Notes under the pieces: generated by a model
Told to the model about the DNA's origin: nothing
Seen by the model: only the letters and a program-made list of their open reading frames with translations
Databases searched by the model: none
Made by a program: the position numbers and the translations under genes
Part shown: one piece after another, positions 1 to 64,000 of the stretch
Layout: every line of letters begins with the position of its first letter
How positions within the stretch are numbered: the stretch's first letter is position 1
Assembly: GCA_029953675.1 (NCBI GenBank)
Contig: JAMWBK010000006.1
Span: forward strand, 558,001 to 622,000
DNA length: 64,000 bases
Origin: Rhodosorus marinus CCMP1338
Taxonomy: Eukaryota; Plantae; Rhodophyta
Reading direction: 5' to 3'

Positions 1-672
1 ACTCTGGGCGCTTTCAGCAAAGGAAAGACTGGGTGGAGGACCTGTTACGTGAGGAGCATCACAGCGAACAGTCCGCCAGCTCGGGCTTTTCGGGTGTGTG
101 ACGATCATAAGAGAAGTCTTTTGCTGCGGACATAATGGTTACTAAGATTCAGTTCTACCCGTGCAATGGGAGCATCAAAGCTGACTCATACAAACTTCGA
201 CATTGAACTTGTTTTCTTGTTTTTTCCATTGTTTCGAGAGGTCCGTAATTTAAGGTAACTTGAAGTTCTTATTTTGAGCTATGGATTCTTATTTTATCCT
301 TTTTGTATATTTATTCGTGCTCTGCGTATTTATAGTATATTTTGGTTCTGACGGGGAATGTTTGGGGCTTACTTTACTCTAGGCTATTTTCACCCCAATT
401 GAAATATCCCGTTTTTATTTTGACAAAAGTGTATCTCACGTGATATCTGCCAAATTCCACGCACTTACAAACTTACACCCAATTCCGGTTAAATGAGATG
501 TAGAATTTACAATGTATTATGGTTGATTTCGGAAATAGATACACCAATTGTCCAATCTTGTGCTCCGATGTCACACGAGAGCAAGTAAAATCTAATTTTT
601 AGGCTGTATTGTTATTTTTAATACTTATATAATTTACCATGTCCAATGAGACGTAAATATCATAAATTTGTG

Positions 673-1150
673 GATTCGATGATTGAAGTGATTGAGGGTG
701 ACCTAGAGCATTGATTTTCCCTACTTTCTGAGTGGCGATCATCAAGCTTGGAGTTGGATTGGGGAGGTCATAGACGAAAGCATGGACATGTATGCGTTCC
801 AGGGACTATTGCTGTGTGATAGTAGAGACGCTCAGAGGTATAAGCACTGATAGACTCAAGGACATGTAACATTTTTTGATCGAGCGTTTCAAGGCACGGT
901 TATACAAGTCGCTTATGGAATTTAGAAAGCTGAGATTATCCGGTTCCGGGAGCATTCTCCGGGGGGATGGCTAAAGCACATGTACTGGGAATTTATGTGC
1001 GAACTAGGGGTAACCCCCTGCATTCCAAGGTTTCTAGCTACGTCAGAGTAATGGAATAGTGCCTGATCCTGGTGATCGGCAGGTAGCGCCAATGTGCAAT
1101 ATCAGCACTGTCCTACAAAGGCTTTGGTTGAGCTGCTCGTAGGCATCGGC
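673..1150 (+). pseudogene. Possible decayed Ty3/Gypsy-type aspartic protease relic
   Basis: One + frame, broken by in-frame stops, reads HVCVPGTIAV***RRSEV*ALIDSRTCNIF* (ALIDSRTCNIF at 844-876), resembling the retropepsin motif ALxDSGAxxNF. No LTRs, RT or intact ORF seen. Confidence 0.3.
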
Positions 1151-1758
1151 AAAAGCTCCTTTTCATCGTTCAGAAAATGGTAGCATCTACCCCTGGATAA
1201 TTCTTCTGCTGGTATTCCCAGCCCCTAGAAAGGCCCAATACAAATGGCTACCCGATAACAACTGGAACGGATCATGTTCAGCCGCTCTGCCCTTCTACAG
1301 CAGCTCTACTCCTAACACACAAGAGATCTACCATTCAACAGCAGCTCTACGCTTCTACAGAACACATTCGACTTTGTTCGACATTGTCAGAGATCGGTAC
1401 TCCAAGAGCTTCTAGTGGATGGAAGCGGACCAGCATCGAGCACCTTGACGGATGCCCTAGACTCAATCAACCGCGACTAGGTTGCTCTTCACTGGCGTTG
1501 TAGTTCAAGGCCTTCATGCTCAAATCCAATAGTAACTTGTGAAGTGGACTAAACAGCCCTCAACACGTGTCTCGCGACGGCTTCTTCAACGTGCAAGTCG
1601 TCGTTTTTAGTGATGGTATGCAAACTGCTACAGAATCAGTTGTCCAAAATGGGCAACCGATCTTTGCTTCTGCGCACAGCAGGGGTAGCTACTTTTGATC
1701 AATCGAGTGGAACAGCTACACTTTTGAGCACCAGGACGTACGAAAACTAGCCAATGGG

Positions 1759-3051
1759 ATGATGAAGAGAAAGTACCAGACAACTATGGAGTCATTCATC
1801 AAGACCGCTGCCAACAGTGACGAGGGTTTAGAGGAGTACAATTTGAAGTGGAGTCGTGATGACGACGTCCTCTGGGCAGCTACGAAGAACTTTTCTCTCA
1901 AGGAGGAAGAAAAGGAACTAAAAGTTGCGGCTTATGATTTAGATGGAACCATAATAGGTACCAAATCTGGAAAAGCTGTTGGAAAGCATGCTCACGACTG
2001 GAGGCTTTACGCGCATTTAGTACCGGAGAAACTAGTTAAGGAGACCGACAGAGGCTTCGTCATATGCATATTCACGAACCAAGCTGGCATCAAGTCGAAT
2101 TATACGCCCGAAGGAATGATTCGGGTAAAGTTCCAACAAGTCATAAGAAAACTGGCTGTCCCGTGCGCTATTTTCGTATCGTGCACCTATGGCTATAGTC
2201 GCAAGCCGTCAACAGGAATGTGGAAAACGTTCCTTCGCAGCGTCTCTAATGGCAAATCTATTGCCTCCAGTAGCTTCTTCGTCGGAGATGCTGCGGGGAG
2301 ACAAAAGGATTTCTCCGATTCTGACCGAAAATTTGCACGTAACTGTAACCTCGACTTTTACACTCCTGAAGAGTATTTTTATGGAGACCAGGACAACTCT
2401 GTTCGAGATCTGCCCCTCAAGGGAATTGACTTCAAGGCTATGCTGGTGAAGGAGCCAACGTCACTGTTGGATCCACCGAACGCCCTCGATTCGCTGAAGG
2501 CAGGAGAGCAACAGATGATTATCCTGATCGGCTATCCGGGAGCTGGAAAGAGCACATTCTCTGAGGCACACCTCACTCCTCTGGGGGTTGTTCGGATCAA
2601 CATGGACACTCTGGGGACAAAAGCAAAGTGCTTCTCCCTAGCTCAAACTTCGCTCGCCGAAGGTCGCAGTGTGGTCATCGATAACACAAATCCCAGACCT
2701 GATTCTCGTGGGCCTTTCATAGATATTGCCAAGGCCCGAAACATTCCAGCGAGGTATAGTCAGTTTACTGGGAGCTAGCTGGAAGTATACGTGAAGACTG
2801 ATCCAAGTCCTTTTCTGAATTCATCTAACAGGGCATTTCACTTCCAGGCCAGCAAGGACTTTGCGATGCACATGAGCGCAGTTCGACGCAACCAAGGTGG
2901 TAGAATGATCCCACCGCAAGCTTACGCGCTTTACAACAATGGGTTTCGGAAGCCACAGCTTGAGGAAGGTTTCTTGGACATTGTCAGCGTCGGATTTGTA
3001 CCTGTGTTCAAGGATGAGGCTCACAAGCAAGCTTTCCTCGAGTGCACGTGA
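1759..3051 (+). CDS. PNKP: Polynucleotide 5'-kinase/3'-phosphatase (2 exons; intron 2754-2831)
   Basis: HAD motifs YDLDGT, FTNQ, RKPSTGM and FVGDAAGR..FSDSD, then P-loop GYPGAGKST and VIDNTN. Intron gtatag..ctaacag joins the ORFs in frame. Start codon uncertain; no FHA domain seen. Confidence 0.9.
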
Positions 3052-4234
3052 TCTTCACAGTTCACTGACTTCAGGGCAGTGAATCTAGGGTTGCACGAAG
3101 GTAGCAAAGTGCTCTACCAACGCGGTTTGTGGATGTACCTGCTTCTGCTTGACTTCTTGAAAGAAGGCGAACGGGAAGCAGCTTCGACTCGGTTTGTACG
3201 TCCCGTACGGCTTCCCTAGACTTGTAAATTATTGTAAAAAGACGAGATGGCAGAGATGACAGAATTCTTTTGATGTTCTGGGAGTCATGCTGGTGTTACA
3301 GCAAGTGCCGACTCTGATCTAATGAGCACAGTTTCAATAACCTGCCTCGAGCAGATCAATGAACTCCCCGCTTCTCGAATTTTACCTCTCGTGGTTCGCG
3401 GGTGCCGCGCACTTGTTCCAAAGCTATAGGGAAGATAGGAAGCGTTTATTCTCAGCACAAACCGCTCGGGCTCGGGTGAGCTTGATAGGGACATTTTTCA
3501 GGGTGGACTGACCAGCATTCTCCTCCAAAGCTCCTCCAGTGAGACCCATACTCCTCCTGACTTGTGAAAACGAGGACATACCACCCATCCGTGGACTGAC
3601 CTATGCAAAATCTAATACGGGCATTCTTGTGCGGAGGCAATCCAGGCTCAAAGCGTCAACACTCATTCCTAAAATATCCGTCACAAGTCCGACCAAAAAA
3701 ATTAACAAAGCTTAAATAACGCATATTTTCGTCCGAAGAACGTTAAGTTCATAAATTAATGCAAAACTATGCCTGGACAATAGACTTTTTCCCAAGTTTT
3801 AAAATATTTTAGAAATACTCATTTTTGTACTTCCCCTGAAAGAAAACGCCGTCGTCGACGGAGACAAATTTTCTTCCTCAAATCGAAAACGACAAAAATT
3901 CCAGCCATTTTAGAGGGGGGATAAATAGCTGCACCCTGGAAACTATGAGAAGAAGCTAACCTCCCTAGACTCAATCTTGTCTTTCTCAAAAATCACCCCC
4001 AGAATTTAACAAGAACGAAATATGTCAAATTTTTTTTCGAAGACAGCGTAGACCCTTAGCTGGTCCAAATTCCTGAAGAAGAGGAAAACAGCAGGGGTTA
4101 TCTGCTGAGGGGATGAGAGAACATTATTTCGGAGTAAGAATGGAGTATCAATCAAAACCAAACAAGAATGAATATTATTCTTAAATAAAAAGATCTATCA
4201 ATCATTAAACGATTACAGTGATTGACTCTTGACG

Positions 4235-4281
4235 TATGACGTCGGGAGTTGGGAATTTGCTCACGTCGATAATCGACGGCC
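4235..4281 (+). promoter_or_regulatory. Candidate ribosomal-protein promoter module (TATGACGTC 4235-4243; TCGACGGCC 4273-4281)
   Basis: The same two 9-mers occur in the same order and orientation upstream of RPS14 (54271, 54286); the TCGACGGCC copy starts 181 bp before the RPL35 ATG. Confidence 0.5.
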
Positions 4282-4453
4282 TTGTGGCCTTCGCGATTCT
4301 TCTTCAACGGGGAAGATTGGGTCAGGTTCCTCTAGATGCGTGAAGGGTGGAGTAGTGGGGAGGTGAATAAGGCTGCGGGATAGTTGAGGAGTAGAATCGA
4401 GGAGGTTGAATTGGAACGGTGTGGTTTCCGAGTGGGACAAGAAAGTTTGAGTT

Positions 4454-5364
4454 ATGGGTGAGTGTTTCCTTTAGTCTTCTACTTTGGTTTCAGTTTCGGA
4501 GTTTGGAAGGGGTGTGGTCTTTTTTTTTGCGGTTGAGTCCGCTAAGGAGAGCAGAAACGGAGCGAGCGCAGATAGAATTTTTTGTGCGGTTTTAGCTAAG
4601 TGTATTTGCTGAAGGTTGCGCTTTCTTGGTCTTGTGTTCTCTCGTTTGTGTCTTTGGGGTTGCTGCATCTTTGCCTCCTGTTTTTTGTTATTGATCCCGA
4701 GTAGCCAAGGTCAAGACTTATGAGCTCCGAACTAAGAGCAAGGCTGACCTTATGAGACAGCTGGTAAGTGAGCATGCACGCCTGAACTGTGATAAGCGAT
4801 GACCATTTTAGCATTCGTGTAGAGCGCTCGCGCGGTTTTAGCATTCGTGTAGAGCGCTCGCGCGGAAGGTTTCTATTTGTTCGTTCCCTTGAAGGAACAG
4901 CGGCTTAAGCGTTTCGATCGTCACTAGCGAATTTGACGCTCACAAAAGTTTGTGAATGATTTTATAGGAGGATCTGAAGACTGAGCTTTCTCAGCTGCGA
5001 GTCGACAAAGTGAACTCCGGCACACCGGCAAAGTTGACGAAGATGTAAGTTGTCATTGCCTGTGTGTATCTGGTAGATGTGATTGGTACTTCTTTTATCT
5101 AACTGAATGTTTTTGGCCACGTACATGAGTAGTAAGGAAGTGAGAAAGTCAATTGCTCGAGTTTCAACCGTCATCTCACAAACCCAGCGTCAGCAGGTTG
5201 CGCTTTTGTATGCCAACAAGAAGTACAAGCCACTTGATCTTCGAGCAAAGAAGACTAGAGCGATCCGTAGGCAACTTACAAAGTATGAGAAGAGCAGAAA
5301 ATCCCAGAAGGAGATTAAGAAGCAGACACATTTTGCTCCTCGCAAGTATGCCATCAAAGCCTAG
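4454..5364 (+). CDS. RPL35: 60S ribosomal protein L35 (uL29); exons 4454-4457, 4705-4763, 4968-5044, 5133-5364
   Basis: Spliced product [75 protein letters not shown]; all introns GT-AG and in frame. Confidence 0.95.
4806..4865. repeat. Exact 30-bp tandem duplication in RPL35 intron 2
   Basis: ttttagcattcgtgtagagcgctcgcgcgg at 4806-4835 and again at 4836-4865. Confidence 0.97.
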
Positions 5365-6115
5365 ACCTGGATCCCCCTCTAACCAAGAGTATATCTTTTT
5401 AAGAACTGTTCGTAAATCGAGTGTTTGTTTTATCGCGATTTGATCTTCTCTTGCGTGGCCTCGACCATGGTTTGGCCATGACCCCCCTCGCGGAATCTAC
5501 GACTTCAGAGCTGTCCCCATAAGTGAGTCTACGCTGGATAAACTTGCACACCAGGGCAATAGCTACCTCAGGTCCGACCTACATTCCAACGGCAATAGTC
5601 CTAATCGCTGGCAAGGGTCCAGTCCAGCCCAAGTTGGCGGACGTTGCAACGTGTTGAAAGGGCTGTGAAAGGAACCCTTATGCACCTAGGAGATGCCAGG
5701 TCACAGGCAAAATGCCCGATAAACCACAGGGCGCCTTCCAAAGATTCACTATGGTGAACATCAACTATTCGGATAGAATCACCTCAGGAGGGCTTCCCCG
5801 CCAAGAGCCTGAACACCAAGTGCCACGAACCCTCAATTTAAAAGTCAGCACGACAGCAGCCAACAATGGTTAGAAATAGATGATTTTAGTCTACATTTGT
5901 ACTGTCACTCTGAAATTATGAAATAAATATTTGGAAGATTCTTAATATAGGACATATGAATATTTTTAGATCAATTGTTTCTTTTATCAGTCGTCTGTGA
6001 TGGAGATTCGTCATGGTAAGAGGGAAGAGAGGGGCTGGGAGTTTATTCGATTCACTTTGAAGTACAGAAACAGCTATATGAAGATCCCTTTGGAAAGAAA
6101 GTTGGAGTACTGAGG

Positions 6116-6929
6116 ATGGCAGTGAACGTGAACTTGGTCAGGGGACCTACGCCGAGGAATCGGAACGGGAACGTGCTGATTCCCCAGCCTTACGATCAGG
6201 AGTTGTTCATTCTGAGGAGGGACGATATGGAGCTGGAGCTTAAGGATGAAACGGGAACCCTCGTACCAGCCTTGAAGGGATCGATGCACATGACTAACGT
6301 GAGAATGGCTTTCGTCATCGCTGAGAAGTATTTGAACCGGACGAGGTATAGATCAGTGGAAATTCCTTTCCGTGGAATTGAGAATGAGGCTCTGAACCAG
6401 CCTTTGCTAGGAGCAAATAATCTTTCCGGTACTGTCATTCCTTATGATGGAGAGCCGTTTATTGGTATGTAGCGAGGAAGCGAAGCGTGGTTTAATTCTT
6501 AACCCTGAGATCGATTGTATCCTAACTCCGTTGCCGCCACACTGAGCTGACTCGTAGTTCGAACGTTTAGGCACTGTGAAATTCAAACTATATTTCAAGA
6601 ATGGTGGACTCGGTACTTTCCTACCAAGGTTCAATCATGTCCTTGGGTCATCTAGGATATACAATCGAGAACTGCGCAGACGCCAGAGAGAAGAAGAGCA
6701 ACGCAGGCAGGACGAGATGTTTAGACGCCAAGAACAACAATGGAACCAAGGGAGTATGGCAGCACCTCCGCCAGCACCAGGCGGTCCTCCACCAGTCTGG
6801 TACGGGGTGAACTACAGTGCAGACCAGTTTCACGCAATATATGATCCAAGCGATCCTTCAGAAGTCTATATTGTGCAACCGGAGACCCAGCGGCGAAACG
6901 CACCTCCAGATTATAACTCACTGGATTAA
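6116..6929 (+). CDS. WBP2-like PH-GRAM domain protein with Pro-rich PPxY tail (intron 6465-6570)
   Basis: N-terminal beta-rich domain (GSMHMTNVRMAFV..SVEIPF..QPLLGANNLSGTV..FKLYFKNGGLGTF) typical of the WBP2 family; tail AAPPPAPGGPPP..APPDYNSLD. Confidence 0.75.
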
Positions 6930-7737
6930 GCGAGCAAGTTTTGCGGCCCTGTCCGATGCTGGGAATCACCAGGAACCGCGACCACAAGAGTGTGCGAAAG
7001 GATTTCCTATGGATCGGAAGAGTTTCGAAATGAAGCGTTGTTTCTGCTTATGATGGTCTTTCCGCCTAAGCGCGTCACCTCTTTTCGGCGTGAATAGTTC
7101 TGAAAGAAGCTCGAGGAGGGTGTGCCCCAGCAGAGTTGGTCAGTGCCAAGAAGAGGCCCGAAGTCAACCTCTCCGGCGACATCAGCGTGAACTACAAAGC
7201 GCGGACCCAGGGGCAAATCGCGGAACTACAATGAATCGTTCACAGAGTCATCACAGCATATAGCATGTGCAAGTGGAATTCGGGCGTCAGCACAATGTTG
7301 AGGGCACTTGCTCTAGTACCGTAGGTGAGCCGGCGTCCGATCGAACATCTGCCGCTCGTTTATGGAACTAAAGGAGGGCCGTTCACCTCCCCGACGTGCT
7401 TTCGACGGACCACGGTACGTCTCTGCAGCAGAGCTGCACAGCTGTTGAGGTTTGTCTATTTGTTCTGTATTATTGTCTGAGCGGTACTGATGGAACCGGC
7501 CTTAGCTCAACTCGGATGTGCTATGCATGGCTTTCGAGTTTTTGCCTTGTCGTTTTCCAGTCAAACGAGTTTCATATCAATTCTGATATCTGGAGAATTG
7601 CCTCTGACGGTAAAACTGCAAAAGAACAACGTCACGTGTGACAGATCTACGGCTTGAAAACCCTCAAACTTCCACACCGACCTCAAATCTAGCGGTCCTC
7701 TTCCAGATTCAGTTCCTTGCCTGTTGCATGATCATGT

Positions 7738-8802
7738 TCACCACGCTGCGAGGAGATCGCTTGCGCGAAGGAACACATACTCATTATCCCTGTCGAACGC
7801 AAGCTTTGTTCCAACGTAGTCTCCCCAAAGAACACTTTGCCCAGACGACACGGGCATCTCCTCATACTCACCGTTCTCAAGGGCTCTTCCAGGACCGGTA
7901 GACATAACCTACAGACACGACGTTGTTCGAGAAAATAGCTCCTGAGCACGTTCGTCCTAGAAGAAAGTTGAGCCTGAGCTATAACGATACCTCTCCCATA
8001 TTCTTTGATTCACTAGCTCCCGGGGCAATCATAATACCACTTGCGGTCTGATCCATCTTCTTCGCGACCTTAACAAAAACTTTGTCAAACAAGGGCTCGA
8101 CATTCTCCGGCTTGTAATCCCCTTCCTTCAATTTGCAGAGGAGATCGAACTGATCCACGAAGATATGCTTGGAGTTATCATAGGTAACCTCCAAACCCCC
8201 AAATCTTCCGAAGACCACGCTATCGCCCGGCTTTACTACCATCGGCATTTTTATTCCCGTAAGACGATAGCTTCCACCATCCCCAGTAGCTAAAACAGTT
8301 CCAAAGTTTGGCTTTTCCTTGGCCACATCTGCCAACACCAGTCCACCCTCTGTGCTGTCGGGAGCTGCTGCACGCTTTGCAAACACGTAGTTCCTAATCG
8401 GAACAGGCGTGCCGGTGATCTTTCTACCTTGAAGTTCGTGCTGAGCACCAGGAAACGAAAATGGTTAGAAAACTGAACTGAGACACACTAGAAAGCGTAG
8501 AGCGCGTTCCCGGGTTCTTTTGTTCACGGCAGAATCGAATCGCGCAGAGCGCGAGTGTCCGTCCTCACCTCATCGGATGCCATTCTGACCACAGCCTTCC
8601 GGCTCGTGTGGGGCACCGTGACACTCTTATCAACAGCATCTACAAAAACGAAAAAACATCGCCCGCCAAAAAAAAATCAGCCTAACCCAGCACTCAAAAG
8701 ACCTCTCAACCGCGCTGTCCAAACAGGAAAAAAATTCTAAATCGATAGCGTACCTCCTCGAAGAGATCTGCTCCACCCCACAGAACTCACGAACCCAGCC
8801 AT
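7738..8802 (-). CDS. CPN20: Plastid co-chaperonin CPN20 (two GroES domains); exons 8802-8754, 8639-8569, 8440-7991, 7908-7738
   Basis: Transit peptide MAGFVSSVGWSRSLRG..RKAVVRM, then two GroES repeats (PIRNYVFAKR..STEGGLVL..GTVLATGDG and EPLFDKVFVK..TASGIMI..VMSTGPG..DLLAAW*). Splice sites keep frame. Confidence 0.92.
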
Positions 8803-9128
8803 TCTTTCTGCCTAGAACTGTGCTCTGAAAATTGATTCCTTCCTGTGAAAAGGTTCTGATCCTTGAATCACTTCTCAAAAAAAAAAAAAACACACCCCAA
8901 AAGTCACGTATAGTCATAGTCCTCTGCCCACCCTCCCCAAAACACTACCTATCACATCCCCAATGGCAATCCTACAAAAATACCCCATTTCCTAACCAAC
9001 TAGAGAGATCCCATCTCCGCCAACTTTTCACGACCGGGCACGCCTTCCCCTTTCTCAAAATCTAAGAAGCAAATATTGACAAAAACAATTCTCCATAAAT
9101 GCCCCCAAAAAAGCAAATAAACGCTTGT

Positions 9129-9137
9129 TCGACGGCC
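9129..9137 (+). promoter_or_regulatory. TCGACGGCC motif in the CPN20/SmD3 divergent promoter
   Basis: Exact copy of the 9-mer seen upstream of RPL35, RPS14 and (reverse strand) eIF3e. Confidence 0.35.
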
Positions 9138-9933
9138 GGGAGGAAAACCATTAAATACTTAAACCACGACACAATAAGCAGCAAGTTAGCCCCCAATAAA
9201 ACTACATAAAAATAATTTATTTATCAAGCATATGGGTCAAATATCATATAATCCACTGTTTCCCGATGTGAATACTGCACAAAAATGACTATTTATCGAA
9301 TATCTAACTCACGTTTTATCTTTTTAATAGCTTTTACTCCATCTCCCGCTTAAGTTAGATTGAACTTAGTCTAGATTACGATAAAGGAAGCTTTTAATTC
9401 AACATAATACAACTTCATATCTATATTATGATATTTATGGAGAATAAATATCATAAAGTAGATTTTGATCAAATATTATTGTTTTAAGATAAAAATCGGG
9501 CTTCGTGTACCAATAATGACTGATAAAGAGCATATACATTTAGTAATTGGTTTAAAAGATTAATTTCGATTGATATTTTTGATTTTTATTTGAATATTGG
9601 ATTAGATGAAAATGGTCGATGACAGTGTCATGGGCGATTGATGGGGAAAGGCTCGTTGAGTTGGTGGGAGGGAATGCTTGGATAAGGACTTGAGGATGGT
9701 GGATTGGGATGAGATGGAAAAGTTTCAGACAAGCTGAGAGGTGTATTTAGGAACGTTAGTCTGGGGTTATGATTGTGTAGGATTGAATAGTTACTTTGAC
9801 TTATTGATCTTGTTCTTCACACGCGTGTTTTTGAGTTGATAGGAGCAGGGAAGCGGGGGGGAGGGGACGGCGATTTTTGGTGTGCGGCGTGTGTGTGTAT
9901 GTGTGCGAGCTTTGATTGATATTGTGTAGTATT

Positions 9934-10401
9934 ATGTCGATCGGAATCCCGATTAAGCTTCTACATGAAGCTGTGAGTCATGTTGTCACATTGGAGACCA
10001 AGGCTGGTGACCTTTATCGTGGAAAGCTTGCTTCGGCGGAGGACAACATGAATGTTCAAGTGAGACATGCGACTTGTACGCGAAGGGATGGAAAAGTGAC
10101 CACGCTTGAGCACGTTTTTATTCGAGGGAGTAAGATCCGGTTCATGATCTTTCCGGATATGTTGGAAAATGCGCCTATGTTCGAGAGGTTGAAGGCGTTG
10201 AAGGAAGGAAAGGCCACAGCAAGAGGTCTAGGAAGAGGCCGTGGATTTGGACCCAGTTTCAGTAGTAGAGGTACGCACATCTTTCACCAGGCGGATTGAG
10301 CTTGTCGAACAGGTCTCATCTGGGACTAATCTGTTGGTTTTGGAAACATCACAGGTCGTGGAGGGCGAGGCCGAGGACGGGGCAGAGGCGGCCCGAGATA
10401 G
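9934..10401 (+). CDS. SNRPD3: Small nuclear ribonucleoprotein Sm D3 (intron 10271-10354)
   Basis: [58 protein letters not shown] and a C-terminal RG-rich tail completed by splicing. Confidence 0.95.
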
Positions 10402-11728
10402 ATCATCTATTTACTTCTGGAAGAGCATCGTGAGTGGCTTGATAACCCTCGTCAATTAGGACAGCTTGCGGGTTCCAAGTGGGAGGAGTGAACTTTTTCT
10501 TGCTTACTGTAGCCCAAATGAGCTTTAGGGAGAGGTGATTACTTGTACAATTCGTCCCTAGGAATTGGTGCAATCTCTTTTTTTTGGTTTTCGTTACATG
10601 ACGCGTTTGTACTAGCCTTCTGATGGAGTCATGATAAGCGCGAAAAAGCTCTCAAGGAAATTTGCCCGAGCATGTCATACGTTGCAAATTTAGTAACGTA
10701 AGTTCAGACTAGTAAAGAAACTCACTGTTAGGGGTCGACCTGCGCTTGGTTGTCGATATTCTGTTGGTTTCCTTTGGTGCAGGGACGGAGTGTCTGATGG
10801 CACGATTGCAAGGCCGAATTGATTGCGAGAATTCTATTCTTGTCGCGTTTGCATCCTCTCATCGGTAAGGCTACTGCTGCTGTTAGGCCTCGGACGCGCA
10901 CTGAGGGCATTGAAAGATGTTTCGAACACTGAGGTGGATCGAGAAGATCAAATTCAGATCAAACGGACTTCGATTCCTCGATTCGACTACGAAAGGCTTC
11001 GATTCCTTTCCCTTTAGGTGGCGGTTGATCGTTTCGGGCAGAGGTCATCGGTGAAAACTTAATATATGAGCTGACAATTACTCACCTCGGCAAGAACAAA
11101 TCCGATCTTTCCGCCACTCTTCCCGCAGCGCGCGTGGGAGACCTCATAAAAGAAGCCGCACATCTTGAGTTCTTGGCCATGGGCAACCTCGGAAAGCTTC
11201 TGAGATGTACGTATCAAGTGGCTTCATAGGGAAACCCTTTCAGTCGAGTTCTGCTTGTACGTTTCCACAACCTGGAAAGAACTTTCGGTTCATTACGAGG
11301 AGGATTGGCTTTCCCGCACTAGCGTGACAGAGGGTCGCGGGATCTGCAGCATCCTACTCTGAAGAAGGAGCTACCGGGACACCTCCGCTCCAAGGACGCT
11401 GCACAGCGTGTTCGACAGTTGTAGTCATGTAGACTCTCCCAAGTGCACCAACAGAGCCTTCACTTTGAAGTGCTCATGTTTACTTGCATTGGTCCGCTGT
11501 CGGCGAGAGGGATCGATACGAAAGCTCGTCGATCATATCCAAACGACAATATCGAACCTCACTGCGCTCAAGTCGTAGTGTGGGCTAAAAAAGAGAAAAC
11601 TCAAGTCGCATCGCTTAATTCCAGTTCCAGTGATTTAATCCTATACACAACATCGTAATCGGTGCATCTATAACAACAATAAAAACAAAGAGGGCTACGG
11701 TTATGGCCGGTTTAGCCCTTCTATCCTC

Positions 11729-14077
11729 TTAGGAAACTACATGCAGTTGGGCATTCGCTATAGGAGCCTTGCTCGCCTTTTTTCGCTCTTGGTACGCGGC
11801 TCGGAATATTCTCGCCATATCAGTCTTAGTGCTTGACTTCGCAAGGAACGGGTGTGCTAGCAGTTCTTCTGCAGATGCCCGTTTCGCAGGGGCTAGTTCC
11901 GTACATCGTTCCATGAAAGAGTTGAATTCCGCTGACCAAGCACCTTTGTCCTACCGACAACAAAAGAAAGACGTGATGTGGAATCCCGAATTCAGTTGGT
12001 AGCTGCCCTCAACGTTTCTTTTGTTCAATGGCATAAATTTAAGGAGCCCTACCTTCAACCTGGGAGGACCATTCGTGGCAATCAAGAACATGGCTCTCAT
12101 TGCTGTCTCCTTCACCCACGGCGGCTGCGCCTCTGCGCATTCGATCGCCAAAATAGACGTGCTCCAGATATCACATTTTGTGCCGTACTTCTGACCTCTG
12201 ATAACTTCTGGAGCCATCCAAAACGGTGTTCCAATCACCGTGTTTCTCTTTGCACGTGGATCTGTCAATTCTGTGCAGAATCCAAAGTCTGCCAGCTTCA
12301 CTGATCCGTCAAGCCCGAGCAGCACGTTGTCACTCTTCACATCCCTATAGGCATCAAGTAAAAAACAAATGCGCTGTGAGATTCCGGTCTACAAGGTCTA
12401 GCGCTTCGAAGAAAGATTTCACATACCTGTGGATCTTTCCCCTCGAATGCAGACAGAGCAGACCTTGCAGGATGTTTTTCAAAATGTACGCGATGTGACA
12501 CTCATCAAACCCTAGTCCGCAGGTGTCCAAATACTCTATAACATCTGTGAGTGATCCCGCGTCCATGTACTCCATAACAATCCACGCACGCTCACTAAAC
12601 TTGAACGCTTCGTAGCAGTGGACTAGATTTTGGTGCTGAATGCTGCGCATCATATTGGTTTCATATGTGACGACATCCCAAGCCTCTTCGTCTGAAGGCT
12701 TTACAGTCTTTATCGCAATAACTTTCTTCTTTCGAGCGTCTGAAGCCTTGTACACGGATCCGTACGAGCCCTGACCTAAACCCAGTTAAAGGAAATCATG
12801 GAATAATGCGCTCGTAACTAAGTAAACTGAACAGAGAAAAGAAACGGTGCTAACCAGTAAGTCGGCTTGAGAAAGGAGAAGGATTTCGTACCGATTTTGA
12901 CAATGCTGTGGTAGTATTTCCTAGGGTCTTCAAGCTTGAAGATATCTTTGTTCGCTTGGTCCAAGGGAATATTTAGTTTTCTTGACGCCTCCCGATCACC
13001 CGTAGCAGCTGGTCGAGGTGATCTGCGCAGCCCTAGGAATTTGGATTGAGATACAAGGCGTTCAAAGCAACTTTGAGTTGTCTGCTTTCGGCGCATAGGA
13101 TCTCGAACAACGACCGCGATAATGGGCGTGATTTACCTGCTATCTGAACTGGTTTCTCGTGGGCTCCCTTGTACTGGTTGTTCAGAATGTCCATGATCGC
13201 TTGAGCGTTCTCGACTGCTTCGTCTCTTTCAATTCCTGAAGACAACAGAACGCTCTCGAAGTCTGAAGGAAGGCCAGAAAATCCGACGGGGTTCGCAAAG
13301 TCGACCTGGACGTGCAACCGATGCTCGAGATCAACCGGTGCACCAACAACAGGCTCCTGTGCGCTGACGCTCGATCCACTTTCCCTATTTGAGCCTGTAG
13401 TAGTTAATATAGAAGCATCAGTTTATCTTCCACAGTTAACATCTTCACAATATCTTGTGTTTTCGGGGTGATGACACGGCTACTTACCTTTGCGGAAGAG
13501 TTCCCCCATGTTGAAAGTTTTCCGCGATCTGGAATTGGAGTTCGGACGGTATCCTCTTCCGCTGGAGGTAGGTTTCATGGAAAAATCGGATCTCATCGAA
13601 GCGGTTCTTGAGGTGTTGTGGTCGTTTGCTTCAGCGCAAGCGGCTGAAAAGAACTCCTGGTGCGATGACGAGCATAGTTTCAGTATTAGGGAATCCAATT
13701 GTTCTGTCAAATCCGTGACAGTAGACTTGAATGCTCACCGTAAACGTCGTCGTCTTCATGGAGCTCTTGGGACGCCCTGAACTCGGCTGTGCAGCAGTGG
13801 ATCCACGGTTGGTGCTAGATACCCCGGTGCTCGCCCGGGTTGTGTCCTTCCGCTGGGATTTAACGCTTTCCAGTTTCTGAGTACGGGTACTATCGCGCTT
13901 CTGTGCGGTGGATCCCCTCGCACTGCTCTTTTCCTGTACGTTTGCGTTTTTACTGTCGTTCTCATCCATTACGGGTCTCGACGATTGAGCCTTTCCCGCT
14001 GTTCTTGAGGACGCGGACATTCTCGGATCATCCCCTCCTCTATGAGAGAACCGACCTGACAATATTCTCCAGCCCAT
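11729..14077 (-). CDS. p21-activated (PAK/STE20-type) Ser/Thr kinase with CRIB/PBD domain, multi-exon
   Basis: CRIB-like VGAPVDLEHRLHV..GFSGLP..LLSSGI..ENAQAIMDIL; kinase motifs after splicing IGQGSYGSVYK, VIAIK, IHRDVKSDNVLL, DFG, GTPFWMAPE, CDIWS. N-terminal exon boundaries less certain. Confidence 0.9.
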
Positions 14078-15318
14078 GATCAAATTTTTGTCACCAAGAC
14101 CACAGTGTCAAACCCGGCAGACGCTTAATCTCTTAGTCGATAGTCCTGCCGCCTGCTAAGATCAAGCTGAGGTTAACAAGTATGCCATCAAGCAACAACC
14201 GCTCTATACCACCAAACCAAAAGTTTCTCCGATCTACCCACCCCGGTAAAGTACGCAGCTAGTACACCCCTCCCATGTACCTGTACACCCTCGTATCCCA
14301 CGTGCGTCACAGCAGCCTAACATCTCACCCCGCCACCACCGCACTCAGAAAGTAGTACTACACGGACTAACGAAAATAAAAAGAAAAGCACAGCTCTGTT
14401 CTCCCCCCGCAGCACATTACATCATAGCGCCCTGTCCAATATTCATAAAATCATCTCCCAATCGAGGGAATCCCATTCCAAAACTAATACGACCCCTAAC
14501 CCAGTTGCGTAAACCCACCCCACCCCTCCCACTAAGGATCCAAAATACAAAAAGTAACGCCAAGTACGACATAAAAGGTATACCCATTTCCCGATATCGC
14601 TTTACCCCTCGATTTCAATCGCACTCGGGCTAAGTAATCAGTGCAGAATAGTCCTTTTTTCTAATTATAGTACTTCTTTCCAAAGAGCCCAGCCCCCAGG
14701 ATATATCTCAGCGAATCCTACTTTCAAAAAAAAATATTTAAATCACAAAAACAAGTGGGGGGACAAACTGTCCCAAACATTCCTATAATGTAAAATAATT
14801 TAGAGTGCTGAGACAAGGACCCCTATTTGAAAAATATTTCGTATTGTTGTTATAAAATTTTAGATTTCTAACTTTGCCGATAGCAAACCAAAAATATTGA
14901 AAACAATTACTTTCTTGCCAATAGTACCAGTTTTAGTTAGTACAACATTAGTGTCTAATTGCTGCTTCCTAAGCAGCTTAGGGCTTGGGTAACGGCTAGG
15001 ATTTCTAACGCACATATGGTGTTTTTGTTTTGTTTTGTTTTTTGAAGGATTTTTTTGAATAGCACTTGTAGATGAGCTCTTCTCATGATCGCTGAGGAAA
15101 AAGATCCTGGGAATCCGTTTCTTTCCGGGGCAGTGCTTTTTGCGGTTGAACGTGTTCATTCCTTCCGATGTGCATGTGTGTGTGCTTACGACAATCAGCA
15201 AATACGTGTATGACGCTGACCACGAGGTTCCGAATTTATTGCGGATTTTTTTTCCTTCTTTTCTCAGCCAGAGGATTTTTTCTTTTTTTTTTGGTTGGGC
15301 GATGTGGATATTTTGTAG

Positions 15319-15520
15319 GTAAGAAAGAAAGCAAATTGACACATCCCGAAACCGTTATGAAAGCGCATCGCGTTGGTTAGGGTGCTGAGAAGCCGATCTG
15401 AACCCTCTCAGGGAAAGCAAAATTTCGTGGCAGTTTATGGGCCCTGGGTTGCCCACGGGATCAGGGCCGGTTGATAAAGCGGTCGGTCAAGCATTTAGAT
15501 TGCTGATTTCGTTCCTGTAG
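15319..15520 (+). other. Probable 5'-UTR intron of MAD2 containing two stable hairpins
   Basis: Donor gtaaga at 15319, branch-like tgctgat near 15501, acceptor cctgtag at 15520. Stems ctgaga/tctcag (15385-15411) and ggccctg/cagggcc (15440-15468) flank AAAGCA (ANANNA) at 15414. Confidence 0.3.
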
Positions 15521-15599
15521 TGTAGTGAGCTGCTGAGAGTGGGCAGAGGAAAGCGAGGAGGGGCCGGTCAGTACGTTGTGCCGAGGAACCGTTGAGAAA

Positions 15600-16214
15600 A
15601 TGGGTTCAGACGCGAACACAGTAATTACTTTAAAAGGTTCAGTTGAGATAGTGCGGGAGTTTTTCGGCTTTGCCGTAAACAGTATTCTCTTTCAACGAGG
15701 AATCTACCCACCTGAAACCTTTACACGAGTGAACAAGTATGGCTTGACGATGCTAGTTTCAACGGACAGCGGTTTGTTGAAGTATATTGACAATGTAATG
15801 AATCAGCTCTCCTCATGGCTGGCGACGGGAATGGTAAAGAAGCTAGTACTTGTCATGATGAGCATGGACTCAGGAAAATCGCTCGAGCGGTGGGGATTTG
15901 ACGTCCAGACGGACTCCAACTTTCTGGACGGCGAGGGGAAAAGGTTGGAGGGAGAGGCACTCAGTGACAAAGAGATAATGGCAGAAATACAAGCAATTAT
16001 AAGACAAATCACGGCAAGCGTGACTTTCCTCCCTCTGCTGAATGATCCGTGTGTTTTCGACTTGCTGGTCTATGCAAAAGACGATGTGGAGATTCCCATT
16101 GAATGGGAGGAGAGCGATGCGAAGTATATCACGAACCAACACGAAGTGAGACTACGATCGTTTACAACAAAGATTCACAAGGTTGATGCTATGGTCTCCT
16201 ATGCAGCAAACTAG
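15600..16214 (+). CDS. MAD2: Spindle checkpoint HORMA protein MAD2 (intronless)
   Basis: ITLKGSVEIVREFFGFAVNSILFQRGIYPPETF..KYGLTML..LERWGF..EIQAIIRQITASVTFLPLL..FDLLVY..WEESD..LRSFTTKIHKVDAMVSY. ATG at 15600. Confidence 0.97.
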   Translation: MGSDANTVITLKGSVEIVREFFGFAVNSILFQRGIYPPETFTRVNKYGLTMLVSTDSGLLKYIDNVMNQLSSWLATGMVKKLVLVMMSMDSGKSLERWGFDVQTDSNFLDGEGKRLEGEALSDKEIMAEIQAIIRQITASVTFLPLLNDPCVFDLLVYAKDDVEIPIEWEESDAKYITNQHEVRLRSFTTKIHKVDAMVSYAAN

Positions 16215-16542
16215 AACTGAGCAATTTACCTTCTCTACAGCGAGTCACCTGTGCCCTCATGAACTCTTGCCGGCGACCGTGGACATCGTTTTCTCAGTGC
16301 TACTAACAAAAACACGCATGTACTGTGACTTGAATACTAAGACTGATATACTTATGTTCCTGGGGGACGCTTCGCGCTCTTCTGGAGCAAACTCTCCAGC
16401 TGGAATTTTTCAACTAAAATGGTGCCCTTAACAAGAGCTAATACGTCCTATTCTATGGGTTTGCCGCGAACCGAAAAACAACTCTCAAAAGCGGAAATTA
16501 AGTGTAAATTCGTCTCCGGCGGGCTTGTGCGGTTCGACCTTC

Positions 16543-17217
16543 TCAGTTGGAGGACCAAAGATATGTAACTGTAACCTTCCAATAGCCGTATTCCTCGTCT
16601 GCCCATCCCTCCACGAACGTGAGGTCATTTGCGACCAAGCTCGAACGCGAAAAGCAATTGGCAGAATTGATCGACTGCATCATCTGGAAGACCACTGCTC
16701 GATTGAGGACATTGGCAGTTTCAATAGGACTCCTCAACCAGGCAGAGATTCACATGTCGAAGTCCAAATCGGCTACTATTGTCTCAATACCGTTGCTCCG
16801 ACAGTAGTCCCGTCGACAGCGGTTGTGCGGGTTGAGAAAAGCAGTCGCTCCCGTGGATGAAATTGTTCCCCTGCATCCGTTGGTGAATCAGCGTGATCGA
16901 AAACGCTGACACTTTAACCCGGTTACCCTCTCATGCAGTGAGACTCAAATAGTAACCGAAAAGCTCAACACCTTTTGACCACGTTCCAAGTCTCTGGAAA
17001 CCGCTTCAACGTTCAGAATAGAAAACTTTCGGAACTGAATAAGATCGGTCTCTCCCTCATCTGAGAAAGAGTGCTGATCGAAGATGTAGGCAGTTTCAAC
17101 CATCCATCTTAGCAAAGTGAGTTCACACGCCAACTGCAAAATCAGAGACTCCTGAAGCGCAGCTCCTTTCCTGGAAACGACTTTGTCAGTGACAAAGCAG
17201 ACACTGAAGAGGACCAC
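16543..17217 (-). CDS. Hypothetical multi-exon protein (model unresolved)
   Basis: Protein-like minus-strand ORF segments 16945-17217 and 16543-16737 with plausible splice signals; no recognised domain, and exon phases could not be fixed. Confidence 0.3.
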
Positions 17218-17692
17218 CTCACTCTCTCAATCCCTGCTAATCACGCCTGACTGGCCTTAGCAGTTGCACCCCTCACACACCTTAAAAACCACCAGTCGAG
17301 TTCATGCGGAAGCTGTTGGCAGTTTGCTACAGAAACGGCTTTGCACTACCTCTCCATAGCAATGCAAGCAAACAACCTTGCCATCTTCAGAAACAGGTAT
17401 GATCGACAGCGTTGGCAGATTCAACTATTGACCCTCATCAAGCAGAATGCATTAACATGCTATGTCATGTACAAAGCCGCTAATTGCGTTATCACAATAT
17501 CTCCACTAAGAAACGCGACTTTCGCCGTTGGGAAATGGAAAAAAGGCAAGTTGGAAAGCGAATGACATATTGGATTTCGTATCAGGAGCTGGAAGTCTGG
17601 AGAGAGAAAGACTGGTTTGTTTTAGTTTTCTAGTTGCTCTGTATTGCTTTTGGGTTTCGTCTGTTGGCTTTGGTCGGTTACCAGACTGAGAA

Positions 17693-18638
17693 ATGATGAC
17701 TAATCTAGGATTTGTCGGGTTGAGGATTCCTTTCGACACAAGGAGAGATCCACGTACAAAGATTTCCGTGCGGCGGAGATCGTCGGGGTCATTTCGCCGT
17801 GGTGTGAACCTGGGAATGCAAGGCGAGGTTGGCGGTTCCAGGAAGAAAATTTTTCTGTCTGATTTAGAATCCGTGTCTCTCGAGGTAAGAAGCCGCTGTG
17901 GAGAAAGAAAATATTAGACCTCTCCGTCCGCCCCGTTCAACGCGCTAGGTGAGAGTGGTTTTCCATTGCTCTCAACATCTTCCTCAGTAATGGGTTGCTT
18001 TCTGGGTTGTTGTCGTTCTGTCTTAAGGCTCTGAACAATAGACCTCTACAGTATGCGAAAGTTGGAGCTTATGCGGTATTTGACGGGGCTGATGAACTTC
18101 GATATGTTGGATACAGTCGGAACGTGTTTGCAAAACTTCGTCTCCACGCTGTCTTGCAGCCCCAAGCGTGCGTTTCCTTCAGAACATATTTTCCAGACGC
18201 GGACCACGATGTTTCTCCCCAGGATTTGGAGAATGTTCTTGATATGTGGATAGTTCAGAACGGGAAGATTCCTTCCGGCAACACTACAGAGAGAGAGCTT
18301 TGGGAGTCACCAGCGGGGACTAACCAGCCGCCGGTAAGATCCACCTCATGCGTCTTCTGAGATCATGGAAGCTCTCTCTGATACTTGATGGCTGCCACCA
18401 GATGCCTAGCCGTCCAACCGATCCCAACTACACCATAACGAGACCGTCATCGACATCGAGAAGAGAGCAGGAATACGACAGAAACGAGAAGTTCCCGAGG
18501 GCGAAGCCCTACAGAAGGGGGTACGATGATTCATCAGAGTATGATCCTTTTGACCCCTTCTCCGCCAAGCGCAGTTCTTCCCGTGGTAAGCACAAATTCG
18601 AACATGCCAGTAGAGGAAGTATTATACAAGCTCTGTAG
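17693..18638 (+). CDS. Plastid-targeted GIY-YIG-like domain protein (similar to the cyanobacterial family and the N-domain of plant GRXS16)
   Basis: Transit-like MMTNLGFVGLRI..RRRSSGSFRRGVNLGM; likely introns 17885-18027 and about 18334-18401; domain GAYAVFDGADELRYVGYSRN..LH..QPQAC..WIVQNGKIPSGN..ELW. Confidence 0.75.
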
Positions 18639-19448
18639 AGAAACGATCACCGGCGACTCGCCCTGGTCGTTTCTCATATGCACATTTCCTTCTCGCAATG
18701 AGGACCGCTTCGGATGGTCGAGATGAATCATAGTTGGCCGAAAGAAAAGCTAACTTCTTGTCTATTGCTTGTGGCGCGCAGAGTCCATTGGGAGTCAGTT
18801 TCTTGACAACGTTGTTTACAATGATACTTGGTATCCAATCGTTCTCATTTCCGGAGTAGCGTTCTTCCTGTGGATTGTGAATCTCTCGCAGATGGCTCGG
18901 CCACTGACAGAGCTGAATTAAAATGGCCGTCCGAGCTTTGAGGACGACACTCTGTTGAGAACTGCTTTGTACAAAGAAATCTAATGCTGTGTCTTGCTGT
19001 CATTAGTTGATGAGTGATATGTAGGAAAGGAGTTGGAAGTAAAACCAAGTATGTTAGGCTAGAGTTCTGCTGTGCGCCAACCCCGCTTCACTTGCGTCCG
19101 GTTCTCGTGCCCGGCTTGGGTGTGAACCACGTTTCACAAAGACCAACCTGTCGAACATTTCGTTCAAAAAGGCAGTCGGGAGATTCTCTAAGCACCTAAG
19201 AGCGCGGCTTGTCTTAGGCTTATTGGGCGAGGTTGGGGGTCTTGTTGGCTCGAAACTAAGGACTGCAACCACACTTCACAAGTTTGGAGTTGACGTTCGG
19301 CTCTTGAGAGGACCTCGCGGAGTTCTGTGGCAGTCAAAGGCCAAGCACCTATTTGCATCGTTGCATATGAAATCCTATTGAGGCGGTGGAGGGCAGGGAG
19401 CAATAAGGTCTCAAAAAGGCAATCCGTAGAGACGAGTTTATTTGTCAT
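18622..19448 (-). CDS. Hypothetical protein, multi-exon
   Basis: Stop-free minus frame 18996-18622 (QDTALDFFVQ..FSTELV*) behind a strong branch/acceptor actaatgacag, plus upstream ORF 19188-19457; the joining exons are unresolved. Confidence 0.4.
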
Positions 19449-19601
19449 ATCGATCAATTAACAAGTTTTTGGGACTGCTTGCTGATGTTCGGTGGCATAT
19501 AAAACAGTTCCAAGTCCATCGCACAAGCATCTCATCTCTGCACAAAATGCCCAAGGGTATCCAAGTTGACAACAGTTCCACTCATCCGCTCATTCCTACC
19601 C

Positions 19602-20656
19602 TCAATGCAACGATTGCTGGTTCGGATCTTGGTTGTTCTGCTGGTAGTTTCCATATCTCGCTTGACCTTGCGGTACGAAAACATGCTGCTGTCTTTGTTG
19701 AACTCCCATGTACGGCATTTGTTGCTGGTTCATGCCCATCATAGGCTGCTGACCATACATGGCTGGATTATATCCTGGATTGACTTGCATCCCCTGGGGC
19801 ATTTGTTGGGCCTGGAACATCTGGTTGGAGGGATCCTGTCCCTGCACTTGTTGGCCGGATGGCATCTGAGCGGCAGCCTGACCCGAAGGCATCTGCCCAG
19901 CAGCCTGGCCCTGCGGCATCATCGGCTGCGGCATGACGTACGGTACCGTTGGTACTTGATTACCCATCTGATAGTACGGCATTGGCGCTCCGTCAACATT
20001 GGTCACGGGCCTGTGAGCCTCATCCTCCTAATACACCAACCGAAGTCCATGGTAAGAGACAATGAACGCGAGATTGGTTCCACTACATCCTCGACTCCTC
20101 TTACCTTTGGTTCGTTTCGTGGAACAATGTCAATAAGAAAATCAAAAATGTCCGTTTTCTGAATCGCACCAGAGACATCACTTCTCTGTAGGGTTCTCCT
20201 CTTCGCGTCTTCAGTCTGTGCCCACGATCTAATCGTGAGCTCCTGAATAAACATCTCGCAGGCCTTGGCGAACAGCACAGGTGCCTCTGCAGAGATCATT
20301 TTAACATCTTCATCCGACTTCATAATCTTTTTTATTCTAGCAAGGGGCAGCTGTTGCACTTTGAAGTCCGTAGTTTTCGCAACCTGCAGATCGCGAGCAA
20401 AAGCATCGGTTTAACAACTGAGAACTTCCCATGGCGAAAATCCAATCACGTGTTCCGGGGCAATAAAAAACCCTTTGCGCTCCGACAACAAACCTACCTC
20501 CTGTCTCTGACGACCCCAAAACTCCTGCAATTGGTCCATTACTCCCCCTCCAGGTTGCTGCTGATGCATCTGCTGGCCTTGTTGATGCGGGACTTGGAAT
20601 CCTTGCTGATACATACCCGTGCCACCTCCCTGCATCCCACCTCCTTCATCGCCCAT
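19602..20656 (-). CDS. NFYC: CCAAT-binding factor subunit NF-YC (HAP5), 3 exons
   Basis: Histone fold [63 protein letters not shown] flanked by Q/M/G-rich activation-type regions. Confidence 0.95.
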
Positions 20657-22626
20657 GATTGAAATAAAATCAGTTCACCAAACCTAACACCACCCACCAA
20701 CAAGAAAGAACGAAAACAACCCTCACTCTCCCTCCACAAAACCCCCCCACCCGCCTCCCCCCTTCAAAAAAATCTCTATAATAAATACTAGTCCTCGCCA
20801 AACACTAATACCACTAAAGTCCCTAACACTCCAAACCAAAACCTCCCCGCTACTACTTCACAGCTAGTAAAAGTTGCCTTAGATAACCCGTTTTCCAGGA
20901 GCCCCCGTAGTCTCAGTTCTTGGTTAGCACCACTTCACCCACAGTCAAACAGAAACAACAAAACCATTCCCCTTCCCAAACCCAAACTCTATCTCCAAAT
21001 CTCCTTCCAATCCTTCTCCCCACTCCCCCTGCTCCCCCATCATCAACTCTTGTCTCTTATAAACACCTTCAGTCTCGTTTTCCCTCCTCAAGGATTCAAC
21101 ATCCAGTTAGTTTCTTCAATGAAACAGCTCTTTGTCCCCAAAATAGTACCGATACTGTTCCACTGTCCAGCTCCCGAAAAGGCTGGAAAACATCTTTAGA
21201 ACTCCCGGGAGAAAAATATAAAATAAAATTATATATATCGCCATTATGCCATTCAATGTATGAAAATAGAAATAAAAAATATGGAAATATTTCCAACCGC
21301 TTTGATGCTGGGGGTTGAACAAGCGCTTTGTATAACTTTCAGTCAATTTTTCTTTTAAGGCATCCACAAGTATCCCCCGTAAGCAAATAACGTAATAGTC
21401 CAAATAGTTTCTTTTATAGGAGTAAATGAAACGAATAGGGAGGGTATAACTTCTCGACTATCGCAAATTCAATCAGTATGTGTTGAGGTTTACGAGGTGG
21501 CTTGGGGGGAGTAAAATGAAAGCTTCCTAGCCACCGCCAAGTGGTGGAGTCACCAAGAGTTCTCTGTCAAGATTTCGTGTTTGAGTAGTTTCTATCAGAT
21601 CCCTAGTTTACCCCTCAATCGTAGCGATGTCATCACCGCGAAATTATATTTTGTCGAACAAATTAGAAACTTTCGTCGCTTGTATTGAAGGCTTTTCTAC
21701 CCCCTTACGAATCGACCTTAACAGTGCGCCATCTGTAAAAAGATTTTAGGGGATTTTCGGGGGTAACCATTGAAAATAAAACTTTTTAAAGCTTTTTTTG
21801 TTTTTACGCGTTTAGATAGATTTATTTTAAACAATAGTTCGTGATACAAACCCAATAAATATGGGTAATCCTGTGAAAGCTTTCACTGTATATTGAATAA
21901 CAGTAACTTATTAGTAAACATTGACACACGAAGCTTACTTTAAACAATTCCGATCGACTGGAGAAGATATGTATAGAGGAAGAAAAAACGTGTGCATGGA
22001 AAAAGGAGGATTTTACTTCGAAATTAGAAATGAATGACAAAATATGTACTTTTACGATAGATCGATACCCCCTTTTGACCAATAGTATCAGGCCTTACCC
22101 TATCCTGAAAGAATGGCAGTAGGAAAGCTTCTTCTATTGGTTGCATTTACATTTATGATTGAGACAAATGAGTAATTTATTTGTTGAAATTCATGTTCCG
22201 AATAGCTAATCATAGGGTGACAAATCTAGAACGACTGGAATTGAACCAATAAGGATCGCGGTTGTTTTTAAGTGAAAATACAAACTTGAGATACCTAGAT
22301 ATCCAATTGTAGTTGTGTGAAGGTCTGTTGTGATAAAATAGCGATATGTAACCCAATCAAGAAGCGTCTTAAAGAACTTAAACTATTAATTATGGACAAA
22401 TTTATGGTTTAATATGGAACATTGTTTTAGGTATTTAGCGAGCTAGATTACACAATTTGACAAACCAAGCCCTAAATCAGAATAAGAAAAGTCGTTTTTT
22501 TGTGTTGAATAAACTAATGTGCTACTTTCGGGGGATCGAAATGAAATCAAGAGCGATTGGAGTCCTTGTGGTTGTCAGATCTCTACTAGGTTGGTGGTTG
22601 GTGGTTTGGTGGTTTGGCCGTAAACA

Positions 22627-23833
22627 TCAGCCGACTGCTTGGTCTGCCGTTTGGAGGTAGATCAATCTCTGCTTAGCCATACATCTCTGAAAAGTGCCAT
22701 CGAAATCCGCTGCAGATGCTATCGGTGCGGAAACCCAGTCATCATGAAACGCTTCGAACATGTCGCAGTAAATTTCATCGAAGGCCTGCCACATCTGGGG
22801 CTCCCCTAATCCGAGCAGGGGAACGTCCAGAATACGTTCCTTTAGGAATTCCACGGCAGCGTTGGTGACAATTATCCCAACATATACCCAAGGATAGCTA
22901 CACCCAGAGATGATCACGAGATGGACAACGGATGGGAAATCGTATCAGTTCAGCGCATTTCTCAAAACAGCTGCAGGTGATCACAGCTTACCGTCCATCC
23001 CAGTTCCTCCGTTCAGATAGAAGCTGCCGCCTGACAAACTTTTTTCTCGTTTCACAGATGTACCGGAGTTGATTCAATGCGAGAATGCCACCATCCTGAA
23101 GGTCTTCTGCTGGGTCTTCCCCTCGGAAGCCGATCTGCTTCCAGTCACTTGAGATTTGTCCACCCTTCCTTTCTAGATTATTCGTTGCGAGATTCCAAAT
23201 CTAAAAAAGAAAATTCGTAGTCCCATGCTCAGCAGCCGCTGAGGCCAGAAGCACCTTAACTGGGAGCGTCTCCGGGAGCCGGCTTACCCTCTCAAGCTGT
23301 ATCTTGTGACAAGCGTTATTCGAATCATAAGCAGTGTCTCGGAGATCGCGTATTTTGTATACAAAGTCTGTGACGTCGCAAATATTTTCAATGTACGCCG
23401 AGAGTGTCAAAGTACTGAAAGTCAAGAAGGGAAGAGGGACATTGGGCTTCAGTCAACGGCTTCACAAGGCCTGTCCCGAAAGCAGCTCTTCGCATATGAC
23501 AAACCATTTGTACCTGGCCACCCCATTGCCAAACTTCAACTCTGTGATCGTTTTCAAAATGTGCTCTTGATCAGGTTCCCTTTTCTTCAGTGCAGTCCAC
23601 ACTTCTCGTAGCGCTCTCGAGTCACGCAAGATCTTCCACAGCAAGATCGTTCCCTGGTGCTCATCGAGCGCGCCCGCCAAAATAAAACTTTCAAGCTTTG
23701 ACTTCCTCCTCATCTTGAGAATCCAACGATGTTCGCCGAGAGGAACCAAGATCCCCAAACTCTCAAACGAGACGCCTAAAAAACTACTACGGTTCGCGAC
23801 CAGGTTGCAACTAATCCAGCGCTCAATCTTCAA
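22627..23833 (-). CDS. ELMO-domain protein (ELMOD-like) paralog A, divergent; 5' end uncertain
   Basis: Exons give LSAYIENICDV..HKIQLER/IWNLATNN..WKQIGFRGEDPAEDLQDGGILALNQL../YPWVYVGIIVT..AFDEIYCDMFEAFHDDW, colinear with paralog B. Confidence 0.8.
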
Positions 23834-25313
23834 CCTTCAAAGCAGAAGGCGTAGCTTCCCCGAAGTATCTACCAGCGATGCTGAGCAGTGGATAGCTTAT
23901 CTACTGGAAGCCGAACGTCCTTGCCCGATAGATGGGTCGCGCCCACCAGGGGTTTTCCTCACATTTATTGAGATCCCGGAGTAGACGCTACAATTCGTCC
24001 AGTAACAGATTTTTCGTGCAAGGCTCATCTCCCCGACCACCCAAACCGGAGCGCACTTCGCACTGCCGCGCTGCTAAAAAAAGGTTCGCCCAGAGAGTCT
24101 GGAGATGGCATTGGTTAACCACGCTGCGGCAAGTTCAATAAAAACGGAACAAAAAATCCCGTTCCCGGTCCACCCCCCTTCTCAAACAAAGCGCAAATAT
24201 CCAAGGTTACTCCATAAGGGTTAAAACCCCTCGAAGACAAAGCATCCAACTCACCATATTCCACTAAAAAGTTTCAAACATTACAAATTTTCAATCTATA
24301 AGGGGTTACGGTTCTCGTCTTCTGATTTTCATTGAAGGATGAGAGAGGGTGGGGGAAATCAATCTCATATTTCGATCGATCTACAAATCATTGCCTTTTG
24401 CTTTGGTTTTTATTGCTTAGACGATACTTAACAGGATGTCCCAAATGAAAGGAAAAACCAGACCGATAAGTATCCTGAAAAAAAAAACATGGTCCGTCCC
24501 ATGAGCTTGGATCGCGGGCTACTCATCAGCGTTTACACTGATTAGGAAATGATGCTTTTCTATTAACAAGGTTCGAACCGGATCTATATACGGAGCTTCT
24601 ACTGCGGAATCGACGGTCGGACCTGAAGGAACGTCAGGTGTCAGGCCCAGATGGTCGAATCGGGAAGCAAAGAGACCGGCGGGTCTGACACGAACGAACA
24701 AGGCTTGCCTTGCTACCTCAGGACTGCTCTTTTAAGGACACGAATTTGTTCGATTTGGGGCTGGAGTTGAGGGTACCGCCGTGGCGGCCTTACTAATAAG
24801 GATTGCAAGGATTGGAACACAACTGCAGTCAATATTTCCAGCGCTCACCTACAGTCGATCAATATTCCCCAAGTTTTATTGGTCATCGGGGGACGGTGAC
24901 CCCTGACCTCCCTCCCACACCCGCGAATGACGCTTCTAGGCTGTTAACGAGAGAAAGGGTGGAGTGTCTCTCAACTGCTTACGATGGACGGAACCAAGTG
25001 GATTTCTTGCTTTGCCATTTGGATTGTTTGGTATTTTTATCGGTGTTCATGATATTACGGATCAGTGCCCCGTCTCCTCCGTTTCGGGGTTGCATCCATT
25101 TTGAAATTAGTAATTGACGATACCTACTGGATACCTCCCGAAAAATTTGGATCATTTTCGCGTTGACCGCAGGGCTTGTTTCTTATTGCCTAGCAATGGA
25201 TCGCCCCAAGAGGATTGTGCCCCAAAATGTGCCCCTATATATTGGCGAGGACCCATCGAATTTTAGTATTATAATCGGCGATGGGTTGAAGCTTAGGCGA
25301 GAGGGGGGCACGT

Positions 25314-25344
25314 CCATGCCCCATGCCCCATGCCCCATGCCCCA
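25314..25344. repeat. (CCATGCC)4 heptamer microsatellite; minus strand is a G-quadruplex motif
   Basis: Four exact ccatgcc units plus cca; reverse complement is TGGGGCATGGGGCATGGGGCATGGGGCATGG with four G4 tracts. Confidence 0.95.
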
Positions 25345-25364
25345 CTCTCTCTCTTACCGACAAT

Positions 25365-25611
25365 AGTTACAATAGTATTAACTATTGTCCACAAGAAGAA
25401 AAATAAATTGGAAAATTCTTCGATGAGAATCAGTTCGATATAACTTTCTGCACGATTCTATGTTTATTTCAATAAGAAATAAACATAGAATCGTGCAGAA
25501 AGTTACAATAGTATTAACTATTGTCCACAAGAAGAAAAATAAATTGGAAAATTCTTCGATGAGAATCAGTTCGATAAAACTTTCTGCACGATTCTATGTT
25601 TATTTCTTATT
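25365..25611. repeat. 106-bp direct repeat pair separated by an inverted segment (perfect 30-bp hairpin)
   Basis: Copies 25365-25470 and 25501-25606 differ at one base (25441 T vs 25577 A). 25441-25470 and 25476-25505 are exact reverse complements around the spacer aataa. Confidence 0.97.
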
Positions 25612-26435
25612 TCGAAAGAGTTTTTCGGTTGCACTCGAATGTATGGAATGTAGGTCATGTTTTCCGTTTATTTTAGGAAGGAAACTCTTTCTCGGAAATT
25701 TTAGCTTTTTGGGGGGGGGGAAGGGAAGTGTTCTGCCTTAGTGTGGAGGGGTGGATTAGGTCGTATCGATGTCTAAATGGGCAGGCGAGTTGCCCACTTC
25801 TTCCAGGGAGGAGAGGGGCTTAATATGTGTATTTTTTCTTCTTCTTGTGAACACCGAGTTGATAGGGTGACAGCCGCGATCAATGCGCATGTGAGGTATT
25901 GATTGATCTCTCCTTCCGACTTAGGTTGAGTTCGGGCACCCACACTCTGTCGTGGCGAGACTGGTTTGTGGACCTGATTTTGTTGAGTTGATTGCATCGT
26001 ATTACCATTTAATGCCCTTTGATCTGTTTCAACAAGTTTGTGCTAGGTGTGTGCCAACAAAGCATGTGGCAGTGATGGAGTCCCGCCTTTTTCCGGTCTC
26101 AAGGAGCGCTCGCTTGTTTTTGAAGATCCTCTGCGGTGTTGAATATTTCAATAGGTGTTGCTCGGGGGTCCCCAGTTCGTTTTCAGCCAGCTAGTGTTTT
26201 CTAAAACGCACTAATTCTCAAGCGCTTCGCTGCAGTTTCAAGCATCGTGCTTGTAGTATGCTTGGAGGAATTTCAGAACTCCAGCTTCGATGTTGCCGAG
26301 CGTCGTTGTGGTCCGTGAGGACGAGCATTCAAAGCTTCCTCTACTCGCACGTTGTCCATTCACAGCTATTGTTTTGGGCACGTGCAGCAGATGTTTTCTA
26401 GTTGCCTTTTGATCTTTTGGTTGACCAATTCCCGC

Positions 26436-27511
26436 TCAGATTGGTGAGGATGACTCTTTGTACTGTCGACGTGCTTGTTCCACGGACTTCTTGAACACTG
26501 GAGGAAAATCCATCACTGTCTTCGGGTTGGACTGGATCCAGTCCACATGGAAACTCTCGAAAATGTCCGAGTAGATTTCGTTGAGTCGCTGGAATTGCGT
26601 CTCACGATCGAGCCCGTAGAGCTGGTTATCAAACAACCTGTCCTTGACCATCGATGTAACGTGAGAGGTAATGTTGATACCTGTACATGCCCAAGGATGC
26701 CTGTCCAACAGAAGCGGCCTGCTTAGATATCCGACCTGAGGTTGCTATGAATCAAGTTGCTCGGAGGCGAACCATTTCTCAGCATTGCCGAGGTCTTCCA
26801 ACTGCTGACGTACTGCCCCAGTCCTTGTCGAGGAGAAGTATAGCAGTTGATTCAGAGCATGGACGCCCCCGCCGCGAAAGTCTGATGCAGGGTCTTTACC
26901 CTGGAATCCAATTCTGTTCCACTCTCGAGATATTCTTCCCCCTTCTCGAGGCCGGCTGTCTGTCGCCAAGTTCCACAACTGACAAGTAATTCGAACCGAT
27001 GAGATGATTGTGGAATCTATCCACCCGGGGAGTGGGCAAGTTTGTGTTCAACCAAACCTACCTCCTCCAGTTTAGCCTCATGAGCTGGATTTTCAGAGCT
27101 GTATGGCTCGCTTTGTAATCTCTCAACATCTTGAATGAACCTTGTCACATCGCAAATATTGCCAACGTACGTGGATAGCCTTTGCGCACTGCAGAATTAC
27201 AAAAAAAGGGAACATGAGTCAACGACAGACGCACGGAATACAACCGCAAATCGTTTCTTGTAACTTTCGCGTGGTCTCGAGTACCCTTCTTCGTTGATTT
27301 GACTCAAAGCTTTAATTCTCTTGATCTCCTCGACGGCACTGGAAGTTTGAGGATTGCCTGTGATCATCGTTTTGAAGACGCCATCGAGCTTTTTGGAACG
27401 CTCAAGACTGTGACGCAGTCTGCGCGTGCCTTCAACACCACCGACATGCTCAAGGAGAACAATCCTCTCCACTTCCGACTTCCCAGTGACAATGTGCACA
27501 AACTGCTTCAT
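26436..27511 (-). CDS. ELMO-domain protein (ELMOD-like Arf-family GAP) paralog B; further 5' exons likely
   Basis: MKQFVHIVTGKSEVERI (ELMOD-like N-terminus), LWNL..WNRIGFQGKDPASDFRGGGVHALNQLLYF, HPWACTGINIT..LNEIYSDIFESFHVDW..MDF. Confidence 0.85.
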
Positions 27512-28731
27512 GAATCTCCAAGCGATGAGAACTATTTGCTCCTAACATCGATGAGAAAAGAACCATTTTAAGGGCCAAGTCGCAGCTCACTATCGCCTTT
27601 TTACCAGATACTCACCCACCAAGGCCTCTGACCTCCCATCAGTACTCACGTCAGACCACTACCTGCAACAGCTCACACTGGAGCTTCTGCGGCTTCTTGC
27701 AACTCTAGTTCTAACGAAACAATACGATTCACCAAAAGAGTTACTCCAAATTGTCAAGGGCATGGCCACGGGTTCGCACTTGACCACACTGTTGAAACCA
27801 ATCCGCCAAATCTCTACTCAGGATTCCGTTGACGACCAAGGCGTGCCCCAGCCGTTAAAACGTTGTTGGGTGCTGTCCATTGACAGGTCTCAATATGCAC
27901 TGGGCTGCTGGCCGGTACTACTCGCTTGGTCGAGTAGAATTTGCTCGCGCCAACCATGCCTATTCCAGGAACCTCGAAAAGGCCGAGGAGAGCGTAGTTG
28001 CTAGATCTTAGCATTAACCTATTGCAAGTCCATCCTAAACATTCTTCGTTTCTACCTGTTGCAATGGCAATGACAAACGAAGGGTGTGATCGGATGTGAT
28101 TTTCTACATGAGAATCACTCTAGTTTAGTTCACAAACGTTCACATTCAAAGAAACTGAGGCTTCTTCTTCAACATACCAATCTTCTTCGGCCCCAAAAAT
28201 CCATCCGCCTGGGGAATACCGCCCAATACGCTTCGACAAAGCTAACGCGGGAACGAAATCCATTCGTTCCCGACGTATCTCGAGGCAAGAAAGAAAGTAC
28301 ATAATTCGCTAAACAATGGTCGCACGTTATTGTTTTGGGAAAATACTAAACGGAAATCAACGCATTTCCACAAAAGAAGCTTATAATTGGGTAAGCAAAG
28401 CTGTTAATATTGCGGGAACTGTCCTAATTCGTCTGAAGGGCGAATAAAATTGAATAAGATTCATTAGTTCGCTAATTGTTGTGCTTATGATTTCTCTCGA
28501 CTGTCCATTGGATATAAATAATGTGTATATTGGAAATAATATGACCGGCTTTGACTAGCGTCTAAGCGATGGTGTGGATATGGGTCTTGTCTTTACTGGA
28601 CGAAGGGGGAGGGAAAGGTTAACCTGACAACACTGGATCGATGAGGACTATGGTGCTGCCGTCAAGACTATCTACTGCCTGGGAGTAGAGTGTAGAACTG
28701 AGACTTTAAAGTTCGGTGATCAAGAGGCGGC

Positions 28732-30209
28732 ATGGGAATTCGTGGGCTGACGAAACTGTTGGCCGACAACGCGGCAAGATGTCGTAGTGATCAGGAGCTG
28801 AAGTCCTTTTTTGGGAGGAGGATCGCCATCGATGCGAGCATGAACATATATCAGTTTCTGGTGGCTGTTAGACAGGGAAGTGATAACCTGACCAACGAAG
28901 CTGGGGAAATCACGAGTCACCTAAGCGGCTTGTTCTACCGAACGATCAAGCTCATGGAGGTCGGCGTGAAGCCCTGTTATGTTTTCGACGGAAAACCGCC
29001 GAAGATGAAGAGCGGTGAACTGCAAAAACGCATTGATGCTAAGAAGCTCGCGCAACAGGAGGCTAAGAAGGCTGAGGAAACGGGAGACGTGGAGGCGTTT
29101 GAGAAATACAGCCGCAGAATAAACAAAGTAACACCGGAAGTTATTCAACAGTGCAAGACCCTCCTCAAGTTGATGGGTGTACCGGTGATTGAAGCGCCGT
29201 AAGCTTAAGACGGCCATTCAAGCACCTCATGATCTGTTCGAAGCCAGCTCAAAATATTGATTTCTGTTTACTAGGTGCGAAGCAGAGGCTCAGTGTGCTT
29301 CGATGTGCAAGGGAGGTTTGGTGTATGCCACCGCCTCCGAGGACATGGATTCACTGACGTTCGGTACGACAAGGCTCGTTCGACGGTTGTGGTCCGGAGC
29401 AACCGCAACCAATGAGAAGAAAGGTATCCGTCCTATGGAGTTCAATTTGCCGATCGCTTTGGAGGTAAGACTTCTAGAGTCCAGCTTTGGAGACCGATTG
29501 GATTTTGATTCAGGTTAAAACCCCAGAACTAATTGTGAATTCTGAATAGGAGCTACAAATGGACCATTCAACGTTTATAGATCTGTGCATGTTGTGCGGA
29601 TGCGACTACATGGATTCCATAAAAGGAGTTGGGCCAACCACAGCTCTTAACCTAATGAGAAAGCACGGTTCGATTGAGAGCGTTTTCAAGGCTTTAAGAA
29701 AAGAGGGGAAACATGTCGTGCCAGAAGTCGACCTGAGCGAAATTCGACAGTTGTTTGTCAAGCCCGAGGTTCTGAGCAATTCGGAGGTAAGCATGAGCAG
29801 AGTGGATTCAGAGCTCAAACCTTTCATCTCAAAGCAGGCTCGTCACTTACCAAAACCTGTTACTACGCTTTGTTTCCGCCTATCCAGATCAACCTGCAAT
29901 GGACGTCCCCAGACGAGGCTGGACTCATAGACTTCCTGGTCAAGCAGAACTCGTTTAGAGAAGACACCATACGGAGTGGGATCAAACGCATGTTGTCTTC
30001 GAGGAATGCAGCTTCTCAAGCGCGTCTGGATACATTCTTCAAGAAGAAGCCTACGGCAGCGAAGAGAAAGGTAAGCTGATCATGGCATGAACATTGCGAA
30101 TGGAGTCCAAACTAATGATCGCGAGGGATCCGTGTTTGGTTTTCCAAATCAGGTGGACGAAGATGATACGGTTTCCTCAAAGAAAGGGAAACTGAGTCAT
30201 GCGATGTAG
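28732..30209 (+). CDS. FEN1: Flap endonuclease 1; exons 28732-29198, 29275-29464, 29550-29786, 29888-30070, 30153-30209
   Basis: [76 protein letters not shown] and PIP box QARLDTFF. Confidence 0.97.
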
Positions 30210-30476
30210 TGGCCAGCAGGCTGGTTAAGAACATCTTCTTAACGATCATTTGTCAACAAGGATTTAGGGTGATTTGAATGGAGACCTTTGCTTTGCGGTA
30301 TATCTCGATTTTTCTTCTCATGAAGGTGTAAAGGGCGGAAGCGTTTTGCCCTGGTATTCTATACTTCATATGTTTTTCGCTCGCATAGAGCAATGAGGAG
30401 AAAGTAGCCATGTTTTTACAAAAGTTCTGAGGCAGCGCGACCAGAACAAGACGCCCTCGTTCTATATCTTCAACTC

Positions 30477-31175
30477 CTACGCCAGGATTTCGATGAGAAG
30501 CTCTTCGAGAACTTCTCCAACCCGGGGATCAACTATACCTTTGATGAGAGTCGCCACTCGTTGGTCACTGAGCGCCCAGCCCTGTGCATAAATAAGTGAG
30601 CTGAGGGTCGGGCCAACTGTCGTTTCCAGGGTCTCCTCAAGTTTTTGTTTGTCGGACTGTGTTCCCTTGTTTGTCGCGCCTTGTGGTTCTTGTATCTTTT
30701 TCGTCTTCATCTGCACCCGTTCCGCCTTCTCAGCTGTTCCAGTCAAGATAACAGAACCGTTACACGCACTTTTAGGTACTTCGCAACGGCTCCGCTACTA
30801 ACCCTTGTATGAAACCAGGTTTTAACGCTGAGATTTGAAAGAATTTTAAGCTTACCTTCATTCGCAGTAGTCGCAGATTTCTTCCTCGCCATAGCTGAAT
30901 CAAATCCGGCAAACCAGACAAGAAAACGCAATCCCCGGTGTCAGCAAGAGCTTACCTAAGGCAGCGGCTGTGAAAAAGCCCCGCGGTTTCAAAACCACGT
31001 GTTGTTTTTCTTTTCTCATACCTTCGAGACCGGACAAAACTTCCCTCCGAAACCTCACCAATCCACGCTGCTTGGACCTCACGATCATAAACAGCATCAA
31101 ATCAATCGCAGTCATAGATACCACGATCGATATGATCGCAAGCATCACTACTGATGGGCCTTTCCTGGTTTCCAT
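30477..31175 (-). CDS. Hypothetical single-pass membrane protein, about 3 exons
   Basis: METRKGPS followed by hydrophobic VVMLAIISIVVSMTAIDLMLFMIV and basic residues; downstream ORF segments 30743-30931 and 30477-30746 with gtaagc donors. Confidence 0.55.
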
Positions 31176-31853
31176 GGCGGTCCACCGTCTTCTCCAGCAA
31201 AAAAAAAAAACCAAACCAAGAAATCGTCCGAACTACCTAACGATCAGAAATTTTACCCGCAGTAAAGAGAAATCAAGCCCACCTGGTCTCCACCCTTACC
31301 CCCTCTCCCTCCGTATGCGGAACTAAGAACTCCCGTCACAACGCAAATCGTCCCAAATCGAATCCCTCTTCTTTTCCTCTTCGCCATCAAAACGTTCAAA
31401 CACTTCTCAACAGCAGATACTCGAATCCAGAAAAAAAAACAAAAACTAAAGACATACCGCTAAATAAATTATATTATATAAATAACTATTTATTGAATTA
31501 CCAACTATATTAGTACTCCCATATTATTTTTAATAATAAGAGATTAATATATTAATAATAATATATATTTTAAAGTATCAATCATTATGTTAGAGATTTA
31601 CTTTATATTTCTATTGAATTAATTATTGAAATGAAAATGGTTTTTAGGTTTTAATAATTATTTAAGACGGTTTGATGATGATTTTTTGTCCTCAGGATAC
31701 GCTTCTCGTTGGATGTGCTTATCCAGACGTCGCACCGTAGCCTTCTTTTCTCTTCGATCTCCTTGCGTCTAACTAAATTGACGTGTGAGTAGTCCTCTAC
31801 GTTCCCCTCCCCCCCCGGCGCCTCTCTGTTGCATCGTGGGACTAGGTCACAAT

Positions 31854-32113
31854 GCATGTGGATGCACAATATGATAGTGCGCACTTGGTTGAGTACGTCC
31901 CTGGAAAAACGCAAATGCGGTTAGCATGAGTAGTGCCCAATACTTGTACTTCCACCTGACTAGTCGTGAGCCCCATGGCAAGCCCAAGATTGCCTTCGCG
32001 TAATTGAGTGCGGGTTTTATGCATAGCAGTTTCCTCAGCTGTTCGGGATGTTGCTTTGCAAAATGTAGGCACGTGGAGGCACAATACGATAGTGGTAATT
32101 GGTTGTGTACGTC
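31854..32113. repeat. Diverged ~46-bp direct repeat (31854-31899 and 32069-32113)
   Basis: 38 of 46 positions match by manual alignment; the + frame gives HVDAQYDS vs HVEAQYDS; both copies end in gtacgtc. Confidence 0.7.
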
Positions 32114-32723
32114 GCGGTAAAAAAGCGAACCAGCGAACTCTTCTGCATCCAGAGTTTTTTGCGGGCCCTCCACAGTGCAGGGATTCATAGGCCTACTCCA
32201 TGTAGACGAGGGCAAAATGTCTCTTGCTGTGCAAAGCGAACCTGCAGTCCTCTGTGTTTGGCTACCATCCAAATAACGCAGCGTCGTGTGGCCGCTAAAA
32301 CTCCCATAGAAACGTTTGAAGCGGATCACCACGTCCGTGACATTCAAAAATGTATGGCGCTGGGATGACCGGATAACCTCCGGTAGTTGATGTTCTTAGG
32401 CTACGATCGCTTTTGGGTTGACGAATCGTTGAGAAGCGGGTCAGCTTCCGTCTACTCTTGGCATTCCAAATCTCCACCTTTCCCCGACGCTATCCAAAAC
32501 TCATCAACATCGAATCCCATGCGAACAACTCCCATAAGAGCCTCATGAACACCGACAACGTAGTCCTCTTCCAGTTTTGATTTATTGCTCGCGACCGTGC
32601 ATGGTCCATCAAAATTTCCATTTCGTGTTCTACAATAATGAATATTTGTCTTCATGTCATCGATTCTCTCCTGGATATACTTAGAACACTAGTTAGAACT
32701 CAACGGTCATTTGCTGCTCACTC

Positions 32724-35700
32724 TCAATCCGAAAGAACAATCACGTCGTCCTCCATTGTATAGTTGCGCATCGAGCTGTTAGTGTACGTGCTGCTGTTGT
32801 TGTTCTGGTCGTAAATAATGTCTTGTTCGGGTACCCCACTCAGCCCCAGAAGGCCACCAGCCACATCTGGTAACACAGACCTCTGGGCCACCAAAGTGCT
32901 GGGATAGTAATTCCCCATGTAATTAGAGGTCTGTCCGTCCGTTGCCGACGAGTCACCGTTCCATTGCTCATACGCCGATGGCCACTCAGTCTCCCCCCCA
33001 CGCTCGACTGAGTCGTCATCTCCCGTCAAATCGATGATTGTCCCACTGAGATCCGGAAGCGGTTCAATTTTCGCTCGCACTTCGGGCAAGCCGACCTCCT
33101 CTTCGTGAGACGGTTGCCCAATTGATTTCTCTGCCGTTCTTGAGACTGTTTTTTTTTCTTCTGGGAGACGGAGCTTCGCTTCAGATGTTACTTCCAGGTC
33201 CACTGTGTCCGGAAACCTTTGGAGGGCCTCCTTGAAGAAAGGAGAGATAATCAAATCCTTCAAGTTTGCTGTTCTCTGATTGCAAACGGGGCACTGCGAA
33301 AGAGACTCAGTTGGTTAAATCTCCACTTCAGAAGAACATAGGCGGTGACCTGTACTACTGGATCTGGATCCCCCTTACTTCAAATTTCTGACTCTTCCTC
33401 GAGTACTCTAAATAGTTCTTAAGGTCAAAGCATTGAATGTGCTGGCATTTCTCTCCTATCACCGGAACGTCAATCCTTGTGAAAGCCAGTGGACAGCGCA
33501 GCGATATTTTCAAGGAGCTAGAGAGGAGCAGGACGAAAAGGTTCATAATTTTCAGTACAGGGCTATGCACTTGTTCATGTCATTCTCAGCTACTCAGCAA
33601 GGTTCGAGTGCACTTACTCCGTGACCACTCCTTCTGCATTCATGAAGGACTTAACATCCCTCTCCTGGACTTGGACTTCTGTCAGACCTGGCTCTGCGTT
33701 AGCATTTAGCCGGTCATTCCAAAACTTTTCCGTTGCCTTTTTGACTTCCTGTACAACCAAGTCAGTCGTCTTCACCAGTACCTATCATCGCAAGCTTCGC
33801 TCAGATTGTGACTCCAAAACGCAATCGCTTAGTTTCTCCTGAACCGAATATATCTGGATCTTACCCGCTGGGCGAACAATAGATATGCCTTGACAGGTCC
33901 GGACGATGGTGTCGCTTTTCCGTACCTTTTCAGGATAACTAGGTTCATGTTGGTATTTTCACTGTAAACTGATGATTGTGTCCGCAGATACTCCTGAATA
34001 TTTGTTGCCATGTCAACTCCAGCCAGTTTTCCGTTCGTGTAACGCCGTGCCTGTGCGAAGAGTAGGGTCGTTCCAGATGAGATGTACATCAGATTGGATG
34101 CACGTGGGGATGGGCTAGTTACTCCATCTGCATGTCGTATGAAATACCTGGTCGAGGACAACGTGGAAACCATTGACTCTTGCAAGAACTGGAAAAGGCC
34201 ACTGCTGCGTCCATTCTGTCGGACTCTTCGTCACATCCACCTCAAGACATCTAAAGAGAATATTTGAAAGAATTGTCATTAAAAGAATGTTCGCTAACTG
34301 TGTACGGTACCCTACATTTCAGGGTAGGTGCAATCTCGTTCATGAACGTCAACAGGAAGGTCAGTCCTACCTGAGGTGTACTTGTGTCTCGTAACCATCG
34401 AAAGTGACAGGCTTCGGCGTAGGGAACGAAAATTGATAATCGGCTTCGGCGTGATCTGGTAGAAACCATAAACAGGCGCATCAGTCCCTCGATTCTCTAG
34501 GGAAACATATGCTGAAGACCTCGACGACAGTGCAAGCTTCCTCCTGGTCTTACCGAGGTGCGAGGAGAGCACAAAAGTGTACTTCGTTTTTCCCAAAGGG
34601 GGTCCGTGGTTCACGTAGAACGGACTCTCGGGATTGTTTGGGTTGAAATCAGCAATCCTCGAGTCGAAGGCGGATCCAAGCCCGGTACTGATAACTTTCT
34701 TTCGGTTAGGTTGCTTCGAGCCCCTTGTGAACCCAGCAGCCGAACGAGCTATCTCATCCTTGAGCCCGTTTCTCGGCGTGTACCTGCGGACATAGAGATA
34801 GGATAGTGTAAGCAACGCTGCATACGATTTTGCAAAACACCCATACTGCGGTATAGCGCAAGAATTTCGATGTAGCCTCACCTTTTCGGCCTTGAGTTTT
34901 CGTATATCGGCATGCTGTAAGTCTGCTGTTCATTGGAAGTAGTGTTCAACTCTGGCCCTCTGCTTTCAACGTGTTTTTCAGGCGAATTGTTCACTTTGTT
35001 GATGGCTGAATGCCCTCGAGTTCCCAGTTGCCGTGTACCCGGATGGGGATTGCCCGGGTTGTCCATGAAGTCCAGAATTCTACCAGATAGAGCTGCAAGC
35101 GTTAGCCGACAGCAAACGCTACCAAAACGATTGTACACTCGGGGAACTTACCGTTGTACTTGGTCTGATTTTCGTCCAGACACTGGTAAATCAAGCATCC
35201 TACACATTTCAGTTAGGTCTGCTTTCATAAGTCCGTTCAACCTCGATTCATGGACCGCCATTACTGACATATCCGCTGTGAGTCGGGAACACGCAATCGA
35301 GACCAAGGACATGAGCAAAAAGTCTTTGAGCAATCATTTCTCTGCAAGTATGCATTTGTCCCAAGCGCAAGGAACTTTGCGCGCAAGACCTACAGTAGCT
35401 GAATGTGGTGTGAAAACCGTCAAAGTTTAGCATAGTCCGGACTAACGGTGTCTTCAGTCGGAGCGACATGGTATCTATGTGAACTGCATTTTTCCCAAGT
35501 TTGTCCAGGCACAGTCTTGCGAAAAAGACCCTCGCAAGGTTGCTCAGATCCGATTCGACGAAAACAGATGGTGTGATACCAAGGTCAATTAACCTTTTAT
35601 ACTCGCTTCGCTGGGGAACATCTGCCCCACCGTCGCCTGACGATTCCCCTGGCAAGCCGCTCTCTTCATTTGCATTAGAGTTAGCTGAGCTGATGACGAT

Positions 35701-35961
35701 GGGAAAGTCAGCTAACTGTGAACTAGGATCAGGATCAGCGTTCGATACTCCGTTCGCTGTAGGAAGGGATAGAGCTAGCTGCACAGGTTGTCGGAGCGCG
35801 CCGTCTTCTCCTTCACTTGAAAGCCCTGCAGATGAGCCTTGAGTAAAGTTAGGTGTCGAAACCAACTGAGTGTCCCATATTCTACCTTCGGAGAAGTTCG
35901 ATGCCTCGGTCGAGGACCGAGGCCGCTTGGGGGGGTTTCCATTTGCGTGAGGATTGTACAT
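32724..35961 (-). CDS. SIZ1/PIAS-family SUMO E3 ligase (SAP + SP-RING/MIZ), multi-exon
   Basis: SAP-like LNGLMKADLTEMCRMLDLPVSGRKSDQVQR; SP-RING ISLRCPLAFTRIDVPVIGEKCQHIQCFD..FE/CPVC; SIM-like IIDLTGDD and C-terminal DDVIVLSD. Confidence 0.85.
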
Positions 35962-37985
35962 CCTTCACCAGAACAACATTACTGCCGTGGAATAACAGAA
36001 TTTCCCGTAGATCATACTCCTTCCATTGGGAAATAGGTTCACGCAAGTGCGTCAATTTCGCGACTAATCCACAACGTAGGCAACACGCATAACCGCGCTC
36101 CCCCCAGATTTTAAGAAAACGAACTTTCTAGGCGAGCAGATTCACGCGCCGCCCCTTCCTTCTCCTCTCAGCTCCAATTAAACACGCACCAAAGCTACTG
36201 AAACAGGCGCGAGCAAGCTCTCTAACCCGGCTTGTCTATCACCGCTCCAAAAAACTCACCCAACCCACCACGCTCACGCACAGCCCGACAAAGAGCAACC
36301 AGGACAACACACCCCCGATCCAACGCAAAAGGAACAAGATAACCCACTTTCCTCGAAAACAGTTTTTCCACCTCTCACACTCCAACAAAAAAAAACAACC
36401 AAAAGCAAACACCACCGCACCCTAAATCCTCCCTTTTCTCCACCCCCAAGAAAGTCCGCGGCCAATCTATCCACCCCCCCCCTTTCCCTCTCAACCCCGA
36501 AACAAAACACAGAAAAAACTCAGGATAATACCAAACCTTCCTGAAGAAGTGGGGAACCACTTCTTCCGTCTCCAGTACGTCTCTAAACAAAACCCTCTTT
36601 CGTTCTCCTTTCCAACAAAACCAAAAAAAAAGCAAAAGAACGAAAGCAACAATTGGCACTGCTTCCAGCTCTTCACCCTGTCGATCCCTCTCCTTTCATC
36701 ACCTTCGCCAAATAGCTGGAAGCCAAATATGAGGAGAGTCTTCTAACACGTACACACACGACGATTCCATTTTTGACGGATGTTTCCGAAGTTTCCGATC
36801 CTTCGTATCTATATTAAAGTCGTTTTTTCTAGTCTAGAATGTTTTGGGTTTGTGGTGTTCATGATTCCCTTTACAAGTCTATAAATATCATATATTTGGC
36901 AAGTATATTTTGGGGTATGTTTTCTATTCTAGGGGAATGATCTAGTTTAGATTCGAGTGGATCTACATGTAGGGTTTGGGTCGGACAGATGAGGTTTTTG
37001 TGTTGGTCGCAGTTGGAGAGTGTGTCTGCTTGGCGGCTGCTGAGAGATTAAGATCAGTCGACGACAAGCCTTCTAAACGCAACCAAAGCTTTCGAGCTCT
37101 CGAGTCTGTGTCGCCCGGAAGTGTGGTGCATTCCCAGGTTTTGGTTAGGATGTCTGCCTGCGGACAGGTGAGAGGCCAAGCACGCTCCGGGGTTAGCTGA
37201 TAGGCCTGGAAACCTCAAATAGATCCATTTCATCCACCAACCAATCGCCAAGCTCTCCGGTCGATAGTCATTTTCACAGGCTGGCTTACAGACATCCTTG
37301 GTCTAACGGACAGGCTGTCTTATCTAATCCGGTGGACGGTTATCCTTTGAGCAAGAAGGACCCTCGGCCCTGGAGGGAAGCAAGCTGCTGCAAAAAATTT
37401 GAAAAGACGTAAGCATACGATCAGGAAGATCCCCCACCAAAGAAAAAGCCAGACCTCTCTTTTGTTTCTTCGTTTTGGTATCGGCTCCAAGCCTTGAGCA
37501 CCAAATCCGCGGACCACACCACAACTTCCCTGTACACATTAGTTTTGAACTGTGAAGAGGACCTGATCCGTACTAATAAGAAAAGACTAGGGCCATGCAA
37601 GAAGAGGGTTCAGTCTTTGTTTCTCCTCCAGCTCCTGAGTCTCAGTCTCCAACGCGTTGAGCTCTCAAGTCAACCCAGAGCTCCAGAAATCGGATGATTC
37701 ACCCCTCTCAACAAGTACTCATTTTTCCACGGCTTAAAGCTTGAGGGCATTCATTTTTCGAGTGTCGCCATCGCTTTCCTTCAGACTTGCCCTGACCCTG
37801 CTTGAAAGGACTCGATGCCCACCACTTGGAGATAGGATCAAGGAGCTGCCGCGGGCGTGGATGGCGGTATGGACAATGTACGCAAACGATGGCATCAATG
37901 GCTTTGAAGTCTGCGGACAGGAACGAGGAAAGCTGATTCATAGGATTTAATTGTAGAGGCGGGGAACAGATTGAACTCAGGCCTT

Positions 37986-39971
37986 ATGTTTAGTCTCTAC
38001 GGCGACCTACCGGCGCCGAAAGGTGGTGCTGACGAGGCACCTGACAAGCCGGAAGAGGACGACAGGAAGAAGAAAGCTCAAGAAAAACCCAAGGAGACTG
38101 CTAAGCTAGGGAAGGTAAAAGCAGAGGCTCCTTCGGGTAGCTCGAATATCTCGTGGTCAGGTGCATCAAACAAGTTCTTGGCTCCGCCGTTGCATATCCT
38201 GAAGAAACGACAGAATCAGGAGTCTTCCGCTTCACAGAAAAAGTTGGCAATCGACAGACTGAAAAAACCGAAGCCTCCTGGCTCGACTGTTGTTTCGAAC
38301 TCCTCAGTCACGAACGAGAAGTCGCCGTTACCCGCTCACGGAGGGGAGCAACCTCCGTCCAGCAGTGCGACGCTGTACAACGTAACCCGTGGATCTGAAG
38401 AGGTAGATTTGTATGACCCTTTTCGACCGAATGACTACGAAGCAGTTCTTGAGGATAAGGAAAACAGGCAGATTAAGACCTCTTTTGAGGATGGACGGTA
38501 TCGTATCAATGACGGAGCACCTTGGATCATCCTACTTGCTCTTACCAAACTCTTTGTTGCAGAGATCGAATGCGCTCGCATAGAGCCGGCGACGAGGAGG
38601 GGTATAGACATCGTGATGAAGCGCATGCTCCTCCGCCGAGATCGTCCCACGATGAGCATCACCGGGCAGCAGATCCGCACCCGGCAGGAAGACCAGACCA
38701 AAGCAGCTTGAAGGTATGAGCCGCGTGCGATGAAGACCACGGTTGGATAGGTCTAATACTCTTACCTCTCGTCGCTTTTCTAGGTATCTGGGGAGGAAGC
38801 CTATGAGAGACGTGCACGCCTTCGAGTATCAGGGGAAGAAGCCTTTCGAGCCAGGGCGAACAGGGGCAAGAGCTTCCCTGATCAACCACAAGGCGCGGAT
38901 CGAGCTCAAGCTCGCCAAGCCGACGCTGTTCCCGATCGAAGGGACCTCAAGGTAAGAGAAGCAAAGTCCTTTTGTAGAAGTGATTCCAAAGATTCGGTTT
39001 TGTTCTGCACTAAGCATTCTGCCCCGTCCAGATTTCTGGTGACGAAGCGTACGCGAGACGTGCCAATTTAAGCATGAGTGGCGAGGATGCGTTCATAGCG
39101 CGAGCGAACAAAAGGATGAGAAGTGGACCTACTGAGAGAGCCTCTTCCTATCAGCCACCTGGTCCGCCCCCGAAGTCATCTGGAGGCAACGCAGGAGCGA
39201 AGATGATGGCGGTGATGGGTTGGAAGCATGGCAAAGGATTGGGCAAGGATGCGCAAGGTTGGTTGCATCCATGGAACGTGAGGGGGACATCGATTTGCTT
39301 TGCGCACGTTAACTTTCTGCGTGCGTTTTGGACAGGCATTGTTCAGCCGCTAAAGGCCAGTGTCCAGACCCAACGCGGTGGTGTTGGAGGCTCGGGACAA
39401 ACAGGTGGAGGAGACTGGGATGATGAGGGGCCTGCTTTTGAACCTAATTCTCGAGGAAAGAAGGTTACATCCCATAGCACTGTCATTCTACTAACAAACA
39501 TGGCACTGCCAAATGAAGTCGACCCAGAACTGGAACGGGAAACTGCGGATGAGTGCTCAAAGGTAGTTGAAAGCATGGCCTCCGCTGGTGTGCTGCATGA
39601 AGAAGTTGACATTGAGATTGACCGGAAAGATTTCTCTGCTGCCTTCTTGTTGACTCAACCGAAAGTATGGACGTGTTGAGAGCTGCTTTGTTTACGAGGA
39701 AAAGAGCGCGGATGTAAAGCCTGAATTCGCCGTAAGAATCTTCGTCAAGTTCGCAGAAGCATCGGTGAGTCGAGATTTATTGCAGAAATCAAACGGCGTT
39801 TCTGGTGCTCAACTGTCTGTGTTCTGGTTGAGAACGTTGTAGGCGGCAATGAAGGCGCTGATGGATCTGGACGGCCGATTTTTCGACGGCCGCGTTGTGC
39901 GCGCAAGTTTCTTTTCCGAGGGGAAGTTTAGCGCGCGAGAATTCAGTATCGAGGATCAGGACGAGGATTGA
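37986..39971 (+). CDS. SPF45: Splicing factor 45 (SPF45/RBM17; G-patch + UHM), multi-exon
   Basis: MFSLYGDLP; YDPFRPNDYE; G-patch GAKMMAVMGWKHGKGLGKDAQG/GIVQPL; UHM VILLTNM..ELERETADECSK..KALMDLDGRFFDGRVVRASFF. Confidence 0.9.
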
Positions 39972-40250
39972 TCACGTTTACTGAAAATCTGAAGACGGAT
40001 GCATCTTCTTTGCAGTTCAACTGAACATTCTCCAGCGACAAAAATATATGTTCTTCAAAAGAAATAGTTGCTGAGGACAAAACGATGTGTGTGCTCATGT
40101 ACAGTGGGCCATGTACAGTGGTCGGCTACGTAGCTGCAATTGAAAAGTCTGCCGTGGTCAAAATCTGGTCCCTTTCATTGTTCTCCAAAGCCGTAATACC
40201 CCTTCTCAGGATTCGGTGGTGGAGGGCTTGCCGTTTGCGCTTGAATAATT

Positions 40251-41183
40251 CTACTCAATGACGAGCCTTCCTTTGTAATCGAAGGCAATACACGCGTCCA
40301 CTAAAGCATGGCACAGAAAATTGAAGAAGATGATGGATTACTAAGAATAGGCCACTTTGAGGGGAGAAGAAGACTTGTTGAGGAGCGTACCGAGCCAGCA
40401 TTCTTGATACTGACCGTTGTCCCAGACTTTCTTGATGCCAAGGTTCCACAAAAACTTCCTCTCGTTCCCCGTGAAGTCAGTAATCAGCGAAACGGCACTC
40501 GCACGTCGCCCTCCTGACGTTATCTGGATTCGCAACGGGACATGAGGTTATTTCAGCAGGGGGTTCTTGATGTTAAGGGGGCGGCAAAGTAGGGTATGGA
40601 GCCCACCGTGACGGAAGAAAGTTGCCATTCCTTGCAGTCCACAAGCATTGCGTAAATGCTGCTCTTCACAAACTTCGCAAAGTCGTTTGCCTGGAAAGGG
40701 AAGAGAAATGCGGTCGACACTGTCAGGTTTCGAGCAACACCCACCCACCCACCCAAAAAGTTAACTGGAACGGGTTGCGTTGCTCACTGATCCTCCAACA
40801 GACATGCGGTTCATAGGCGCTGCAAATTCGAAGGCAGTCGCAATTCCCGCGTCAATCTCCGGGAAATCGTTTCTCTGCAGTGCCATGAGCTGTATCCTTA
40901 TGGTATCTTCCACACTAAGACCCTCTCGTGGAGCACGGTCAAGAAGTGGCACCACGGGTGGCAGCTCAAAACCAGTTTCATTCTCACGGATTCGATTCAG
41001 CTCACCGTGCAACTTGGAGCTGCTCTTCTTCAAATTCTCGATTTGATTCCTCAGGATATTTTCGCCCTCAAACCCGTCCACGTTGTTGCTCATGATAAGC
41101 AGTCTGCTCCTCCTCGAAACCAGTCCCTTGGAGCCAGCATGCCCAGGCCTCACCCATACCCCACTCACAAACCCCGTCTCCAT
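40251..41183 (-). CDS. Plastid-targeted DUF4864-like protein, about 4 exons
   Basis: Transit-like METGFVSGVW..VSRRSRLLIM; domain IRIQLMALQRNDFP..DAGIATAFEFAAPMNR..FAKFVKSSIYAMLV..GQYQECWL/VDAC. Family assignment from memory of motif pattern. Confidence 0.65.
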
Positions 41184-42790
41184 AAGAAACACTGACAAAA
41201 CGAACAACAACAAAAGCTTTCAAACAGGCCAAACTGACGAAAACCCCGCGGCTTGCAGTCTCCCTCAGGTCTAAACCTTACTCCACAATATCAAGTTTCT
41301 CTCAGACCTTGCTAGCTAACAGTAGCCATCCCCCATGGCCCCTCTCATACCTCTTCACCATCACACCTTGCGTGTTTCTTCCCCTCCCTCAATCCTCTCT
41401 TAACCTCAATGCATCTCCAAAATTCCGCCAGACCCAACTCCCCCTCCATTTCTCAAACAGCGAGATTGACTGCCATTTCAAATCCCTTGAAAAGTCATCC
41501 TAAAAACCACAAAAAAAGACCCACCAAAAAAATTCCATGATTCCACTCAATTTTTCCCCTTTTTCCCTGTGCATTGAAACATTGACCAACATCTTTTGGC
41601 CCGGAAATTATTTTCAAGAAAAGACATTCCATTCCATTCGGAGCATTCAACGTAAAGCATATTTTGGAAACGCCTCCATAATACGCTTTTTTCAAAAGTT
41701 TTAGTGGTTTGATCGATGTTCATTGGACTAGAGGTAGTTTACTGGTGATGATTGGTTAAAATGAGATCGTTTCCAATCAAATGCAGATTTCTTGTCTTGG
41801 GCGTTTTTTTTATTGTTCTTTGGTGTTTTTCAGTTGGGGATTGGGGATTGGGGGAGGTGAACTTGGGCTAAAGGTCATGTCCATCTCAAAGCAGTGGCGT
41901 TGGAGTGTTTGGACAAGTGGAATTGGGAACTTGTTGAAGACCTCCTGCTTGATATGAGCTTGGGAATCACCTTTTTCTTAAGTTGCTTGTTATATCTTCA
42001 AGTCATTGTCTTCAGCCAAATGTAAACTCCTTGAGAAAAAATCGGCTCGTCAGCTTCCAAACGTTTGAAGAGTAGCTGAGGTTCGAGTTGGGATTTGTGG
42101 TGTTGGGCAGTTAGGAGTAGCAGAAACGCCCCCACAGAAGAAATTTCCGTTGTAGCACTCCACAAGGCGTTCCGTGCACAGATTTTAGGCTTCTGCTACG
42201 GAAAACCTCCAAGGACGACAAAGTCCAGGTTTCAGACTGGCGTGAATGGAGAATATCTGCCAATTTATCAAACGGAGAGCTTCAAGCCTCAGAACCAGCG
42301 AACCCATTTCTAATCTGTTCAGCCTTCTGTACTTCTTCACAGCACTTTTTCACTGAAGAGCAACAGGCCCCAGACTCTGCATTCTTCGCACAGCAACTGG
42401 TGCTCTCACATACGTTTTAATTTCTATAATACAGTGAGTTTCTTGTTAGCCACCTCGCGGAGGGGCGTCCCGGAATCGTCTGGGCCCAGACTGTCTGGTG
42501 GTTGGAACAAAGGAAGTAGGGCTTGTTGTACTCCCTGGTGCCTACATGGCATGTTGAGGAGGATCAGTAAATGGATATCCTTCGTGTGCTCTGCGACGGA
42601 GGGGGAAGTACAAAGTGATGGCGACTATTCTGCTTCCCCCGAAGGCAATTGCTGGTTCCTTACTGCTGCTCGAGACGCGCTCCGAGGCTCCCTTTTACAG
42701 AGAATGGAGGAATGGTACCTATCAAAAGCTCCCATTGTTCTGCTTGGGATGAGCTCTTGATTTTTTCTCATATGGCCCCGCTGGAGGGCC

Positions 42791-43709
42791 TCAGACCTCC
42801 GGCTTCTTCCCCTTGCGTCCGACTTCCATGAGAGGGCTCTTCCGTCGTTTCAACTCCGTACCCTGTTCGCTCTCTTCACTAGTGTCATTGCCCTCAAGCG
42901 CATCTGCCGTAGTCCGATTTCGGAAGGTTTCCTCTAAGTTCGTTATGTTCACAAGAACTTCCTTACCGAATTGGGTGGCATAAGCAAGTAGAGCCTCCTT
43001 ATCCGCTCTCCAATGGAAACGGATTCTAGGTCCACCTTTCCGGCTTGAGATTGAAGGGCTTGCGGATTCTCGAGGGAGTCCGTACTGCAGTTCCTTGATT
43101 GTACAGTTGCAGTCAGTTTGGACTGTACTCAAAAAGACTTTCGATTTGAAACTAAACGCGGGGTTGAGATATTTCGACGCTGCCTTACCATTGCATTGAA
43201 ACCCAGGGGCATATGGTGTCCAGAGTGCCGCAAATTCGCCTTGATAACGTACCATCCTTTGACAAGGTTCGTGGGTATCGCACCAAAGACTCGCCTCAGG
43301 AGGCCTTTCTTGGGACGATGGTGCCTCGACTCCTCCAAAGATCTGTCATCGAGTTCACGCAGCTGTCCATTTTGGAAAATAACTTCAATTCTCAAGTACA
43401 GGTAGATTATGTTGCTTGTCTTGCAAAAACCTACCGTGACTGCGGACTGACAGTCGATGCGCGCCCTCACCTTAATCTTGCTGACTGTTCGGAGCTCGCG
43501 CTGCCCCAAACGAGTTGGTTCGCGCGAGAACTTGCACACGAACGCAGCACTTCTGGTGCGGACGATCTTAGGACGAGAAGATTAGAACGAACCTTCCGCA
43601 ATGCCTCATCTCTGCTTGAGCCGAGGCATGCACCTTCAACAGAAAAAAATTTCAGCTTTTTCTCCTCCGAGATTTCGGATAGCGGACAACAATAGCAAGC
43701 ATAGCACAC
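42791..43709 (-). CDS. Hypothetical protein (exon structure unresolved)
   Basis: Three overlapping minus-strand ORFs (80-154 aa) with several GT/AG signals; a competing + ORF 43213-43695 also exists. No recognised domain. Confidence 0.3.
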
Positions 43710-44337
43710 ATACCTAGCTGCACGGCATCTGCTGTAGTCTCATTCTCTCCACCCTAGATATCCTTCCTCTCCTCAGCCACCCTTCTTACCCCGTCCACAT
43801 TCTTCTCCATAACTCCCAGCAAGGGCCAATTTCTGGCAATGCTTTCACTCCCAAGCCATCGAAACCCGCACAGCCCACACACACTACCTGCGACCTTAAA
43901 CCACAGCTAGAGACAAAAATCCAAAACTGTTACTCCGCTTAGCGGCTGCGTATCATTCAACCTTCATGGATCAAGACACGTTCCGAGGAAGACACCATGA
44001 AGGACTCTGACATCTGTACTGAGCTCCAGCTGCCTAAGGCATGCAAGCGGCTCAGCAGTATGCCAAACCTTCAATCTGGAAGGCTGATTCCTAGTAAAAG
44101 CTACAAGAAACGCAAGCGGTAAAGTTCTAAATTTTCCTGAATAAAACTTAATATTGAATCCCCTCAATCTATTCTGTTCCATCAGAGGAGAAAAGACTCC
44201 TTAGATTCCCTATTCACGCCCGATGAGTGAGGAATAATTCATAATAAAGAAATATAGTTCTTAATGAAGAATCAACAATACCCCCAAATGAATATAGTTG
44301 ATTGATTCGACGGGAAAAAGATTGACCCTCTGTTCAT

Positions 44338-44346
44338 GGCCGTCGA
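44338..44346 (-). promoter_or_regulatory. TCGACGGCC motif (reverse strand) upstream of eIF3e
   Basis: ggccgtcga on the + strand, about 450 bp before the eIF3e ATG. Confidence 0.35.
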
Positions 44347-44793
44347 CCGACCGTATGCACAAAAAACTTTTAAAAAAGGGGCCAAGTCTGTCTTGGGACG
44401 GGGCGTATTAGTCGCCAATTTCCGGTCTCTGTTCTTGGCTAGCTTGATGGTATGAAAATTTGAGGTTTTGACGACCTTTTGTTTTTTGGGGCGTTTGCGT
44501 GAAGATGAAGCTTTGAAGGAGCTCTTGGGGCTTTCGGGCTGTTGGGAAGGAGACCACGTAAGCTTTTTCGTGTAGGTGAAAAGGTTGTGCGTTTTGTAGT
44601 CTTCTTTTTTGTTTCGTTGTTGATGAGAACGGTGGAGAGTAAGGGATCACTTTTTTAGGGCTCGTTTCGCATCTTTTTCGAAAGACCGTGCTGAGTGGAA
44701 TTCTATCGAGGTTTTTGGCGGTTCTTTTCTGGGTTGCCCGAGTGTTTGTTTCTCTCCGTTCGTCGTTTTGGTTTTTGTTTGAAGCTTTGAGCG

Positions 44794-46335
44794 ATGGGCG
44801 AAATGGAGGAACCTAGCTACGACTTGACCAGGTCGGTTTGTCAGTATTTGGATCGGCATCTGGCTTTTCCCCTGCTTGAGTTTCTGGAGATGAACGAGAG
44901 CGGACTATCGGTAAGAAGCTATAGATATCGTTTCGATTGGAAGTGTTTGAGGCACAGGTTGGTTGCTCATGTGCTTTTCTTGACTCCGTCTTCTCCTTTT
45001 TGAGCAGCCATACGACCGGGAATCAGTCGTAGCGGCAAAATTGGATCTTCTTCTCAATACGAACATGATCGATTTCGCGGTCGATATCTATCGAGAAGTA
45101 CACAACACTGATACCCCGCCAGATGATCTGATGGACAGACGAAATGAAGTGCTTATGGTTTTAGGGGGACTTCAGGACGTGTGCTCACCATTCCTCGTCA
45201 TATTCGAGGATGAAGCAAAGCTGGCAGAATTGCAAGAAGAGAATCTCTTCAACATGCAGCATCTGGAGACCCTCGGCATTACAGATGAGACTCTGGAATA
45301 TTTGTACGATTATAGCAAGTTCCAATTCGACTGTGGAAATTATTCAGCGACCTCGGAGTACCTGGCCGTGTACAGACTGCTGCAGACTAAGAATCCGGAG
45401 AGAGAATTTGCCGCTTTATGGGGAAAGTTGGCTGCCGATATTCTCATGCAGTCTTGGGACAGCGCTGCCGAAGGTTTGAACCAGCTTAAGGACGAAATCG
45501 AGTCCCACTCGAAGCAAGATGACTTCAATCCGCTTCAGTCTCTGCAACAGAGAACGTGGCTGATACACTGGGGACTCTTCGTGTTCTTCAATCATCCAAC
45601 GGGGAAAAGTCTCATCATTGAGATGCTCTTCCAGGACAAGTACCTCCACACAATTCAGACGAATTGCCCTCACATCCTGCGCTATCTGACGGTGGCGGTC
45701 CTTATCAACAAGAAACGGAGAAATGTTCTCAAGGATTTGGTTCGGGTAGTTCAGCAAGAGCAGTACAGCTACCACGATCCAATAACCGAGTTTGTGGAAG
45801 CTCTGTATGTGAACTTCGATTTCGAAGGCGCTCAGAACATGCTCCAAAAGTGTGAGGACACGATTAGGGGAGATTTCTTCTTGGTGGGCTGTTTGGACGA
45901 GTTCGTGGAAAGCGCACGATTGACTGTATTCGAGATATATTGCCGTATTCATAAATGTATTGACATAGACATGCTCGCAGGAAAGCTTAACATGGATCGC
46001 GAGTCGGCGGAGAGGTGAGGTGGAGAACCACCGGTGGTTGTTTTTTTTTCGCCAGCGCATTTTGTTAGCAAGCTTCTCACACATAGTTCTCTTCCCTCAG
46101 GTGGATTGTGAATTTGATACGGACAGCGCGCCTCGACGCTAAGATCGACAGCCAGGCGAACCAAGTTCTCATGGGAGTGAGAATTCCTAGTATTCACGAA
46201 CAAGTGGTGGAAAGCACAAAAGGCTTGATTGTACGATCGAACAACTTGATACAGTTCCTAAACCGGGGCGTGGTAGGACAAGAAGGCGGCTATAGACCGC
46301 ATTGGAGAGGTGGAAAGCAAGATCGTAGACAATAG
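44794..46335 (+). CDS. EIF3E: Translation initiation factor 3 subunit E (INT6), 3 exons
   Basis: YDLTRSVCQYLDRHLAFPLLEFL..LLLNTNMIDF..YDYSKFQFDCGNYS..ALWGKLA..QRTWLIHWGLF..PHILRYL..YHDPIT..FEIYCRIH..WIVNLIRTARLDAKID. Confidence 0.97.
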
Positions 46336-46605
46336 GTTTTCGCTTGCGAAGTGGTAATCTAAAACAACTATTCTTTACAAATTTCACGTCCTTGATTTCA
46401 AAAACAAAACCGAGGGATGGGTAGAAATCTATAGTACAGCACGCTGAAGACAACGAGAAGCAGTATCTCTCGCTTATCTCGCTTTGATCAGCACAAATCC
46501 CTTCCCCGCTAGTCTACAACGCAAAGCCAACCGGAAACCTATGGTACCATTCCCTAGCCCCATAACATCCACCTCCAGCATCCAAACCTGGTTTCCGTCT
46601 CACCC

Positions 46606-49600
46606 TTAGATGGCCTTGTCTGTACCTGCCATCGCTTGGTATTTCTCCTTCACTCTCGTGTACATCCGGCGCATGTATGTGGTCGTTTTCTTCTGAGCGT
46701 TTGCTAGCTCATTTGGCCAGTCGAGTTCCAACGCACTGCGATAGAGCACTCTGATCCTTCGCTGCGCTCTGATCGCGACCGGACTATCCATCGCCATTCT
46801 GGTAAGCTCTGCACATGTTACTTTCTCGTCTAGGCGAGCTCTAAGACTTTCTACTTCCTGCAGAAGCCGGGAGTTCTCTTGATTCGCCGCCTTCAGTTTC
46901 TCAGAAAGAGCGTCAGCCTCTGCGTCACTTGCGGAAGCACTGGATTCACCAATCTTCCCCGGTGCACTGAAGCGCGAAGAAAGCTGCTTGTCGTAGGAGG
47001 AGAAACGCTCTTGGATGGACCGCTTCTCTTGCAACGCGCTCTGGAGCTGTTCTTCTAGTTCCCGAATAGATCCTTGCATGCTTTGGCCAACTTTGGCCTC
47101 TACCTCTGCCACTCGTTTCTGAACGTAGGATGTAACCGCTGGAGCGTTGATCACGTCCGCCAATGCAAAGTCCTGACCCACAGGAAGTTCCGCTCTCTGT
47201 TCCAACGCTTCATTTTTGGCCAACAGCTCCTTCACGCGATTTGTCGAAGCATCGAGTTCCTCCTGCAATCCATGAATCTTAGCTTGCATCGTGGACTCAT
47301 CTCCAACCGTGGTCGACTTCTGGATCTCCAAAAGTCTCTTTTCCTCTCCGACCTCTACGGCCTTGGTCACCCAATTCTCAAGCTCCACTTTCAGCTCAGA
47401 AATTTCTTTCAGTGCTTCCGTTTTCTCTTTTCTCAGCGTGTCGATCTCATCTGACATCGCTACGCCCGCGGAAGTGAAACCTCGAGAACTGACTTCTGGC
47501 TCACGCTCTTCTAGTCTACTAGTCACTTCTTCAAGTTCTTTCGCATGGGCGTCCTTGAGCTCTTCTCGCAGCGCTCTCAATTGTGCTTCATGCTCTTCTG
47601 AGCTAAGCATAATTGAACCAGCAGATGCTTTGGATGCCTCCGCGATTTCCTCCTCGAGCGCCTGACTTCGTTCGAACAAGTCCTTGCGTTCACTTTCAAG
47701 TTCGTCCTTCTGGGCAAGCAAACCATCCATCTCCTCCTGCATTTCCTCCATGCTCTTCTCGTGCTTTGATCTGAGCTCGATTTCTTGGTCCAACAGATCT
47801 CTCAATTTCGACAGTTCAACCTCTACTTCGCTGGACCTGGAAACTTGCTCAGCCATCCCAGATGCTTGCTCCTGCAAAGTTTCTAGCTCTTCACGAAGTT
47901 CTCGAGTTTCTCCATCACTGTCCTCCATGAGGGCAATTTTCTCGATCAAAGTTGCGTTCTCTGATATAAGCTCCCTATTGGTATCCGTTAATGTATGCAC
48001 TTGCTTCTCAGTCTCTGCGTATTTCACCCGCAAGCTGTCTTGTTCAGCAGTTGCTTCCTTTCTCTCAGCATCTGCGTCAGCGAGAACGGCCTCCAGCTCA
48101 GCGATCCTGCTCTCCGTGTCTTTTTTAGCCGCATCAAATGCATCTTGCTCGCTCGTGAGTTGAGCCCTCGTAGTTTCCAAAGTTGCCTCAATCTCTCTCA
48201 ATCTCTCGTTATCAACAGTTCTCGCCTTTTCTGTTTCAAGGCTAGTGACCGCCTCGTCACGAGAACTGATAAGCTCGCAGATCTCATCATCTTTTCTCTG
48301 TATAGTCTCTTCCAGTTCTGCGACAAGTCCCTCGACAGATTTCAGATGTTCCTGAGTGCTCACAGTTGCCTCCCGAGCCTCAGCATATTGCAATTGAAGT
48401 TCGTCCTTTTCTTTCGCCATCGTCGCGAGATCCTCACGCAAGGGTTCTATCTGTTGCTCCAAAACCTCCAACTCTTTCTTCAGGCTCTGGATCAAGGATA
48501 CGCTTTCTTGGTGCTCAAGTTCCGTGGAAGCCCTGGCAGCTGAGAGATCCTCGATCACCTTCTCAAGCTGTGCATCTTTCTCTCTGAGAACACTCTGCAG
48601 AAGTTCGTTTTGTGCCCGTAGCTCTGCCAAAGAAGAGCTCACTTCTGCAAGCTCCTCAGCCACTGTAGCCTCCTGACTCTTCGCCCGCTCAGCTTCATCC
48701 CCCTTCTTATTAAGATCGCTCTCCAGCGATTCATTCCGCGCTTCGAGCTCCAGCAGCTTCGACTCAAACCCTCTTAGCTCTCCAACCAGAGCTTCCTTTT
48801 CTTTAAGATCGCCCTGCAGCAACTCATTTTGCGCCTCGAGCTCCTCCAACCGAGCCTCAAACTCGGTAACCTTCTGAAGAGCCTCAGCTTTCTCGTTGGC
48901 ATCCTCTGCAAGTGCTTTGTTGACTCTGGCGAGTTCATCCACTTGCGCTTCGAATCCACGAAGTACATCAATCTCAGTCCTCTTTCCACTGAGGTCTGTT
49001 TCGAGTTCTTCTTTGCTCAGCTTCAGTGCACGTAGCTGCAATTCCATTTCAGCAACCCGCTCAACCACAGCAATTTTTGCTTCGACTTCGCTCGTCAGCT
49101 CATCGTTGCGGGTCCTGGCACTGTTCAACTGCGATTCCATCTCGCTTTTCTCGTGAGCGAGTCTAGAAACTACTTCCTCTTTTTCGGTCTGGAGTGCAGA
49201 TAGCTTTTCTTCTGCCCCGCTGGTGGCCAATCGTGAATCGTTTAGCTCTCTATCCCGTTCCGCAAGGCTGTTTTCGATACCCTCTAACTTCGCCCTCAAG
49301 TAAGAAAGTTCCGTTTCTTGAACTTCAGCGAGTGACTCCCTTGCGACCACCTCTTGCTCTTTCCTCTCGAAGTCTTCCTTTACGGTTTTCAGTTGTGATT
49401 CCAGGGCGGAAACTTTCTGGCGGCTCCTTTGCAGCTTCTTGCCGTAGACCTTTGATTGCTCCAAATCACGCGTTAACGATTCCTTCGCTGCCGCTAAGGT
49501 AGCGAGTGCCTCCTCTTGCTCACGGACCCTTTTCTTGAGCTCCGTATTTTCTTCCACAGCTGCAGTACTTTTATCCGAAGTTTCGATTGCAAGGGCGAGC

Positions 49601-52488
49601 TCATTCTCGAGATGAAGCACTCTGCCCGCAAGCTCCTCTTCTGCCGACCTCTTTCCATCAAGGATCTGCTCGTATTCTGCGATCGACTCCTCATCCTGTT
49701 TCAATCTCTCCTGCAGGTTCGCCACATTCTCCAGGAGTTCGGCACGATCGTCCTCAGCTTTTGCGACGTCGTTGGTGAGCTGTTCCAGTCTGTGCTCTCG
49801 TTCAGTCGCTAGTTTCCGCAATTCATCCGCTTCGCGTGTAGCCTCCTCAAGATCGATCGCAAGCGTACCCTTCTCGCCTTCGAGCTTGGCCATATCACTC
49901 TTAGAATCTGACAAGCTCTGTTCAAGAGCCGAGATATGCTTCTCGGTCTCAGCACTTTTCTCAGTGGACTCTGCTTTAGCTTCATCCTGCATCGTCTGAA
50001 GAGTGTCTTTTGTTACCCTCAGCTCCTCCTCCAGTGCGCTAACCTTCTGGTGCTTCTTGTGCAGCTTCTTGGCTGCGATTTTCGTTTCCTTAAGCTGAGA
50101 TGCAGTCTTGGTTTTCTCTTCCATTGTTTTCTTAAGATTTTCTTCCATTTCCTGCAATGAAGTTTTGTATTTTTGCAATTCCGCATCCTTCTCCTCCACT
50201 TGATCTTTCAAATTCGAAGCTGCGGTCGAAAGGTCGGCCACGCTTGCAGTGAGCATGGAAATCTTCTGTCCGCTGCTTTCTTTCGCCTGTTCCTCAGCTT
50301 CTTGGGACTGCTTTTGTAAGCTTCCGTACTCCGTTTTTAAACTTTCCAGCTCTGACTCCAGTCCATCGATTCTATCCTGTGCTTTCTTCTCCCTCTCCTT
50401 GAAACTATTCTCAAGCTCTCTCTGTTTCTCCTCGACGCGCTGTTTGTCTGCATCCCTCGCAGACTTCAGGACGCGATCCGCCTCCCCAAGTTTGCTCATC
50501 TCACTTCGTAGGTCCAAGATGGTAGCGTTCAGCATGGATAGTTCGATTTCATGGTCTTCTCGGCTCGCTTGCTGATTGCTCGCGTACTCCTTTTCAGCAT
50601 CCTCTAGTGCTGTCTCGGATATTTCAAGTTTGTGGTGCATATCAGCGATGCTACCGCTCTTATTCTCGACTTCTTTTTCAAGGCTCTTCACTCTCTCCAC
50701 CAAATCCTGTTTGTCGTCCTCCATGGTCAGCAACTTGTTGGTCACCTCGGCCAGCTCAGCCTCTAGCTTCTTAAAGTTTTCCCTTTCTTCCAAGGCAGCG
50801 GTTTCCGTAACAGGTAGACCACGCGCAGTTTCCAAGTCCTTGTCTGCCTGTTCTAGTCTTGCGCAGGTTGCCTTTAAGTCTGAAATGTTGGCTTCCATGA
50901 GTGATATCTCCATCTCATGGTCCTCCCGCATTTCGCGTTTGTTCTGGTCCAATGTTAGCATGAGTTCCTCCCGCGCGGAGTTCCCAGAAGCTAGCTCTTC
51001 CCGGAGGGATGTGATGCTGCTCTTGTAATCTTCTGCTTGCGACGTCGCCACTTCCAATTCTTTAGAGATCCGTTTCAAATCATCCGCGACGCCGGCATTC
51101 TCATCCTCGAAGGATGCAATCAATTCCCGGAGCTTGTCACACTCCATCGAAAGATTCTCCCGGTCCTTCAAGAGCGAGTTTCTCTCATTTTCCAGCTCGA
51201 CGTGGCGGCTATTAACGGTTTCGCTTGTTGACGGCCCCTCGGATACAGGCGGTACGTCTTCACCAACTGCGCCACTCCTTTCCAGTTCTTTTCTGAGCTT
51301 TTCGATTTCAGATTCCCTCGAGGAAAGTTGCTCGGACAGTCGGCTCAATTCCTCCCTCAAAAGGCTGATTTCGGATTCTTCAACTGCGGTCTTGCTGCCC
51401 TCAACGTCTGAATCATCACGCGCCGCACGCATTTCGGGAATTCCACTTTCAGAAGTAGGTTGCGGAAGTTGTTCCACTTGTTCGAGTTTTGCTTTGAGAG
51501 TCTCTATATCCGTTTCTTTGCGCAACATCTCACTATTGAGGGTGGATACTTCCTTCTCCAATGCAGCAACCTTTGTTCTTTCCTCGTCGACAGTCCACTC
51601 AGCGGACTTAGACAACCCCGAACCCTGCCTCAGCCTCTCATTCTCATCCTGAACCTCGGCGACCATGCTCTCCAGTCCACGCATCTTGGCTTCCGTCATT
51701 TCATCCGCGTCTACACGCAATTGCTCTATTCTTTGTTGTTCGTCTAGCTGAGCTCGAACTAGACGGAGCTCTGTTTCCAAATCTTCAACTCGATCGCCGT
51801 CTCCATAAGGTATCACGGAGGACAACGCCTTCGCAATTGAACCATTGTTGGTGGAATCTTGTCGCCCAGAATACTTCCGAAGGCTTTTCTCGGCATCCAC
51901 TAGTTTTGTACGCGCCATGTCTCGTTCATACTGCGTATCAGATAATTCTCTCTCGAGATCCCGAAGATCACCAAGCAAATCCTGTATTCTTGAAGTGTTC
52001 TCATCAAGCGATTCCCGTTCCGCATCGGCAGCATCATTGTCATCTTCCAGCTTGTCCCCTTGAAGATCCCGCACCTGGGACCGAGCTAGTGCAAGCGCGA
52101 CCTCAAGCGAATCCCTTTCCTCAATTACAGCCTCTCTATCTCTTAGGATGTCACCCAGAGTTTTCTCGAGATCGTCACGATCAGCGAGTGCGTTATTTCT
52201 GAACAATTGGAAGGCAAAGGGATACATACATTAACCGCGGTCACAGATCGTATAAAAATTTTAAACAGAGCGAGCATACCTCTCCGCCCATAGAGTTTCA
52301 ACATCTAACGTCATCCCACTCTCAGCAGTTTCTGAATCCTCAGAAAGCTGAAATGACCTTTTCGCATCGAGTGACTCCTCACCACGCGGGTAACGCTCCT
52401 CCCCTCCCTCCTCACTCGCTGCGTTGACAATTTTCGTCAAATTATCGCGTGCAGTCTCGGCCTGTTGTTTAAAAGAGCCCCACATCAT
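46606..52488 (-). CDS. Giant acidic coiled-coil protein (~1,940 aa), golgin-like; intron 52199-52279
   Basis: 1,873-codon E/L/K-rich heptad ORF joined in frame (..WAER/NNALADRDDLE..) to exon 52280-52488 starting MMWGSFKQQAE. No catalytic motifs. Confidence 0.85.
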
Positions 52489-54270
52489 ACACGAAAGAAG
52501 CCTATCCCCTGTCCACTCGGCGTGACGCTTCTATCAACTCAGTGTCACCGTCTTAAACACCAGTACAACCCAATGCTGAAAACAGGTCACCCGGAGCAGA
52601 GCTTTCGCAGCACACAATCTACAGATACAGCTGAATACAGTGAAGTCGACCCCTTAAATAATATTCCCATATTTCACAGACCCTCCAGAGAACTCTGTCA
52701 TCCAACCAGAGAAGAGCTCTTTCCAATACACACCTCAAGAAGTGCTCTTCACATTCAAAACAATCTCCTTGAAAACCTCAGAACCAATCCAAAACTCCTG
52801 GTATCCCCGTCAAGTACCCCCCCAAAAACCCAAGTCGTCACGGAAAGGGTAGACTTTTTCACCCTTCCGCAGAGAGGTAAACAGACCAACCTAGCGCTTA
52901 TCAACTAATGTCACCACCTTCAGCAGGCAGCAAGCCAGCCGGGAAGTCAAGCCATGCTCCTTTTACGAACAAAATGTGCAGTCCAAGCCAAGTGTCCAAA
53001 GTGTGGCCAATGTTCCCCTTGTAGTATTTTTGACTGTATTTTCATACAGCAAAAAAATTCACAAAAATTACGAAAGACCCGAATCCCTATTACCACACCA
53101 AAAAATCCCGGCTCACCAAACAATTCTAGGGTACAAGGGTGGGAGGATACTAGGGGGGAATGAGAAGCTTCCTATGCGTGTATATTTTTATTTTTACTAA
53201 AATTATCATATTATGTTGTTACTTTTTTGGCGATCACCCCCCTCCCATCCCTGTTCAACAGCAACGGATTTTTGCCACATCCCAAAATATGGAACACTGA
53301 ACCCTAGTTGCTAATGAGCATCCTTAAAAGCAGAATTTTTTGGACGCAGTGTGGTGAATGGAAGACGGAATCCGTGCCATAAATCTAGGAGCGCGAGGCG
53401 ATGGATTGAAAAGTTTCTATATTGATTGACGGTACACAGCTCTCTCAATTTCTCCGCCCATTTGCTGCTCTTGTAGATCAATAACAACTTCACATGCGAA
53501 GTCACTAAGGGTAAAATGGAGGACACTGCGTCGCACCAGAAAGAGAAGAGGCAGTGAAAAAGAAGTCGGCGGCAGATTTAAAGTACTACCCAAGGCGGAA
53601 AGAACTACACGGTGGCCAGACGAAATCGAACTAGCCGGCTGGACGTATCCAGCTCCCAGCATTATCGAAATTTTGTCGATGAGGGCCTCTCATATTGATC
53701 CTAAAGACCAAATAGAGCTCAAGCGAAGCAACCTGTCCCGTATCCAGGCCAGCGGACCTCCTCAACAAACCTGAAGCTTCCTTCCACTATAACTGCAGTC
53801 GGAATTTTAATCTGACGAAGATACCATGGTCATTACTGCCACTCTGTCACCATTGCACGCATCACCATCCACCCAAAGCGCAGTCCTTCGTTCCAAACTT
53901 TCCTCAAGGCTTGACCAGCGGACTAATCATAAAGTACTGCACTGTACTAAAATCGTGGCGACCAATTCCCATTCCCCCTTAATCATCTCCCCAAGTCAGT
54001 CAACACCATTCTTCAATCAAGATTCCTAGTTTTCATTAAAATCTGATTAATTCCCCGCGCGTACCAATCCACCTGAAAATAAGCCTTTTCTTGAAAACCT
54101 TCACACCAAATATTTACCTGGTATATTGTTAATTTCTGTGTCTAATAATCCATATATTACCTGATTCAACAAATAGACGTAATAATACGATAAAAAGATC
54201 AGAATATGCACTACCAGTATGAAATAGATTGCTTATCAGTCATTAACTCAGTCATTATTTTAATATGTCC

Positions 54271-54294
54271 TATGACGTCTTTTGGTCGACGGCC
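54271..54294 (+). promoter_or_regulatory. Candidate ribosomal-protein promoter module (TATGACGTC 54271-54279; TCGACGGCC 54286-54294)
   Basis: The same two 9-mers as upstream of RPL35; the TCGACGGCC copy starts 202 bp before the RPS14 ATG. Confidence 0.5.
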
Positions 54295-54487
54295 GCGACG
54301 AGGCCGGACCAGGCTTCGGGGCGAAAATGAGTTTTTTTTCATATTTTGGGGGGTTTGGGATTTGCGAGGAACGCAGGTCTTGGGTGATGGCATAGAGGGG
54401 AATGTGGCGTGGGAGGAGGGAGTCGGGGGCCGGGGGGAATTGGGTTGAGGGGTTGAGGCTTGTGTTGGAGAAAGTTCGTGTAACAAA

Positions 54488-55107
54488 ATGGTGAGTGGAC
54501 ATATCATGATGGAGATCTATGTAGCGTGAAATTTGCTCTGAGCATTTTCTTTGCTTCTTTGTTTGTTTCTTTGTTTCCCTGATAAGGGTCCTAAGCGTAA
54601 GGCTGCGAGGGAAGACGATGGCGAGCGCAAGCTCGGCCCAATTTTGAAGGATGGAGAGCAGTGCTTTGCTGTCGCACATATCTATGCTTCTTTCAATGAT
54701 ACCTTTGTGCATGTCACGGATCTTTCCGGGAAGGAAACCTTGATCCGTCGCACAGGTGGTATGGAGGTGAAGGCGGATCGTGATGAGTCGTCGCCGTATG
54801 CTGCCATGATTGCGTCCCAGAAGGTATGTCGCTATCAAGGTCCGGGAATTTTGACTTTGAATACGTGCTGAATCAGTTCTTCTCGATAAAGGTTGCGGAG
54901 AGGTTGAAGGAGCTCGGTGTTACCGCGATCCATATTAAGCTTAGGGCTACAGGAGGAAGCAGGTCAAGGACTCCTGGGCCTGGTGCACAGTCCGCGATGA
55001 GGGCGCTCTCCCGATCGGGTTTGAAGATTGGAAGAATCGAGGATGTGACCCCGATTCCTCATGATGGAACTCGTAGAAAGGCTGGTCGCCGTGGTAGGAG
55101 ATTGTGA
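54488..55107 (+). CDS. RPS14: 40S ribosomal protein S14 (uS11); exons 54488-54490, 54587-54823, 54892-55107
   Basis: [91 protein letters not shown]. Confidence 0.97.
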
Positions 55108-56143
55108 GCTGGTTCTTTGTTGTGTTCGCCAGCTTCTGAGCTTAAGAGTCGGGTTCAAGGTAGATTTTGCTGGGTGTGTGGATCACAGTATATGCGGTCG
55201 TCCGCGTCAGTCACGCTTGTATTAATCCTTGGCGCAGTTTAACTTGAAAATTATGCGCAAGAAGAGTAAAAAATCTGTTTAAGGAACGCACGCAGCATCA
55301 GAAAGTGCGTCGACACTAGCAAACCAAGCCCAACCCTCGGACACTGGGCGACTTGTGTTTGAGAGCAAGTCCGGTTTGACTATGAGAGCTTATGCAAAGG
55401 CTGTGCCTTTTAGGTGCGGCTAACAAGATTAAAGCTTACGTTACTTCCAGTCTGTGCCTTTGGGAGTACTTGAAAACGATATCAAAAGTGGAAGGGGTAG
55501 CTCGCAGATGATCAAATCAGTAGTCACTGGCATCGTTGCCAGGCGGCCGCGCAAGGCTCAGCGGGTCTGTGTCTGACGCTCACTCGCTTCCACAGTTCCT
55601 CTATTCCCGCGTCTATGGAGGGCATCTAAGGCAACCAAGCTGAATACTGAATACAAACAGTCACCACCAGTCCACGCGCTAGCCAGCTCACTGAGACTGA
55701 AGCGCGACTTGGGCTTCTGTGACGAGCACGACGTTATCGTGACATGAAAGCTCAGCTCGATCTAGCGAGGTAACAAATACCGTCGTCAGTGCCTCTTCTC
55801 TCTCGCTCTTCAACAAGCGCGGTGAGCCCGAGAATATTTGATACTGTCTCCGAAAACTCATGAAAAATTGATTGAACAGGCAGAGTATCATTCGCCATCA
55901 AAAATTCCAGTCGTTTGGCCAAGCGGCAGCCGCCATTTACGGGTTTTCGCGCTTTCGTCAAAATGCCGGCTTCCTGTTTGGGGATTTAGCTGTCGTGAAG
56001 TAGCTGCTGCGGACGGATTAGTGAGTGGTCGTTCGTTGGAGTTCTTTCAGCGGATATGGACAAAGCGTTTTAGCTGTTTTTGTCCTTGTTTTTGTTCATC
56101 TGCTTTATAGGGCTTCAGGGCTCTGGGCGTTGGAAAAACTGTC

Positions 56144-59080
56144 ATGGCTTTTCTAGTGAGCCAGCCGCTGCCAAACAGTCGGGCCAAGGAGCGGAGATGC
56201 GGCCGGGTGTTGGTGATGCGGGCAAACCCTCCTAAAGGATCAAGTACGTTCATTTATTTACCCTCACCTCGAGCTGGACAGACCGCTTGGTTTGGAGCCC
56301 TGCTCTAGTTCTGCTTAGCTGACGTTTGGACAACCTATTCGTGTTGGACAGAATCAAGAAGGAGGCAATGGCATGAGCGCCAGCTTGACCGGCAAATCGA
56401 GGGAAGAGAGAACGAAATCCCTTCAGATTACGACGTATTTAAGGATTCACCGCTTGACGGGAGCGATGACAAGGCGAGACAAAAATTCTATTATGTGCAA
56501 GCCCTGAGGGAGGAGAAGAAGGAGAATTTCCGGAGGTCAATTGCTCTACTTGAGAAATGTGTGGAGATCGATATTACCGATACATTCTCATGGATGGCAC
56601 TAGCGAGAGTAACAAAAGAGGTAGAGCCCCTTTCAGTGCCAGATGTGTTTGAGAAGGCCCTCGCAGCTTGCCCAGTCTCCGTTCATCTCCACCACGCCTA
56701 CGGAGTATACCTTGATAGGATCGGGAAAGCGAACGATGCCAGAAGCACGTTCGAGAAAGCGTACTCAATTGAGCCTGGAAATTGCTATGTCTGCCAGTCT
56801 TGGGGCCTGCTTGAGCAGCGTGCTGGCAATGCAGCACGTGCTCGCGAGTTGTTCCAAAAAGCTATTGCGGATAATCCAAACACGGACGTGTGCGTAGCGC
56901 TCGCAAAACTTGAGTCAGAAGAAGGTGACTTGGAGCAGTCTCGACAAAAGTTTGAGCTCGCCTTGTCTCTCGCCACGAACCCTGCAAAAGAATCTGATGC
57001 GTGTCGCGCGTGGGGGCAGGTGGAAGAAAAATTTGGAAATCTGGAAAGGGCGGAAAAGTTGCTGGTCAGGAGCTTCCGTGCCAGACCCAACGAGGAGACG
57101 ATCGTAGTTCTAGCAAAACTGAAGATGCGAAACGGCAACGCGCCTGGTTCGCTTCGCATGATTCGCTCCATCGAACGACCAAGAAAGCAATGGCCTTCTG
57201 TTGCCGCCATGAACGTATGGGCTTCTCTCGAGGCCAAGGCCGGTAATTTTGAAGATGCTCTTCGTGTAATCCGACTCGCTATCCATCGGTACGCCAATGA
57301 CTCTGGATTATATCTGACATGGGGAACCCTTGAGGACAAGCAAGGGAATATCGAGGGTGCGATTGAGCAGTACAAGAAGAGTATTGAAGTGAGGCCCAAC
57401 GGACCGGCATTCGTAGCACTAGCGGTTGCCGAAGTAAGTAATTTTTCTCGTCCTCAACAGCAGCGCTGGTGAGTAATTGACATGAGAATTTGTTCCATTC
57501 AGGAAAAGAGAGGCAACTTTGAGTATGCCCGAGAAGCTCTGGAGAAATCTCTCGAGGAGAATCCTCGACATGATTCAGCTTACAATGCACTTGGCCTACT
57601 TGAGATGGCGAGGGGTAACATAGATAGATCCCGCGAAGTTTTTGAGAAGGGCCTTGCAGAGTGCCCGACGTCTTCTGTGCTACATGGAGCTGCACTCCTC
57701 GACTTGCATGTTGGGGAGAAGGAAGCTGCAAGGGAAAAGCTGGAACGTGGGCTGCGGCTGACTAGGGAAGACACATCGTGGCTGTGGCACACCCTAGGAA
57801 TGCTTGAACTGCGTGCCGGTCAGGCTAGGAAGGCAAAGAAATTGTTTCAGGAGGCAATCAAAAGATATCCACAGAGCTCAGTGGTAGGTCAATCCCCCTT
57901 CGGATACTGGCTCTTTCAATTAGTTCGAAGTCGCTAATGAATTCGTTCTTGTGAATTTCAGTTGCTAGTTGGCTACGCCTTATCTGTCGCAGCGACGCTT
58001 CCCAAGGGCCCGGACCAAGACAAGGAAGTCCGAGCGTTATTTAGGAGCGCGGTCGAGGTGGATAAGTATCACCCGCAAGCGTGGCAATGCTGGGGCGTAT
58101 TTGAGTACCGACAAGGAGAAGTTGAACTGGCGACGAAGCTGTTCAAGGCGGGTTTGAGGTTCGCTCAACAGCATGCTGCGCTCTGGCAGGCGTGGGGTGT
58201 GCTTGAAACTGAGAAGGGTAACATATTCTCGGCAAGAAGTATTTTTGAAAGAGGGAACTCATTTTGTCCGAAGGATGTCCATCTACTACAAGCGTGGGCC
58301 TGCATGGAAGTGCGGGCCAGAAACATTCAGAGAGCCAGAGAGCTGCTTAGAAGCGCTCTTGCGGTTGATGACACTTCTGGTCCATGCTACAACGCGCTAG
58401 CTCTACTTGAATCGCGACATGGGGATATTGATGCTGCACGCCAAATCTTCTTGCGCGGGATTACGATGGCACCGCAGCATCCTCCACTGTACCGTACATA
58501 CGCTGAAGTAGAAGTAAGACAGCGCAACTATAGCAGAGCCCGGGAGCTCTTTGAGAAGGGACTTCAGATCGATCCGACCTATGCTCCGCTGCTGCACAAG
58601 TATGCCGAGCTAGAAGGTCTCCTCGGTAACCTTGAAGGGCTTAACAATCTTCAGAGGAAGATGTCCGCAATGTTCGAGGCGCAGCAAAGTGAGCCGGTGC
58701 TCGATGAAAATTCCTCACAGGCAATCTACATGAGGATGGAGGAGCCCAGCGGTGACTATGAGCCTGACACATTTATGGAGACGTCAATTGCTATAGAACA
58801 AAAGCGAGCAGCAGCTGAGGAGGAACTGAAGCGAAGCACTGTCGAGGAGTTTCGCAAGAACCCGTCCTCTCGATTACAAGAAGAGGACGATTCCGACCTG
58901 GATGACGACGGACTGGATGACGAGGACGATGAAGACGAGTATTACTACGTGTATGAAGACGATGATGATGATGATACTGACTGGGAGGAATCGGATGTTG
59001 AACTTGAGGAGATGACGCTAGAAAATCTCCCTCAGTTTGCAGACGACGATCCTGTAAAACCGTTGGAAGAGAATCTATAG
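56144..59080 (+). CDS. Plastid HAT (half-a-TPR) repeat protein, HCF107/Mbb1-like, with acidic tail; about 4 exons
   Basis: Transit MAFLVSQPLP..RRCGRVLVMRA; many repeats with W/Y-x-x-W-G/A-x-L-E (CQSWGLLEQ, YLTWGTLED, WQCWGVFEY, WQAWGVLET) and ARELF signatures; D/E-rich C-terminus. Confidence 0.85.
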
Positions 59081-59394
59081 GTGCTCCTTGCCGAGAAGTT
59101 CCGGCCAAGGATGCATCCGAAAGGGACGATCCGTTCCCCGGGAGAGTGGTGAGTGGTGCTTGTTGAATTAGCAGAGTAAGCTGCAATGCTGAACACGAGC
59201 TTGATCTCCCTTTTGCTGTTTAAAGTTGAACCGAAAAGTCTTGATAAGGGTACAGTCTCTAGATTCCAAAACTGTAATAGTTGCTGGCTCCCGGCGGAGC
59301 CTTAGTCTTTTGCAGCCATTCATTCTTCAGTCCCAAAGACTTTTGGGGTAGTCTTCATCCATTCTCACCCGTCGCCAGGACTTCTGAGTTGTTT

Positions 59395-59941
59395 TCATTC
59401 ATCAGCTTCGTATTGCCCCTGCGTCAGAAGAATGTCACTCACGGGTTAATCCAGCGGACGAGTTCGATGCGGATCATCAAACCTGCTGTTCTGACTTTAC
59501 CTTTTTGATTGCAGCATAGTAGAAAAACAAAAACCCAGGTGCGCTCAACGCGAGTATTCCAACGGTGATGGGCGTTCCGTACTGAGGGTGGCCCTGCGTC
59601 AAAAGCAAAAAGAGGCGTTCAGAATGAGCCACACAAACATGAAGCTCATTGCAGCCGCAGGACTTTTTCTTCTCCTTCCTCACCGAAGACAGTTCAAAAA
59701 TACAGCCGATTGTCGCAATCGCGAGGATTGACGACAAGCCGAGCAGCGCAGAGCTTGGCAAATTCACTGGCGGAGGCGAACCTCCAGTGTTCATCGAAAA
59801 CGAGCGAGCCCCGACTACGATCCTGCTCCTCGCGCTCCTTCCAAGCGCCAGCCCACCCCCGACTCCAGATCCAATCCCCGCAGAACATGACCTGCTGCTT
59901 CTCAGGGAAGGATAGAAACCACTCGCTACAAAACAGGCCAT
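59395..59941 (-). CDS. Small plastid two-TM membrane protein, 3 exons
   Basis: Transit MACFVASGFYPSLRSSRS..RSARSRIVVGARSFSM, then ALLGLSSILAIATIGCIFELSS/GHPQYG..ILALSAPGFLFFYYAAIKK/GQYEADE*. Confidence 0.65.
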
Positions 59942-60739
59942 GGTTGAAAAAACTCGAAAACAGAGGGAAAAAATAACCAAGCAAGATTCGTTCTTATCAC
60001 TATCGACCTGGTCACCAACCCCAAAAGTCAACCATGCAGCTCCCGCTGCCGCCCATCCCACCTGGTAAACGGCACGCCTTAACATGGTCAACGACCAGAC
60101 ACTCATGGATTCAGTGGTATCCATCGATCCACAAGATCTCGACAAAGAACCGATCGAAAATTTACCAAAATTCAATAAATCCTGTACCTCAGGGTGGGGG
60201 CTCTTTTGGCAACTTATGGTCCTTGTCTATCGACCGAAGCAGATGGTTTTAGGAGGATCATATCGAAGTTCAAAGATAGCTGAGCTGCCCTTGTCCTTGT
60301 TTGCCGATTAGTTCACTACCATGAACGCCAGTGGAAGAAGCTGGAATATTGCGATAGAGTTAAAAACAGGTTTGAGGAAGAATTTGTCCTCAATGGGGAG
60401 TGGGACTGCTGCAGTGTACTTCATTGCCCGTCGAGTGGAGCTTCGAACTTTCTGCCTTCACCACAGTCATCCTATAAGTGAACGGGATTTGATCCCATGA
60501 ACCACCGCTCATGGCTTAGTTGAATGCACGTGATTCCTGAGGTGGTTGATCTTGTCTCGTACAACCTCGTAACTGATCTGCACGTGTACCGGTGAAAATT
60601 TAGACTCCGGGGGCCGCTTACTACTGTTCCTGTAGCTTACATTAAGGTAAAATAAGCTTTTAAATATATCGAGCGTACTTGACAAGTGCCTTCTAAAACA
60701 GGTGGTCAAGGTCTCCTAAGTGGTAACCAATACGATTCA

Positions 60740-63223
60740 CTACTGAAGATTGCATCCTTTCATCCGCTTGCCCATTTTCTCTTCCGTTGAAGAATTAGAG
60801 GACGAGACCGGCCGACTGCGCTTCTGTTGCTTCGGCCCGGACTTCATCACGCGAGACCAACCAGCTTTTGACGCGCTCGTCCGAGCAGCACGCCCTGATT
60901 TCGATCTATGCCTCACGATAGAGCTGAACGGCCTTAGCTCTTGTAGCGTCTTTTTCCTTGACTTTCCGGAGACGATAGGTTTTGATTCGATGTCGGTATC
61001 GCTTTCAGAATCTACCTTCCTTAGCCCAGATCTTTTCTGGGCAAACTGCGCAGCTAGCTCTGATGATGATGGTATTTGAACATGGACTCCCTCACGAGAA
61101 TCTCCTGATTCGCCCTCCAGCGGTGAGTCAAGTCGGTGGTTACCAGTCTCGCCACGATTCTGCGACTTCTGAGCAGAGTTTTTAAGGCCCTTCGAGGGTC
61201 CGTTACGGGTTCTCTTGATGAGCTCATGTCCTCGTCGCTCTTCAAGGTCTCCCGCTGCTGCTTGGTTCTCCGGTTCCATCTTATCAGTAATCTGTTGCAC
61301 GTTCTCCCTCTGTTCCATGCGTTCCGTATGCTCGGTCCGTTCCGCCTGTTCGGTCCTTTCCGTCTGCCCGGTCCTTTCCGTCTGCCCGGTCCTTTCCGTC
61401 TGCTCGGTCCTTTCCGTTTGCTCGGTCCTTTCCGCCTGCTCGGTCCTTTCCGCCTGCTCCTTTTGCTCTGTCCGTTCCGTCTGTTCCGTCTCCTCTGTCA
61501 GTTCCGTCTGTTCTCCCGTCTGTTCTCCCTGTCCCGTCTGTTCCGTTTGTCCGGTCTCCCCTAGCTGCTCAGCATGTTCCGTAACCTGTGTCTGCTTCGA
61601 CGGGTCTCCTCTTTCTGAGGGCTCAAGCCTCTGATTTGCGACTGGGCGACCTCCGTTTTCCCTAGACTCTTTTTCCGATCTGTTCATGATATCTTCTGCA
61701 TATTCTTGCTGTGTTAGGGCGATCGCGTCTGGATATAGCTCTTCATCTCCGACTTTCAAGCCGTCTTCGGTGTCTGTCGAAGACTCTTGAGTCCCGAGAA
61801 TGTTTGCCGAGACTACCGCCCCTGCGCTGCTTGCGCTGGTCAGGTGTTGCCCTTCAGTTGGGTTTGCAAACGCCATTAGTGATACAGCTTTGGGTGCAGC
61901 AAGATCCTGAGCTGGGCCGAAATCCTCGGACAACTCATCCCGGGTCTGAAATCTGACAGTGATTCCACGCATTGAAGATGCTCCAGGCGGCATGTCATCC
62001 CTCTTGAGATCAGCTGACCTCGTTGCTATCCGAGGAACTGTGCCTGACGAGTCACTAGATTCGCGCAAGATCTGTGACTTTTGAACGCCAGCACCTGATA
62101 CTTGCGTATTCCTGGTTTCTATTCTATCGCCCTCAGCTTCTTCCCTCTGCGATGCGCTTGGAGGAGGCTCCCTCTGATTACGTTCAGTTGATAACGGAGC
62201 GGCGGATGACGCCATCTGAGACGCTTTGACGTACTTTTCATCAATTTCTTGTCGAAAATTTTCCGCAACTTGGGTGTCGGCAGCTCCATTATTCTGCGCT
62301 TGTCTCTCTTTTGTGACCACGGGTCTTCCAAGGAGGTATTGGGTCTCCAGCTCTGGATACTCAGACTCTGCTTCAGCAAGAGATGGTTTAGCACGAAGAA
62401 GAAGCAAAGGCAAACCCTCAAGTTGTTGTGGGGCATAGTTCATACCTAAATCTTCGACCGCAATTGGTTCACCATTAGCTTTAATTAAGTCACCATTCTG
62501 CTCAGAACCTGATGAAGACATGGCTACAAGTTCGAGCACAGCTCTGTTGCCGTCAAAGGATGGATTCTGCTCGGCTGACCGAAAGGGCTCATCTATCTTG
62601 CCCGTTCCGATTCCCATTGTTCGATGGTAGCGTTCTGTCCAGTAGTTGTCTAATTTACCCCGAAACCGGTTCTCCAAAGCCTGAAGGGGTGCAAGCATAG
62701 TCGCCACCCCCCTCACAAGCTTTGTCAAACCGAGGCCCTCTAGAACCTCGCGTAACTCCGGATCCTGTTCAATGGGAGTAGGAGATTCCATTTCCACAAG
62801 TACGTCACTGCCCCAAACCCACAAGCTTTCGATCATCAGTTGGAGATCATTGTCGGAGCCCGAAATTCGAATGCAGAACCAGAACTTCTTCGGTATGACA
62901 ATCTTCCCTGCGAGGGTCTCGAAGCTGTAGCCCAACGTGTCGGGGTCCATTGTGTTTTTACACTCCTCCGAAAGCTTTGCCCACATTGTGTATTGTCCAT
63001 CGAACAAAAGCATTCTACCCTCCTCCGGAACAACTGTAAGGACCTGGCAGTGGAGCACACGCCCAGGTCCATATTTGACTTCCAACCTGAACTCCTCTGG
63101 AGTTAACCTTGTCGCATCGGACCGAGTCGCAACCTCCACAAGTAAACTCTTGATCCATGGCCGCCTAAGTAGCGAAGGATCACGAAATTGCTTTCCAGGC
63201 ATGGTACCACCCCCTCCAACCAT
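60740..63223 (-). CDS. Intronless protein with N-terminal TPP1/Est3-like OB fold and long disordered S/TQ-rich tail
   Basis: Single uninterrupted ORF (first ATG 63223). N-domain LLRRPWIKSLL..CQVLTV..LLFDGQYTMWAKLS..SFETLAGKIVI..DLQLMIESL matches the TPP1 OB motif order. CDS well supported; homology less so. Confidence 0.75.
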   Translation of the reverse strand: MVGGGGTMPGKQFRDPSLLRRPWIKSLLVEVATRSDATRLTPEEFRLEVKYGPGRVLHCQVLTVVPEEGRMLLFDGQYTMWAKLSEECKNTMDPDTLGYSFETLAGKIVIPKKFWFCIRISGSDNDLQLMIESLWVWGSDVLVEMESPTPIEQDPELREVLEGLGLTKLVRGVATMLAPLQALENRFRGKLDNYWTERYHRTMGIGTGKIDEPFRSAEQNPSFDGNRAVLELVAMSSSGSEQNGDLIKANGEPIAVEDLGMNYAPQQLEGLPLLLLRAKPSLAEAESEYPELETQYLLGRPVVTKERQAQNNGAADTQVAENFRQEIDEKYVKASQMASSAAPLSTERNQREPPPSASQREEAEGDRIETRNTQVSGAGVQKSQILRESSDSSGTVPRIATRSADLKRDDMPPGASSMRGITVRFQTRDELSEDFGPAQDLAAPKAVSLMAFANPTEGQHLTSASSAGAVVSANILGTQESSTDTEDGLKVGDEELYPDAIALTQQEYAEDIMNRSEKESRENGGRPVANQRLEPSERGDPSKQTQVTEHAEQLGETGQTEQTGQGEQTGEQTELTEETEQTERTEQKEQAERTEQAERTEQTERTEQTERTGQTERTGQTERTEQAERTEHTERMEQRENVQQITDKMEPENQAAAGDLEERRGHELIKRTRNGPSKGLKNSAQKSQNRGETGNHRLDSPLEGESGDSREGVHVQIPSSSELAAQFAQKRSGLRKVDSESDTDIESKPIVSGKSRKKTLQELRPFSSIVRHRSKSGRAARTSASKAGWSRVMKSGPKQQKRSRPVSSSNSSTEEKMGKRMKGCNLQ
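61331..61456. repeat. Coding minisatellite: seven near-identical 18-bp units encoding (E/G)Q(T/A)ERT
   Basis: Units such as ctcggtcctttccgtctg at 61331, 61349, 61367, 61385, 61403, 61421 and 61439; degenerate 9/18-bp units continue to about 61560. Confidence 0.95.
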
Positions 63224-63656
63224 GCTCCTTTTTCTATCGATTCCTATCGACGGAAAAAAAAAACCAAACCAAAGCTCCGGGCTCAATCCCTACGATCATC
63301 CACACACGAAGACGAAGCAAAGGTGCTAAACACCTTCAGCTGCGTCGCATCCGTCGAGACCAAACATCATCCTCCGATAACTTGCTTCCCATACAAAGTC
63401 TCAACGGCTCCTCGATTTTCCCACTCCTAAACCCTGGACAAGCACTAGCACCTCATGAAAGCTACATCACAACAAATTTTTCAAATATCGACTCGGTACG
63501 TCGTCGCTTTCAGTTCACAAGCACATTGATGTCGTTCCTCCCAAACCGTTCATGAAGGATTGAGACATTGCCTTCTCCTCTTCCAACTCCGAGAGGCGAA
63601 AGGTAGTTCCCGCTAAAACAACTTCCTTCCAAAACCATTTGCTTGAAGGAATTGAG

Positions 63657-64000
63657 TCATAGCAGTTCCTGTTCCACGCGAGGAAGTTCGTTCTCAACCA
63701 AACCGACGTCCTTTTTGGGGGCAAGAGGAGATGTACTGAGAAATCTATCCATCTCTCTTGCCTGAAATTCGAACCCATCAGCCTTTCCTTCCTTACGTTT
63801 TAGGAATCTCTTGTTCAAAGCTTGGCGCAAACTATCGCGTTGTGGCACATTGCGACTCTGTTCATACGAAACGAAAACGGTTTTTGGTACCTCCAGACAG
63901 TTCATGAAAACGAATGGATCTTTCCGCTTGACAAGCTGGATTCTCTCAGAAGAGACAACAAGATCTTCTCTTACTAAAAGATATCTTAATAGGCGGCAAG
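63657..64000 (-). CDS. 3' part of an unidentified gene entering from the window edge
   Basis: Minus frame open from the window end (CRLLRYLLVREDLVV..FMNCLEVPK..EQELL*) to 63657. Confidence 0.45.
   Translation of the reverse strand, partial: CRLLRYLLVREDLVVSSERIQLVKRKDPFVFMNCLEVPKTVFVSYEQSRNVPQRDSLRQALNKRFLKRKEGKADGFEFQAREMDRFLSTSPLAPKKDVGLVENELPRVEQELL

Follow-up and report, generated by a model that had tools for sequence, protein, structure and literature searches.

Sequence comparison gave statistical support for a remote, very divergent homologue of the TPP1/Est3 OB family at the N-terminus of an 827-residue protein of the red alga Rhodosorus marinus. Members of this family include TPP1 (ACD) in human, Tpz1 in fission yeast and Est3 in budding yeast. 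The best overall explanation of our data is a highly divergent TPP1/Est3 OB fold in the first ~160 residues of a protein that has a TPP1-like layout and, by analogy, may have a TPP1-like role (estimated probability ~0.6).

Gene and protein layout

The window analysed here is a 64,000-nucleotide stretch of the R. marinus genome (GCA_029953675.1, contig JAMWBK010000006.1), so an earlier sequence-only reading was right to assign the DNA to a red alga. That reading quoted a peptide at 62807-63172. Translation of the minus strand reproduced it exactly (LLRRPWIKSLLVEVATRSDATRLTPEEFRLEVKYGPGRVLHCQVLTVVPEEGRMLLFDGQYTMWAKLSEECKNTMDPDTLGYSFETLAGKIVIPKKFWFCIRISGSDNDLQLMIESLWVWGS, residues 18-139) within a single open frame (Table 1). 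The same 827-residue product is annotated in the GenBank assembly, where it carries no Pfam assignment. A second ATG lies at 63202 (MPGKQF...), and both this ATG and the one at 63223 are kept in a related contig, L001. We observed that L001 is collinear with the gene from end to end (83% nucleotide identity), with an identical position of the C-terminus. The 827-residue ORF is a real gene, as it is annotated and is open throughout in L001.

The layout of the protein is TPP1-like. A putative OB fold at the N-terminus is followed by a short, conserved and probably helical stretch; a long low-complexity region without conservation comes next, and the C-terminal end is again conserved and basic. 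This fits the published description of TPP1 as an OB fold, an adjacent recruitment domain, a disordered linker of 50-700 residues and a C-terminal motif (PMC8653790). Human TPP1 and, by prediction, the Rhodosorus protein both open with an OB fold at the extreme N-terminus, and in both a helical segment and then a long disordered region come after it. The Rhodosorus protein differs in its length of 827 residues, its TEQTER repeats and its basic tail.

Table 1. Features of the Rhodosorus gene and its product, in window coordinates
Feature	Position	Strand	Residues and basis
Coding sequence	60740..63223	(-)	827 aa + stop, intron-less, ATG at 63223 (ORF list, translation)
Probable TPP1/Est3-like OB-fold domain	62741..63175	(-)	17-161; hhalign, HMMER, permutation controls, link to P0002
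Short helical segment adjoining the OB fold	62642..62740	(-)	162-194 (EGLGLTKLVRGVATMLAPLQALENRF...); candidate partner-binding motif
Acidic A/S/E/Q-rich region, probably disordered	61544..62536	(-)	about 230-560
18-bp tandem repeat, 7.7 copies	61322..61459	(-)	about 560-640, TEQTER-type hexapeptides (Tandem Repeats Finder, translation)
Basic serine-rich C-terminal tail	60743..61186	(-)	680-827, net charge +16

A family of three members

The domain belongs to a family with three members in the databases searched. An exhaustive HMMER search over 1.84 billion representative proteins returned two real matches. The protein P0003 also appeared in this search and was rejected as a family member because it is a spurious repeat protein. 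A word-indexed search for relatives gave one match, a profile search added no new member, and metagenome scans with back-translated motifs found no relatives.

One member, P0002, is 35% identical to the window protein (E = 9e-18, HMMER over the 1.84 billion representatives; 7e-23, tblastn). The source of P0002 is SRR22824290. Conservation between the two proteins covers the OB fold and about 35 residues after it, and no more. Similarity to the locus encoding P0002 (L003) stops at the helical segment, and the C-terminal 640 residues of the window protein, beyond the N-terminal domain, show no similarity to this locus.

Sequence evidence for TPP1/Est3 homology

When 177,635 distinct PDB sequences were searched with a profile built from the three members, human TPP1 (ACD) OB chains were the sole matches at E <= 10 (PDB 2I46 / 7TRE, PF10341; best E = 0.017), and this was the only PDB family recovered. 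P0002 alone matched the human TPP1 OB fold by phmmer over all PDB (E = 1.5e-5), and the next non-TPP1 match was at E = 0.83. In Pfam, P0002 scored 21.8-23.0 bits against PF10341 (E = 7.8e-5 to 1.8e-4; profile positions 2-105 of 158). No other Pfam family was credible for P0002, and the trimmed domain matched none besides PF10341. The best score of 23.0 bits lies below the curated gathering cut-off of 26.5 bits, which is an operational threshold and no biological feature. The matches of P0002 to the window protein, TPP1 and PF10341 all span one and the same domain.

Profile-profile comparison gave the same family. The Rhodosorus-only profile aligned with mammalian TPP1 by hhalign (P = 4e-5) with a score of 35.7, compared to 13.3 +/- 2.6 for 100 column shuffles (maximum 22.1). 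With the three-sequence profile and a combined TPP1 and Est3 profile, the score reached 39.9 (probability 83%, P = 9e-6; shuffles, 13.0 +/- 2.7), and the 134 aligned columns extended into the C-terminal helix. Profile-profile scores thus exceeded those of the shuffled controls by 8-10 SD; reversed sequences stayed at background. The window protein itself scored 9.6 bits against a purpose-built TPP1 HMM, above all 1000 of 1000 shuffles (maximum 5.2). Because of these PDB, Pfam, hhalign and shuffling results, we consider the resemblance to TPP1 to be more than chance.

The sequence-only reading proposed a TPP1/Est3 homologue at this locus. Homology at the level of sequence stood, through the PDB searches, the link from P0002 to PF10341 and the shuffled controls, whereas the window protein had no Pfam match of its own. 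Neither the whole protein nor its N-terminal part matched any Pfam family even at E <= 10; the PF10341 match that had been suggested as a check thus did not appear, and P0001 was likewise without a match. The window domain by phmmer and the Rhodosorus-only two-sequence profile both gave no match in the PDB.

Alignment register and motifs

The alignment register agreed between methods. By hhalign, columns 10-154 of the three-sequence profile correspond to residues 2-144 of the human TPP1 OB chain, and by HMMER, profile positions 9-114 correspond to TPP1 2-105. Both methods align W23 (codon 63155-63157) to TPP1 W98 and Est3 W21, and D75 (codon 62999-63001) to TPP1 D148 and Est3 D86. We take these residues, the Trp of the PWI motif and the Asp of the turn between strands 2 and 3 (DG.H/Y), to be the family signature. 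Both are present and invariant in all three family members.

All five human TPP1 strings quoted in the sequence-only reading were found, in the order given there, in the TPP1 OB domain (2I46). Four of its five pairings with Rhodosorus motifs held up in one register by HMMER and hhalign: the PWI start motif (human LRPWIRELI, Rhodosorus LRRPWIKSLL), the DG.H/Y motif (LLVSDGTHSV, MLLFDGQYTM), the F..T.G+hhh motif (FRGTEGRLLLL, FETLAGKIVIP) and the last strand (EFYLQVDRF, DLQLMIESL). The fifth pairing, GQLLEV with CQVLTV, was not reproduced; both methods instead pair GQLLEV with EEFRLEV. In the C-terminal helix, human DLDVQKKL corresponds to Rhodosorus DPELREVL. The long loop between the first two strands of human TPP1 is a short turn in Rhodosorus.

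The TEL patch of human TPP1 is formed by E168, E169, E171, R180, L183, L212 and E215 (PMC4936895). The alignment, which has low confidence in its C-terminal half, gives D95, T96, G98, K107, I110, W137 and D140 as the equivalents. On this alignment, five of the seven pairs have similar chemistry; at the other two, an acidic residue has been replaced (E169 to T, E171 to G). Aligned in this way, the equivalents of R180, L183, L212 and E215 are chemically conserved, as are those of W98 and D148.

Structure prediction and competing folds

In the TPP1/Est3 OB fold, five strands form the barrel, strands 3 and 4 are separated by a helix, and a C-terminal helix packs on the N-terminal tail. AF2 gave no usable model of the domain (pLDDT 44.1 with a single sequence and 35.5 with a three-sequence alignment). 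The predicted order of elements, beta-beta-beta-helix-beta-beta-helix, is that expected of an OB fold, at low confidence (pLDDT 35-44). Foldseek with the better model found no significant match (best E = 0.5). TPP1 chains took ranks 2, 3 and 5 with a TM of about 0.16, and we do not count them as structural evidence.

A closer relationship to RPA or STN1, named in the sequence-only reading as the case against a TPP1-type domain, was absent at the sequence level. RPA, Stn1, Ten1, POT1 and SSB chains did not appear at E <= 10 in PDB-wide sequence searches, and Pfam scans of the window protein and P0002 returned no RPA, Stn1, Ten1 or POT1 family.

These results bear on the reading that the resemblance is chance or convergent and that the protein is a lineage-specific orphan, perhaps another small beta-barrel, unrelated to telomeres. 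The low identity to TPP1 (18-22%), pairwise BLASTP that gave nothing meaningful against the human TPP1 OB, the marginal best database-wide E-value for profiles that include the window protein (0.017), the unreached PF10341 cut-off and the lack of a fold from AF2 are all points in its favour. We nevertheless consider it very unlikely, as independent PDB and Pfam searches agree on one family with no competitor below E of about 0.4-0.8, the register is shared across methods, the scores exceed those of the shuffled and reversed controls, and the other OB families are missing even at E <= 10.

Similarity to Est3 and other TPP1-type proteins

Saccharomyces cerevisiae Est3 (PDB 2M9V / 9SWN, also PF10341) and the Rhodosorus protein have an N-terminal PWIK.L motif in common (Rhodosorus PWIKSLL, Est3 PWIKALI). 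The Est3 stretch DSSH..LVEFSQEC resembles Rhodosorus DGQY..AKLSEEC (DGQYTMWAKLSEEC in Rhodosorus vs DSSHQILVEFSQEC in Est3). Both proteins have a tight first hairpin (Est3 CHFAKITKF...KVYASIRD, Rhodosorus LHCQVLTVV..RMLLFDG), and the addition of Est3 to the TPP1 profile raised the hhalign score from 33.1 to 39.9. Together with the report that TIN2 has no known orthologue beyond animals (PMC8653790), these motifs and the short turn between the first two strands would suit a constitutive telomerase holoenzyme subunit of the Est3/p50 type, rather than a bridge of the shelterin type that joins POT1 to duplex-binding proteins. We regard such a subunit as quite unlikely: profile scores favour TPP1 (9.6-12.5 bits vs about 0 for Est3), and an Est3-only profile matched just 19 columns by hhalign (P = 0.04). 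Est3, a telomerase subunit, is a bare, stand-alone OB fold of 181 residues, whereas the Rhodosorus protein has 827 residues and a long tail, like TPP1 and Tpz1.

Tpz1, p50 and TEBP-beta chains, which are represented in the PDB, did not appear in PDB-wide searches at E <= 10, and no sequence similarity to them was detected. To our knowledge, these proteins have been recognised as TPP1-type only through structure. In role and layout, S. pombe Tpz1, Tetrahymena p50 and Oxytricha TEBP-beta resemble what we propose for Rhodosorus: their N-terminal OB fold contacts telomerase or a POT1-like partner, and partner-binding segments follow it (PMC4936895, PMC13577582).

Regions downstream of the putative OB fold

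The sequence-only reading placed a short helical segment after the domain. Both AF2 models agree, at low confidence, with helices right after the beta-rich part. Seven residues of the segment (G165, L166, K168, V170, R171, A174 and P179) are invariant, including in the 35%-identical P0002. Its position relative to the recruitment domain of TPP1 (PMC8653790) makes this segment a candidate for binding a partner, which may be POT1. The hhalign alignment with human TPP1 does not reach into the human POT1-binding region. By eye only, GLGLTKLV of Rhodosorus resembles human GLSLSQLL. We found no recognisable POT1-binding or TIN2-binding motif in the Rhodosorus protein, and its basic C-terminus has no recognisable counterpart of the C-terminal TIN2-binding motif.

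The long region of residues about 230-560 contains 56 D/E vs 32 K/R and has no Pfam match. The TEQTER repeats that follow show in-frame length differences compared to L001. The C-terminus is basic, as the sequence-only reading had stated, with 31 K/R vs 15 D/E over residues 680-827. Sequence conservation between this tail and that of the L001 orthologue is high (as in KTLQELRPFSSIVR and TSASKAGWSRVMKS). Its K/R clusters (KSRKK, KQQKRSR and KRMK) are candidate nuclear localisation or partner-binding signals. The same reading had pointed to ten S/TQ sites. The protein has exactly ten, the level expected by chance (9.4 +/- 2.7 over 2000 shuffled versions of its sequence), and enrichment was rejected.

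Discussion

If the analogy with TPP1 holds, the OB fold itself would not bind DNA. Its docking partner would instead be the catalytic subunit of telomerase, contacted through a counterpart of the TEL-patch surface, for which D95, K107, I110, W137 and D140 (human E168, R180, L183, L212 and E215) are the candidate residues. Docking of this kind would bring telomerase to the chromosome end and raise its processivity. The helical segment after the OB fold may contact a POT1-like protein that binds single-stranded telomeric DNA, at the C-terminal half of that protein. The disordered tail with its basic C-terminus may mediate import into the nucleus and connect the protein to further telomere factors.

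Descent from the TPP1/Est3 family could also be true of a protein that has been re-used in a non-telomeric job, e.g. as a scaffold in a DNA-end or RNA-protein complex. Under such re-use, the presence of the domain would not imply a POT1-TPP1-telomerase module. Only the OB fold and the ~35 residues after it are conserved with P0002, no TIN2-type or other partner motif was recognised, and two of the three acidic-loop positions of the TEL patch (E169, E171) are not acidic, as re-use would allow. Set against this, conservation extends to the basic and hydrophobic positions of the TEL patch and to the signature Trp and Asp, and canonical telomere ends are present on 12 contigs of the R. marinus assembly, a genome that is near telomere-to-telomere (PMC10250338). 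The characterised family members known all act with telomerase or at telomeres, which is established knowledge (PMC8653790, PMC13577582). TRAP assays did not detect telomerase in the red algae tested (PMC3622300); this favours re-use, and it is also why telomere maintenance in red algae is poorly known. Red-algal telomere biology is almost unexplored. We judge re-use to be unlikely, and a telomeric, TPP1-like role remains our preferred reading.

TPP1 brings telomerase to chromosome ends in animals, and related tasks fall to Tpz1 and Est3 in fungi and to p50 in ciliates. Arabidopsis reportedly has no TPP1 (PMC4199523), in agreement with the statement of the sequence-only reading that no TPP1 is recognised in land plants. 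Full-text literature searches, shelterin evolution included, found no report of a TPP1 relative in plants or algae. The R. marinus protein would, on sequence grounds and as far as these searches reached, be the first TPP1-family candidate for plants and their algal relatives. We give slightly less than even odds to the possibility that it is a TPP1 orthologue and the first to be recognised in Archaeplastida. If so, a TPP1-type telomerase-recruiting OB protein would go back to the ancestor that red algae share with animals, fungi and ciliates.

The expectation that such a protein would reshape views of telomere protection was overstated, because relatives of TPP1 had already been described from animals, fungi and ciliates. 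With the family known from three other eukaryotic supergroups, an ancient origin is the default expectation and the surprise is limited. The Rhodosorus protein would lend support to the view that end complexes of the POT1-TPP1 type are ancient. It also offers a testable entry point to telomerase recruitment in red algae and a new query for hidden TPP1 counterparts in plants. If the orthology is true, a profile that includes the bridging sequence P0002 could help to find TPP1 proteins of green algae and land plants that are as cryptic as this one.

Gene structure and conservation of the target gene

The peptide in which the sequence-only reading had seen a candidate shelterin TPP1/Est3 homologue was the exact translation of window 62807-63172 (-). 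It corresponded to residues 18-139 of an uninterrupted ORF, 60740-63223 (-), which encodes 827 aa counted from the ATG at 63223; an alternative ATG lies seven codons downstream (MPGKQF...). The identical 827-aa product is annotated as a gene on JAMWBK010000006.1 of GCA_029953675.1, with no Pfam family recorded for it. [quoted passage not shown]

We compared the gene with L001, a 2,886-nt JGI contig (sample 3300017118). L001 was collinear with window 60659-63577 (83% nucleotide identity), and the alignment contained no intron-like gaps. All indels were multiples of three (4-nt and 8-nt gaps, six bases apart, sum to 12) except one, the loss of a single base at CDS position 802, which may reflect either an error in sequencing or a genuine frameshift. 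This deletion, near L001 position 1190, splits the L001 gene call: the called protein, P0001, is in the wrong frame after ~residue 260, and the gene caller placed another gene downstream of it. A 105-aa ORF in an alternative frame of the target gene was rejected as a second gene, being an artefact of the frameshifted P0001 call (Table). The true L001 frame was open beyond the deletion to a shared C-terminus (...MKGCNLQ), with ~88% amino-acid identity throughout, and both candidate start codons were conserved. The target gene is real and constrained.

The remaining genes in the window were ordinary eukaryotic genes (Table). The 1,873-aa ORF matched no Pfam family, resembles a long coiled coil and overlaps a stretch (48-52 kb) in which AT and GC skew are strongly negative. 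Just past the end of the window lies an XRN1-type exoribonuclease, in divergent orientation to the target gene.

Features of the window and of the 827-aa window protein
Feature	Position	Strand	Remarks
Polynucleotide kinase 3'-phosphatase (PNKP-like)	1759-2778	+	PNK3P + AAA_33
eIF3 subunit E (eIF3e) fragment	45041-46018	+	eIF3_N + PCI
1,873-aa ORF	46606-52227	-	E/L/A/K-rich
HAT/TPR-repeat protein	56495-59080	+	annotated as 893 aa
105-aa ORF, alternative frame of target gene	62119-62436	-	corresponds to P0001 wrong-frame tail (VRVCLQFFVL...)
Beta-rich part	residues ~15-150
Helical segment	residues ~155-195		in both AlphaFold2 models, low confidence
Acidic, A/S/E/Q-rich region	residues ~230-560
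TEQTER-type hexapeptide repeats	residues ~560-640		18-bp tandem repeat 61322-61459
Basic tail	residues 680-827		net charge +16

Family members

Neither Pfam, searched up to E <= 10, nor the PDB, searched with phmmer, yielded a match to the window protein. A word-indexed search of 5.8 billion proteins returned only P0001, the Rhodosorus relative. An exhaustive HMMER search of 1.84 billion representatives brought in a single genuine distant relative, P0002 (245 aa as called, 35% identical, E = 9e-18 over window-protein residues 8-140); a third match was spurious, a repeat protein. Profile search and two metagenome scans yielded no further members.

The source of P0002 is a 7.1-kb Logan contig (run SRR22824290). 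Its locus appears to contain introns and resembled the window gene over residues 9-186 only (tblastn, 7e-23); conservation is thus confined to a module made up of the N-terminal domain and the short helical segment after it. The called 245 aa probably include translated intron sequence, and the true product may likewise carry a long disordered tail. On this contig (650-4260), likeness to the window gene ends at a splice-donor-like GT (~position 658), and the ORFs downstream of it are S/E/K-rich and in other frames.

Probable homology to the TPP1/Est3 family

Our human TPP1 OB-domain and yeast Est3 query sequences agreed exactly with the PDB, and the five TPP1 strings quoted in the sequence-only reading occur in the human OB domain in the order it gave. 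When compared directly with TPP1 by BLASTP, the window domain gave nothing, as expected at such a distance. A profile of the three family members (A2), run against all 177,635 distinct PDB sequences (E <= 10), returned seven, and every one contained the human TPP1 OB domain (best E = 0.017). By plain phmmer against the PDB, the P0002 domain alone matched human TPP1 (E = 1.5e-5, 28.2 bits), with the first non-TPP1 match at E = 0.83.

PF10341, which holds both TPP1 and Est3, was the sole Pfam family for the trimmed P0002 domain (E = 7.8e-5; 1.8e-4 for the full protein, which had one further, noise-level match at E = 0.36). The match spanned profile positions 2-105 of 158. Formal PF10341 membership was not borne out at Pfam's operational threshold, the window protein giving no match and P0002 scoring 21.8-23.0 bits, under the curated cut-off of 26.5 bits.

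We then used hhalign with alignments of 14 mammalian TPP1 OB domains and three Est3 proteins. A2 matched TPP1 (P = 1.3e-4, 114 columns) and TPP1 plus Est3 (probability 83%, P = 9e-6, 134 columns that start at the PWI motif and run on into the C-terminal helix). The latter score was 39.9, against 13.0 +/- 2.7 for column shuffles (n = 100, maximum 20.3) and 11.5 for the reversed A2 alignment. The TPP1 signal is independent of P0002: the two Rhodosorus sequences alone scored 35.7 against TPP1 (P = 4e-5; shuffles 13.3 +/- 2.6, maximum 22.1), and the window protein alone gave 9.6 bits against a TPP1 HMM, exceeding all 1000 shuffles (maximum 5.2). It is very unlikely, against these controls, that the likeness to TPP1 arose by chance. 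Closer kinship to RPA, STN1 or another OB family was answered at the sequence level, as no RPA, Stn1, Ten1, POT1, Cdc13 or SSB chain or Pfam family appeared in the PDB and Pfam searches. Database-wide statistics and permutation controls both support homology, and the domain is very probably a homologue of the TPP1/Est3 family. We describe the window protein as a remote, sub-threshold TPP1/Est3 OB family member, not an established orthologue.

Register and key residues

HMMER and hhalign shared five pairings with human TPP1: LRRPWIKSLL with LRPWIRELI, MLLFDGQYTMWAKLSEE with LLVSDGTHSVRCLVTRE, DPDTLGYSFETLAGKIVIP with DWEEKEFGFRGTEGRLLLL, DLQLMIESLWVWGSD with EFYLQVDRFSLLPTE, and DPELREVL with DLDVQKKL. 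W23 and D75, invariant in all three family members, align to TPP1 W98 and D148, which correspond to Est3 W21 and D86 in the TPP1-Est3 alignment; we take these to be the family's signature residues. The earlier pairing of GQLLEV with CQVLTV was not reproduced, both algorithms choosing EEFRLEV instead. Here LHCQVLTVV..RMLLFDG is closer to Est3 with its tight first hairpin (CHFAKITKF...KVYASIRD) than to human TPP1 with its long-loop arrangement; the register there is therefore ambiguous. It is distinctly unlikely that the protein serves as a holoenzyme subunit of the Est3/p50 type and not as a shelterin-type bridge.

The residues of the TEL patch, the human TPP1 surface that recruits telomerase, mapped as E168 to D95, E169 to T96, E171 to G98, R180 to K107, L183 to I110, L212 to W137 and E215 to D140. 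Five of the seven sites were chemically conserved, and P0002 keeps four of these five (K107, I110, W137 and an acidic residue at 140). This apparent TEL-patch conservation is no more than suggestive, since the C-terminal half of the alignment has low per-column confidence.

Structure predictions and protein layout

AlphaFold2 gave a pLDDT of 44.1 from the single sequence and 35.5 from the three-sequence alignment. DSSP assigned three strands first, then a short helix, a further two or three strands and finally helices, in coordinates that are untrustworthy; at low confidence, this order is as expected of an OB fold with a C-terminal helix. Foldseek of the better model (single sequence) found nothing significant in the PDB (best E = 0.5). 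TPP1 chains held ranks 2, 3 and 5 (TM ~0.16); we ascribe this to the score's amino-acid component and do not treat it as structural evidence.

In the protein, the TPP1/Est3-family domain occupies the extreme N-terminus and is directly followed by a conserved helical segment; beyond these lies a long low-complexity stretch that is not conserved, and the basic end is again conserved. The 18-bp tandem repeat has 7.7 copies (90% matches), its copy number differs from L001 by in-frame indels, and a short 12-bp repeat within the gene, at 61504-61529, also encodes TEQTER-type hexapeptides. The count of ten S/TQ sites was exact but carries no information on the proposed ATM/ATR targeting, because shuffled proteins gave 9.4 +/- 2.7.

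Discussion

Human TPP1/ACD is the closest known protein, followed by Est3; for the functional counterparts Tpz1, p50 and TEBP-beta we detected no sequence similarity. Myler et al. (PMC8653790) describe TPP1 as an OB fold with an adjacent POT1-recruitment domain, a disordered, least conserved linker of 50-700 residues and a C-terminal partner motif. The window protein has a TPP1-like layout of this kind. By analogy, its OB fold would contact TERT through a TEL-patch-like surface, recruiting and activating telomerase; a POT1-like protein would dock on residues ~160-195, and the basic tail may serve nuclear import, another tether or both. We place the probability of a TPP1/Est3-family domain with a telomeric role at roughly 0.6. 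Red-algal telomerase was negative by TRAP in one study (PMC3622300), and telomeres are present on 12 contigs of the R. marinus assembly (PMC10250338). A family member re-purposed without a telomere role is a rather unlikely alternative to the telomeric reading.

Arabidopsis is described as lacking TPP1 (PMC4199523), and full-text searches, one of them on shelterin evolution, brought up no account of any TPP1 relative from plants or algae. The window protein is a novel, very divergent member of the TPP1/Est3 family. It is a new member rather than a new kind, because the family is already known from animals, fungi and ciliates. It offers an entry point to telomerase recruitment in red algae, and possibly plants, and a bridging sequence for detecting more hidden members of the family.
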